This document shows, piece after piece, positions 1-64,000 of a stretch of DNA of 64,000 nucleotides. Each line of letters opens with the position of its first letter. Positions within the stretch are counted from its first letter, which is position 1. The translations under genes were made by a program, and so were the position numbers. Below the pieces are notes generated by a model. The model was not told where the DNA came from and did no database searches. It saw only the letters and a program-made list of their open reading frames with translations. The stretch lies in contig OZ287072.1 of NCBI GenBank assembly GCA_965645245.1, forward strand, positions 2,046,001 through 2,110,000. The letters are read 5' to 3'. This stretch comes from Massalongia carnosa (lineage: Eukaryota).

Positions 1-1119
1 AAATCTATCCGAGACGTTGCGAGGGGTGCTTATCAAGGCAATAATAAACGCTATACTCAACCGTCCACAAACGCCAAGTCAGGTGACATTGTACGCCGAA
101 AGAGCACGAAAATGTTTGGTGCAAACATTGTTCAGATTAAACCAGGTAGAGGCAGCCGTGTAAGCCTGATTGAAGCGGTGCCTAAAGACCTACCTCCGGG
201 CCAAAACTCCTTTCAAATCGGCCGAGGTCAACTGATTGGCAAAGGTAGCTACGGTCGAGTATACTTGGGTATAAACCTTACGACAGGAGACTTTTTGGCT
301 GTCAAGCAGGTGGAAGTTAACCAAAAAGCCGCCGGGCAAGACAAGGATAAAATGAAAGAAATGGTTGCCGCTCTGGATCAAGAGATCGACACAATGCAGC
401 ATCTCGAACACCCCAATATCGTGCAGTACCTTGGATGTGAACGTAAGGAATACTCAATCTCCATCTTCTTAGAGTACATATCCGGTGGCAGTGTTGGCAG
501 CTGTCTACGCAAGCACGGCAAATTCGAGGAAAACCTTGTCAGCTCTCTTACCCGACAAACGCTCTCTGGGTTGGCCTATCTCCACACAGAAGGGGTCCTC
601 CACCGCGATCTCAAGGCCGACAATATCCTCCTCGACGTTGATGGCACGTGCAAGATCTCGGACTTCGGTATCTCGAAGAAAACCGATAACATTTACGGCA
701 ATGACGTCACAAACAGCATGCAAGGCTCGGTCTTTTGGATGGCCCCTGAAGTGATTCGTTCTCAGAGCCAAGGCTACAGCGCCAAAGTCGACATCTGGTC
801 GCTCGGCTGTGTTGTGTTGGAGATGTTCGCCGGCCGCAGGCCATGGTCCAAGGAGGAAGCTATTGGTGCTATCTACAAGCTTGGCAGCCTGAACGAAGCA
901 CCGCCAATCCCTGATGATGTCTCTAGCACCATCAGCGCCGCGGCGCTTGGGTTTATGTTGGATTGTTTCACTATTGCCCCGACCGAACGGCCAACTGCGG
1001 AGACGTTGACACAGCATCAATTTTGCAAGGCGGACCCGTTTTTCAACTTCTTGGATACGGAGTTGCACAATAAGATCCGAGAAGTCAAGGAATCGGTGCA
1101 GAAATCAGGACCCTATTAG
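1..1119 (+). CDS. BCK1: MAP kinase kinase kinase of the cell wall integrity pathway (Bck1/Mkh1 type), C-terminal kinase domain; 5' part lies outside the window
   Basis: Frame open from base 1. Motifs RRKSTKMFG, GQLIGKGSYGRVY, AVKQV, HRDLKADN, DFGISK, SMQGSVFWMAPE are typical of the STE11/Bck1 family. Confidence 0.9.
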   Translation, partial: KSIRDVARGAYQGNNKRYTQPSTNAKSGDIVRRKSTKMFGANIVQIKPGRGSRVSLIEAVPKDLPPGQNSFQIGRGQLIGKGSYGRVYLGINLTTGDFLAVKQVEVNQKAAGQDKDKMKEMVAALDQEIDTMQHLEHPNIVQYLGCERKEYSISIFLEYISGGSVGSCLRKHGKFEENLVSSLTRQTLSGLAYLHTEGVLHRDLKADNILLDVDGTCKISDFGISKKTDNIYGNDVTNSMQGSVFWMAPEVIRSQSQGYSAKVDIWSLGCVVLEMFAGRRPWSKEEAIGAIYKLGSLNEAPPIPDDVSSTISAAALGFMLDCFTIAPTERPTAETLTQHQFCKADPFFNFLDTELHNKIREVKESVQKSGPY

Positions 1120-2640
1120 CGTAGATGAAGGTCCGGGTGTAGCGCACTACCCAAGTACCTAGGTCATAGATTTACTTTGGACATATGGCGGAGCATGGGC
1201 GTTGCACAGCGACGATAGTATATGAACGGGATTTTATACATGATATGAATTTCACGGTCTAATCTTCTTACTTGCTTTTCCTGTTCAATGGAAAAGAAGC
1301 GCTTTCCTGTTGAAGTTGTTGTTGCGATAACAAGGTTTCACGATGGAAATAGATAACGTATTGTACAAGCAGTTCTCGAAGCCATGATATATCCCTTTGC
1401 TGTGGTTTTTGCGCTGCTGCCTTCTCAGCGTCCTGTGTGAGTCCACCTACGTTTGCGCTATTCTTATGATACCAAATGGCGGAAGGCGTAGGGTTTTGTG
1501 GATTCGTATATCCTGCACGCCGGTAACGATATTAGGATAAGGTCGGATGGTAAATGCAATGTTCACTTGGTTGTATCGCTAACGAAATGTACGAGACATG
1601 ATCGTTCATTTTTGTTATTTTTTATTCATTAAGCGTATCCATCCTAAGGATATGACGCTGTGACTGCTATTTATGTACACAAACAACAAACGAAAATTGA
1701 AAACCTGGCCCTCAGGATAAAACCACTTCCTAATTCAATATTTATCGCTTCGAAAACAACTCGTCTACCACGCAGTGCATACCTTGTACACCCAGATCTT
1801 CAAGGGCTAGAAATCCTTCAAACTCGATGAACTAGACGGTGTATCTTACACGTTCGACGAATGTTTTTTTTTTCATTCAATGCCTTGATTCAATGGAGAA
1901 AAGACGGGCGGTGATCGAGGGCAGATCGTGGTGTCCTTGTGAAATGCTCCCGCCTGAGGGGTGTGGTCATTTCGAATGAATGGGCTTTGCATGCCCTCGA
2001 GGTGATGAATGATTAGTAAAGACAATGATCATTCAAACGATCATCGAGGTGAGCTTCCGCGTTGACGGTGATCAGATATTGACCTCCTCCGAGAAGATGC
2101 TGATAGCCTGCACCATGTAGAGGTTTCTGACCCAGCAGGCCCATGGTCGTTCATGAACGATGGTGATTTATTCAGCTCTCACCAATTCCTTATTCTAGCA
2201 TCCTCGGCCTTTGCAATTCCACTCTCAAATCTTTGCCACCGCACAGTTGCTGATCACCGGATGGAATTTCTGCCTGACGGGTTCCTTCGCCAAGAGAGAA
2301 CACCAGCGCCGGCTTTTGATTGCCACGCTCTAATGTCTTTTGTATTACAAGGTACCAGGGGATTGATATCGGGGTACCTGTTTAGGCATTTGCCAATGAC
2401 TTGATTTCGTTAGAACGTTCATCCCCAGCTTTCTCGTGGATTCTATTGTGCAGCTTGGGGGATGGCAATTGTATCGCGGATGAAGGGGCTGAAATATTCT
2501 GCCTAGATATTTACATACCTAGGTATTCTCGTACTTAAGTTAGCGCCGTTCCTACATGCTCCCTGCCTGGTCCCTGCCCCCCGTTTGTTTGATCCAGAAG
2601 AGCTTTATGAAGAAGTTTCTCGCCTGGATTCCACGCGTTA

Positions 2641-2990
2641 CAGCGATGACGGTTGGACATTTTTACTCTGCCCATTTAAGCCTCGATGCGAATATTGCGG
2701 CAACCAACCGGCACATACCGATACCTAAAATTTAGCCGAAATTTCTTTGATTGTACAGTCACATTAAACCCCCAATATGGAGCCCAATTTAGAGCTACGA
2801 TTGACTGAAAAACAACCGCATACTACTCCTACTAAGGCTAAGGTTCAGGGAGCCTTTGAATATGCACAGGCGAAAGGACTTTTGCATAGCAAACAGGACG
2901 TTTTCGATTTTTTCGGAGTGGGAAGAACTCAGGGTTATGCAATGCTGAACGACATCGAGTTGATAAGAGAACACCCCCCTCGAAAGGATG
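2641..2990 (+). mobile_element. 5' fragment of a fungal Tc1-like transposon (left end plus N-terminal transposase remnant)
   Basis: ORF from 2777 (HTTPTKAKVQGAFEYAQAKG...KQDVFDFFGVGRTQGYAML) resembles the N-terminus of fungal Tc1-like transposases. Possible left end TA|CAGCG at 2639-2645. No DDE domain or right TIR seen. Confidence 0.55.
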
Positions 2991-3772
2991 GGAGGTACAC
3001 AAGTGCACGGTGTGATCAGATGTGCCCTGCTGTCCTCTGGACCAAGGGGCCTGGCTGATGCGCGTAATTCAGGAACAGTTACTGATATTGCACATGGCGT
3101 TACAAGGGTTTCGATGGTGCTAAAATAGCCTTCGGTTTAGTAGACCTCTCGTGACGAGCTTGCCCTGAACGGTGAGGATCCCTTGAACGAAGGAGGAAAC
3201 TGCGGTGTACAATACGAGCATGAACTTGTGCATCATGCAACGGCGTTCATTCGTTTCAAATCCGCAGCGACTTCTCTACATGGTCTCGAAGACTAGCATA
3301 CCGAGTACTCCCTCGGCAGTTTCAGGATGTTAGCCACATAGGTTGCATTCGCAGCTACCGATGATCTGATCCTCGCCTAGACTTCTCTTCACTCCATTCT
3401 TAACTTATTCGGCTGATGGCCCTGCTAGAGCCCAATGTATATCCGGGATCCAGTGTAGGCGCGGTGAGAGCGGGGTGGAATGAGTACTCTATGTGGAAGG
3501 ACTCTGTACTCTGTGCTTTATGCTCTGTACTCTATCTAACGGGAGGGTTTCTTTGGCCTTGTCTCAGAACAAATGAACAGCTGGGGAGATGCCTCCTGCG
3601 AGGCAAGGGGGTGCTAGTTGTGAGAAATTCTCCGAGACACTTTCGAGTTCTCAGAACGTACTAATTAGAAGGTAGTCATGAGAAAGTCGAAAGCCAATCA
3701 CGCCCAGTTCGGGCATGCCGCGTGAATAACCAACGTCTCTGGATCTCGATGAGTCTTAAGTAGTTCTAGGGC

Positions 3773-3844
3773 CCAGCAGTGAGCAGCCAGAGGCCAGCAG
3801 TGAGCAGCCAGCAGCCAGCAGCCAGCAGCCAGCAGTCAGCAGTC
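3773..3844. repeat. Compound tandem repeat: CCAGCAGTGAGCAGCCAG twice, then a CAGCCAG 7-mer array
   Basis: Read directly from the sequence. Confidence 0.85.
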
Positions 3845-4948
3845 GATCGAGGGATTTTCTTGGTTCATGCCCAAAGAAGGCACAGAAGGCACAACTACTC
3901 TGTATAGCGAAAGAGTCTGAGACCGTGGGTGAAACAGTGGGGGACTCCAGGTGTGGGAAATGATGAAATCAACCAAACAGTACTCGGTGGAAAGGAGTGT
4001 CTGATAACAACAATACACTTTGTAATCGTTCAATAAAAAAAATGGGCTGTCAAACCGGACGGGAACTTAAGAAGGTAGAAATAGACGATATAGTTGATGA
4101 CGGAACACAGCGCCTAACTTACTCTGTACAGAGGAGGTGCAGAGAGAGCACTCTGTATTCTGGGCTCGATACCTTCCCTTGTTTGTGAAACTGTACAGAT
4201 TCTATTACCAAGGGGGAATTCGCTTCCCCGCATCCTGACACGATCAAGAAGGTATACTATAATGTACAGAGTACCGAGTACGGGATGAAAAACAAACCAA
4301 AGAGTAAAAGTAGCCTCCAATGACGATCCGAACAAATGATTTCATCGAAACCGCAATGATTGATGTGGCTACTAAGGGACTGAAGTCCTCTGTTCGAGAG
4401 GCTAAAGCGAGGCAGGAGGCGACGATGTGAAAAGCGTCCAAAATAAATTACAGCTTAACAGCGATTCTTTTCTAAGGGGGCCTAACTCTGTACAGAACTG
4501 TCACGCTGTACCCCCGCCATAAAGGTGTACGCTGGATGCTTCTGTATAAACCATTGACCCACGTTGTGCTCTGTACCCCGTGTTCTATACGACGTATGCA
4601 TCCGAGAAAGGACTGAGAGCAGACCTAATCGGCAAATGCAGAGCGGAGCGCGAGCTAATCAACAGCGCGGATTAGTACTCTGTAGCTCTATGGAGTATTT
4701 GGAGATGGAAGCTTGCCGATCATGCCATAACCGGTCAAGTTGCTCATACCACATCGCTTGCCATCTCTCATCACCAATTACATACTCTATTAGAATACGG
4801 AACGTAGGAACGGTATTTGGATGTCCACATCTCAAATCCCAAGAATAACCACGTCCTCGTCCTGCATGTAAAACGGCATCATAGGTCGGATATTTGTGAT
4901 TGATCAAATCGGAACGCGGCGCGGACAAATTAGCTCAGAAGCCATGAG

Positions 4949-6888
4949 TTACACGTATTGCCGATGGTCATTGTGAACTTCATCTCGAGGGAGATGCGCT
5001 TCTAACAAACCCATCAAATTTCCTCCTGGCCCAGATGCTCCGTTTTGGCTCTTGAAACTCTCGAGTAGATTTTTGGCCAAGTTATAGTCAATATCTAAAT
5101 CATCGTCTGTATCACTTTCATGCGCCAGCACTGTGCTTGGAGAACAGTGTTCATGGGCAACTTCGCTGGTTCTTGCCTGGCGCAATTGCTTGTCTGAAGT
5201 CCATTTCGAGTGGGTGTGAAAGACCCCTGCGGCTTCGAGTTCCGCCTCCATGGCTTGCATGTCTTGGTGGAGGCGGAACCCCTCATCGTCAATAGGATGA
5301 ACATCAATGTTAGAGTTAATAGGATCGTGGTTGGCATCTGCTGCCGTATCGGCAGGCATTCCCATCATCTCCCGCATCAAGCTAGCGAACTGTTCTTCGT
5401 CAAAGCTGACGTCCTTATCCTCGCCTTCGCTGTCGCTGTCGGTTGTCGAGCTATCATCGTCATTATCCATATCGTCCGGATTTTCAGCGCCTTCGGCGCC
5501 TGCGTTGTCATCATTTAAAAAATCTTCAAATCTAGCAACCATTTTCCGTAAATTTTCATGGGCTGTTTTGTCACCGAAACCCTCGCTTGTGCGTGACTGG
5601 CCTTGCTTACTATTTCCGGCAAGTTCATGTTCAAATTTGTCGAAATCGATATCCAGCCAACCCTCATCATCATCCTTAACTCTCCATTTTGAAATCTCTG
5701 CATCAGAGGGCATACAAGCCTTAGCTGTCTGAAGATCTTCAAGCAGAAGGTTTATCTCACGGACTGATATGTGATCGATATTTTGTGGATCTGATAGCAG
5801 CATCTCGAATCCGCAGGTGACCTTCATTCCCATTTCGAGTCTATCGCCTACCTTTCCATCCTTCTCCGATGAGAAATAGCTTTTCCAAGCCAAGGGTACT
5901 GCGAATTGTTGACTCTTAAGCTGAGCGTACCCAACCTTCGTGAACTTGACTGATACTTTTACTAAATCGTTCGGGCAGAACACAAGTTTGGTGGGGTCTT
6001 GTGTCTGCAGGGGGCGTAGAGCTATTGGATCTCGCAAATAGAACGCCTCCACTGCAGGGCTGATGAAAGAAGCCTTTTCATGAAGAACAAAAGCCAGTTT
6101 TCTTGGGATGGTTACTAAAGAATGATGAAGACTATTCTTAATCTGTTGAGGATATTTCTGTAGTCTGTAGAAAGCTTCTGCCTCAATTAAGGAAGAGTGT
6201 ATGAGCTTTGACCGCTTTTCTTCGATGAAGCATACGGCTTCATGCAGGGTAATAATCGTCGGAGAAGCTTTTTTCTCTTCGAGTTTCTCCGCTAGATCTT
6301 GCATCGGGATGATGAATAGATTCCCTAGATTTAGCCAGACCTGTGGTTTATTAGCGCAACCGGTGCTCGTAACTCTCCGCACTGACCCTATATTCTGCAA
6401 CCTCAGGGTTCAACCATGAAGGAACCGCATTGGCCCCTTCAATGAGGAGAAACTCCCCGTCTGTGTCAACGACACGGATCCAGGCATCAGAAAACTGCTT
6501 GCTTAGTTCTCGCAAAATATACACTATGAGCCATTCATCCTCCACTGAATCTCCATAACATGTTCGTCCGCGGAGAAAACTCAAGCCTGCAGGAAGAAAA
6601 TTCTTAGTGCAAGACTCCTCTGTGAGTGATGCCCTAATGTAACTTACTCTCGCTGTGAACCAGTTCAAGTTTGAAATCCTGTCGTTGCCAAATGAAATCA
6701 TTCAGTAGAATTTTTAATAATACATTTGTAGCCTTCTGCACCTCACGAAGCCTAGTCCGCACCGCTAATGGCTCGAGTTTCGGATTGATGACTTGTATAG
6801 TATACTCAACGCAATCTTCAGGAAGGTTTTTAGGAAACCCGTCAAAACCTTCTCCAAACCACTTGAAATTCTTCTGTTGCGCTTTCAT
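4949..6888 (-). CDS. SGT1/ecdysoneless (ECD) family protein, 3 exons
   Basis: ORFs 6888-, 6701- and 6400- join through GT-AG introns (first at 6587-6647). Motifs WFGEGFDGFP, FIWQRQDFKL, GRTCYGDSVEDEW, YAQLKSQQF, KNLLESFKSQ.G.SGPGGNL. Confidence 0.88.
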
Positions 6889-7176
6889 GACTCAACAAAC
6901 TAAAACTCGAGAGATGGTGGATTTAGGAGATAGAAAATTTTATGTAATCAGAGGTATTAATTAAGGCTGAGAGTTAAGCTTTTATCACTAGTATCTTCTG
7001 GTACTAGCTTGCATTTCAATGTTTACTTTCCATCCAAAACACGTCTGACGATTTCGCGGTTAGGTAAATATTGTCTATCCCACATGACTTTCATTTTCTT
7101 CTACATTCATCTTTTAGGGAGACAGTGCCTTTAATACTGGCATGGTTCGTATACGGTTTGAGAAGAAGAACTGGTA

Positions 7177-10100
7177 ATGGCATATATTGAGACGCCTCGG
7201 ACTGACGCTGGTAATGCAACCTATATGAGTAACGCCCACAACCTTGAAGACTTCTCCGTTGAGAATTCCTTTCTTTCGCCTTCCAAGACCAAAGATGATC
7301 TCATTTCACAAATACGAAATGGCCGCGGGATTAGCCTTAAGACCCCACGTTCACGCGTGCCACTTACAGACCGACAGAATCTCTCAAAGGCCCCTCTTCG
7401 AGGCGAGTTTACACCTCTTCTCAAAAGCGCTGCTAGGAACAACATGCTCCGACAGGGTAAACCCAATGGTGCACCAAAAACGCCTGCGTTTCTGAAGGCT
7501 GGTTTCCAGGATGGCAATAGTCCGGCCCTTCCACCGCCAGAGATCTCGGGACTGTATGGGGACGATACGGGGAGCTCAGTTGGGGCAGATGCAGATAGTA
7601 CACCGGTACCACAGATTGCTAGCAGTAGTGCGCAGTCCACGCCATTGGCAGTACTACCAAAGCGGGATGCTGGTGGTGTCTTGACCGATCAAGGAAATAT
7701 GATGACATTGCGCGAACAGGAGCATGTAGGATCCCTTCGTTGCCGAGACTGCGTTGCTTGGTAAGGCTAATATGTTTCTAAAAGATCATTAACAAAATCG
7801 AGAAAGAAAACTTTGGATTGAAGTTGAAGATCCATTTCCTTGAGGAGTCATTGCGCAAGGCAGGCCCAGGATTCAATGAGGTTACATTGAAGGAGAACAC
7901 AGATCTGAAGGTAGATAGAGTCACTCTCCACAAAGAGCTCTCCCGTGCTAGGAAGACCTTGACCCAGGCCGAGCGTGAGCTAGAAAATTATCGTCTTCAT
8001 CTTCAGGATGTCCAAGAGAATATGAAACGCAAGCACGCAGATCAAGGACTACGGGAAGAGCTGGAATCCTTGCGAAGTGATCTCGCCTCGAAATCTTCTG
8101 AAATACAAGATCTAAGATGGAAGTTAAATTCTGCAGCGGGCAAAGAGGAGGAGCTTGATAGGGTTAAGGGCGATGTTCAAAATTTAGAAGCAGAAGTTCG
8201 AGAACGAGATCACCTTATCGAGGAAAGGGATGATGAAGTTGATAGATTGCAGGTACAAGCGAAAAAGGACTCGGAGGAGGTGGCCGAACTGTACGAGGAA
8301 CTTGATAGTGAACGGAAGCGGATTCAGAATCTTGAAGAGAATGATAGAGAATCCTCCGAGCAGGCATCAGACTTAAAAGAGAGCAATGACGAAGTACGCC
8401 GTATACGAGAAGTTTTACAAAGGTTAGAGGAGGATCTTCAACAAGCTAAAACGGAAACAAAGACAGCCAAAGAAGAGGCTACAGAGGCGACCGCAGCAAA
8501 GCGAAAGGCGGAAGATGACTTGGACGAGGTGTGAATTATGTTAGACACCTCATCTAAGAATCCCTTACTAACACAATCAACGTAGTTACAAGATGAAATG
8601 TCTAACAAGTCAATGAATACTAAAGGTTTAAGCCGCCAGTTGGAGGATAAAGCGAATAAGCTTCAGCTGGACCTAGTTAGTCTTCGAGAAGATCATACGC
8701 AATTGCAAGAGCGCTTTGTTGAAAAGTCAACGGAGCTGAAAAGGCAAGAAGATCATGCCCGTGATGTTGCTCAAGACGCCGAGGTTAGGGAGCAACGCCT
8801 TCATGATCAAAATGAGCTCCTTCGCCATGAACACGAAGTATCTGTAAGAAAATGTGAAAATCTCACTACACAAATCCAGCAATTGAACAAAGAGTTGCGC
8901 GGAAAGATAGAGGAAAAAGATCTTTTGCATTCTCGCCATGATGCTCTCACTATTGAATCGCAGACTCTACAGAGAGAACTGTCTAAAGCTCAATCAACTT
9001 TGGAAGAGCTCGTACAAAGTCTACAAGACGAAAGGCAGCATGCGCTCGACAATGATCGCCAACTACGAGCCGAGGCCGAAGCTGAGATCAACCGGCTCTC
9101 AGAAGATATTGAAAACTTGACTAGAAAACTAGAAGATAAGGAAAGCCAACATGCGGCAGATCAAGATCAATGGGAAAGCCAACAGCGCAACTTACTCTCG
9201 CAAAAGGAAAAGGCAGATGAGCAAGCCGCAGGACTGCAAAGAACAATCAACAAGTTACAAGAGACCGAAGGAACTCTTTCCGGGCGAGAAATGAAACTTA
9301 AAGAGGCACTCGAAAGCGAAAAGCAACGATTCCAGAGTGAGGAGGCTGTGCTTGGCCGGCAGATACATGATCTTAATACTGATATAGAAGACAAGCGGCG
9401 AGCCATGGATGACCTACGGACAGAGCTCTCAAATACGAAAGAGGCCCTTCATGTCTCTCAACGGGATCAAATGATCTTGGATGAAAAAGTACAGGCTTTG
9501 GAGGATGAAATTGAGGTTTTACAAACAGGTTTTGATGACGAAGCTGAGCGAGCCAATGAAGAGATTAACGTTATTGCACAGGAGGCAGACTCATTACAGG
9601 AGCAGCTACGTCTTGCCAAGGAGGAACTTAGCCGGAGCACAGTGTCCAACGCCGATGCTTTAATTGAAGATGAGTCAAAGAAAGTGCTCGTGTCTCGATT
9701 GCAGGATATGGAGATACAGCTTGACCGAATCAAAACCGAAAAACAAGTCTTGCAAGACAAACTTGCTAATAACAGTATCGAGTTACACTCTATGCGCGTT
9801 GCTTCAGCGGAGGCTAAAGCTGAGCATGACGAGTTCAAGGTTAAGCTGGAGCAACTGCAAAATCATGCCGATGATACTTTTAGACGTGATCAGGACAAAG
9901 CCAACCTAGGTACAACCAAGCTAAAACTAGAGAATGAAGTCTGTCGTCTTCGTGAAGAACGCAAAGGTCTTCTTGAGAAAAATGCTTCTATTGAAGGAGA
10001 GTTAGAAGAGGAAATTGAGCGGGCTAGCGCCGAGGAAGGACGCTTGAGTTCAGAAATCGATGATCTTCGACACAAGCTGGCTGCAGCTTCTGAAGGACGG

Positions 10101-11683
10101 GACCGAGAACTTGTAAACGCAAGGCAAAAGATTCAGCGGCTTGAGATTCAAGTTCGAGAGCTTGAGAGCCGCCTATCTGGGGTTGAGCACAATGATGACG
10201 CTGCATTGGATTTGTCTTTCTTCCGCGACGACCTGGCCACCGCCAGAGCCAAGGAGACAGAATATCTGCAACGAGAGGCTACTCATAAAGAAACTATCCG
10301 AGACCTGAAGCAAAGGGTTGCGAGTTTGGAACGCCAATTGCATGAAGTAGAGATATCTCGATTGGCTGTCATCTCTCCTCAATCATCGCCTAGTGGTTCA
10401 GCCCGCAAAAGCGAAATCATCGAAATTAGGCGTCAGCTTGCAGATGCTCATCAGCAGATGAAGGAGCTTCGCGCAAAGTCGAAAGAGAGCGAGCGAGAAT
10501 TACAGCATAAGGTTTTGGATTTAACTAAACAAGCTCAGTCAGATAGGGATGTGCATGAACAAGAACGAGACCACCTGGAGTTGGAGCTCTCAAGCTGTCG
10601 GATGCAACACGATCAGCAACTCGTTAAAACTACTGCCGCCGAAAAGACGGTGGCGCGTCTCCGTCTCCGTGTTCAGAATGTAGAGAAAGATCTTAAAAGC
10701 CACCGCCAGAACACTGCCGGCGACCTAACCATGGCCGACGAGCGCAAAGATCTCCATGAAATGCTCAAAGATGCCAAAGTCACGGCCGAATCCCTTCAAC
10801 TTGAAGTCTCCTCCCGCGAAACCCTCCTTACTGCCTCCTCCTCGCGTGAAAAGGAACTTCGCACCCACATCCGCCGCATCCGCGAGGAGAGAAATCTGCA
10901 GCATGACAAGTCCACCGCCCTCTCCACCGAGTTAGAGGCCTTACAAAGCCGCTACGAACGCGCAGTCGACAACTTCGCGCGCCAGCAGAAATCCTGGGAG
11001 GACGAACGCAAGCGGATCACGTCGGGTGTGCGCTTTGCAAACACTAGCGTCAGCACCGTACATGGTGATGAGGCTGCCGCGGAGCTGAAGCAGATGGAGA
11101 TGACGGTTCGCGAGAAGGAGAAGCGGCACGAGGGTGAGCTAAGGAGTTTAGCGAAACAGATTCAGTGGCTTCGAGCGCGGTGCTCGAGGGAGGAAAGCTT
11201 TCGTCAGGGCCTGGCGCATGGGAAGCGATATCTTCTGAAGCAGATCGAGATGCATAATCGCTAGTTTGTCTTCCACTTCCCCTTTCTCCCTTCCCCCCCC
11301 GCAAAAAGACTTCAACGCTAATAGCCCTCCCCAAACACAGCAACAAAGCCAATCTCGCTATCTTTGCCAAAATGGGCATCCAGCAATCAACCCCTTACCC
11401 CCCACCGCCCCTCCGTGCTGGCGCCACCGAGCTCGAGCGCTGCCAGCATAAACTCGATTCCATCCAGGACCCAGCCATGAAGCGGCCAACGTTGAAGGCG
11501 GTAGGCTTGGCGCTTATCGCCGGGGCACGGATGCGTAAGCTGGCGGAAAGGTGGGCCGGGGTTAAGAGGGGGATGCGGGGAGCGGGGAGGAGAAGCATGG
11601 AGGGGAGGGAGGGGAGAGAGGATGGGAAAAGGGATGGTAGAAAGGAAGAGAGGAAAAGGGAGAGGACCGGCGTGACAAGTTAG
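7177..11683 (+). CDS. pcp1: Spindle pole body coiled-coil protein Pcp1/PcpA (Spc110/pericentrin-like; CM1 and PACT domains), 4 exons
   Basis: CM1 motif MTLREQEH|IINKIEKENFGLKLKIHFLEESL spans intron 1, followed by a long coiled coil and a PACT-like end (REESFRQGLAHGKRYL...RPTLKAVGLALIAGARMRKLAERW). Introns near 7726-7783, 8529-8585 and 11264-11340. Confidence 0.85.
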
Positions 11684-13033
11684 GATGGGCGCCATTTGGT
11701 TGCCAGAGCCGGGCAATTGGGGGGAACTTGGGGGGTTGTAAAATCGTGTTTTTCCGTTGCAGAGTTGAGACACTCTTGGACTAGCGGGATCTTGACCTTC
11801 TTGTCAACGGCTTCGCTTGCTTGGTTAGGTTGGGAGTACCGGTTAGCGCGGGATAAGTAATGACAATTATATCCCATCGACGACGCAGGGCAAGCAAATA
11901 AGTAAGCAACTCGCCCATTTGGTTTTTTTGGGGGGGGGAGGTTCGAAATCCATTTATCCGTTCCTCATCATCTGAGAGTTTCGATCGTGTCGGTAAATAC
12001 AAAAAGTAGGTGGAGGGAGATCTGTGAAAGGCTGTGTGGGGGTTGGCGATGGAGCGAGCGGTACAGAGTAGAGTAAATATGTATGTCCTTGCGCAGGTAA
12101 ATAATGAACACACACCCCCTTCACAGAGGCATATGGCTTTTCCCGCCCCTCCCTAGGTTTTTAGTGCCTAGTTCCTGGGGTGTATATATAGGTAGCGGGT
12201 TGCTGGCAAGTTTGGCATCATGAGGCTATATTGATTGCCCTGTAATGTATATGGGTTTTGTTTAATGCCTCTCTCTCCCCCTCTTTCTGTCTCTCTCACG
12301 TATCTTTTTAGCTTCTCACCGTTCCTTCATCATTTCCATCCATACTGATAAAGAACTAAATCGCTTTCTTTTTCCAGCTTGAGGGTGGGTAAACGGAGAA
12401 CAGAGGTGGAATTAGGGAAGAGGTGGGAGCCGGACGAATGTCGTCAGGCGAGATGAGTATAGTGTTGAAACTGGCTTAGTTAGAAACTTTGTTTCCTATT
12501 TGACTCAGTTGGACTTTCTTCTTCTCTCGCTTCGGGCGGGTTTAAGGCGGTGAGGCCTGGTTGCGGGTTTGCCTGAGGAGCGTAATTTGCGTTTGAAGGG
12601 CATGGCCAGCTTGATGGCATACGTAAAGATGGCTTTTGATTGATTGTAGTAACAGTTTTAGTGACAGATTATGAATCGAGATAGTTTTCTTAGTAGGTGG
12701 AACGGGGAGGTTTCGATAGCTGGTTTCGCTAGCTGGGAGCCCTGGTAAATAAGCTTATAGGGAGCTTGAAGAACGGGGGTGTGTTACTATGGCGCCGTGT
12801 TCGATTCTTACATGGTCTTTTTACTAGATGGTCGTGGTTAGATAAATAGTGTCCGAGAAGTTCTGTGTATCGATGGTAGCAGCGTTCATGTTATATGCTT
12901 TCTAAGCTGTATGGCGAACCCGTTTTAGGCTTAATACTTAATGTACACCAGATACTATTTTTTCATCATTTCTTAAATGATGCATCAATGAGGTAAGATA
13001 TGACGTACGAGGTATCTTCTTGTAGCTTGACGC

Positions 13034-14446
13034 CTAACCGTTCCCGTTGTTACTCATATCAAACTCAGAGGCATCTGAATATGATCCCGAAAACGATGGC
13101 CAAGTAAATGGATGACTCAAAGCTCCTTCTTGAAGCTCGAAGTTTGACGCTATTTGTACATCGTCAATGGTCGGGCTTGAGCCAGCCCCTGAGACGCTAG
13201 CGACGAAGTCAAAATCTTCCTCAATCTCATCACCCATCAACGATTGCGCAAAGTTCCACGGTGTTTGCACTTGATCTACTAAGACAACGCCTGGTTCGAA
13301 TAAAGACGCCAGCCTATCAATTTTCAAGAAATCGTCGCTTTCAGGTAAGATCTGAGAAACTTTGCTTATCGTTTCTGTACCCAAGGGTTGCATGACGGTT
13401 GAGGAAAAATCTGGAGCATCGCTGCTTGTCTTGGATTTCCAAGATACAATAGACATATTGCGAGAAGATTGGCGACTTAAATTTTTTACCGAGGAAAACT
13501 CCTGAAGATAGCGCTCAATGGCGGCAATTCTTGCAGGAAAGCCAGAGAGCGTGATGGTCTTATTTACGGCCTCAAGAGACCCAATAATAAGGAGTTCCAT
13601 GCATTGGGTTTCTGAAGCAGGGTCCCTTGACCAGCCACGCAGTAACCGCTCAAATCTCCCGGCATACGAAGCAGGGCGCAATCGTCTAACGATGATCTTG
13701 ATTAAGAACCTGGACATGGCGCAGAGTCTGTGTATGACACGGCCATTGTACTGCCGGATAATCTGAGCTTCCACACGGTGGTTCGGGTTCTCGTATGTAC
13801 GGTCGGCCAAGTGCTGGGACGCAGTAACAGCTTCGGCGAGCCCGACGCGATACATCTCAATGAAATGATATAGCATCAAGAGATATGGTCTCATTCTGCG
13901 AATCATATTATTGACGATCGCTAAATTTTCAGGTTCTTCAACCAAGCTCGGAGGAGTGAGACGATGTGCTTGAATCAGATGGAATTTAGCAAGGAACGTT
14001 GCAATATGTTCGACAACGTAGAAGCGATGTGAAAGGCCCAGAAGAAAGTCAAGGTCCAGCGCTCCTGATGTGACCAATGGTCGGTACAGTATGGAAGTTT
14101 TCCGCAGGGGCTCACGCTTTACTAAACTAATTACGATTGAGGACTGATTGCACTTAACCATATCGTTGAAGCCGCGGCATGTGAGCCGAAAATCCAGCAG
14201 ATCACCTAGCGACATTTGGCACAAGATAAGAATTTGCATATCTTGAATCAGATTGATCAAGAGAGAGGCGAATGTGCTTCAAGAGTTAGTAATAGAATAC
14301 TTTCTGTTGTTTTGCGAATGTCAAACCACGAACGTTGGTGTCTCCACCTTTGCATCTTCCAGCTTCGATGGTCCTCCTATATCCCGGTTGACCTGAGGCT
14401 TTCGAAACTTTCGAGAAATGGTTTTTGCTAGGCTATCTCCCGCCAT
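13034..14446 (-). CDS. F-box domain protein, 2 exons
   Basis: F-box-like LINLIQDMQILILCQMSLGDLLDFRLTCRGF. An upstream exon from ATG 14446 (MAGDSLAKTISRK...) joins in phase through a GTTCGT...CTAAC...AAG intron. Confidence 0.7.
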
Positions 14447-14933
14447 TCCCACTATTTACGGAGTATATATCGAGAAGATGTCTTGGCCTATCAATAGCCT
14501 GGCTTGGGACTGTAAAGTCCCGCGTTGCTCGGCGATATATATAACTGCGCCTCTTTTCTTATTGCTTCATTCACAGTGCCTTTTCGAGAACATAAAATTT
14601 AGGCTCTCATCCGTAGTAGAATCTAGCTGCTTCGCTGCCATAGCGGGGAGGCATTGAGCATCATCATCAATTGGACTTGATCGACGTCACCAGACACTCC
14701 CGTTGCCCCTTTCACCACCAAAAGTCCGAGGTCATAATAAGCTCAAGATAAGCTAACCGCTATGAGCTAGCATGGATCTTTGGGCTCTCTCTACTCTAGT
14801 TGAGCCTTTCTAGGGCTCAGAGCTATTAAATGCCATTCATTGAAGGTTTTGTATATTAAAACTACCTAGCCGATACAGTATCGTCTTACCCATGACCATC
14901 AGTTCTCAGAGTTTCTGTTAAAGCTTAGCAGCT

Positions 14934-16267
14934 ATGCATATGAACGATAGCGAGTCTTCGGATGAAGATACTGAAGGATACACAACGACCAAAGCGTTAC
15001 TTGGCTTTGCTTCTAAGGAACCTACAGATGACTCGTTCAGCCAGCTTGGTGGCCGCCCGGTGAGTGCAGAGTGCTGGCGTCTTCACGATGAAATATATTA
15101 CTTACAAACTCGCAGACATGGCTCGATCCGCAGAGTCGTCCAGATGCCGAGCTGGTAAGATGCAGAGTTTGCCAGAACATGATGACAATGCTCCTTCAAT
15201 TGAACGGCGACCTGCCCGACCGCTTTCCAAACCATGAGCGAAGGCTCTACATTTTTGCCTGCAAGGGAAAACCCTGCCGCCGGAAGGAAGGCAGCATCAG
15301 AGCCATCCGGGCCATCAGGGTATCTAACACTACAGCCGGAAAATTAAAGAAAAAAAACAGCAGCGTACCAGAAGAGCAAAACCCCCGCCCAAAGACCCCG
15401 CCTCAAAATCTCGGCAATATCCTTTTCAACTTAACCTCCGCCCCTCGGAACAGCGGAAGCGCGAACCCGTTTGCAACCCCCCCCCCACAAAGTTCCAATC
15501 CATTCTCAACCTCAAACCCCTTCACCTCACCTTCATCCGCCCTTGTCTCCAAACCGTCGCAATCACCTACAGTTACCTCCCTCCCTGAAACCTTCGCCCA
15601 AAAAGTCCGGCCCCCCCCCCCGGCTCCTCCTTTGTCTACCCCCCAAACACCCTGGCCTCCAGATTCTGGATTCCCACCCCCGTATCCCCGCCACCACCTC
15701 GACGCCGACTTCGAAACCCTCGATGCCCCCTCCCTAATGCCCTCTTCCTTAGGATCAACACACTTCAACGACGATGACCCCTCCATCACCAGCCCCGACC
15801 CCGCCGATAAAGACCCTGAAACCTTTGAATCCCCGCTCGACAAAACCTTCCACCGCTTCGCAGATCGCCTTGCGCAAAACCCACTGCAAGTTCTCCGCTA
15901 CGAATTCAGCGGCTCCCCACTCCTGTTCTCGAAATCGGACGCTGTAGGGAAAATCTTCGGTGGCTCCCTTGCTGCTACCAACAACAGTCACAAGAAAATC
16001 ACCACTACAACATCTCCGGGAATTCCGCGCTGCACTAACTGCAGCGCCCCCCGCGTCTTCGAGCTGCAACTCACGCCCCAAGCGATTGCGGAGCTGGAAG
16101 TGGACGAGACGGGCCTTGATGGCATGGAGTGGGGGAGCGTGGTGCTAGGGGTCTGCAGTAGAGATTGTGAGGGCAGGGATATCGCGGTGGGGGGAGTGGC
16201 CTATGTGGAGGAGTGGGTGGGGGTGCAATGGGAGGAGGTTGGCGGTGGTGGGGGAGGGGGGAGGTAA
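14934..16267 (+). CDS. TSR4: PDCD2-like / Tsr4 20S pre-rRNA accumulation protein (uS5 chaperone), 2 exons
   Basis: SQLGGRP|TWLD across a GTGAGT...CAG intron (15060-15115), CRVC, LLQLNG, RLAQNPLQVLRYE, C..C...RVFELQL, GMEWG, EEWVGVQWEE. Confidence 0.88.
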
Positions 16268-16589
16268 TGTGAGGGGAAAGGAAGGGGGGTTTAGGGGCTG
16301 GATTGGGGATTAGCGGGGGGGCGAAGATACTTGACAGATAGATGAACGTTGAAAGAAAAATGATGAATGAATGCATGCTGAAGAAAGTTATGAGTTGAGC
16401 TACTACGATCGAGCGATTTCATCGCAGACTCACTAAACCTATTTATTCCTCCTGTCACAGCATCCCTCCCTCATATGTGACAACATTCACGTCCAAAGTT
16501 TTCTCCCCATCTAAACAGGTAGGCCAATCCATTCACCCAGCCACTCACTCACTCACCTATCTACCTACCATAGCGGTCCTTAACCACCT

Positions 16590-18802
16590 CTAAACCCCCT
16601 CCCAAACTTTCCCCATATCTCCTTTCAGTAGCCTCTTCTCCTTCCTCGCTTTCCGCCTCGCTCTCGCGACCACCTTCTCTCCCGCATCCTCGTTTTCAAT
16701 CATCTCAACACCATCCTTGCCGCCATTCCCACCATTCTTCTTCCCCCCCGCCCCTCTCCCCAATATATTCTCTCTCATACCCCGCGCCTCCGCGCGTCCC
16801 GCTACCTCTGGACCAGCGCTTCCATCTCGGCTGTTATCCAAAGGGTTCTTTTGTCGTTTGCGGTCCTTTCTGCTTGTAGATGGGGTGGTAACGAGGTGTG
16901 CATCCCCGTTTTTTGGGAGCTGGGGGGTGGTAGGGTCGGCTACCGAAACTGGTAATGACGGCGTAGCGGGGACTTTGCGCTGGAAGTTGGGTTGGAGGGG
17001 TTCAGCGTTGGATTTGCTTTTCCGTTTCTTGGCGGGCGTTTCAACATTGCTCGATTCGGCACTTGCGTGCGCTTTTCGTTTTCGCGAGCTGGGGCCTTCT
17101 AAATTGTGGAGCTTAGGATTGATTGGAGACACTGCCTTAGTAGTCGCAGGATTGCGGCCTTTGATGGGTGTTGGCGTGATCGCTTGCTGTGTTATTTCTT
17201 GTACCTGGCTTGAATGCTCAAGTGCAGAAACCGATGCGATGCCGACAGAGAGAGGCTCTGTTGCTACTATTGATTTCGTGCTTTTGGATTTCTTCTGCTT
17301 CTTCATAGGCGTTTCCATGACCCCTTGGTCTGGCACCGTATTGCCGTTCATCTTTTCTAACGTCTTGATGCTTCCGAGATGATTACGCTCGACTGTAGGA
17401 GTAAACACGGTACCCCCAGACTCTACTTGCCCTTTCTTCTTCTGTATTTCAACAAAAGTCTTCGTACCATGGTGCGCTTGAATGTCACTCTTTTTTTGAT
17501 TTCTCCTCTTCTTTACAGTTCGAGGTGTCTCTACGCCAATTGGAGGACGAAAAGTAGGAATCTGCGCTGGCTTCTCGGATGATAAATCGGATTCGCTGTT
17601 TGTCGGTGGGTCTTCTGTGGCACCGAATGGGTGGTATCGCATACGAAGCCCATCAGGTTGCGGGCGAGGGGGCTTTTCATACGAACTGGGAACATTTCTG
17701 AAGCCGTGGGGGATAATGCTTGAACTAATTTTGGGACTGGAAATGATCTGTCGAAGATGAAATGTTTTGGCAATTTCAACTTTCGTTGGCTTGTATATAT
17801 TATGTTCGGCGGATGGTAGCAAGATTTGCATATTTGAATCCGAGCGCGTGGCTTCAGAGGTTAAGCCAAAGTCGGCACCTTCGTGAGAGATGATGGACGC
17901 GCCCGTATGGACGCTGTGTAGAGAAACTTCTTTAAGCTTGCTGATAGAGATAGAGCTCGGGACCGTGATGTGCCACACTTCTTTAGAGCGCAAGGATGCA
18001 GGAGAGAAGAGCTCTGTAAGGTTGCAAGAGGGAGAAATGGTTATGGTAGCGGGATCAAACCCCTCAGGCGGCTCATACGGAGGAGCAGGTTCCAAGGTTG
18101 TGGCTTTCTTTGCAGCTCTGTAAAATATTAGCTGATGCTCCGCTAAGGTCAGTTAGGTAAGGTTACACACGGTTTAGAGATAGTTCTGTTTGTTTGAGGT
18201 ACGTTATCATCGCTACTCTCTCCCTCATCTTCACTTCCACTACTAGTCTCACTTCCACTGTCAGTCTCGCTCTCACTTCCGTTCTGGCTGCTATCACTGC
18301 TTTCATCTCCCACTAATTCTTTTCCTGCTTTCCTGACAACTCTATTTTCGTCAGTTTCACTGTCCTTTTCTTTGTCTTCTTCAACCTTTTCGACGCCTTG
18401 GGTTTCTCTAGATGCGCCGATTTGAAGATCTAGGCCATTGAGCTTTCGCCGCTTTGTAGATACCCCATTCAACCCAACAGAAAGAGGTTTGATAGGAGTT
18501 GGCAATGTTTTGGACTTTGAGATTAAAGAATGTGGTAGTGCCGGTTTCACCAGAACCGAGCTTTTAACAAGTATGGATGTTTCTTCTGCTTCCTTATCAT
18601 CGTTCTCATCGTCTTCATCATCGTCTTCCTCATCGTCTTCATCGTCTTCTTCATCGTCTTCTACAGGCTCTTCCTTGGCGTCTTTCTCGTCCTCTTCGTC
18701 GGAATCCCTGATAGTTTCCGAACTCTTGAATCCTTTTAGCTTAGTGAGTTTTGAGCTCAAGCTAGTTCTGAATGAACTAGAAGCTTTTTTGATATTGTGC
18801 AT
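16590..18802 (-). CDS. RPA34: RNA polymerase I subunit A34 (RPA34.5)-domain protein, 2 exons
   Basis: PYEPPEGF...KEVWHITVPSSISISKLKEVSL...FHLRQII...PRPQPDGLRMRYHPFG fits the fungal A34 domain. Acidic N-terminal exon, Lys-rich C-terminus, intron near 18117-18169. Confidence 0.7.
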
Positions 18803-19079
18803 TTTATTTTAATTCTACAAAATTCCGCGATGGAGACAACCTTTAGAGATATCGTCTAGATTAGATTAGATTAGATCTAGATCTACCATCCATGCGTAGA
18901 TTATTAGTAGTTACTTAAATATCTAAGCATAGAAGGTTAAGATATGACCAAACACCATCCGCTCGGTCTTCAACTTTCAATTCTCAAGCGTATCTTTGGG
19001 TTGTATTAGAAGACGTGATGACAAGTCCAAGCGTATAAAATAGCACGCCTAATACGGAGAGTACCAGAGGTCGTGTGTA

Positions 19080-21783
19080 ATGGTCAAAAGAAAGCTAGAG
19101 AAACGTCCGAATGGTTGGTACTTGACGCTTTTGGACCGATAAATTTCTGACCTCCCAGGACCCGTGAGTGCGTTTGCTGCACGACGAGCTACCCAAGAGC
19201 CCAAGAAAGGGAATTCCACCGTTTCTGCTATCATATCTACATCGCTCTCAGACCAAGATAACAATCGACCGTCCCGGCCGGCTAAAAGACGGAAGATCAA
19301 AAATGTCAAACCTTCCAGCTCGTTTGCGACTCGAACCCCTCCTGGCGAATGGACAGCACCACCCCAATCAAATCGCTGTACCACGGATAAACCCACGCGA
19401 CCACTCAAGGCTTCAGAGGCACAGGAAAAATGCGTCATTTTAGAAACCGACAAGGTCGACTATGAGAACGAAATAGAAGATGATCATAGCAGGTTAGTCA
19501 GTAGAACCTTTTCGGCATGTCAATCCTAGAATTCCTAGTTGCAGCTCCGACACAGAGACCTACGTCCCATCTGCAAGCTTAAAGCGGCAGCTTTCATCTT
19601 TCGTTCCATCCAGGGAAAATGTACAAGGAGAAACAACCAACGAATGGACAATCTGTTTAGGTATCAAGGATGTGCGTACTCAGTAGGAGCGCCCGACCGA
19701 AAGTATCAAGACCTGACATTGATTGTAGACAGTCACATTGGTGGGTTCATATGATGTTTGGGTCCGGAGAGGTACCATAAGTATCGATGGAGCGATCCTC
19801 CATGCCAGTTCTAGGGCGCATCGAGTATATGCGCCTTCGACGCACTCGCTGCCCTTTATTCAACCTCTTCGGAACCCTTTTCTTCCAGAGGATCAACTTG
19901 TACTGCTTACGATATCGTCTTACAATACGCGCATCCGCATGTTAAGAGAACTAACGCCCAAATTTGGACGAATATGGAATCATAGGATTGTTTCAAAGAA
20001 AGATTCAATGCCTCTGATTGACTTGTCCGAAAGGTCTTTTGTATTTGTAGGTTAACGTCTGATGTTGCTAAGCTAACGGCGTTTCTAACAATAACTCTTT
20101 TAGCTTAAATCTTCGGACGAAGATCCCCTTCAAAGACCGCTCCGTATACTGGAGATTCCGGACGAGTGGCAAATGCTGATCAACGGCCTAAAATGGAGCG
20201 ACCACACGAAGCCGCCCGCAGTTATCATATGTGGGCCGAAAGCCTCTGGGAAATCCACGTTCTGCCGCGTTCTGGCGAACTCTATGCTCACGAACACTGC
20301 CCCTCAGTCACACTCAAGTAATGGAAGTAGGCTAGATGGTCTAGCTTTCCTTGATCTTGACTCAGGACAGCCAGAATACTCGCCACCCGGAGAGGTTTCT
20401 CTTATTCATGTACGTTCCTGTAATCTGGGAGTCCCTTTCACCCACCCTACGATCGTCTCTCCCGAGGGAAATACTTTGATCAAAGCGCACCACGTAGGTG
20501 CTGTATCCATCAAAGATGACCCAGATCACTACCAGAGGTGTGCGTTGGACCTTTTACACCACTATAGCCGAATGAAATTAAAGTATCCGCTCTGCCCACT
20601 AATAGTCAACTGCTCTGGCTGGATTCAAGGAAGTGGGTTAGAGGTGGTAGTCGAACTGATTCGTCACTGGACGTTCTCCACTATCGTCTATACCAGCAAG
20701 GCGGGACCAGTGGAAGTCGTTGAGACGCTGGCCGATTCTGCGAGCCAATCCGGGGTATCTCTTTCCACCTTAACCTCCCAGCCACCAGACACTGTCACCA
20801 GAACCGCAGTAGATTTACGTATGATGCAAACACTTTCTTATTTTCATCTTGCTGAGCCAGAGAATGGCTATCTTCGGTGGAACCCATCTCTTATCAATGA
20901 AATACCACCTGTTATAGTGCGTTATGCAGGAGCAGGCCAAGCCATATTCGCTGTCATGATACTCGGAGAAGAACAAGATCCGGATTTTTATAGAAGTATA
21001 TTAGAAGGATCTGTGGTGGGCTTGGTTGTGGTAGAAGATGATACAGCTATCTATAGTGTTGGTAGCACCCAAAGCAGCGTTACCAGTATGGGATCTCAGC
21101 AAGGCCTTGAACATGAGGACGTGGCACAATTGACCGACGAGCAGACGCAGGCTGTGTCAATGCAAGCTTATAGAGATAACGGTCAAAGTGATAGTGAATC
21201 TGATCAGGCCAGCATGAACGGCTCTCGTTTGAGCAGCTATCGGCCACGTCCTCCAAAAAGGCGGCCAAGCAGCCCAGAGCTGAACCAAACAATGCCAATC
21301 CCAAGTAGGGAATATTTCACCCACCCAGCAATTTTGCGCACTTCCGAAGATATACCCTATCTGTCCACAGGCATTGGCACCAACCGCCCCCTGGATCCTT
21401 CCAAATCTCATTCCATCGGCCAAGCCTTGATACGCGGCATAAACACCACCACGAAAACCTTCCAGCTTATCACGCCCATTCCTCAGCAAACCTTCCAAGC
21501 CATTAGGCAGCAAAACACTAAGATCGTGCTCGTGCGCGGGAAGCTCGATACCCCGACCTGGGCATACCGCGAAGAATACACTGCAGCGGCTGCGAGGCGG
21601 CGAAGAACCATGAAGGAAGGAGAGAAGACGGAGCGGTTTGGAGCCGATGAGATGAGGGCTTGGGCGGAGGGGATACCTTGGGCGAAGGTAGTCGATGGAA
21701 AGGAGTCGAAGAGTTATGGAGCGAAAGTATGGAAAGTGAGGAGGAATTTGAGGGACAGGGGCTCTGGAGCCGAAACCGAATGA
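19080..21783 (+). CDS. GRC3: Polynucleotide 5'-hydroxyl kinase Grc3/Nol9, multi-exon
   Basis: P-loop CGPKASGKST, FLDLDSGQPEYSPPG, PLIVNCSGWIQG, LRMMQTLSYFH, ALIRGI. First exon from ATG 19080 (MVKRKLEKRPNG|PVSAFAARR). Confidence 0.88.
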
Positions 21784-21907
21784 GTGGTGGCTCTATAAGT
21801 GTTTGATACTGCGTTATATGGTTGAACAAACTTCAAAGATACCCCTTCGGACACAGCTTAGCGTAGGCGTTGTGTAGGCAAGACGCAACAGTCTCCAATT
21901 TCATCTA

Positions 21908-22377
21908 CAGTACCAGGACATAAGTCTCCGCGAGAGGGAGGTTTTACATCAAAACACGTCATGTTCACACATGAATTAATCTGCCTTCGCAGCCTGCGAT
22001 TTTTTTATAATTTAAAAATGGTATGAAGAATCAGTTGAATTCTCTTTTTATCGATTCGGATTTGATTGATATTATTAAATAATGATGTTTTAATCATGTA
22101 AATTTAACATCAATTGAAAATCGTGATTTTCGCTTGAATTTTGCGGAGAAAATCAACATTTTCAGATAAAGTCATATTTACTTCTCAACAACGACATCAA
22201 TTCATAAAATAAACCTATTTTTGAGTTGAATTATAGTTGATTATTTGATTCTTCATAATATATCTTAATTATAAAAAGATCGTAGGCTGCGAAGACAGAT
22301 TAATTCATGTGTGAACATGACGTGTTTTGATGTAAAACCTCCTTCCTCTCGCGGAGACTTATCGTGTCCTAGTACTG
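21908..22377. mobile_element. MITE (non-autonomous Tc1/mariner-type element, 470 bp) with ~105 bp terminal inverted repeats
   Basis: TA|CAGTACCAGGACATAAGTCTCCGCGAGAG... at the left and its near-perfect reverse complement ending ...CCTAGTACTG|TA at the right. TA target duplications at 21906-7 and 22378-9. AT-rich non-coding interior. Confidence 0.92.
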
Positions 22378-22920
22378 TAGCTGGATGACCACAGTACATA
22401 CTATACCACAAACTATTCATCCCTTAATCTACGAAGAGACGGATAAATGCGCGCACCAAACAGCTCTCGAGATGACTGTCCCCCCTTTCCCTCAAGTAAA
22501 TACCTACATTCAATACCTACAGTCAAAATCAAAGCAGATGATGCCCTAGCTTTTCCTGACCCCCCCTCCCAAAAACCACTTCTGATAACGAAATACAACA
22601 GAAACCGCCATCTCCCTCCCCCCTTTTTTTGGAAGCTTTGTCAACCCTCGCATCACAGGGCTTACCAGCGGATGACTGCACCGCTCCTGCATGCGTGATC
22701 GGTAAGATACCTATGGCTCTCTCCACAGCTCCTTACAGCCAGCTACCTACCTACCTACCTACTATTCTTCAATTCTCTCAACCTTTACGCTTTGATTGCC
22801 TGGTGTTGGAATACTCGCTTAGCCCCATTAGTTCTAGCTCAGCCCTGCAGGCTGCCATGACTACTATAAGCAGTCACCTCCGTAGTAATTTCAACATAAT
22901 GCCGTCAACTGTTTATGTTA

Positions 22921-24952
22921 CAGTGCACCCTGGCTATAACGATCTTGGTTATAACGATAATCTGGTTATAGCGATTTGACCTTGTGGAATCGATTATTCT
23001 GTTAGACAAATAACGATAACTTCTTTGTTCCGATATCGTTAGCACTTCTCGGATTTTTTTGGTGTGCATCGTTATAACCAGAGTTATTTTTATCCAATTA
23101 AAATGTCCTCGTCTACCTCAATATCAGCCAGTAATGGCCTCAGGGCCTCCATTTCACCTCCTCCACTTCGTAAAAGACGTCGCGCTATCACCAATGCGGA
23201 GCGAAAAGCTCTTCGTGCTTAATATTTTGATGAATCAAATGGTAGACCTCCCCATAAGCAACTTCGTCAGTGGTTCGAGCAGCAGTTTCATCATTTTCCC
23301 TCTCAATCGACTATATCCGAGTCACTTTCTTCCACTTTCGCTCACTTGGACAATAAGGTGCAGCGTTTAGAGGTCAGAAAAAACCGTGCAGCACAATGGC
23401 CAGATCTCGAAGACGCTTTATTCGAGTGGCAGCAACTAATGATGCGAAAAGAAGCTACAATAACAGGAGAAATTCTTAAAGAGATAGCCGCTATCTTTTG
23501 GAGTAAGCTTCCTCAATATGCTGACGAAGAACAGCCCAAATTCTCTACTGGCTGGCTGGATGGCTTCAAAAATCGACATCAGATCAGAAAATATAGAAGA
23601 CATGGCGAGGTCGGTGCTGTTGATAATGTAGTCGTAGAGACTGAGCTGAAGAATATACGTGAGCATCTCAAAGAATATGATAATCGCGATATTTTCAATA
23701 TGGATGAGACAGGTCTTTTTTGGAAGATGAGCCCGGATGGTACGCTTGCCACTCAGCAAACACCGGGAGGTAAACACGAAAAAGCCAGAATATCTGTCAA
23801 TTTCGCTACAAATGTGACCGGCACGGACAAACTTCCTCCATGGTTCATTGGAAAAGCCGCAAATCCTCGCTGTTTTGGACGATCTGGCATTAACATCCAC
23901 AATTTCCGAATGGTCTGGCGTTTCAATCAAAAGGCCTGGATGACTGGACGAATTTTCAAAGAATATTTGCTTTGGTTTGATAATCGAATGACTGGACGCA
24001 AGGTAATTCTTTTGATAGATGGATTTTCAGCTCATAAAGCAGGTGATTCAGCTATAACACGATTTGATGAATTCATTCACTCACTGAGTTAACAGGCATC
24101 GATTTATTGTATGAAGAATTTCCGCTGGCCTTACAAACACGAAAATCCTTTTCCTTCCTGCGAATGCAACCTCTCTATGTCAACCTCTCGATCAAGGTAT
24201 TATTCATGCCTGGAAAGCTCATTATCGAAGAAGATGGCTGCGTTACAGTTGTTCTGAATACGAAAAAGACATTGATCCCACTAAAACAATGAACGTTTTA
24301 CAAGCTATTCGTTGGGGGATTGACGCATGGGAGCAGGACGTTACTGAGACAACAATCAATAATTGCTGGGTGAAATCTCGGGTGTTGAGTGCTGAATATG
24401 GTTCAGTGAACAGAGAGGAGGCGGAGAATATGGGCTGGCATCAAAAGGTGAAGGAGGATAATTCTTCATATGACGCTGTCATTTCGAGTATGGCTCAACA
24501 AATACATCATCTGGTTCATCAGGATAGAATCGCAAAGGCGATGTCTATTACTTAGTTTTTAAATCCACAAGAGGAGGATGTTTATGACACCGAGGAAGTC
24601 TTGATAGACGACATCGTCAATTCGTACAGCAGGGAGGAAAGAGCTTATGAGACCAATGAGGAGAATGTAATCATGCCTCGAATTCGTCATAATGAGGCTA
24701 TTTTGGCTCTACAAACTCTTCGTTTGTATGAAGAACAGCAGGATGAAGGTGATAGTGAGCTCATTTCACGTATAAATCGACATGAAAGGGTTATCAGGCA
24801 AAGGACCAAGCAGGGGCTTAAACAAACCACAATTGATAGCTATTTAACATAGTAAATGGGGGGAATTCAAGCTTTCTTTGGGTATAACGATATTCTCCTT
24901 ATAACGATTTGACCTCATGGAAAATCAAAATCGTTATAGCCAGGGTGCACTG
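22921..24952 (+). mobile_element. pogo/Tigger-type (CENP-B HTH plus DDE_1) DNA transposon, full length, inactivated
   Basis: Perfect 23-bp TIRs CAGTGCACCCTGGCTATAACGAT with TA on both flanks; internal ATAACGAT repeats. Confidence 0.93.
23103..24852 (+). pseudogene. pogo-family transposase pseudogene
   Basis: Motifs WPDLEDALFEW, FSTGWLDGFK.R, FNMDETGLFW, LLIDGFSAH, LPANATS.CQPLDQGII. Stops TAA 23220-22 and TAG 24553-55, a likely intron near 24043-24095 and a 1-nt frameshift near 24112-24125. Confidence 0.88.
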
Positions 24953-25159
24953 TACATACAGTCCAAGTTGGATCCGTTCCGGGGGGGTTTTTTTTGGGGG
25001 GGGGGGGTGCATGCTGTGGTACTGTTTGGTTGGTTGGTTGATGTTTGCGTTCACTTAGCCGTTTGGGGGGGAAGCAACGCTCCTCAAATTCCATCCATCC
25101 ACCACACTTACAAACCACCTAATCGTCGGCCTCGCTTAGCTGCCTCCATACGAGGTGTA

Positions 25160-26497
25160 CAGTCCTGTGCCAAAAGTCTGCGGCCCAACCCGTAATTTTC
25201 GTGATTTCGCGTTTTCAACTCATCAACCCCCCATCTTCCACCTCATCATTTCACCATGCTTCGTGCTTCTTTGACCCCCATAAGTGGTAATCGGCCTCGT
25301 AACACTGAATTGACGCCATATCAACGTGGTATGATTGTTGGGGCCCAGGCGTTGGGGCACACACCGACCGAGATTGGGAAGACTCTTAATTTCACTAAAT
25401 CGACCGTGCAGAGCACCATTCAGAAGCACTCAATTCGCAACGACGGCGTATCTAAATCACGTTCTGGACGGCCTGAAGTGCTGTCAGAACGCGATCGACG
25501 TTATATCATCAAGCATGCACGAATCAATCCACGAATCACTTATGCACAAATCAAACTAGAAGTGGGGCTCGGCTGCAGTCGTACGACTATTTATCGGGCA
25601 CTCAAACTGTATGGTTTAACCAACTGGGTGACTAAAAAACGACTTTTATTGACGCCTGAGGTGGCCAAGAAACGATTGGATTGGTGCTTGCTGCGGCGTG
25701 AGTGGACTTTTGAGCAGTGGTCAAGAGTTATATGGTCAGATGAGTGCTCGGTGGAAAAGGGGTCAGGAAAACAGCGTCAGTGGGTGTTCAGATTGCCGAA
25801 AGAAAAATGGAATAAAGAGATGATACAACCTGTCCCCAAAGGCAAAGGAGTCAGTGTCATGGTCTGGGCAGCTTTTTGGGGAGATGACAGGTCAGATCTT
25901 TACAAATTGGCTCGTGATTTTGCTGCGAAGAAGATGGGGTACTCGGCGAACTCATATATGGAATTATTAAACGATAATCTGCTTGGAATTGGGCAACCGG
26001 GCCTCATTTTCATGCAGGATAACGCACCTATACATAAGGCTAAAAAGGTGATGGAATGGTTCAATGAGAACGGCATAGAGGTCATCGATTGGCCCCCCTA
26101 TTCACCTGATTTAAATCCCATCGAGCACGTTTGGTATGTGCTCAAAAAGCTCGTCTATAAAGTCAACCCGAACATAGATTTGGTGATCGGCAGTGATGAA
26201 ACTGTTCGTGAGGTACTTTGGAAAGCGTTAGAAGAAGCCTGGACGTTGATAGATGTGAAAATGATGAGGAGGTTAATAGAGAGCATGAATAGGAGGATAA
26301 AAGCGTGTATAGCGTCGGAAGGATGGTATACTAAATATTAAAAATTAATTTTTGGGGGAATTCTTGTTTAGTATGTATGTAATCATTATGTAAAGTTTCA
26401 AGACATTTCAGCAATCGTGACGTGGTTGATTGTTGATTGAATAGAATGATTGAAATGTTGGTGGGGTGCGGGGCCGCAGACTTTTGGCCTAGTACTG
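25160..26497 (+). mobile_element. Tc1-like DNA transposon (DD34E), full length
   Basis: 27-bp TIRs CAGTCCTGTGCCAAAAGTCTGCGGCCC / CAGTACTAGGCCAAAAGTCTGCGGCCC (3 mismatches), TA at both flanks. Confidence 0.93.
25256..26341 (+). CDS. Tc1-like transposase, uninterrupted 361 aa
   Basis: HTH region (SGRP..LS), WSDECS, MQDNAPIH, WPPYSPDLNPIEHVW; 34 residues between the second D and the E. Confidence 0.93.
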   Translation: MLRASLTPISGNRPRNTELTPYQRGMIVGAQALGHTPTEIGKTLNFTKSTVQSTIQKHSIRNDGVSKSRSGRPEVLSERDRRYIIKHARINPRITYAQIKLEVGLGCSRTTIYRALKLYGLTNWVTKKRLLLTPEVAKKRLDWCLLRREWTFEQWSRVIWSDECSVEKGSGKQRQWVFRLPKEKWNKEMIQPVPKGKGVSVMVWAAFWGDDRSDLYKLARDFAAKKMGYSANSYMELLNDNLLGIGQPGLIFMQDNAPIHKAKKVMEWFNENGIEVIDWPPYSPDLNPIEHVWYVLKKLVYKVNPNIDLVIGSDETVREVLWKALEEAWTLIDVKMMRRLIESMNRRIKACIASEGWYTKY

Positions 26498-26503
26498 TAT
26501 GTA

Positions 26504-27837
26504 CAAGGTTGGGTGACATTGGTCCGTGCCCCCCCCCTAAATTTCGAAAAACTGCCCCTTCTACCACCATTTTACATTGATCATTCGTCAATCACATGGC
26601 TATTACACGCAGTTTTCGAAGTCCCCGTAAACGAGGTGGCTATCATGCTTTAGAATGGGGTACGCCCATTAAAAATCAATGCTACGGTCGCATGGACGCA
26701 GGGCAATCACTACATAGAATTCATGCTGTCACAGGGGTGCATCGGGACACTCTTCGTAAATGGCGAAAACAGCGCGATATTGGAAACACAGTCAGAAGAA
26801 AAGGTGCTGAACGGGCTGGAAAAGCACGAAAAGTCTCCTATTGGGAAATCAAAAAGGTGCTCAATTGGGTGCTAAAGGAGAAATACTCTGGAAGACGTAT
26901 GTCATTTGCTCAGTTATGCAAACGTCACAATTTACCAATTCATCCTCGAACTCTCGCACGACGTTTAGCTCAATTGGGCTATCGCAAATGCACTGCATGC
27001 CCGAAACCTTTCATCAATGAAAAGAATCAAAAAATTCGACTCGCTTTCTCTGTAAAGTTCGAGAACTGGACGCATGCCTGGAAACGACTTCGATTCAGTG
27101 ATGAGAGCACGTTTTACACGGGCAAACATAAAAAGGATCAAATTCTTCGCAAGGCGGATGAACGATACTGTCTTGATTGCATTCAGACTCGTTTTCGGAG
27201 TGGTAGAACGTCGTTTTCAGTATGGGGAATGGTGGGGTGGGGGTATAAATCAAAACTGGTGTTTTTGCAGAATCTCTCCGGGGCCAGGGGGGGAATGACC
27301 AAAGAAGACTATATAAAACAGGTGCTACTACCTGTCGTTTCTCCGTACTTTCAGGAGAGCAATTATATTTCTCCTTATGAACGTACGGAGCATTCCCTTC
27401 ATGCCCGAGAGTTCGGTGAAATTCTCTTTCAGGAGGATAGAAATCGAGCCCATGGTTTGGGGTTTGGAAAGCGAAATCTTTCACAACTGAAAGACTCATT
27501 CAAAATTCCTTTGTTTAATGATGGAGCATGGCCTCCATGCTCACTAGATCTCAACATAATCGAGAATGTTTGGAGGATAATCAAGCAACGAATCGGAAGT
27601 TATGACATGGTTATCACTACTCTGGATGACATGAAGAAGGCCGTTCAGCACGAATGGAACGAGGTAAAACAAGAGGAAATTTGATAATTTGGTAGCTAAA
27701 ATGCCTTCTCGTATAAAGCAATGTAAAGATAGAGAAGGTAACGCAACAAAATGGTAGAAATGAAGATGTTTTGTTGTTGTTTTGTGACTGTTTTTCGAAA
27801 TTTGGGGGGGGGGCACGGACCAATGTCACCCAACCGG
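26504..27837 (+). mobile_element. Tc1-like DNA transposon (DD41E), full length, right tip degenerate
   Basis: ~46-bp TIRs GGTTGGGTGACATTGGTCCGTG-C(9-10)-AAATTTCGAAAAAC at 26507-26552 and 27790-27835. TA precedes the left end; the right terminal bases and TSD are not conserved. Confidence 0.9.
26596..27757 (+). pseudogene. Tc1-like transposase with a C-terminal frameshift
   Basis: FSDESTF, FQEDRNRAHG, WPPCSLDLNIIENVW. Removing one T at ~27680-27682 extends the frame to EEIDNLVAKMPSRIKQCKDREGNATKW*, a typical Tc1 C-terminus. Confidence 0.85.
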
Positions 27838-30738
27838 TCTGCGTAGGCAAGCGATCTGCGTCCGCAACCTACGACCGTTAGCTGTTATTATTCATACCAT
27901 AGATAGATATCAACTGCACATCCTAACTGCTCATTTATCAACCGGGAATGCATTATATTTTTTCCAATTTCACCAGTTTTATCACCTATTTATAACTCAT
28001 TTGCGACGCCGTCTCATCATGATTTGCAACCTCCATTTGCTTTATTTTCAACCTCATTACACCTCGTATGGAGGCAGCTAAGCGAGGCCGACGATTACTT
28101 CGAAAAAAAAAACCCCCCGACAGTGCCCTGTAAAAGAAAAGAAAAAAAGCCATTTCTCCGTAAAGTGGTGTTGTATTCAGTTGCTCATTTGAAGGCTGTT
28201 TTCTTTCTTTCTACTTTTCTACTTTTGGAGGGGATGGGAAGGAGGAGGAGTTGGGGTACATATGCGGAAAATTAGGGTGTGGATGTGTAATTAAAATTTC
28301 TATATATACGGCCCGTATTTTTACGTGTTTACCTTTTTTATCCTTTTATATGTAAAACATCTTGAGATAAAAGGGGAAAGGGGGGGGGGGGGGGTAAAGG
28401 TAAGGAAGAGGTGGATTATTTCTTTATATTTTGTTCTTACAAGGTTTTTCTTCTCCTTTTTTCTTCTTCATCGCTATTCCCACTACTCCTCCTGCTACTC
28501 ATTCTCATTCTCATTCTTGTCTTTTCCTTCTCTTATTCCCTCCTAATCCATCCACCCCCCCTTACCTTTCCTCTCCTTCTCTTCCGTTTTTCGAATTCCT
28601 ACATCTCCAAGCCCTCTCCCTTTTTCCTTTCCTTTCTTTGTGACAAAAGACGATTCGCAATCAGAGAAAAACAAGGGAGGGAAGGAAAAAGGACCAATAA
28701 TTGGATGGATGGATACAGGAGGAGACGAATGATGAATGGATTGGTTAGCTAGGGGTTATTTGAACGACGCAGGAATGGAAGAGCAGGATAATTGAAAATG
28801 AAAGAAACAGAAAAAGAGAAGGCATAACAAGGAAGCTAGACGTCCTCCAAGCCTCTAGTTGCACACCAAATAGATCCTTTCTCCTTCATCTTCCCCCTAA
28901 CCCCCGCCCCCCTCAACCTCCAACAAAAACAAACGAAGATAAGAAACAAACTGACATGAAAGATTTCCCCCCTCCTCCCTTTCCCAGCCCCCCACTCCCA
29001 CAAAGAAGGAACAACGTGAAAATCACTGAAAATAGCTCGACAGAACCAAGGAAAGCAAAAAAAGGAGAAGGAAAGATAACATGGGATATGCCAGTGGCTA
29101 GTAGAAAAGGAGACGATACGTAGATACGTACGCCTCAATCGTTCCCCATCCCTTGCTTGGTATGTATGTACCAGGATCTCTCCCCCCACAGCCCTTCTCT
29201 TCTCCAGTGGGAAGTGTAAGGGGTAAATAAACAAGCAAATAAATAAATACCAAAAAAGGGGGGGTGGAGTGGGGGTTACCCTAGGTATGTAAGTGGGGGT
29301 AGAGAGATATACCTGTACGGAGTACCAGTACATAGATACCTGTGCAAATCACACCCGAGCTCACCAATCCTACTCTGCTGATTGGATACATGCTTTTTCC
29401 TTAGTCGTTACTGGAGTTATCAGATCGGCCCGACTGCCAACCGGCGGCTTCCATTTGCGTGGTTTTTTCTGGGTTAGGCTTAGGTTCGGTTGTGACAATC
29501 TACCTATCTTACCTTAGTCCGTATGTGTTAGTAAATATGTATTAGTATGTATTAGGTTGTATTTTTCCGTTTCCCTTAAACTTTCGCAACACACCCACCT
29601 CCCGTGCCCTACCTACTACCTACATATCCATCCAATTCCACTACCGGCATAGGTAACATTTCCCTGGCCCATCAGATACCGCAATTGATGCTGGCGAGTG
29701 TACATGTACCGCTGCAATGCAAGCCTGCGTCAGATAACAACTACCTTTCCTACATCCGTATGTAGCACAGAGATGCAGATGACCGATAGCTAAACAGCTT
29801 TGGCACAGTGCCGTAGCTAGTTAGGTAGCGACCAAACATTCTAAATTCTCCACATTCGTGACGAAGCGACGCAAGAAAAGAACTGATCTCGTGGTCGTGG
29901 GATCCTTTTCATCTCGTCAAGATCTAGATTTTTCAGTACTGTCATTACATGATGCCTCTATTTGAGTCCGGGGGGGAAAGCCATTGGCGCGCCTGCCATC
30001 ATGACAGCGCGTTTTCCGCCATTGCCGTGTGTGTATTTTATTGGTGTGTGTGCTAAAGTTGTTTAGTGGATCCGCCACGAGGAGGTATTGCATGAGAGGG
30101 AAAGCCCATCCCCCCCCAAAAAACAAAGCACACGAGCAACCATCGCATCACCATTGGGGCAGTTTCAGAATCCCCTTCTCCACCGCGGGAAATCTGGAAA
30201 TGAACGGACATCTCCTGGAGTAAACCGTGACAAATATGGGAGCCAGTGATGTGCGCGCGCGAAGAAGGAAAGGGGGGAAAGTAAATGCCGCAATTCCAGA
30301 TAGCTGCTGTTCGTAAAACCAATTTAAGAGGAAAGTAAAGTCCTGAAGGAAAGAAGAGAGATCGGAGATCGAAAGGTCGCAAAACTAAATCGTCATCACA
30401 TGCCAAACGCTTCCCCATCATCCCCTCCACTACACCTTTTCACCTGCGAAAACCCCCAGTCGGAGAGGAAAGAAAACGTGTGAGAGGATTCGATCTGATC
30501 CATCCTATACGACACAACACGAGGTAATCATCAATCACACCGTCATCACTTTATTATTTCTTCCACAACCTAAAAAAAATATTTCATTCCCGAGACACTA
30601 AGCGACTGCCCAATCGAGTTCTCCCAATCCGCGATAGCCACCGGAGACCATAGTAAATTGCCATGGTCATGTGGGTAGGCACGCGACCGCTGCGAGTGAA
30701 TTGAGGAAGATTGATCTTGGGGCTAACGCTACCAAGCC

Positions 30739-32286
30739 ATGGAATTTACTGTAAGTTCGCGTCTGAGACTTGGCTACATGGGATGCACCAGACGTCCAAG
30801 CAGGGATGCGATCACGATGCATCGTTGAGGGGGAAGGGGGGCATAAGGGGCTGGAGACATGGTGGTCGCCTTCCTGCGCCGTCGATCGTCGCAGATCGCG
30901 CGCGTTCGCCTGATGTTCCCTCCCTGGCAAGTGCGCGGCGGTGATGGTACCCGCGGTCCTGGGTGTTAATAGTGCGCGGTGACGCTTTCGTCTTGCTGTG
31001 GCTAATCCCTACCCCGGTGTTGACAGCTTTCTCTTGCGCATTTCTGCGAAAACGATGGTCCGACATCGATCCTATGTACACAAGTGCTCCCGGTGTCCTG
31101 CGGGGAGTGTTGGCCGAGTGCGTCGCGGTCATCATCGATCCGGGCCATGGCCGGTGGTGGCGGTGCCGAGCCAGATGGAGAGCCAGAGAGATTGACGGCA
31201 AGAGGGTCTTCACCGAGACGTGACCTGGGCTTGGATGGAAGCTCCTTCGATATGGCGGATTTACATGAGGCCCTTCTGGTGGAATCTGCAACCTCCCCAG
31301 CCGAGACGATGCGGGGCCAGAGTGAACCTCGGGGTAGGAGCTTGGAAACCAAAGGGTATAAGCCATACAAGGTCCTTGGTGATGATGGCGGATGTGTGAG
31401 CTGTTCCATCAGTCTCCCGGAAGACACCATTTCTCAGCTTCCATCTTGGGCACCAGGAAGCCCAAAGAAGGACGGGACTGGTAGGAACGGTAGTCCGGTA
31501 ATGCGTACAACGGAAAAGGTCTTTGCGCACTGGAGCCAGCACTGCGGACTAGACGCGGAAATCGATTCCAAGTTCCATCAATCTTTGCCAGAATCTTTGG
31601 CTTCGAACACATCCATATTATCAGGCCATCCCCATGAGCTCATATATCGAACCACTTCAAGCCCGATTGATCCGAATACATATTCAATCCTTCGCCGATC
31701 CACCATCCGCACTCTTTCCTGCGAGCAGCTACCTCGCGGCCTCACCGCCGGAGCCCTTTCCTTCTTTGATCCAGCCGATGGTCACACTGTGGCGTTTAAG
31801 TTCCGGCTATCCGACCCTCACGCTCGAGGCTCTCAGCGATATTATGCCTTGATAGCTCTCATCGGACATGATTCCACGCGCATGAGTAAAACTACCCCCA
31901 TTATATGGCGAGCTTTCAAACGGATTGCAGCCGGCATTATGGCCCGAACCGAGAAAGTCATCGCGCAAGGGAAACTCTCCGAGAATAGCCGCGGAGGCCG
32001 CAAACCGCCTTTACCCGTCTCATCTTTTCTCACCGGACGCACGCTTGACCCCGATGGGTATCCTAGGCGCAGCGGAGCGTTCAACATGAGAGCGCGGGGA
32101 CTAGCTGAGATGGTGGGAGATGAGCTGATATTTGCCCATGTTCATGGGGAATTTACCTACCTGCTTCAGAGTCTCTGCAGGCAAGTTGGCGAGGTGGCTT
32201 ACAAGGCTCCCGCAGCCCGAAGTAAAATCGAGGACAGCTTCCACGACAGCCCTTATCGATCTTTAGGAGACGTTCCAGCAGGATAG
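30739..32286 (+). CDS. LST7: Folliculin/Lst7 family protein, 2 exons
   Basis: MEFT|LSLAHFCENDGPTSILCTQVLP through intron 30751-31026 (GTAAGT...GCTAAT...CAG). Motifs CVSC, IRTLSCEQLP, FRLSDPHARG..RYYALI, ARGLAEMVG. Confidence 0.85.
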
Positions 32287-33030
32287 GCCTCATCAACATT
32301 TGTCTTTGCCTCGCAGTTTTGTGTGGTTTATGTAAGGCATGCGAAGGCTATGAAGTATCTATTTGCCGAAGTCTTTATTCCATCTGATTCATCTCGAACT
32401 GAGCAGCATGCTCGCAATAGCTTTGCATTCGGCTTTCGCGTCTGAGAACGTTAGGCTATGGCATGGATAGAGAGGATATAACTTCTTCACTTTCCATCCT
32501 CCATTGTGAAGGAATTGTTCCTAGCCTGGCAGCGATCGGGTCATGCAAGATTTGTTTGCGACGAGTCACGTCGACGACGATGGTGGGCTCCTGCATCCTC
32601 AGCCGATGTGCTACGATTTAGCGGCCCATTAGATTTCCTTTATTGTGTGATGATACCCTTTTGATGTTCGATCGACTTCTCATAGATTTCTCAGGCATTC
32701 GGCCTGGTGAAGGATGCTCAACGTACACGGAGTAATAAAAACAGAAGTAGTTAACTGAAAGATCTTTGTCCTTGGGATTCCACCAATGATGTAATTCTGC
32801 TGGTAGATGTCGTGCTCCTGAAAAAGTAAGTAGCACAGTAGGTACAGAGTAGATTGTTTCACCTCAGCGGACTAGGACTTTTGATACTCCACACTTGTGC
32901 ATATCGATTCCTTCGGATTTGATTCCGCACTCTGCGCACTGTCGGAAGAGCTCCGTGAAGCCATCGCCAAAAATCCCTTTCTGCCAAATCAACCTCATCA
33001 ACCTCATCATCGCACAACCCCTCAAGCATC

Positions 33031-34153
33031 ATGGGTATCGCCTTTGATCACGCGCCAAAAAGGCCAGAACACATCGATACCATCCTCAACGGCCTTGATC
33101 GGTACAATCCCGAAACCACCAGCGTGTTCCAAGACTACGTTACGCAGCAATGCGAAGACCGTACTTATGACTGCTATGCCAACCTAGCGCTCCTAAAGCT
33201 GTAAGCCTCACGCTTTTTATCTCTCGTGCTTTTACTATCTCATAAAGCAACAAGGCGGGCGAGAATTCCATGATGATCAAGATTTAACGTTTCCTATTAC
33301 CTGACCGAGCACGCTCGAGGCCTTGAATCAGCCCCCCGCAACTCCTGAAGACAGAAAACTATTAGCTCTATCTGAATCCCCCCAATCCCCCGCTTCCCCC
33401 CATCAATCACCCTTAGTCCAAAAACACTAAGCTAACACCAACTCCCACCCCAACTTCCCCCCCAAAACAGCTACCAATTCAATCCCCACCTTACCCGCGA
33501 CGAACCCACCACCAACATCCTCGTCAAGGCCCTCACCGTCTTCCCCTCTCCGGACTTCAGCCTCTGCCTCCATCTCCTCCCCCCACACATCCTCTCCCCC
33601 CAACTGTCCACATCCTCCGCCCTCCCCGCTGCCGGCGACGCCCCCCTCTCTGAAGCCGTGCAGAAGCTCACCACCCTCAACACGCTCCTCGCGCAAGCCG
33701 ACTACAAGGGATTCTGGACCACCCTCGACAGCGACGATCTGTACGCCGACCTCATCGCCGACGTGTCCGGCTTCGAGGAGCTGATGCGCGTGCGGATCGC
33801 CGTCACGGTCGGCCAGAGCTGTCGCGAAGTGAGGAGGGAGGTCATGGAGGGGTGGCTCAGCTTGCATGGCAAGGATTTTGAGCGCTTCGTGTTGGACATT
33901 TGCGGGTGGGACATTGACGATATAGTTCCCGGCGGGAAGGGAGGCGTGGTGGTGGTGCCGGTGAACAAGGAGAACGAGGCCAAGGGCACGGTGGTGAGGG
34001 AGAATGTCCAGTTCGATCGTGAGTTTTTCTTCCCCTTCCTTGCCTTTTATCCCTCATCACAAATTATTCAATCGATGAACAAAAATGCTAACGCCTCGCC
34101 CTTTTCAAGAATTCGCTCGCGTCATCCGCCGCGCTTACGAGCAGCCAGCCTAA
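33031..34153 (+). CDS. eIF3k: Translation initiation factor 3 subunit K, 3 exons
   Basis: [76 protein letters not shown]. Introns 33201-33470 and 34019-34109. Confidence 0.93.
33266..33351 (+). ncRNA. Intronic box C/D snoRNA, predicted guide for 25S rRNA 2'-O-methylation
   Basis: Box C ATGATGA 33270-76, box D' CTGA 33301-04, box D CTGA 33345-48. The 13-nt element ACGTTTCCTATTA (33287-99) pairs with conserved LSU rRNA UAAUAGGGAACGU with one G-U pair. Lies in an unusually long 270-nt intron. Confidence 0.8.
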
Positions 34154-34642
34154 CTATATTCACCCCCTTCCAATCCCTCCTTCCGGTTTGGTACCCGTCC
34201 CACAACCAGATTTCAGTGATCCAGTCCACTTCCGCCTCTAAAGTCTCCCGTCAAAAAGGAAATCCTGTGGCCTCCCCTCCTCTACCAAACACCCCAAAGC
34301 TCCTCCTCCCCCCCCCGGGGAAAACATCCCTACTGTGCATTCCGCCTAAGGCCCCTTCCTATATCCGCTCGAAAATTCATCCCAGCACGAAACATACCCG
34401 TTCTCCGTTGCGAAAGGCGGCAGTCTCCGGTTTGCTTAGCGTGTCAGACTGTATAGGGGTTGGAAGACAGGAACCAATTGCGTTGAAATCTAATTTCATT
34501 CCAATGATAAGGGCCTCTTTCCCTCGTCTAAAGTCTACTTGTATTTACACCCCCTCACTCCTCCCTTTCCTCCCTTTCCCCAGAATGTCTACTTCTCAAA
34601 AGAAACAACTCCCCAAATTTCATTCCATGTCCCCTACTGGTC

Positions 34643-36417
34643 CTATGCTCTTACTAATAAACTTACTCCTGTCATCTCCTCCGGCTGCCCCAAGCCCATC
34701 GCATCCAGCACCGTCGGCGCCACATCGCCCAGCACGCCATCACGAGTCTTTAAACTCCAACCTTGCGGCGCGTTAGCCATGACGAAGGGCACCTTGTTAG
34801 TCGTGTGCGAGGTCTTGGGCTGGCCGTGCTCGTTGAGCATTTCTTCCGCGTTGCTGTTTTGCCCCAATGGTATTGTTTAGCTGCAACGTCCCCTCAAGGA
34901 ACGGAGCCGAAAATAGAAAGGAATAAAGGCTTACCCGTGATCGGCCGTGACGAACAGCACAAATCCCTCCTTCTTGCACGTCTCGTATACCTGCCCGATT
35001 GCCTCGTCGGTCGCTGCAACGCCTTGGATCGCGGCCTTGTACACGCCTGTATGGCCTACCATATCCGGCGGCGCGAAATTGTTCATCAAAAACTCATACT
35101 TGCCCTCCCTGATGCGCTCGCACAACTTGTCCGCGACACCCTTGGCGCTCATCCGTGGCTCGAGGTCGTACGTGGCGACCTTGGGCGAGGGCACCATGTC
35201 GCGGTCCTCGCCAGGAAATTGCTTCTCGACGCCGCCGTTGAAGAAGAATGTGACGTGGGCGTACTTTTCCGTTTCAGCAACGTGGCACTGCTTCAGGCCT
35301 TTGGATGCGAGATACTCGGCTAGCACGTTGCCCATGTGTTGTGGACGAAAAGCAATAGGGAAAGGGTAGTCGGTTTTGTATTGCGTCATTGTTGTAAGGG
35401 CGATATTGGCAGGATAGGGGAAGTCGGGTTTGGGGGTGCGGTCGATGTCGCCAAGGAGTTGGGTAACCTCGCGGACGCGATCGGAGCGGTAGTTGAAGAA
35501 GAAAAGGGTATCATTCTCTGAGGCTGGGGTTAGTTTGCTAGAATAGGAACAGTATGCGATAGGAGATAAGGGTGAGAGTTCAGAGAACCTTGTACTCGCC
35601 CTTCTTGGCCGCCAACTATAATGGGGTTTAAGAATTCGTCGTTTTCGCCTTTGGAGTAGCGTTCCTCGATCGTTGCGACTGGATCAGTACTTGCCTCTCC
35701 TTCACCAGAGACCACCCCTTTCAGACCAATCTCTACTCTGTCCCATCTCTTGTCACGATCCATAATGTAGTAACGCCCGACGACGGTAGCGATTTTTCCA
35801 ATCCCTAGCTCTTCTAGTTTGGCGAGTAGTTGCTTCATATAGCCAGCACCAGACTTGGGATCAGTATCTCGGCCGTCCCCAAAAAAGTGGATGAAGACTT
35901 TGGGAACACCCATTTCTTTAGCCACCTGCAGAAGGCCAAACAGGTGGTTTATATGCGAGTGGACTCCACCGTCTGAGACTAAGCCTAATAGATGTAACCT
36001 TCCGTTGCCGTCAATCGCCCTCTGGAAGCTATCGGTAAGAGTCTTAACTTTGTTGAACTCGCCCTTTCGCAATGTCTGATCTATCCGGACAACGTCTTGC
36101 CATACAACTCTTCCAGCACCAATGTTTAAATGTCCAACTTCACTATTACCCATGAGACCTTCTGGTAATCCGACGGCCAGCGAAGAGGCTTCAAGCTCCG
36201 TGTATCCTTGCGCTGTTTTTGAGTTTTCTGCTGAGAACGAGTCCATATTAGGGGTTTCTGCTGCAGCAATTGCATCGCCATCTTTGGGCGAGGACTCGCT
36301 GGGGATGCCCCATCCGTCAATGACGACTGAGAGACAAGTTAATCAATCAAATGAACCCTTAGGCATTTTGCCTTCATTCTACTCACCGAGCACCGCCTTT
36401 TGCTGTATATTGACCAT
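34643..36417 (-). CDS. gpmI: 2,3-bisphosphoglycerate-independent phosphoglycerate mutase, 4 exons
   Basis: VIDGWG, GLMGNSEVGHLNIGAGR, VSDGGVHSH, DGRDT, GRYYIMDRD, AETEKYAHVTFFFNGG, PDMVGHTG, TADHG|NAE. Confidence 0.95.
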
Positions 36418-36609
36418 GTTCAATTGAAGCTCTTACAATAAACGATCGAAGAAATTTGCTCAGTGAATTTATCGAGATACCATCTTTATCTTAGTGGGGG
36501 CGGGGTTTAGTTCTGATTATGTAATAAAGTCGTAAAAGAGTTGTCGATTCTTGTTTTGGCCAAAATTGATTCAGACACGTCTTGCGACTTGATCCAAGTA
36601 TACTCCACC

Positions 36610-37092
36610 ATGCCTTCTGTCTCCCCTCACCTCCCCATGCCTACCCCTTCAACCTTTGATATCCTCCCCCCTCTCCACACCCTCCTCACCCGCCTCCTCT
36701 TACCACCTTCATCCACCACCGCCCAATCCACTACAACTCCTCACCCCCACCATCACCAAACCCTCGCCTCCCCTCCACCTACCTCCTCCCCCGCCTTAGG
36801 GCTTGTTGCAAACAACTCCGCCAGCTCCACAACCACCACCACTACTATATCCGGGCCGCTCTCACCTAAGGACCTTATAACCGCAGCCTCGACTATAAAG
36901 ATCAAAATCCAGAAGGCGCGAGCGGCGGTACAGCGGCTGCCGGACGTGGAACGCTCAATTGAGGAACAAGAGGAGGAGATTGCGGCGCTCAAGGGGGAGG
37001 TGGAGCGGTTAAAGGGTGTGGTGAGTGGGATAGGGGAAGCGGCTAGAAGAGCGGTTGAGGGCGCGGTGAAAGGGGAGGGGGTGGAGGTGTAA
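36610..37092 (+). CDS. MED9: Mediator complex subunit Med9 (Cse2)
   Basis: FDILPPLH.LL.RL and KDL..AAS.IKIKIQKARAAV..LPDVERSIEEQEEEI..L; ATG at 36610. Confidence 0.8.
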   Translation: MPSVSPHLPMPTPSTFDILPPLHTLLTRLLLPPSSTTAQSTTTPHPHHHQTLASPPPTSSPALGLVANNSASSTTTTTTISGPLSPKDLITAASTIKIKIQKARAAVQRLPDVERSIEEQEEEIAALKGEVERLKGVVSGIGEAARRAVEGAVKGEGVEV

Positions 37093-37718
37093 GGGTAATT
37101 ATGTGGATGAAAGGAACGAATGCTTGGAGATGCACAAATCGGCCAGCGGAATCCTGTGGGAGTGCTACCGCAGTCATTAGCCATTCAAGGCGTCATCAAC
37201 GGGAGGCGATCTATGGACTCAATTGCTGATGGACTAGGACCTCGGTGGATGCTAAGTGGTCGTTTTAATGGAGGATTTACTAGGGGTTGAAAATATGCAT
37301 CTGGACTTGCTCTAATGGCGGCCTATGCTAGGAAGTTCAATGACGCATAATGAACTATTGGGTTTGGGGGAGAAATGCCTGGCATGAGGTTTGGTGAAAC
37401 ACATGCAAGCAAGCTTGACTTACTAACTCTACAAGGAAACAAAGCAACAGGGTGGATAGAAATAAGGAACTCGATAGACTCGTGGTGGGTTTGGCCGGAA
37501 CAACTCAAATATCGTCGATCGCCACTATCCCCCAACGATGCTTAGAAAATTATTTTTTTTCGTTATGCCCTGCGTTGAAGCAAGAGAACCGAAAAAAAAT
37601 ACCTTGCTGTTACAAGTTTTCCGTTCTGACCAACGCCGTGGTCAAAGATCCGCCCGTGCATATGTGTGGAACATAGCAAGAACACCTGCCCCGTCTAACG
37701 CCCAAAAATGCTGCACAA

Positions 37719-39340
37719 TCAGACTGGTAAGGGGAAAGTCCCCGCCCAGCTTGCAATTTCCTTCTTCAAGTCATTGATCTCCTGCACCTCACCGCTGGCG
37801 ACTTTGGCTTTGAAATCTTTCTGCTTATTCGCATCTTTCGGTAGTTTAGCTTGAATGTCCTTACCAATCCGAATACAGGTGTCAATATAATTTGCGATCC
37901 TCTTGAAGTCTTCTTCGCCCATGCCGCGCGTGGACATGGCCGGTGTACCTATCCGAATACCGTGCGGTGTTAATGCCGACTTATCGCCAGGTATTGAATT
38001 TTTATTGCACGCAATGTTCACTTGCTCTAGAACAGCCTCGACGCGTGCTCCGTCAATGGCATGAGGGCGAAGGTCGAGGAGTACCATATGGCTGTCAGTA
38101 CCGTCGGCCACTAATTTATAGCCCAACCGTATGAACTCATGCTCTAATGTCTTGGCATTCTTGATGACGTTCTGTTGGTACTGCTTAAATTCTGAGGTAG
38201 TCGCTTGTTTGAGTGCCACAGCAAGAGCAGTGATGGTGTGGTTATGGGGACCGCCTTGGTGGCCGGGAAAAACCGAAAAGTTGATTGGTCCTTCCAAATC
38301 ATATAATAACTCCTTTCCGGTTTTCGTGTCGGACCTTCTCACGCCTCTCCGATAGAATATCATGGCGCCCCGAGGGCCACGCAATGATTTGTGAGTAGTC
38401 GTGGTGACAATATCGGCGTGTTCAAATGGGGAGGGAATGAGGCCAGCTGAGATGAGTCCTGAGATATGAGCCATATCTACAACAAGGTAAGCGCCGCAAA
38501 GATCAGCAATCTCTCGCATTCTCTTATAATCGATCAGTCTGCAATATGCAGACGTGCCGGCGACGATGGTTTTTGGGCGGTACATCAGCGCGTTCTCCTC
38601 TAAAGTCTCATAGTCAATGAGACCTGTTTCAAGATTTACTCGGTAGGGAAATGTCTCAAAATACGTTGAAACAGCCGATATTCTAGCACGCCGATTAATA
38701 AACGCGGCATCTCAATATTACTGACTCTCTCACTTCTTCGTCGGTGTCTGATAGCCGTGGCTCAAATGGCCTTGGGCAGGAAAGTTAGCCACAAGCTTGC
38801 AAAATACGTAGTCCTTCTTACCTCCATGTGGCAAGTCTAAGCCCATCAATCTATCATGAGGCCTCATGATCGCTTGATAGACCTGAAGGTTTGCTGGGCT
38901 CCCGCTAAGGGTCTGTACGTTCACACCCCATTTCTTTGAGTCCAGTCCAAATGCTTCCAAAGCGCGGGTTTGGCATTTTAACTCAATAGCATCGATGAAT
39001 TGGTTGCCACCGTAATATCGCGCTCCAGGATATCCCTCTGAGTATTTGTTTGACATGGGGGAACCAAGAGCATCAAAGACCGCTCGGGAGGTGAAGTTTT
39101 CCGAAGCTATCAGCACAATAGACTCGCGTTGTCTTTGTATCTCTTGTTTCTGGCGACATTAGCTCTATATAGGTCAATTAGGTTCAAGGACAGACCATGA
39201 GGCCAGCGATCTCAGGGTCAGTGTCCACCAGAGACTTCTCGATGAGCTGTAAATTGTAAGTCATTGCGATATTGTCATAGCCGAATGAAACTCAGTAAAC
39301 TTACGTCCTGGTGGGACTTTGGCAGAGCGTATGAAGACAT
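37719..39340 (-). CDS. SHM2: Serine hydroxymethyltransferase, cytosolic, multi-exon
   Basis: [59 protein letters not shown]. Short N-terminus [12 protein letters not shown] with no mitochondrial presequence. Confidence 0.95.
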
Positions 39341-39492
39341 ACTTCAGGAAGCGGCAGAACGCACTCAACTGTACTAGGTGTTTGACTGTTAGAGCTGTCT
39401 AGAATCGCAAATAAGTTTTTCTTGATATAGCTAAAACTTTTCATTGTTTGCAGACAAGGGTCCTAGCCGAACCCTAAACAGCTAAACCGGAC

Positions 39493-41596
39493 ATGGTCGA
39501 CAGTCTTAAACAGTTTCACAGTAACTTGTTATTTATTTCTTCTCTCATGTCCAATGCAATTTACATCTCGCGAAGTCAAGTGTTATTACATACATGGGAA
39601 AGAAATGCACATTTGAAACTTGAATGGAGGCAGAGCCTCCGTTATCTTAGTGCGGTTCCCAAGAACGTACAGCAAAACCATGCTCCTTTTCAAGAGTTAT
39701 CCAAAGATAATATAAAGTTATCTCATAACGCCGGAAAAGCCAGTGCTCAGCGCAAGAGCGGGAAAATTGCCCTTGCTTTGGATCAATGGGAGTTGACTGT
39801 GGGGATTGAAGTTCATGCGCAGCTAAACACAGATTGCAAGCTGTTCTCAAGTAGGTGAGCGTTAACTTGATATTTGATTGAATATGAAAACCAACCCTGT
39901 TTAAGACGCAGCAACTTCAATTAGCGAGCAAGCAAACACACATGTCTCCATTTTCGATCTTGCCCTTCCAGGGACCCAGCCTGTTTGACTCCCTTCCCCC
40001 TTCTGTCAATTGAAGAGTGCTCATAGACCCAAAGGTGTTCCAAAAAGCCGCCATTTTGCCTGCGCTTCGTGCCGCTGTTGCTTTCAAATGCAACATCATG
40101 AGCAAAAGTAGATTTGATCGAAAACATTACTTCTACCCAGATCAACCAGCAGGATATCAGATCACGCAGTTCTATGGTACATTCTTGGTACATTTTCAGT
40201 CTCCACCAACTAATAGTTTTGAAGAACCCTTCGCCACAGGCGGCATCGTTACGATAAATGACCATGAGGGCATCGCTCCCGAAGATGGCAAGTCCGTTAC
40301 TGTGGGCATCAAGCAAATTCAATTGGAACAAGATACCGCAAAGACCACACACCAAGCTTCATCAACGACTTTACTTGACTTCAATCGAGTTTCTCACCCA
40401 TTAATTGAAATCATTACGCTTCCCCAGATTCACCATCCACAAACAGCAGCTGCATGTTTGAAGAAAATTCAATCCATCTTACAATCCGTGAATGCAGTTA
40501 CTACTGGAATGGAAATGGGGGGCATAAGAGCAGATGTCAATGTCTCAGTGCGGTCTATTAAGCCTACGACAAATGTAAGCAATAGCCATGCGTACGAGGG
40601 CATAACAGGTTTAGGCCAACATACCGAGATAAAAAACCTTAGTAGCATAAAAGCCGTTGAAGACGCAATATTTGCCGAGAGAGATCGACAAATCAGGGTT
40701 CTTGAGGCCGGTGGAACCGTCGAGGGTCAAACTCGCAGCTGGACGCTTGCCAGTTCAGAGACAGTCATGCTACGTGGGAAAGAGGGAGAAATTGACTATC
40801 GATATATGCCAGATCCTGACTTAGCTCCGGTGATCATTGATCCGGTAGGTTTTACGTGAAAGCTCTTAGTTTCGCACTAATTGAAGAAAATAGATACTAG
40901 TTAAGCATATTTCAAATACCCTGCCCATGCTTCCAGACGATTCAATTGATTATCTCGTTAATCATTTGAATTTAACATTGAAAGACGCGAAAACCTTGGT
41001 TACTCTGGACGATGGCGCAAGGCTCGACTATTTTGACGAGATCCTGATGAAGGTTAACGATAGGGGTAGAAATTCTGGATATAAATTGCTGGATCATAGA
41101 AAATATGCTAAGACCGTGGGAAACTGGTTCGTAGGCTTCAGAGTCTTGACTTGATGTAATAGGCTAACAGACAGCTAAAAGGGTTATTCATGAACTTGGC
41201 GGCCTTCTCAGCGGACATGGGAAACTGTTCTCAGAAAATATAGTATCAGCAACAGCAATGGCCTCCATTGTGGACAATCTAATGAAATCCCGCATAACAG
41301 GGACAACGGCCAAGCGACTCTTACATATGGCATTCAAAGGGGAGTCCCGAGATATAGATGCTATTATTGAAGAGGAGCGGATGGGATTGGAGACTCTCCC
41401 ACGAGAGGACTACTTGAACTTAGCGCAAGACCTGATCAAGCAGAATGACAAAATGGTACAGCAGATTAAATTCAAGGGACAACATGGGAAGCTCAACTGG
41501 TTTGTCGGTCAAATGATGCGGAAAGGGGGAAGCAAAGTAGAAGCTTCAAAAGCCGAAGCAACCCTGAAAGAGGTATTAGGGCTTAATACGGAATAA
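39493..41596 (+). CDS. PET112: Mitochondrial Glu-tRNA(Gln) amidotransferase subunit B, multi-exon (start may be ATG 39547)
   Basis: [75 protein letters not shown]. Confidence 0.93.
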
Positions 41597-42120
41597 TCAA
41601 GCCACATCTCCCAGCTACGAATCAGAAACAACTCCGATAAAGAAATTTTTGCGGTATGACACTATTAGAGGCGCTGGATTTTTAGAGGCTGTCATTATTT
41701 GTACCATGTGATGCTGAAGTCTCTTGCACCTTCACTTAAGGAACAAGACAGGACTGACTTTCTGGTGGACCTGTACTTAGGGGAAAGGCGTGAATGAGGG
41801 ACGAGGTACTTATCTCCTAAGTGCAGTTCTTCGCGATTACGGTGACCGACTTTTGTTAGATTCGCATCTTTTTTACGTTTCGCCGATCCGCACTTGTTGA
41901 TTGAGCTTTTCTTCTAGTGTCATACAAATACCTACCTGTCTTTACAGTCACCCTGTCTTTCCTATGCATTTTTCTAGTTCATCGGCATAGAATTTGAAAG
42001 AAATCTTGCACATTCTTGTCCGGGCACAGGCTCTCCCTTCGCTTCTTTACTCGCAGAACCCTTTCTTTGCCTCTCTGCGTCCAACAAATCTAATTGAGCT
42101 TCCTCTCCTGGGAAGATAAG

Positions 42121-43259
42121 ATGACGTCTCCTTCCACAATTCAGTCTAAATTCCTGACTCAGAGCAATGAGCTCGGCGTCGTCGCTGTTGGCTTCTCTGG
42201 CGGTCAGGTATGCCCTGACCAAATAAACCGTTTCTATTCCAGTCAATCTACTTAATTTTAGCTAGGGTAAAGACGGGGTTGATGCAGCTCCCAGTGCTTT
42301 GATTGCTGCCGGGCTATTGACGCAGCTGAAGGAAGATTTGGGCTACAGTCTCTTTCATGATGATACTGTTCACTCCTACTCATCCTTGAAGCCAGCAACG
42401 GATCCTGCTTATCGAAATATGAAGCGTCCCCTCGCGGTCAGTGCTGTAACAAAACGAATCAGTGAACAAGTGTATGAACATGCTCAGCAAGGTCGCTTTG
42501 TTCTCACTTTAGGTGGCGACCATTCAATTGCAATTGGGACAGTGGCAGGTACCGCCAAAGCAATGAGGGAGCGACTAGGAAGAGAAATAGCCTTGATTTG
42601 GGTGGACGCTCATGCGGATATCAATACGCCGGAAGCTAGTCGGAGTGGAAATATTCATGGCATGCCAGTTGCGTTCCTGACGGGATTAGTAGAAGAGAAA
42701 CGGGATGATATATTTGGTTGGCTGAAGGCTGAGCAGCAGATCAGCATGAAAAAACTTGTGTATATTGGCCTGAGAGATGTCGATAGGGCTGAGAAGGACA
42801 TTCTGAGGAAGCATGGAATCAAGGCGTTTAGCATGCATGACATTGATAGGTACGACAGCTAGAAGGAGATGGAGGAAATATGCTAAACTATATCACAGAG
42901 ATGGTATTGGACGAGTGATGGAGTTGGCGTTGGGTCATATTGGGAATGATACACCGATACATTTGTCGTTTGACGTTGATGCCTTGGATCCACAATGGGC
43001 GCCCAGCACTGGGACACCGGTGAGAGGGGGTCTGACATTACGAGAAGGTGATTACATCGCGGAATTCGTTCATGAGACCGGCGCTCTCGTGGCGATGGAT
43101 TTGGTAGATTCCGTCAACCTCCGATAGAATGATCCTGTTATTTGCTGACTGTAATTTTAGGTTGAGGTAAATCCCTCATTGGAGGCAATCGGAGCTTCAG
43201 AGACGATCCGAGCAGGATGTTCACTCGTACGATGTGCATTGGGAGATACTCTTTTGTAA
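42121..43259 (+). CDS. CAR1: Arginase, 4 exons
   Basis: GFSGGQ, LGGDHSIAIG, WVDAHADINTP, SGNIHGMP, YIGLRDVD, HLSFDVDALDP, STGTPVRGGL, DL|VEVNP. Confidence 0.96.
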
Positions 43260-43499
43260 TTCAAATGCGCATATGACCATAGCCGGGCAATGGTTGCCTA
43301 TTTGAAATAAATCATCTCATTGGGTAACCCTAGCACCTACTTTTCTTTTCTTCCGGCCGGACCCTAAACCTAACGCATTCCGATAAATTTAAACCCACAC
43401 GTCACAGACTGGTTTCTTTGTACAATACAGGAGATCTTCCATTATCGTTGACATTTTCATAGTTATATCTAGTCAGTTTTCAAACCTGCAACACGGATA

Positions 43500-45332
43500 A
43501 TGACAGTTAACCCGCCAATTCGGCGAGCTCTTTCTTCCCTTACTCAACTAACAAAAAGACAACGCGGAATAGTCCCGCTTTGCGTACGCGGAATTAAGTC
43601 CGTGGGCTTTCAAGATCTTGACAGTCGTAAAGGCGATCGACAGCGTGTGGTTATCCTTGGTTCAGGATGGGCTGGTCATTATTACTTCAATTCACAGAAA
43701 ACTCTCTTGCTAAGTTACGAATAGGCTATGGTTTATCTCGCCAGTTGTCGCCTTCAAAGTATCAAACCCTTGTTATTTCCCCAAGATCATACTTTGTCTT
43801 CACACCTCTCCTTGCTTCCACGGCTGTTGGCACGCTGGAGTTTCGTACTGCTCTCGAGCCCATCCGTTCACGGCAGAGGTCAAATGTTGAGTTTGTGCAA
43901 GGCTGGGCAAAAGATGTGGATTTCGCACGAAAAATTTTAAAAGTTGAACCGAGCGTAGTGGACGAAAAAAAGGCAATTGGTATAGCTGAAGACAGTCATG
44001 GGATAATTACGACGGAGGGAGAAAGTGAAGTTAAAACCGTGAAGTCGACGAAAGGAAAGAGATGGGAGATAAGCTACGATAAGCTAGTTGTGAGCGTTGG
44101 GTGTTACTCGAATACGTTTGGGACTAAGGGGGTCAAGGCGAACGCCTACTTTCTGAAGGACGTTGGGGACGCCAGGTAAGCGTCAATATTAGTCTTGCCT
44201 TGTCGGAATCTTTGGATTGAACGGGTGTAGAAAGATACGGAAAAGGATCCTCGAGTGTTTTGAAGCTGCCTCATTGCCGACGACTAGCGAGAAGATGAAA
44301 CAGCAATTGCTTCGTTTCGCAATCGTGGGGGGCGGGCCAACAGGGATGGAGTTTGCAGCAGAGCTGAATGATTTGGTATCAGAAGATCTGGTCAAGCTTT
44401 ATCCGAACTTGACCCCGCTAGTAGACATTACTGTGTACGATGTTGCGACGACTGTGCTCAGTATGTTTGATAGTAAGTTGGGAAAATACGCCATGGACAC
44501 GTTTTGCAGAGATGGCATCAATATCAAAACCTCTCATCATGTTCAAGAGTTGAGACAGGGTCTACCGCGGCCAAATGGTGGAACTGCAGATAATCTAGCT
44601 GATTCGCTCGGCTGCTACACTCTTACCACTGCGGAGGACGGAGAAGTGGGTGTTGGGTTTTGTGTTTGGAGCACAGGGAATATGATGAACCCGTTTGTGA
44701 AAGAAGTAACTGAGAAAAGCTACTGCTTTCCGAAAGATTCTGCGGAAATTGTGGCAATTAAGGAGAAAGCACACCAGCAGGAGTGGATGATCGAGAAGGA
44801 CCCCAAGACGGGGGCTATTGTTGTTGATGATCGTCTCCGCATCCAGTTTCACACTAAGCCCCTTTCCAAGCCTCAAGAATTCAATCTTGCAGCAAGCCCA
44901 CGGTCCCGTGCCATCATGAAAGATGTCTTCGCTCTTGGCGACAACGCTACGCTTTCACACACCATCCTCCCTGCTACAGCGCAGACAGCTAACCAGCAAG
45001 CCCTCTGGCTCGGGAAACGCCTCAATAATAGAGATATTGCGACGAAGACCTTCAATTTTAAGAACCTGGGTATGATGGCTTACCTGGGGAATTGGAAAGC
45101 GTTACTGCAGACCGGGGATCATGCTACCATTACGGGCCGGTCGGCATGGCTGGCATGGAGAGGGGCGTACATGACCATGAGTGTTAGTTGGAGAAATAAG
45201 ATTCTCATCCCGACCTATTGGTACGTTTTTAATGATCATGAATTTCTAGGGGAGCTATACTGGTATTGTGCTTAACTGACAAGGACCAGGTTTTTGAATT
45301 GGGCGTTTGGGAGAGATATAACGAGGTTTTAA
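43500..45332 (+). CDS. Type II (alternative) NADH:ubiquinone oxidoreductase, 4 exons
   Basis: VVILGSGWA|GY, FVFTPLLASTAVGTLE, YDKLVVSVG, FLKDVGDAR, VGGGPTGMEFAAEL, FALGD, LPATAQTANQQ, FGRDITRF*. Confidence 0.92.
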
Positions 45333-47140
45333 GCGGAAATGTATCATATAAGATGCTCTTCAAGGATGGGAATTGTTAATCATCGGTATTGATTTATACC
45401 ATGAGCATTCAGTTTCCACAACTCATCATCTGCAAAACTACCGTATACGACCAAGACCACAACTTCTGCATTCCATAGTATGTTCCGAGGGGCGCCATTG
45501 TGTTATGATACGGTCTCAATAATGAAGGTCGCGATGGGGTCATGACGTTCATGCTCAAGGCACTCTGACAGATAGTCTCAAGGAGCATACAATAGACGGT
45601 GGTCATGGACACGCGTACATTTTGTCGTTCATCCAACTACCTAATCCGTGACCCTTCAGCTATCCACTCAGCCGGCCATTATCTATTCAGCTATTCGGCC
45701 ATTGACCATCGCCCACCAGCCATCAGCCATTAGCAATACATCCAGTTCTCCTCAAAAACCAGTCCTCCGCTCCCATTCACTATGAAACCAGCAGGAGGGT
45801 CTGGTTCACCTGCTATCGCACATCCAAATCCCTTATTTGAGTCCTTTTTTGCCAACAGCACCGATGCTGATGTTAATACACACTCGATGACGTCGATATG
45901 CGTGGTTCAACGAGTTTCCGGGTTTAACAGATTAATTGGGTACAGAAATGACGAAGACGAGCATCCGTTCCTCCTTCCGTAGCCCTAAATGCATATCATT
46001 TCTTATATCTTCACCTTCTTTCTCTTCCTCAAACTCGGCTTTCATTCTTACACCTCCTCAACCAATCACCAAATTTAACGCCCTTATTTCAAAATCTAAT
46101 CGAAAACTCTCACACATTAGATCCATACTTCTGCAACAATGTCTGCTCTAAACGAAGGTCAACCCAATGACGATCATAATAATAGGGGTGTGTGATGCGT
46201 GTCGTCTCCCTCATTCCTTTGCTCCCCCACAATCAATCTCATTGGCCGAAAGCATTCGTCTGAGCACCTTGATTAATATCATTCCCCAAATTAGGTGATG
46301 ATACCGATAAGCGATACGGTCAAGGGAAAAACGACCCCAACAAATCTAGAAGTGCGAAAGATGTCAATGATGGCACAAGGAGATCGGCTGACAAGGCCCT
46401 TGGGTGTGCATCTCTCCTTTCCTATGAATCTATTCGGTTTCTAAACTTGGTAGCATACGTCCACATACAAAAGTGGCTTTTTATTCTCCTGATTTGGAAA
46501 CCCTATTGCAAGCCGGGAGATGGATGCAAATATTCTCGTGCGCGTGAAGAATGAGCATAACGATACCGTTGCTAATGTCCCCGCGCAAAATAGGAAGAAA
46601 CACCTATAGAAAAACTCTACTTAAGGACCTCCCCGTACGTCGTGGAACCTCGAGTGCTGGCTGATCAAGCGGGAAGGTAAATGGCGGATAAATTAGAAGA
46701 TATGGCTTCTTCGATGGGTGCTTGTAGCTTTCTCTTGGGTCTTTCTCACTTTTCTTCGATTCTCGGTTAAGGACCTTTGATCTTCTTTTCAATAGAGTAT
46801 TCGAACACTCGGCTATTATTTTGAGCCATGATAGGTCAGGAAGGGGAAAAGTTGTTTTAGAGTATCTAGTTCGAGTTACTTCATTCTATTAATATCTCCC
46901 TATAGTTTGTGCAGTTATGATGTGGAACGACCGACCGTGATTGTCTTCAGGCTTGGGGTAAGGAATGGAATGTATACAGCCCATCGAGCCATCAAAGTCC
47001 TCACAACAGCCCCTTTCCACTTCCCTTTAAAATCTCCATCCACCTCCAACACTCTCCAATCCAAGCCTCTTCATAGCACACCACACCACACCCCACCCCT
47101 CTAATATCTCCCCTTCCCCAGAACCACCTATCTACCTATC

Positions 47141-47177
47141 TGCCTGCCTGCCTACCTACCTACCTACCTACCTACCT
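47141..47177. repeat. (TGCC)n/(TACC)n microsatellite
   Basis: Read directly from the sequence. Confidence 0.85.
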
Positions 47178-47830
47178 ATACTCCGTCTCTCTCCCACATA
47201 TACACCAATCGCCCTTACCCATCTTGTCTTATCATTTCTCAGTTTTTAGAATACTCAAGGATTAGCTAGCTTGTTGACTGGGTGGGTGGATGGATGGATG
47301 GATGTACGGTTACGTAGATAGATAGAGATGTATGTGTATAAAATACCAGACCAAGTATGGGCTTAGAAGTAAAAGTGTAAGAGGAAAGGGACTGGGAAGG
47401 GGAGGAAGGCAAGGTATAAAAGAGCGGAGGAGGGCGGCATGCCGAAGATAGTGTTGGGAGGCTAGGTGACAGGCTGACTAGAGGTTTTCTCTGGGGAAAA
47501 GAGATGGATGCATCCGTAGAGAAAGAAAGGGAAAGGGCGTTTGTTTTTTTAAAAAAAAAAGAAAGGGGAAGGGAGGGGAAGGGTAGTAGAAGGAAAGGAA
47601 AGAAAAGGGAAGAGGTTGAAGCTGACAATAGGATGGAAAAGACGGGATTACGATGGGATATCCAAAATGTCAGGCATTGACACCTCTCCTATTCCCCTTC
47701 TTCTCCATGAGCAGGACCGTCGTTCCAAACACGTCTTCCTTGATATTGGGGAAAGATTCCAGGGATGCCTGGCAGCTGGAAGAGGTTGATTTACATCCCA
47801 TGCGCGCCTGAAGGCCACTAGCTGAGCCGA

Positions 47831-47908
47831 GTATAATCCAGCCCTCATCCCATCCTTTGCTTAAACCGCGTATAATCCAGCCCTCATCCCATCCTTTGCT
47901 TAAACCGC
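47831..47908. repeat. Perfect 39-bp tandem duplication in the BSD2 3' flank
   Basis: GTATAATCCAGCCCTCATCCCATCCTTTGCTTAAACCGC occurs twice, head to tail. Confidence 0.95.
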
Positions 47909-47957
47909 CTCCTTCGCCTAGCGCAAACAGAACAGAAAAAATATATTCAAAACGTCA

Positions 47958-49190
47958 TCAGACAATGGCCTCAACTCTCTCTCCCTCCGCCACGACCGGC
48001 ATGCCTAACCCCCTCTCGGGACTCTGCAGTACTAGCTGCTCGTGCCTTCGCGCCTTGAAGAAATCGGTCACAGCCCGGATCAGAATGAACCACCCAACAA
48101 TCATTAGAGCGTATGCTAGCCAATCGCTACCGGCCATGCCCCCATCACTAGTGTTTGAATTGGCAGCCGCAGCCGTAGTATCTGCGATCTGGGAAGGATT
48201 GAAATCGTGACTGTTGGGCTCAGGGGGCGGGGCGCCAAACTGCGGTTCCGTGTTCGCTGGAGAGTTGGAAGAGGACCCACTGCGCATGTAGAAGCCGTAC
48301 TGCACGAGGGTGATGCCCAAGCCGGCACGAGACCCGTTCTTGGCCGCGTGCGTGGTATGCAGGAGGTAGGTGAGCAGAAAGCCGACGAGTTGGAAGGACA
48401 TGCTGATCATGCCGTTCCACACGAAGCCGAAAATGGAGCCGACGGGGAGGCCGTCAACGTAGACTTCGTCCGAGGACATTCCTGGGGCGAGGATGGTGGT
48501 TTCCCAGTATGGGGGGGTAGCATCTGCGGCGGCTTGTTCGTAAGTCTTGGTAGGGGGTGTTAGTGAAGGCTTTAGGGCAAGAAATCCGAGATTCTAAATA
48601 AAGGAAGGACATACGGGCGGTTGTTCTTCAGTCTTTTCGCCACGCTCGGGTTTTGCATTTAGATTTGCAAAGACACCGTCATTGGCGGAGAGTTGATTGG
48701 GTATGGCAGCTCCAGGAGATATGGTTGAGTATCCAGGTGCTGTGGGGTTGGAACTCGGGAGCTCGATGACCGTTCTTTGCAAAGATGCTGGCCGGGTCAC
48801 ATCGTGCATGATTCTCTGCTCTGTGGCGGAAGAGGGATCGCCACGCATCAGCCTTTGTCGGGCGTCTCCGGTATCATTTCCATCGGTGTCTGAATCCCCT
48901 CCGTCGTCAAATGTGTCTGCCAATGTTCGCTCCGCATCTGAAGCGACCGGGTCTTCTGAGAGGATATGTCGAGATGATGGTGACGACGCGCGTGATCGAA
49001 AGGATGGAGGTGGCGAGGCAGGGATCGATGTGGATGTTCGTTCGTTTGGAAGGGAAGGGGAAATTTCATCTTGATCATGATCTGATACCTATAGTTAATA
49101 TATTAGCTATGAGTCTCTCCTTTGCCTTGATTCAGGCGTTCCGGTATTTTGGTTGGGAAGACGTACTCGTTCGTAACGTTGGGAGCTCAT
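47958..49190 (-). CDS. BSD2: Metal homeostasis protein Bsd2 (Rsp5 adaptor, NDFIP-like), 3 exons
   Basis: MSSQRYER first exon, SPPPSFRS, NDGVFANLNAKP, PP|TYEQAAADATPPYWETT, DGLPVG, SFQLVGFLLTYLLHTTHAAKNGSRAGLG. Confidence 0.9.
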
Positions 49191-49475
49191 CTTAAGGCAC
49201 CCAGGAATAGGTTAGTACGAGTGGAAGCTAAAATGAGGCAGAGCCTCAAAGCTTCGATGTGTCGACGTCCTGAGGTTGGGCTGTAGAAAGGATGGATAAT
49301 CTAGGAGATTATGAGTAGATCGAGCGTTCTAGGAGATTGACGTCGTCGATTTCAATACCTTGTTGCGTGGCCATAGGCGCGGATTAGGTAAGCCTTGCGC
49401 CACAACCTCAGCCCTAAATAGTAATCGAAATAGACGAAGACTTTTGGAATCGTAGCCTCAGTATTCTATTGCAAC

Positions 49476-50027
49476 ATGACTAAATCAGTATGTGCTGACG
49501 AGCAGACGAGAACACTCATGGAGACTCAAGCAATACTGACAAATGGGATCGATAGATAATATACAAGCACTATCAGCGCGCTCTGGCTCAATGGCCAGTT
49601 GACATCCTCCGGCCAGAAGTCTCGTTCCAGAATGTGATGCGCCGGCGTATTGACCGAAGACTACTGCCATCATCTGTGCAGCCTCAGAATAGAGTAGTAG
49701 CAAATGAGGCATTTGCAACGCCGTTGACGGATCTAAAATTTGACGAAAGGTTAGAACTTGAGCAAGTGAATGTTCTATATTCATTCTTAGAGAACAGATA
49801 CGCCAAGAAGGTACCAGATAGAGCCCCCTTCTTGGTCCGAACGTGTCTAGATTTTGCTTCTAAGACTCGTGTATTCTATACAGTATCCTCTATCGAGCCG
49901 CCTCATGAAACCTGCGTCAAACCCTACGTACTATGATGATCTGTTGAAGGAACTTCAAGAGGCGCCTCAACGATCATGGTTTGGTAGGTTTATGAATAGC
50001 TGGAAGGGCTTTTTGCGTTTGTCGTGA
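49476..50027 (+). CDS. CBP6: Cbp6/UQCC2-like cytochrome b assembly factor, 3 exons (not captured whole by the ORF track)
   Basis: MTKS|IIYKHYQRALAQWPVDILRPEVSF...QVNVLYSFLENRYAKK|YPLSSRLMKPASNPTYYDDLLKELQEAPQRSWF; GT-AG introns near 49488-49555 and 49811-49883. Confidence 0.8.
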
Positions 50028-53000
50028 TAGTGGAGAATTATGGCAGATGGGCGTTGTGGCTGATTACATACCTCCTATTTTCATTCAAGACATTCGACAT
50101 TGTTACTTTGTCGCTTATGAACGCTCAACTCTATTGCTCGGTGCCTCTGCTTTGCATTCTTGTATAAATTGAATCAGACGAACCCTCTAACGCTGAGTAG
50201 CCCTGATGGCTACTGGATGAAATAGCGGGTCGGAATAACTACTGATCGCCGGAAACTCAACCTATTGGAGCGGTGCACGAAAGAGATAGGCAAAGAATAC
50301 TATTACCGGAGGACGGGGCAGCTAGAAAGTGGAAAAAGAGATAAAGCTGAAGTGAGGAGAAGACGGATTACCGAGAAGGGTAAGAGAGGGTAAGAGAGCG
50401 CATGGTCTAATAGAATGGCTACAGTGAGCTCTTTTATCTAGCATCGCACAGTGTTGGACTACCTAGCTGGCATGTGGCTAAGACACGCTCTTAGTCTATA
50501 AAGCAAAATTAGGCAGAGGTAGCGAACAAGAAAGCTCCAGAAAATGCTAAGAAAGCAGTCCAGCATACCAGGATCAATCCATCGGAGCAATTAGGCTTGA
50601 CCTCTATTGATCCTAGCATAATCTCTTTGGCGCTCAATGATATAGGACTGATTGATTCTGCCGGAAAATATCAACGTATTTCAAACCGGGCATGTCGTTG
50701 CTATGCGGGAGGAAAACAAGGCAAGGCATGATAGGAAGTCTCCTGGGACCGGTCGAGCATAAGGCTGAGTGGAGCTTTGCAGATATTTTACCTACGGCTG
50801 CATCAAATCTTTAAGGATGCTAAGCCAAGTACAAGAGTTAAACAGAAGTACGCAGCAGATGCTCTCACATAGCTTCAGACAAATGCTGAGGAGTATAACG
50901 AAGCTTGTCAAATTTCCAATCTCAGAATATCCCTCTTACAGTCTCGATCAGGAACCCAGAGCAAACATTACACTCTGCCAACCTCCGCATCAAGTTCAAA
51001 AGCAGAGTCAGATATATCATCCAAGGAGCCTTTTCTCGACTCATGTTACGAAATGTTTGCTCCTTGCTGAAGTCTTACAACATTTCTTCGATGTTTTTCT
51101 TATCGATCGTTTGGAGCATGTCTCATAGTCATTACCGTCTTCTATTCCCCAGGCCCATACTTCTACCATTGGGCTATCCTCCTCATTTTCGATCTCCACT
51201 GTCTTACTTACGTCGTTGATATCTATCTTCTAATTCTCTGTCCTTTGTGTAGTTTCGTCCCAACCCTGTTTTCTGCCCCCGGCCCGCTCAGTGGTCCCCC
51301 CATCAAACTGGAGGCCTTTCATCCTGGACTTCACTACTATCGGTGAGTTGTTCAATCTTACAAGCGATGAATTATATACTCTCTTCATGATGCCACTGTC
51401 ATGGTGACCTTTCCGCCCGAATTACTATGCACCAGTCACTCTCAATCTAGCAAATTATATCACTAACCAATGGACTTTCACCTTGTCATTACACTGTTTA
51501 GCTTAATGAGGTTTCTGGTTATTTCGGCGTGAAGTTGGCGAGACAATAGTATTGTTCTATTCAAGTTTTTGTACAGCCACCTTTGCGCAGTCCGTAACCT
51601 TAGTTTGGGAGACGACAAAGAAGCGCACATAGCTAGTGATGACCCTGCCCACTCTCAACCCTTCGGATAGAAGCTCTGGCTCCAAGGGAGCTTTTGGGCG
51701 ACAAGGGGTATGCGCCGAACCGGTTCTACCGGGTGATATGGGAAACCACGTATCCGTTCGTTCGTTCATTCATTCATTCATCCATGCGCATGGTGATGCA
51801 GCGAAAGCTCTCATCGGTCCTGTTGCGGTGCTATATTGAAGAGACAGAAGCATAGAATTAACGAGGAGAATACGATCATGATAATATCTATATCCTGGAA
51901 TAGAGAGGGGCGTGTTTATTGTAACGGCAGGCAGACAGCTCTCAACCGTAAGTCAGATACGCTTTTTCCATCCTTGTTTTGGATTATGAGACCAACTATG
52001 GAACAGATGAATACTCATTGGCTGCGAATCCTTATCAAACTCATCTAGATGGAATATGAATGAACGAACCAATCGTGCTAAGGGTGCGTCATTGTGTGCG
52101 TTTGCCTCTTTGCCTATAAGTGAGTGACAAGCTATGAAACACCATCTAGATCTTCCTCTTTTCTCCCTTTCTGGAAATCTCATATACCTCTTTTCGCCTC
52201 TTCCGCCTCTCAACCCCGACATCGACTCCTTCCCTCTCTCCTCTTTTAGAAACAGACCGACAAGTACAACTCTAGACACGGAAACTCATGCTATTACATG
52301 TAGGGAAGTCCAGCCAGTCTACATGGTCAATGCCAATTAGAATCGGAGCGTTCTCTACCTTGGTTATGCCTATGCTTATGTCCTAAGTATTAGGATATGG
52401 GGGTGAGGAATGGAGGGAGAGTGGCGGGTGAATAGGTAGATATGATCTTGTTGTTAATATTAGTGAGTTCTAATCCCATTCATATGTAAAGCGGGTTTCC
52501 CAACCGTTTTTTTCTTTTTCTTGGTTTATTTTTACAAAAGGGACAAAGTATACGGAGCATATGAGGTAGAGATGTGTGTGGCGTTTCCTTGGGAACAGAA
52601 AAGGAGGGATAAAGGAGGGAAGAATGTATGAAGGATATGGGAAGAACATGAAATAAATATGAAATACCTATGAAAAAAGAGAAACGGTTGAAAAGTTCAA
52701 AGATTCATCAACAAAACATCTCCTCTCATTCTTGTTTGCCGTTACCCATAACTCCTATTTTCATCCTCCCTCCCTCCCTACCTCACGCTCAACCAAAAAC
52801 AGTCTCAATAAACAACTAAAACAATAACAACTCGTGAAACGAAAAACAACAAAGCGAAAGAAAGGGAAAGGTCAGGCAATAGGGATAAAAAATAATAACA
52901 ATAAGACGACAACGGAGGAATACATTATGCAAGAACGAAACCCCCCAATCACTCCAAAAAATGAGAAAAAAAGAAAAAAAAGGAAAATGAAGAGAAAACG

Positions 53001-53616
53001 ACAGAAGTGCGATGATATAAAAGAGATGGAAAAAAAAGCAAACTATCACATAAAAAAACCGTCCATCTACCCATCTAGGCACATAGCCACGCTAACGCTA
53101 ACTGTACATATATACATAAATACATCAACAAGAGGAAGAAGAAAAGAAAGAAAAAAAGAAGAAAAAACGGGGTTTGTTCAGTCTGTCTCTATAACTTCTT
53201 TGCGGGCGGTTATCGGTCGATTTTTTGGGAATGGTTGATTGGTTACTCTGTAGAGTACCTCAGGATAAGGAGATGGTGTAGGAAAGGAAGGTAGGAAGGT
53301 AGATAGGGGTTAGGTGGGGTAAACAGGCGTAGAGTAGATGGGGGGCAGGTTTAAAGGTAGGTAGAGAGATTGACGCGTTGGGGGGGGGGTTAACATATGG
53401 GTGGATATGTACATAGGTATGTGTTAGGAGGGAGAAATATAAATACCGAGAAGAATAGGGTGGAGGGAAAAAGGAGAAAGAAGAAAATACTCTATGTACG
53501 CCATAGTATGAGATGGTATTTTATCGCAAGTGAAGTGCAAAAAAAAAGCCCGAATAAACAGATATTCCCCCCCCAACCTCAACCCCAACCCAAACTCCTC
53601 TCCCTCCATAACCCCC

Positions 53617-54236
53617 TCAATCATACTCATCCCGATTAACCTGATAGGCCATAACCATCATCCAGAACAAGAACACGCAGCCAACGATGCCCATGGCGAA
53701 CGCCGCCTTCCACTGCTGGCAAATGCTACTTGTCTCCAACCAGGCCAGGGCGCCCTCGTTAGCGCCGCGTTGCGCCTGGTACAGGTTGCAATAGCTGCTG
53801 ACGCTCTGCTGGGGCCCGTATAGTAGGATGGAGGTCTCAATCAGGCCCGTCAGCCAGAGCGTGAAGAGGATGAAGGACCCTAGCACTACGATGCCGGGGA
53901 GGAGCTGCCGTTGGGAGATCAGGATCAGGAGGAGGAGGAGGAAGAGCAGCGAGAGTGCACCCGTGGTGATCATGAAAGGAAATAGCCTGTTTGGAAATGG
54001 GGGAGAGGGGGGTTAGCGATATGGTGGAAATAGAATTGGGGGGGGGGCGGAGGGAATGCAGGAACGAACCAAGGAATGCCCACGCCAAGCGTATTCTGCA
54101 CCGTCACGAACGTCGCAAAGATCCCCACCACCGTCGCCGACACCGCGATCATGACTAGCAGCCAGAAATTTAGCTGCGCTTCTGGCCAGTGGTATGTTCG
54201 CCGACGCTCCCTGACGCGGATTTCCGTCGTTGCCAT
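53617..54236 (-). CDS. Conserved fungal 4-TM MARVEL-like membrane protein, 2 exons
   Basis: YHWPEAQLNFW, GIFATF, GIPW|LFPF, QRQLLPG, WL...SICQQWKAAF; four hydrophobic segments. Confidence 0.8.
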
Positions 54237-55446
54237 GTTCTTGTTTCCCCCCCCCCCTGGATTGTTTTTGCCGAGAAGAGAACAAACGAACAGAGAGAAA
54301 GTGCGATCTCTGATCGTGTTTTATTCTTTCCCTCTTTCCCTCCCCTGAGCAATGATCCAAGCAAGCGCTGTCGTTTTCGGATTTCTACCCTCCGAACCCT
54401 CGCTGCCTAACCTCCACTCCCGTTTCCCCCCGCTATCCCCCGCTATCCCGAATGTATCGTCGTCGGGCCTAGCCCGATGGAATCCCAGAAATTTGCGCTC
54501 AGCTGCCCAAGTCAAGTTGCGCCCCAAAATGCCCAATGGAAATCCCTTTTCTGGTGCAAGAGCAATGGCAAGTCCAAACTAACTGCGCGCCAAGCCTTTT
54601 GCTTTCTGGTAGAACAAACCACTAAACGAATGATGATGATATCGCACAGACAGTTTTTTCTGAGTGATATAGGGACGCGCTGAGCCTCAAAAGTGGAAGT
54701 GATAGTAAAGCTAACTAGTTACCAAGGTTGGATAGATTTCGTCACAACGAAAACATGTGGCGGGGGAAGCGAGTACTTTACGGTAGTGTGGCTGGCGGAC
54801 GCTAAGTGGCTAGTGGACCAGCTAGTGATTAGCGGGCTGAACGAAAGAACGCTAGTGTCGATCGGGATAACAAGGTGAAGGACAAATACTTGTTGACGTT
54901 GGGTGAAACGTTCGAAATACGATCCATCGCTGCAAAATTATCTTTACGCTCTCTTCCCGAACATATTCTACGTTGATGCAGATGGATAATGTGTTTGTAT
55001 TTTCTATCTATAAGGCATGCAGAAAATCTAGGTACCTATCTAAATGTGTGTGCGCTAGTAAACTCGTGCAACACTGGAACAGGGAGGCTAGTGGGCGAAT
55101 TACCTGAACCACATACTGCCCTTCAGCCCAAGGAATATCGCAGCGCTGTGGAGGAATATGCAGACGTGTGGGGGTGGTTTGCAATGGAAAACATGATGGA
55201 AGCGTGTGAAAGATAATGACTCCATACACCGGAAAGCCTATGTATGCTGCACACACTCATAAAAACTAGGACGGAGGCGTAGTTCGCTCCAACCATCGAT
55301 CTACCCTGCGGATGCGATGTCTGGCTCCGTCGGACAAGTAAGTAGTCCCCGTAGCAACCCCTGTCACGCTGATACTAAACCCGACCGGTCCAACCGCTGA
55401 ACCAAAGCGCCGGAAGCAGCCGACGATTCGCGGTTGAATCGGCCCC

Positions 55447-58400
55447 TTAAACGATCCTTTCCACCTCGCCCGAAGAAGCGATTCCGTCCCAACTGGTCTT
55501 CTCCCACCACGTTCTCCGTCGCTTGATGTTTGGGCGGCTTTGCTCCTCCATAGTCAGTGACGAGCCGGATTTTTCGCTGCCAAAACCGCTGCCGCCACCG
55601 GCCGTCGCGGCCGAACTTCCAGCGGGGAGCTCGGCGAGGAATAGGCCAACGTTGCTGTCAAACTCCTGTTCCTGCGCGGCAATGGTATCCGGGTCAAGTA
55701 CGCGCGCATGGGCTAGGAGGTCGATCGAAGAGTCATCGGAGCCTTCCGAGGTGGAGATGTAGGAGGATTCCTGACTGCTACCGTCCGAGGAGGCGAGAGG
55801 GAAGCCATGGCCCGCTTGATAGGCGTCGGCTTCTGCAAGAGAGGACATGGGCGAACACTTGCGAAGAACCTCATCCTCCGACGTCTGGCTGTAATCCTCA
55901 TCCTCGTCGTCGTTGTCGGATGAAAATGGAAGGCTGATGTAGGAAGGATCAGGGAGGGTGGAAGGGGGAAGGATAGTCGTAGCGGCGGAGATGCATTTGG
56001 CTGCGACTTGGGGGCTTGACCGATCCGCAGAAGGGAGGTGTAAGCCGCGAAGGACATCAAGCTTTCTGAGGGGAGTGTGGCGTACAGGTTCACGGAAATG
56101 AACCCGAGGGATCGCCGGTGGAGAACTCAACCCAGAACGTTTAACATGCTGGACCTGCACGTGGATGACAAAGTTATCTTGAGGCTGCACGTTACCAAGT
56201 CCCGATACCTCCATGTACGCAGGTGCGACACCGTCGTGCACCTCGTCGCGGTGTACAAGGTCTGACGCTTCGATGGTAAGATACGGTTCCGACGTTGCAG
56301 GACTATCGCCGCCAGCTTTCACAGATTCGCTGAGTATATGGCTGTTGAGCAAAGGTCTTCTTCCTCCGTTCACGCTGAAATCAGTGCTTGCATCATAAAG
56401 TGGACGACCAAGGGGCTTATCGGTAAACCGAGCATATGTTTTATCGTCGGTAGAAGCCCTACCGGGATCACCGCTCAGGTCGGTGCAGAACAAGGCTTTT
56501 TTGTAGAATATAATGGGCCCGCTTTCCCTTTCGTAGCCATGCCACCCCAGACGTGCCTCTTTACCTTGAGTATCCTGGTAGCTGGATTCGGCTCTGTTCA
56601 TGCTGTCTGCGCCATCCGAGGACGTCGCAGAGCCGTCGTCACGAACGCCATAGTCGCCTTCGTCCTCGGACCGCGAACCTCGATAGAACAATGGCTTGTA
56701 GTGAAAATTGCTGGCGTTATTGAATCGGCCAAGGAAAATCGGTCGGCATTTGGCTCCAGCCCCTACATCTGCCGAAGAATTGTAGAGGGAGACTTGAGAG
56801 AAATCATTTGTGGTAGACTGAACATCGGTCCCGGGTTTGCTCACGCTGATGGGTTCTAGCTGATGTCGTTGGGCGGGCGGGTAGCCATGGTCCAATGTAA
56901 GCCGTTTTCCATGCTCTGTGCTACTATCGCTGTCCGAGCTCATTTTGGTCCCTTCAATTCCGCCCCTCCACCTGATCTTTCGCCCATCGGCGGAAAGTAC
57001 TAACCTCGCGCTCACGTCCGCAACCGACTTTCTGACGAACGCAAGAGTCACGTTTAAGGTATGCAACTGAGCCATATTCATCAACAAGTTCAAATACACC
57101 CATCCACCCAGGGATTCTGGTGAGGCTCCAGCATTCCCCATCGGTGAGGCGATTCCGAGATGTCGTATGTATTGGATGTTCTCCGCGGGGATTTGCTCCC
57201 TGGATAAATCCAAGTCCAGCGGACGAGTCGGTCTCTGATCCGGCGTTCCACCACCACTAGGTAGTGAGCCGCCTTCGGTGCTCTCTCGCGGCTGGAAAAT
57301 AATAGGTTCGTCGGTGGCTGGATCGGCATGAAATTCTGCGTTCAGTGGGAGAATCCGCGCCTCTCGCACACCTTCTGTCACAACTAGACGTCCTCCAGCT
57401 TCGCTGGCTCTTCTGTCCGCTTTGGCTGCTGACTTGGACACCTCCTGTTGCTGGAGCGACAAGTTGTACCCCTTGGTAGCCGCACCTTTGCCGGTAAAAA
57501 GCTGTTCCAGCCTTCGCACTACAAGCTTTTGTTTGGCCTTTTCCGTCATGAAAGGCGACCTTTTCGGTAGTAGACCTTTGGGGATGTCATGCAAATATGA
57601 TTTCACGTGTTGGCGTTTCGAATCAGCGGATTGGACGACCCTCTCTGAACCTTTGATTTCATGACGATTCGATTGCGAGTTCATGGTTTGCCCCGACGCA
57701 GAGATCGAAGCATACGCCGAGTCAACGGGTTTGGAATAAGACGTCGAGGATGAAGATGTTTTGTGTAACGACGGCAGTGGATCCGGGAGTAAGGATACTG
57801 GTGGTTGGTTGGCGCTGAATGAAGGCGTATCCGGAGTCTCCTCTAGGCTTGATGCAAAGAGTCGGAGAGTCTGTTCTAGCTCTCGCTTTCGGTGGGCGGG
57901 CAGACCGTGTACTCTGACCTCGAACAGTTTTTCTTTCTGGAGATGTGAACAGTGTAATGTTTCGTACCGCTTGAGTTTTCGCCTTAGCTTTTTGTTTTTA
58001 ATCGTCAAATGGTCAATCACGCTGCGGAACTCCTCGCTCGTACTCTCGCTCGACCCCGTTGGCGACAGAAAAGACCTCTTGGGAGGGAGGCGCCTCGCTT
58101 GATTGCTACGGCTTTCCGGTGACTGGTTGGATCCCACCGCACAATCGCTCGCAAGATCCGACGAGGATTGTCGAAGATAAAATGGTGGATCATCTGATAC
58201 CATATTTAGCACAGCGTCGGAAGAGCGGTTGCGGTTGTATTACCGTCTGTGAACGCGATGTTTCGAGCACCAGAGACGTTCTTATTGGTATCATCAAACC
58301 ATTTCGCTGCATTTGCTCGTCCTGTCGACTCTGGGTTGATTTTCCCGGGAGGGTTCTTCGTCCGCGTGTGAAACTGAGAGGCGGTAGGATTCGAGGAGGT

Positions 58401-58598
58401 ATTCATCGGTCTCCGCGCTGGCTCGTTCTGGGTTTTCGGCGATACCTTCAGACGTTTGGAAGGGTTTGGCCGCAGGCGTACCGAGAGTGGTGCAGTGCCC
58501 GGCCCAGGCAGTTCATGGTTTGCCGAATGATGAGGGTGGTGAAGTCCCAGGTCCTGTGCCACCGATGCTTGTCCGAATTTCACCTGATTTGGCGGCAT
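55447..58598 (-). CDS. frq: Circadian clock protein FREQUENCY, 2 exons (intron 58194-58243)
   Basis: KWFDDTNKN, DDPPFY, FRSVIDHLTIKNKKLRRKL (coiled coil), LFEVRVHGLP, KLVVRRLEQLFTG, EGVREA, PDQRPTRPLDLD, GWVYLNLLMNMAQLH, KIRWRGG, FHYKPLF, SGLG.V.P.DNF. Confidence 0.95.
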
Positions 58599-59239
58599 GC
58601 TGGAAGTAGGGCAGAGGGTTGGGGTAGAGCGAGAAGAGTGATGGCTCCAGCAGCAGCCACGGCTACTAATGTTTGACGTGCGTATGCTTGACGGGATCCT
58701 GGCTCAACACATATGACTGATCACGAGTAGACCAAAAGCACTGCATCCTAACAAAGCATCCAAAAGGTATGAACGCGCGCCGGATAACCAGAATCGCGCG
58801 GACGGTACAAAGTAGAGAGTATCTTCCTTAGAGCGAAGGGTGGAACGCGTAGCCCATCAATGCTTTCACTCACCGTATGTAACGTATTTGGAGGGGGGTG
58901 AGGCGTAGCTCCTTTCACGAATGGACCCGATATGCCACGGACGCCTTAGCTCTTCTGAAGGGGGGGAGTTCGTAGGTCCACGACGGCGCATCGCGGAGAG
59001 GGAGGGGCATAGTATACGTTTTGGCAAGATGGAGTTTCCGCTGGGGCAGGGGCATGGGGTAATCCGCACCTTGTCTGTCCAGGCCAAAACCGGTGTTGTT
59101 TTGGTGGGAGGGGGGGAACGGGCGATCGCATTCTATCCAATGCCCGTGGAGAAAAAGACCCTTTGACCATCGTGTGGAGCTTGGCATGATCGAAGCTTCA
59201 ACGGATTCGGAGCATGCTCCAGACGGTCGAGAATTTGGC

Positions 59240-59460
59240 GGTTCATCGATCGACGAGGAGACATCGCGCAGGGGTTTAAAGATCGGGGGACGGCTGTTAG
59301 TAGAAACACGTGCAGCATCGATCCGACGTGGATATACAAGGTCGATCACGATGGATGATTGGTGCGTTGGCAACGGAATACGCTCCGGCTAAGACGACCT
59401 GGAAGCGAACATTACAGCTAAAATTGGGGCTGTCACGATTTGATCGGCGATCACGCATGT
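59240..59460. promoter_or_regulatory. Cluster of GATCG/CGAT motifs upstream of frq; candidate White Collar Complex site
   Basis: ATCGATCGA near 59246, ATCGATCCGA near 59317, TCGATCACGATGGATGAT at 59342 and CGATTTGATCGGCGATC near 59436, all within ~220 bp. Confidence 0.4.
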
Positions 59461-61687
59461 GGCAAACACCTTGGGAAGATGCCCGGGGCCGTGGGCGACA
59501 GTACGGTATTAAACTAGTGAAACCAGTCGATGGTGTAACTATCGAGTATAGAGTACATACAACCAATACCTACCTCCCGTACGGCGTACAGAATAGATAT
59601 TCGGTATGCTCGGTACAGGTATCTGGAATGTCCCCCCGCCTCGGAACCTTCACGGTGTTACTCTGTACGATATTCAATCTCCGTGCTCGACTGTACATAC
59701 CACGTATCCAATAACTACGACCTTTAACCACCCCCGATCCGCACATAGTCACCTGCCGTCGCATTGTTTATATCGTCGATGAACGAAACATGTCCCGAGT
59801 AGATTGAGTGGTCAACGACGAGCGGGGCAAGGTCCGAGATGCTCGGTTCCGCGAAGTCCCATGAGGTTGGATCAAGTGAAGGGTTTTATGGCCCTGCATG
59901 CAGGCAGCGGAGGGTACATCTCTATTGTCTATCCTCGTGGGGGGGAAGGGTGTCGATGAGATCTGACTCACAGCCCGGTGGCAGCTCCCATCAACGAGAA
60001 CGCGGGCCCATAGCAGTGTGTGGTCTGCATCGATCTCATTCTTTACTTACGAGTCGATGGCTTGCTCAAATTTCCCAAACATGGCAGTATGGATTACGAA
60101 CGCCACGTCGAGAGTCTCGGCGAGCCTGAAAAGCGCGATTTCGTGATCTGCGCAAGGGATTAATGGCGAGCCAGCGTGCGCCCTACAGTCCAATCGCCTA
60201 TCTCTAACCCGGTATCTCATAACTAGCCGTTCTTCGCTCGTTCTGTTGCTCCTCCTACTGCGCCAAACGTCTTCCGCATAATCGATTTTCCTATGTCATG
60301 ATCATATCAGCTCCACATTCGGGAAATGCGCGACGAGCATTCCTGAAACTAACGCAGTGCATGTGCGCGTCCGCATTTGTCCCATTTGTGGCTTCCACAA
60401 AGGTGTCCATACGTCGATGCCGTGCAGAAGATTCGATTCGAGACTGCCGTTTTCGGACCACGAAAGCTACGTCAGAACCGCTTCCTGAACACTGGCATAA
60501 ATGCGAATATGCAGCTGCTGAGAGGCACAAAGAACCCTGAAATCCACCGTGTTCGTAACATAGCATTATTGCGTAATTGCTAGAGAAGCCGCGTTAACGA
60601 TACTCCAGCGTGCTGCGCTGGTGCTGCCTTGACCTTACTTTGTTGAGCAGTTCCTGAAGCGACTACTGCCATTTTGGTCTGTTCTCTTGAAGATATACTT
60701 TGGCGGCAAGCAACAGGATGTGAGGAAAGTAACGGTCTACGAGATATAACCGATGAAACCGAAATCGATAAGCATTTGGTTTTCAACTGACTCATCGTTT
60801 GTATTTGATACTCCAAATAATGGAAGACTGAGCATTTGGGATTGCTGGACGAATGTGACACGTCAAACAGGACACTTGATCGGGTTGCACTTGTGGCCTC
60901 AATCTCAAGGCAAGTATTACTCACATCTAATCATCCAGCCAATATCGCAGCCCTTATTTGTCGATATTTAGGGTCCTCACAATATTCATCGCTAAGGTGT
61001 ATATCCTCTTCCTTTTTGTAGGGGGATATGAAGCTTCGGAAAGTTTAATCCTTGACACGTGGGACTGGCTGTTCCATAGAAAACAACAGCTCTCACCAAC
61101 TCGCAGTGGGCATTCGGGATTGGCGACGAATGATCATCGAGCGTCACGTTTGTCATCAAAGTCGACGATAGCGCAAGATCTATTTGCACGCATACTTAAC
61201 CATAAAGAAGGATCAATAGGAAATGTTCGGAAACAGCAGCATCAAGAAAACTCATCAACATCCGCGGTCGTTTGACCACATGATAATTGATCGACGTTGA
61301 ATATGGTTTCGTTAATTAACATTGAATCTTCAATACATACCCCCCCTTTGCTTTAATATTCGAGACACGAGTAGGCCTGGACCCAACAACTCTTAGTCGT
61401 TCACAGGTTCCTCTCTTTAGCTTGGCAACTGTACGAACAATCGTTATATGTTAGAGCGTTAACTTCGTATCGCAAAACTTTACCAGCGTGTCTGATTGTC
61501 ACGTTCTAGCAATATAGGTTTGAGCTGTAATCTCCTCTATTTGCCTTCGACCCAACAGCCATATATTGTATACGTTCTTAGCCTTCCTCGTGATCATCTT
61601 TCATTCACTCATTCTCGTCGCAACTCTTTGCTCGTCATTTCATCTATCCATCCTCCTGCCCACTTCTCCAACTTCCTCCATCTTCGA

Positions 61688-61712
61688 TTCGTTCGTTCGT
61701 TCGTTCGTTCGT
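61688..61712. repeat. (TTCG)n microsatellite
   Basis: Read directly from the sequence. Confidence 0.85.
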
Positions 61713-62279
61713 TTGTTGCCCCCACCAGCATCGACTATCTACAGTATCTTCCATGAGAGAAAGATCATCCTAGGGGCTCAGCTTAAGCAAAGACCGCTCG
61801 TACGCCCGAGAAAAGGTCATCAGGCTAGGTCGGAACAGGGTGTTGAGCAACTAGCACATCGTATCGGATAAATCAACGAGTTGCGCTAGGTAAATTAAGG
61901 GTGAGAAACCTATATATCATCTACTTAGCTTTGGCTCGTTGCGCCGAGAAGGGCTGAGTATTGCACTCTAGACATAATAATGTTCCTTTTCCTTTCCTTC
62001 TCTCTTTCCCTCTCTAGCTCTAGATCCTATTTTCATTCATTCATTCTTCCTCCCCCCCCCTTCTCTGGACCCAAGATAAACATACCTACCCTATTCCCAT
62101 CTCTCGGAATGTCCTGAATATCCCGCCATCTTCGCCGTAGGTATGTATTGTATTATGTGCTTTATGTAAGTTGTTGTATGCTGCAAGGCGAAGCTGGAGC
62201 TGAAAGCCAAGGTTAGAGTTAGAGTTATTTATGTATGTATGAATTGAACTGGGGGAGAGGGATTCGATTAAATGTATCG

Positions 62280-62830
62280 CTAAATCAAAACATAATTTTC
62301 TTTTATCTATCTATCTATCCATCCATCTATTCAATTCCATTCCATTCCATTCCATTCCCTTCCTTCCCCCCCTCCCTCTCAGCCAACAACCAACCCAGCC
62401 AGCAAAGCCAGCCAGCCAAAACAGACGTAATCTTCTCTCTATACCTAAACGTGAGACCGAGACGATGAAAAGAAACGACAAAGGAGAACGAGAAAGAAGG
62501 ACTTGTTTATATATATATATATATACATATCTTTTATATATACATACACGCACAAGCGAAGAATAGGTAGTAGGTACGAGTACTCATGAAGTCCTCCTGT
62601 AGGTAGATTAGGTAGATGAAACGGGGGAATTTCGCGCGAGAGGAAGAGAAAGAAGGAGGAAGAAGAAGAAGAAGACTGAAAAAAAGATTTCAGGAAAATC
62701 GACTGCTGTGAATGATAAAGTATTCATAGATAGCTATGTACTACGTGTCATGGAAAAATCGGGTGCCTAGAACACGCAGGCAAGCAAGCAAGCAAGCAAG
62801 CGAAGAAGAAGTAGGAAAGAAAGACAGAAA
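62280..62830. repeat. Simple-repeat-rich 3' flank of apsB: (ATCT)n, (ATTCC)n, (TA)n, (GAA)n, (GCAA)n
   Basis: Read directly from the sequence. Confidence 0.8.
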
Positions 62831-62912
62831 GCAAGCGCAGTAGCGAAGCGTACAATACCCATGCTCTCACCCTATCATATTCTTCCTCTCCTCCCCCCTC
62901 CCCCCTACATAG

Positions 62913-64000
62913 CTACCTCCCCGCGCCCCGGCTTCCAACACTCCCACTGACGCTCCCGCTCCTGGCGTTCCTCACCTTCCCCCTCTCCAACTCCATCCTC
63001 AGTGCCTCGTTTTCCGCAAGTCCCTCCTCCAACCGCTTGCGTGCCGCGCTCCGATCCAACAGCCGAGCCTCCCGCTCCGCCTTCAGCCGCCGCTCCAGCT
63101 CTCGCAGCCGATGGATCCACCGCTGCTGGCTGGGCTCGATGGGTGCGCTGCGCGGGAGCAGCGCCGCAGCCACGGCGGACTCGCTGCGCTGGTTCAGGCT
63201 CGACGAGGCGCGCTCGAGCGTCTCGACTACTGAGGTGGAATGGTGGCGCATCAGCATGGGCGGCGGCGCGGCGCGGTCGCTGGCGTCTCGGCTGCCGTGG
63301 CCGTGGCCGCTAATGCTGTTGGAAGCCGAGCGGGAAGACGCGCGTGCGTGCATTTCTTGTTTCTGGAGTACAGCCAGCTCCGACTTCAGCAGGCGGTTTT
63401 CCCCCCGGAGTTTGGCGATCTCGGGCGCGGCGGTGAAGGTGCCCGAGACGCGCTGGCTTTGCACCGTCGCCTCGAGGCGGTCAAGTTTCTTGATGCGGGA
63501 CTCAAGGTTTTGCTCTAGGCTTTGGTACTCCTTCCAGAGATCGCGTTCAATGGTTCGGACGCGGCCTTTGAAGCCGAGAATCATGCCCTCGACGGTTTTG
63601 ACGGCCAAGAGCAAGGTTTTGCTGAAGGAGGGGAGCATGCTGGATACAACTTCTATGGTGGGGAGATGATTGTTGATGAGATTGTTTTGATGCTGCCAAT
63701 CGGAGCCGCACATGGTTGAGATTCGGGTCCAGAGGGTGAGGAGAAGATTGTTGCGTTCAGCGAGCTGGTCTTTGAACTGTTGTTCCAAGGCGGCGAGCTT
63801 CTTTCGATCGGCCTGTCTGCTGGTTTCCAGCTCCGTGATACGCGTGTCTTTTTGCGTAACGGTACGGCTTGTGTGCTGATGGGTTCGCTGCCACTGATCG
63901 TGTTGCGCTTTATCTGCCCGACGACCTTGACGCTCTCTCTCTAGTAGTTCCGACAGTTTCTTCGATTCAAGGCCGTGGCTTTCCAGCAAAGCATCTCGAT
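62913..64000 (-). CDS. apsB: ApsB/Mto1-like gamma-tubulin complex receptor, C-terminal part; 5' part lies outside the window
   Basis: QL.ERNNLLL.LW.R.S..CG.DW and the MASC-like motif WIHRLRELERRLKAEREARLLDRS.ARKRL. Confidence 0.85.
   Translation of the reverse strand, partial: RDALLESHGLESKKLSELLERERQGRRADKAQHDQWQRTHQHTSRTVTQKDTRITELETSRQADRKKLAALEQQFKDQLAERNNLLLTLWTRISTMCGSDWQHQNNLINNHLPTIEVVSSMLPSFSKTLLLAVKTVEGMILGFKGRVRTIERDLWKEYQSLEQNLESRIKKLDRLEATVQSQRVSGTFTAAPEIAKLRGENRLLKSELAVLQKQEMHARASSRSASNSISGHGHGSRDASDRAAPPPMLMRHHSTSVVETLERASSSLNQRSESAVAAALLPRSAPIEPSQQRWIHRLRELERRLKAEREARLLDRSAARKRLEEGLAENEALRMELERGKVRNARSGSVSGSVGSRGAGR

Follow-up and report, generated by a model that had tools for sequence, protein, structure and literature searches.

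The first intron of the eIF3k gene of Massalongia carnosa contains sequence motifs typical of box C/D snoRNAs, which raises the question of whether it encodes a guide RNA and, if so, which rRNA nucleotides that RNA would direct to methylation. The gene lies at positions 33031–34153 of the window, by which we mean the whole 64,000-nt stretch of contig OZ287072.1 analysed here, in a fungal genome of 52 Mb. It encodes eIF3 subunit K, as its relatives are named; exon 2 matches PF10075 with 107 bits, and the closest named proteins are from lichen-forming Lecanoromycetes (95–96% to those of Pseudocyphellaria, Sticta and Lobaria). A preliminary description had proposed a box C/D RNA of ~80 nt in this intron, with one guide for 25S rRNA and one orphan guide. 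Box C/D RNAs are released from spliced introns, assemble with Snu13, Nop56, Nop58 and Nop1, and direct methylation at position D+5.

Layout of the predicted snoRNA and its two guides

The features of the locus are given below; mean column identities are from alignment A2, which holds 37 of the 51 distinct two-guide elements.

33031..33200, + strand: eIF3k exon 1 (coding part), relatives named eIF3 subunit K
33201..33470, + strand: eIF3k intron 1, host of the snoRNA, 270 nt, GT..AG
33266..33377, + strand: predicted mature box C/D snoRNA, ~112 nt, its putative ends a few nt beyond boxes C and D
33270..33276, + strand: box C, ATGATGA, mean column identity 0.94
33287..33299, + strand: D' guide to 25S rRNA, 13 bp with one G-U, own 25S
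33300, + strand: unpaired C ahead of box D'
33301..33304, + strand: box D', CTGA, mean column identity 0.95
33305..33344, + strand: D'/C' hairpin region, containing the former 'orphan guide' (33329–33344)
33319–33321 / 33331–33333, + strand: inner stem GGC / GCC, closing the 9-nt loop 33322–33330
33324..33329, + strand: loop motif TGAATC, candidate extra pairing element for 18S 244–249 or 288–293
33345..33351, + strand: box C', CTGAAGA (the former 'box D'), mean identity 0.74
33360..33370, + strand: D guide to 18S rRNA 159–169, 11 Watson-Crick pairs
33372..33375, + strand: box D, CTGA, 95 nt from the 3' splice site
33431–33436, + strand: branch motif GCTAAC of intron 1
33471..34018, + strand: eIF3k exon 2, PF10075
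34019–34109, + strand: eIF3k intron 2, 91 nt
from 34110, + strand: eIF3k exon 3

A box C (RUGAUGA) stands near the 5' end of the element and a box D (CUGA) near its 3' end; the internal boxes D' (CTGA, 33301) and C' (CTGAAGA, 33345) agree with the k-turn pattern and recur across 51 introns, and each guide is an antisense element of the 10–21 nt expected ahead of D or D' that pairs through position +5. The preliminary description had the 270-nt intron, box C and the CTGA motifs at 33301 and 33345 in their right places, but it took the second CTGA for box D. That motif is the start of C', and the true box D, at 33372–33375, lies outside the interval described; with it, the RNA is predicted to be ~112 nt long instead of ~80 nt and has no orphan guide. 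The segment previously considered as such precedes C', not D, and is a variable stretch that includes the 3' arm of a hairpin and the end of its loop. Against the whole rDNA unit its best matches are of 8–9 bp, none adjacent to the CTGA, and only 6 bp of rRNA pairing, which is chance level, are found upstream of the CTGA at 33345.

The real second guide is for 18S rRNA. It forms 11 of 11 Watson-Crick pairs with the 18S of the same genome (−12.9 kcal/mol), and D+5 (T33367) pairs with A162, where it would very likely direct the formation of Am. Its letters are identical to those of Nc CD32 and AtSnoR18a, and an 18S guide of this kind had been described in Neurospora CD32, in plant SnoR18 and in human U44. 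The D' guide, ACGTTTCCTATTA (33287–33299), pairs with TAATAGGGAACGT in the 25S of the same genome (−15.4 kcal/mol), with the single G-U pair and the one-base distance from D' that had been claimed. D'+5 is A33296 and stands opposite the second U of CUAAUAGGG, the base to which the D+5 rule had pointed in the preliminary description. This U, which the snoRNA would probably convert to Um, is 14 nt 3' of the A-loop Um and corresponds to position 2936 in Arabidopsis, 2893 in N. crassa and 2935 in yeast, the latter number being derived from Am2947 = yeast Am2946. Yeast U2935 is not known to be methylated.

The 25S guide is the longest among all 457 CTGA sites on both strands of the window, and guides of at least 11 bp occur at only six of these sites, two of them within the snoRNA element. 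None of 3000 dinucleotide-shuffled versions of the intron combined a box C with a guide of at least 11 bp; 69 had such a guide alone. Both guides pair with the rRNA of the same genome in 4/4 rDNA copies examined per site, and the D guide plus its box occurs once in the genome, as judged from undiverged copies. Contigs from three sequencing runs span the intron in unspliced form, which has no bearing on its expression.

The rDNA unit itself is of 11.6 kb with insertions (L009–L013, G000:C3:3249001-3292289), and some of its copies in the assembly look truncated. The 18S gene spans ~2330 nt and the 25S site is found 4160 nt from the 5' landmark; this extended span and the distant site suggest that both rRNA genes likely hold introns. 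A dispersed, slightly altered copy of a 25S rRNA segment lies outside the rDNA array (L006, G000:C4:2571658), and L001, L007 and L008, on different contigs, share an identical 55-nt non-rRNA stretch, a dispersed repeat.

Conservation of the intron, the guides and the D'/C' hairpin

We aligned exon 1 against metagenome contigs and kept the best 80 of 183 relatives, a sample that is biased towards the query. An intron is present at the intron-1 position in 76 of the 80 loci, the remaining four being transcripts or intronless genes. Two of these 76 loci stop before box D, with the 25S guide visible in both. Among the 74 introns that reach box D, both guides are found in 59 (50 distinct), the 18S guide only in 11 (9 distinct), the 25S guide alone in one and neither guide in three; the 18S guide plus box D is retained in 70/74. 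The distance between box D and the 3' splice site is 62–107 nt, with a median of 81.5 over 58 distinct introns. These intron counts are the unbiased measure of conservation, the column identity of the guides in A2 (0.99) being high through selection and not independent evidence. Alignment of orthologous introns was one of the checks that the preliminary description had proposed, and it found boxes and 25S guide conserved; together with the boxes and the rRNA pairing, it upholds the claim of a box C/D snoRNA in this intron. From sequence comparison, we conclude that eIF3k intron 1 is a genuine, conserved gene for a predicted two-guide box C/D snoRNA.

By best protein match, the carriers are loci resembling those of what we take to be Lecanoromycetes, Leotiomycetes and Dothideomycetes, plus several distant ones (65–77% identity). 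As expected, the two-guide pattern was absent from the prokaryote genomes and viral contigs searched. Box D' is CTGA in 43, CCGA in seven and CTGC in one of the 51 distinct two-guide introns, and variants of the guides, ATGTTTCC and ATGTTCCC (2/51 each), retain pairing via G-U or G-C. The C' site varies at its first base (CTGAAG, TTGAAG, TTGACG, ATGAAG and others), reads NTGA(A/C/T)G in most orthologues, and retains the G, A and G required for pairing with D'. Spacers and flanks show identities to the window of only 0.21–0.49 (A2), and the 16-mer once regarded as an orphan guide has a mean column identity of 0.27 among 36 orthologues, its flanks being alike (0.28 and 0.36). A model based on A2 gave 65 bits in the window, 55–76 bits in four held-out complete two-guide loci and 17–53 bits in the tested single-guide loci, with no match in three short introns, four intronless loci, L095 and L096.

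Eleven of the 74 introns have lost the 25S guide or carry a broken one, and three lack the RNA altogether, which suggests that the snoRNA is dispensable in some lineages. Several loci deserve separate mention. L050, L054 and L064 (95–97% to an Aureobasidium eIF3k) have short introns of 86–96 nt and no snoRNA, an absence that we interpret as a recent loss or move; L045 and L052 (99–100% to Aureobasidium eIF3k) retain the snoRNA. The 25S guide of L068, L072 and L076 is intact in its distal 9 nt and broken beside D', as if decaying or re-targeted. L039 (intron 357–545) keeps the 18S A162 guide, and its D' guide pairs over 13 bp with 18S 46–58, like that of Nc CD4 (Cm49), which points to a guide swap.

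The D'/C' interval is variable in sequence, yet it folds into a stem. The motif TGAA(T/C)C is present in 42 of the 51 two-guide introns, of which 40 have it inside an enclosed loop; nine two-guide elements are without it. MAFFT put the 3' arm of the hairpin in the wrong columns, and base pairs were therefore scored in gap-free windows anchored on the loop. Across 28 distinct windows, pairing at the four closing positions is intact in 98 of 112 cells, and both sides change (for instance, the first pair is C-G in 8 and G-C in 14). This pairing score was equalled in 0 of 2000 shuffles of the 3' arms, in a test that is inflated by the kinship of the sequences, and one-column shifts reduced the score to 59 and 58.

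When 18 distinct loops were compared with the rDNA unit, the best two sites were 18S 244 and 288, which lie 80–130 nt downstream of A162. The loop is retained in 7/9 distinct introns without the 25S guide, and 3/49 loops carry UGAACC, a poor fit to 18S 244. Pairing of the loop with 25S upstream of the D' target was rejected: it extends over only 5 bp, at rank 59 in the rDNA scan, and fits the three UGAACC variants, but it leaves the persistence of the loop after loss of the 25S guide unexplained. L071 (intron 942–1143) is the sole intron with a 25S guide but no 18S guide, and its UGAAUC loop is also gone; this double loss, a single case, agrees with the loop serving the 18S guide. The UGAAUC loop is thus a candidate extra base-pairing element that would dock on 18S and serve the 18S guide, a reading arrived at post hoc to which we give slightly less than an even chance.

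Origin of the guide pair and position of the predicted 25S mark

We are rather confident that the intron encodes a two-guide snoRNA, likely a fungal relative of plant SnoR18 (Z102/R77), that is predicted to methylate 18S A162 and the 25S U located 3' of the A-loop. The RNA would be made as part of the eIF3k transcript, freed by splicing and debranching, and trimmed to ~112 nt; Snu13, Nop56, Nop58 and Nop1/fibrillarin would bind it, and Nop1/fibrillarin would methylate the base opposite the fifth nucleotide before D or D'. Comparison of guide registers would place the 25S mark on the U at Arabidopsis 2936. More tentatively, the UGAAUC loop might pair with 18S near A162, and so aid the loading of the D guide.

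Plant SnoR18 (AtsnoR18a/b, or At3gCDbox105.1/.2; RF00359 snoZ102_R77, clan CL00060) has the same guide order, with D' directed to the 25S CYAAUAGGG patch and D to 18S A162, and AtSnoR18a/b and the fungal RNA share their final 16 nt, up to box D. Its targets in Arabidopsis, by RiboMeth-seq, are 18S Am162 and 25S Am2935, both methylated at ~0.94–0.97 in the wild type (PMC8053127, PMC8583080); the plant table gives Am2935 without a human or yeast counterpart and Am162 as human Am166, with no yeast site (PMC8583080). On the D' side of the plant RNA, two paired G and a single spacer base precede the box, one paired base more than in the fungal guide, and position 5 falls on A2935, 13 nt after Um2922. 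The fungal guide is one nucleotide closer to the box, and the predicted mark therefore falls on U2936 (Arabidopsis numbering) and not on A2935. The preliminary description had suggested that the site resembles one methylated in plants; such a site exists in Am2935, but this A lies immediately 5' of the predicted U. The fungal RNA also differs from SnoR18 in its longer D'/C' hairpin with the UGAAUC loop and in its location in an eIF3k intron.

We regard shared descent with plant SnoR18 as likely, bearing in mind that the identity of the guides is forced by their target and so is not independent proof of descent. The alternative, that independently shuffled guides were assembled in fungi and share their target pair with SnoR18 through convergence, draws on the mobility of guides among fungal snoRNAs, whose separation and recombination have been reported (PMC5824354, PMC2780460). 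For instance, Neurospora crassa Nc CD32 (snoStrip CD_32), an intronic RNA cloned as cDNA and with a similar C', has the identical D guide and box D (18S Am161) joined to a D' guide that targets 18S Um167, not 25S, and that ends in the same UAUUA as the fungal 25S guide (PMC2780460). Likewise, L039 joins the same D guide to an 18S C49-type guide like that of Nc CD4, the plant and fungal 25S registers are one base apart, and the spacers are not confidently alignable. Against convergence, guide order, box positions and the two rRNA patches are all as in plants, and with ~100 methylated sites (111 in Arabidopsis) a chance match would arise in ~1 in 100 by a rough inference, so that we consider it unlikely.

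The genome of M. carnosa contains a second, apparently intronic box C/D candidate (L095:1477–1560; G000:C4, ~917000), with ATGATGA, an 11-bp guide to 18S 165–175, a CCGA and a final CTGA without a clear D guide. The predicted target is U168, the site of the Nc CD32 D' guide and of human U45. The two guides of Nc CD32 thus appear to sit here on two separate RNAs, and CD32 seems to have arisen either by the joining of two halves or by the re-targeting of a copy.

A more extended reading of shared descent is that the two-guide snoRNA predates the plant-fungus split, that it persists at this single intron position across filamentous ascomycetes, that its 25S guide slipped by one nucleotide and yields an unreported Um next to the A-loop where plants have Am, and that the RNA acquired a hairpin loop which docks on 18S and so assists the D guide from the other arm. 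We advance this ancient double-guide reading tentatively, as a possibility that is rather more apt to fail than to hold. If it were true, the lineages without either guide, the loop or the whole RNA would be natural tests of it.

The same RNA might also set the 25S mark on a neighbouring base or on two bases, either through extension of the box to CCUGA, which would make D'+6, the A 3' of the U, the target, or through a non-canonical register that restores the plant A. Few yeast guides (9%) have a C before D', and in yeast constructs such a C, as the final guide nucleotide, can displace the methylated position by one base (PMC5389607). That C occurs in 51/51 two-guide introns, the search pattern having included it, and the exact 25S base is uncertain because of the shift that it can cause. 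Nevertheless, the shift is described mainly for D' boxes without their 5' C (PMC5389607), D' is CTGA or CCGA in 50/51 introns, C' has the partner G, and the plant-like register, with a guide for A2935, was found in 0/77 fungal introns. We judge a mark on a neighbouring base, or on two bases, improbable.

It is still less probable that the 25S guide is mainly a folding chaperone, opening the peptidyl-transferase region in 60S assembly with little or no methylation. The long 13-bp duplex adjoining the A-loop would suit such a role, and we found no report of Um at the predicted base in the literature searched, which lies mostly outside subscription journals, nor is Um2893 in the accessible part of the N. 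crassa snoRNA table (PMC2780460). However, the guide keeps a fixed distance to its D' and C' boxes, which are canonical, and its plant counterpart methylates (PMC8053127, PMC8583080). Finally, an 80-nt RNA ending at 33351 with an orphan D guide for a non-rRNA target can be set aside with near certainty: a CTGA does exist at 33345, but one between D' and the D guide is kept in only 27/51 two-guide introns, the preceding segment varies (0.27) and is in part hairpin-paired, and an invariant guide with its CTGA lies 27 nt downstream.

Comparison with known snoRNAs

A search of Rfam, also proposed in the preliminary description, gave no match in the window at the gathering cut-off, and below it there were only Afu_300 (19.5 bits) and SNORD44 (12.5 bits), with none to snoZ102_R77. 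Aspergillus fumigatus Afu_300 (RF01509), the top match in the window by E-value, was discarded, since it matches via box layout and its guides differ. The D guide for 18S A162 is that of SnoR18, with RF00359 scores below the gathering threshold: snoZ102_R77 aligns end to end with orthologue L061 (30.6 bits, E 0.49; cut-off 40 bits), the sole RF00359 match among 20 loci. Elsewhere in the genome, RF00359 had a single match, at chance level (23.8 bits, E 7.7) and unmatched by model R1.

The accessible parts of the snoRNA tables of A. fumigatus (PMC2377427) and T. rubrum (PMC3890542) hold no RNA with these targets, and we found no report of a fungal eIF3k-intron snoRNA in the literature searched, mostly outside subscription journals; there, the guide sequences appeared only as human U44, within miRNA papers. 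A fungal survey traced the CD_32 family only in Sordariales (PMC5824354; main text, the supplements may list more). The snoRNA thus fills a gap in the fungal catalogue, as an RNA missed by Rfam whose relative CD_32 was traced only in that order, and it predicts a specific ribose methylation adjoining the peptidyl-transferase A-loop, next to a plant site for which the accessible Arabidopsis tables give no yeast or human counterpart. It opens no new mechanism and no non-rRNA target. It would be a case of modification-site evolution, in which a one-base slip of the guide separates plants from fungi and D' guides are swapped on a constant D half: the 25S type here, the Um167 type in Neurospora and the C49 type in L039.

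Besides SnoR18, three known systems bear comparison. Nc CD32 shares the D guide for 18S Am161; its Um167 position on D' is taken here by a guide that pairs with 25S. Vertebrate SNORD44/U44 (RF00287, clan CL00060) directs its D guide to the same adenosine of 18S (human Am166), but the match is limited to the 3' 15–26 nt, with 12.5–20.7 bits (12.5 in the window and 20.7 in the best orthologue, below the gathering score), and it has no such 25S guide. Yeast snoRNAs of the snR70 type likewise have a conserved D'/C' loop motif complementary to rRNA; theirs pairs beside the D' target (PMC3116282), whereas the best matches of the candidate fungal loop are in 18S, the target of the D guide. In all, the predicted snoRNA is, by its guides and boxes, a variant of the SnoR18/SNORD44/CD32 group and of a familiar kind.
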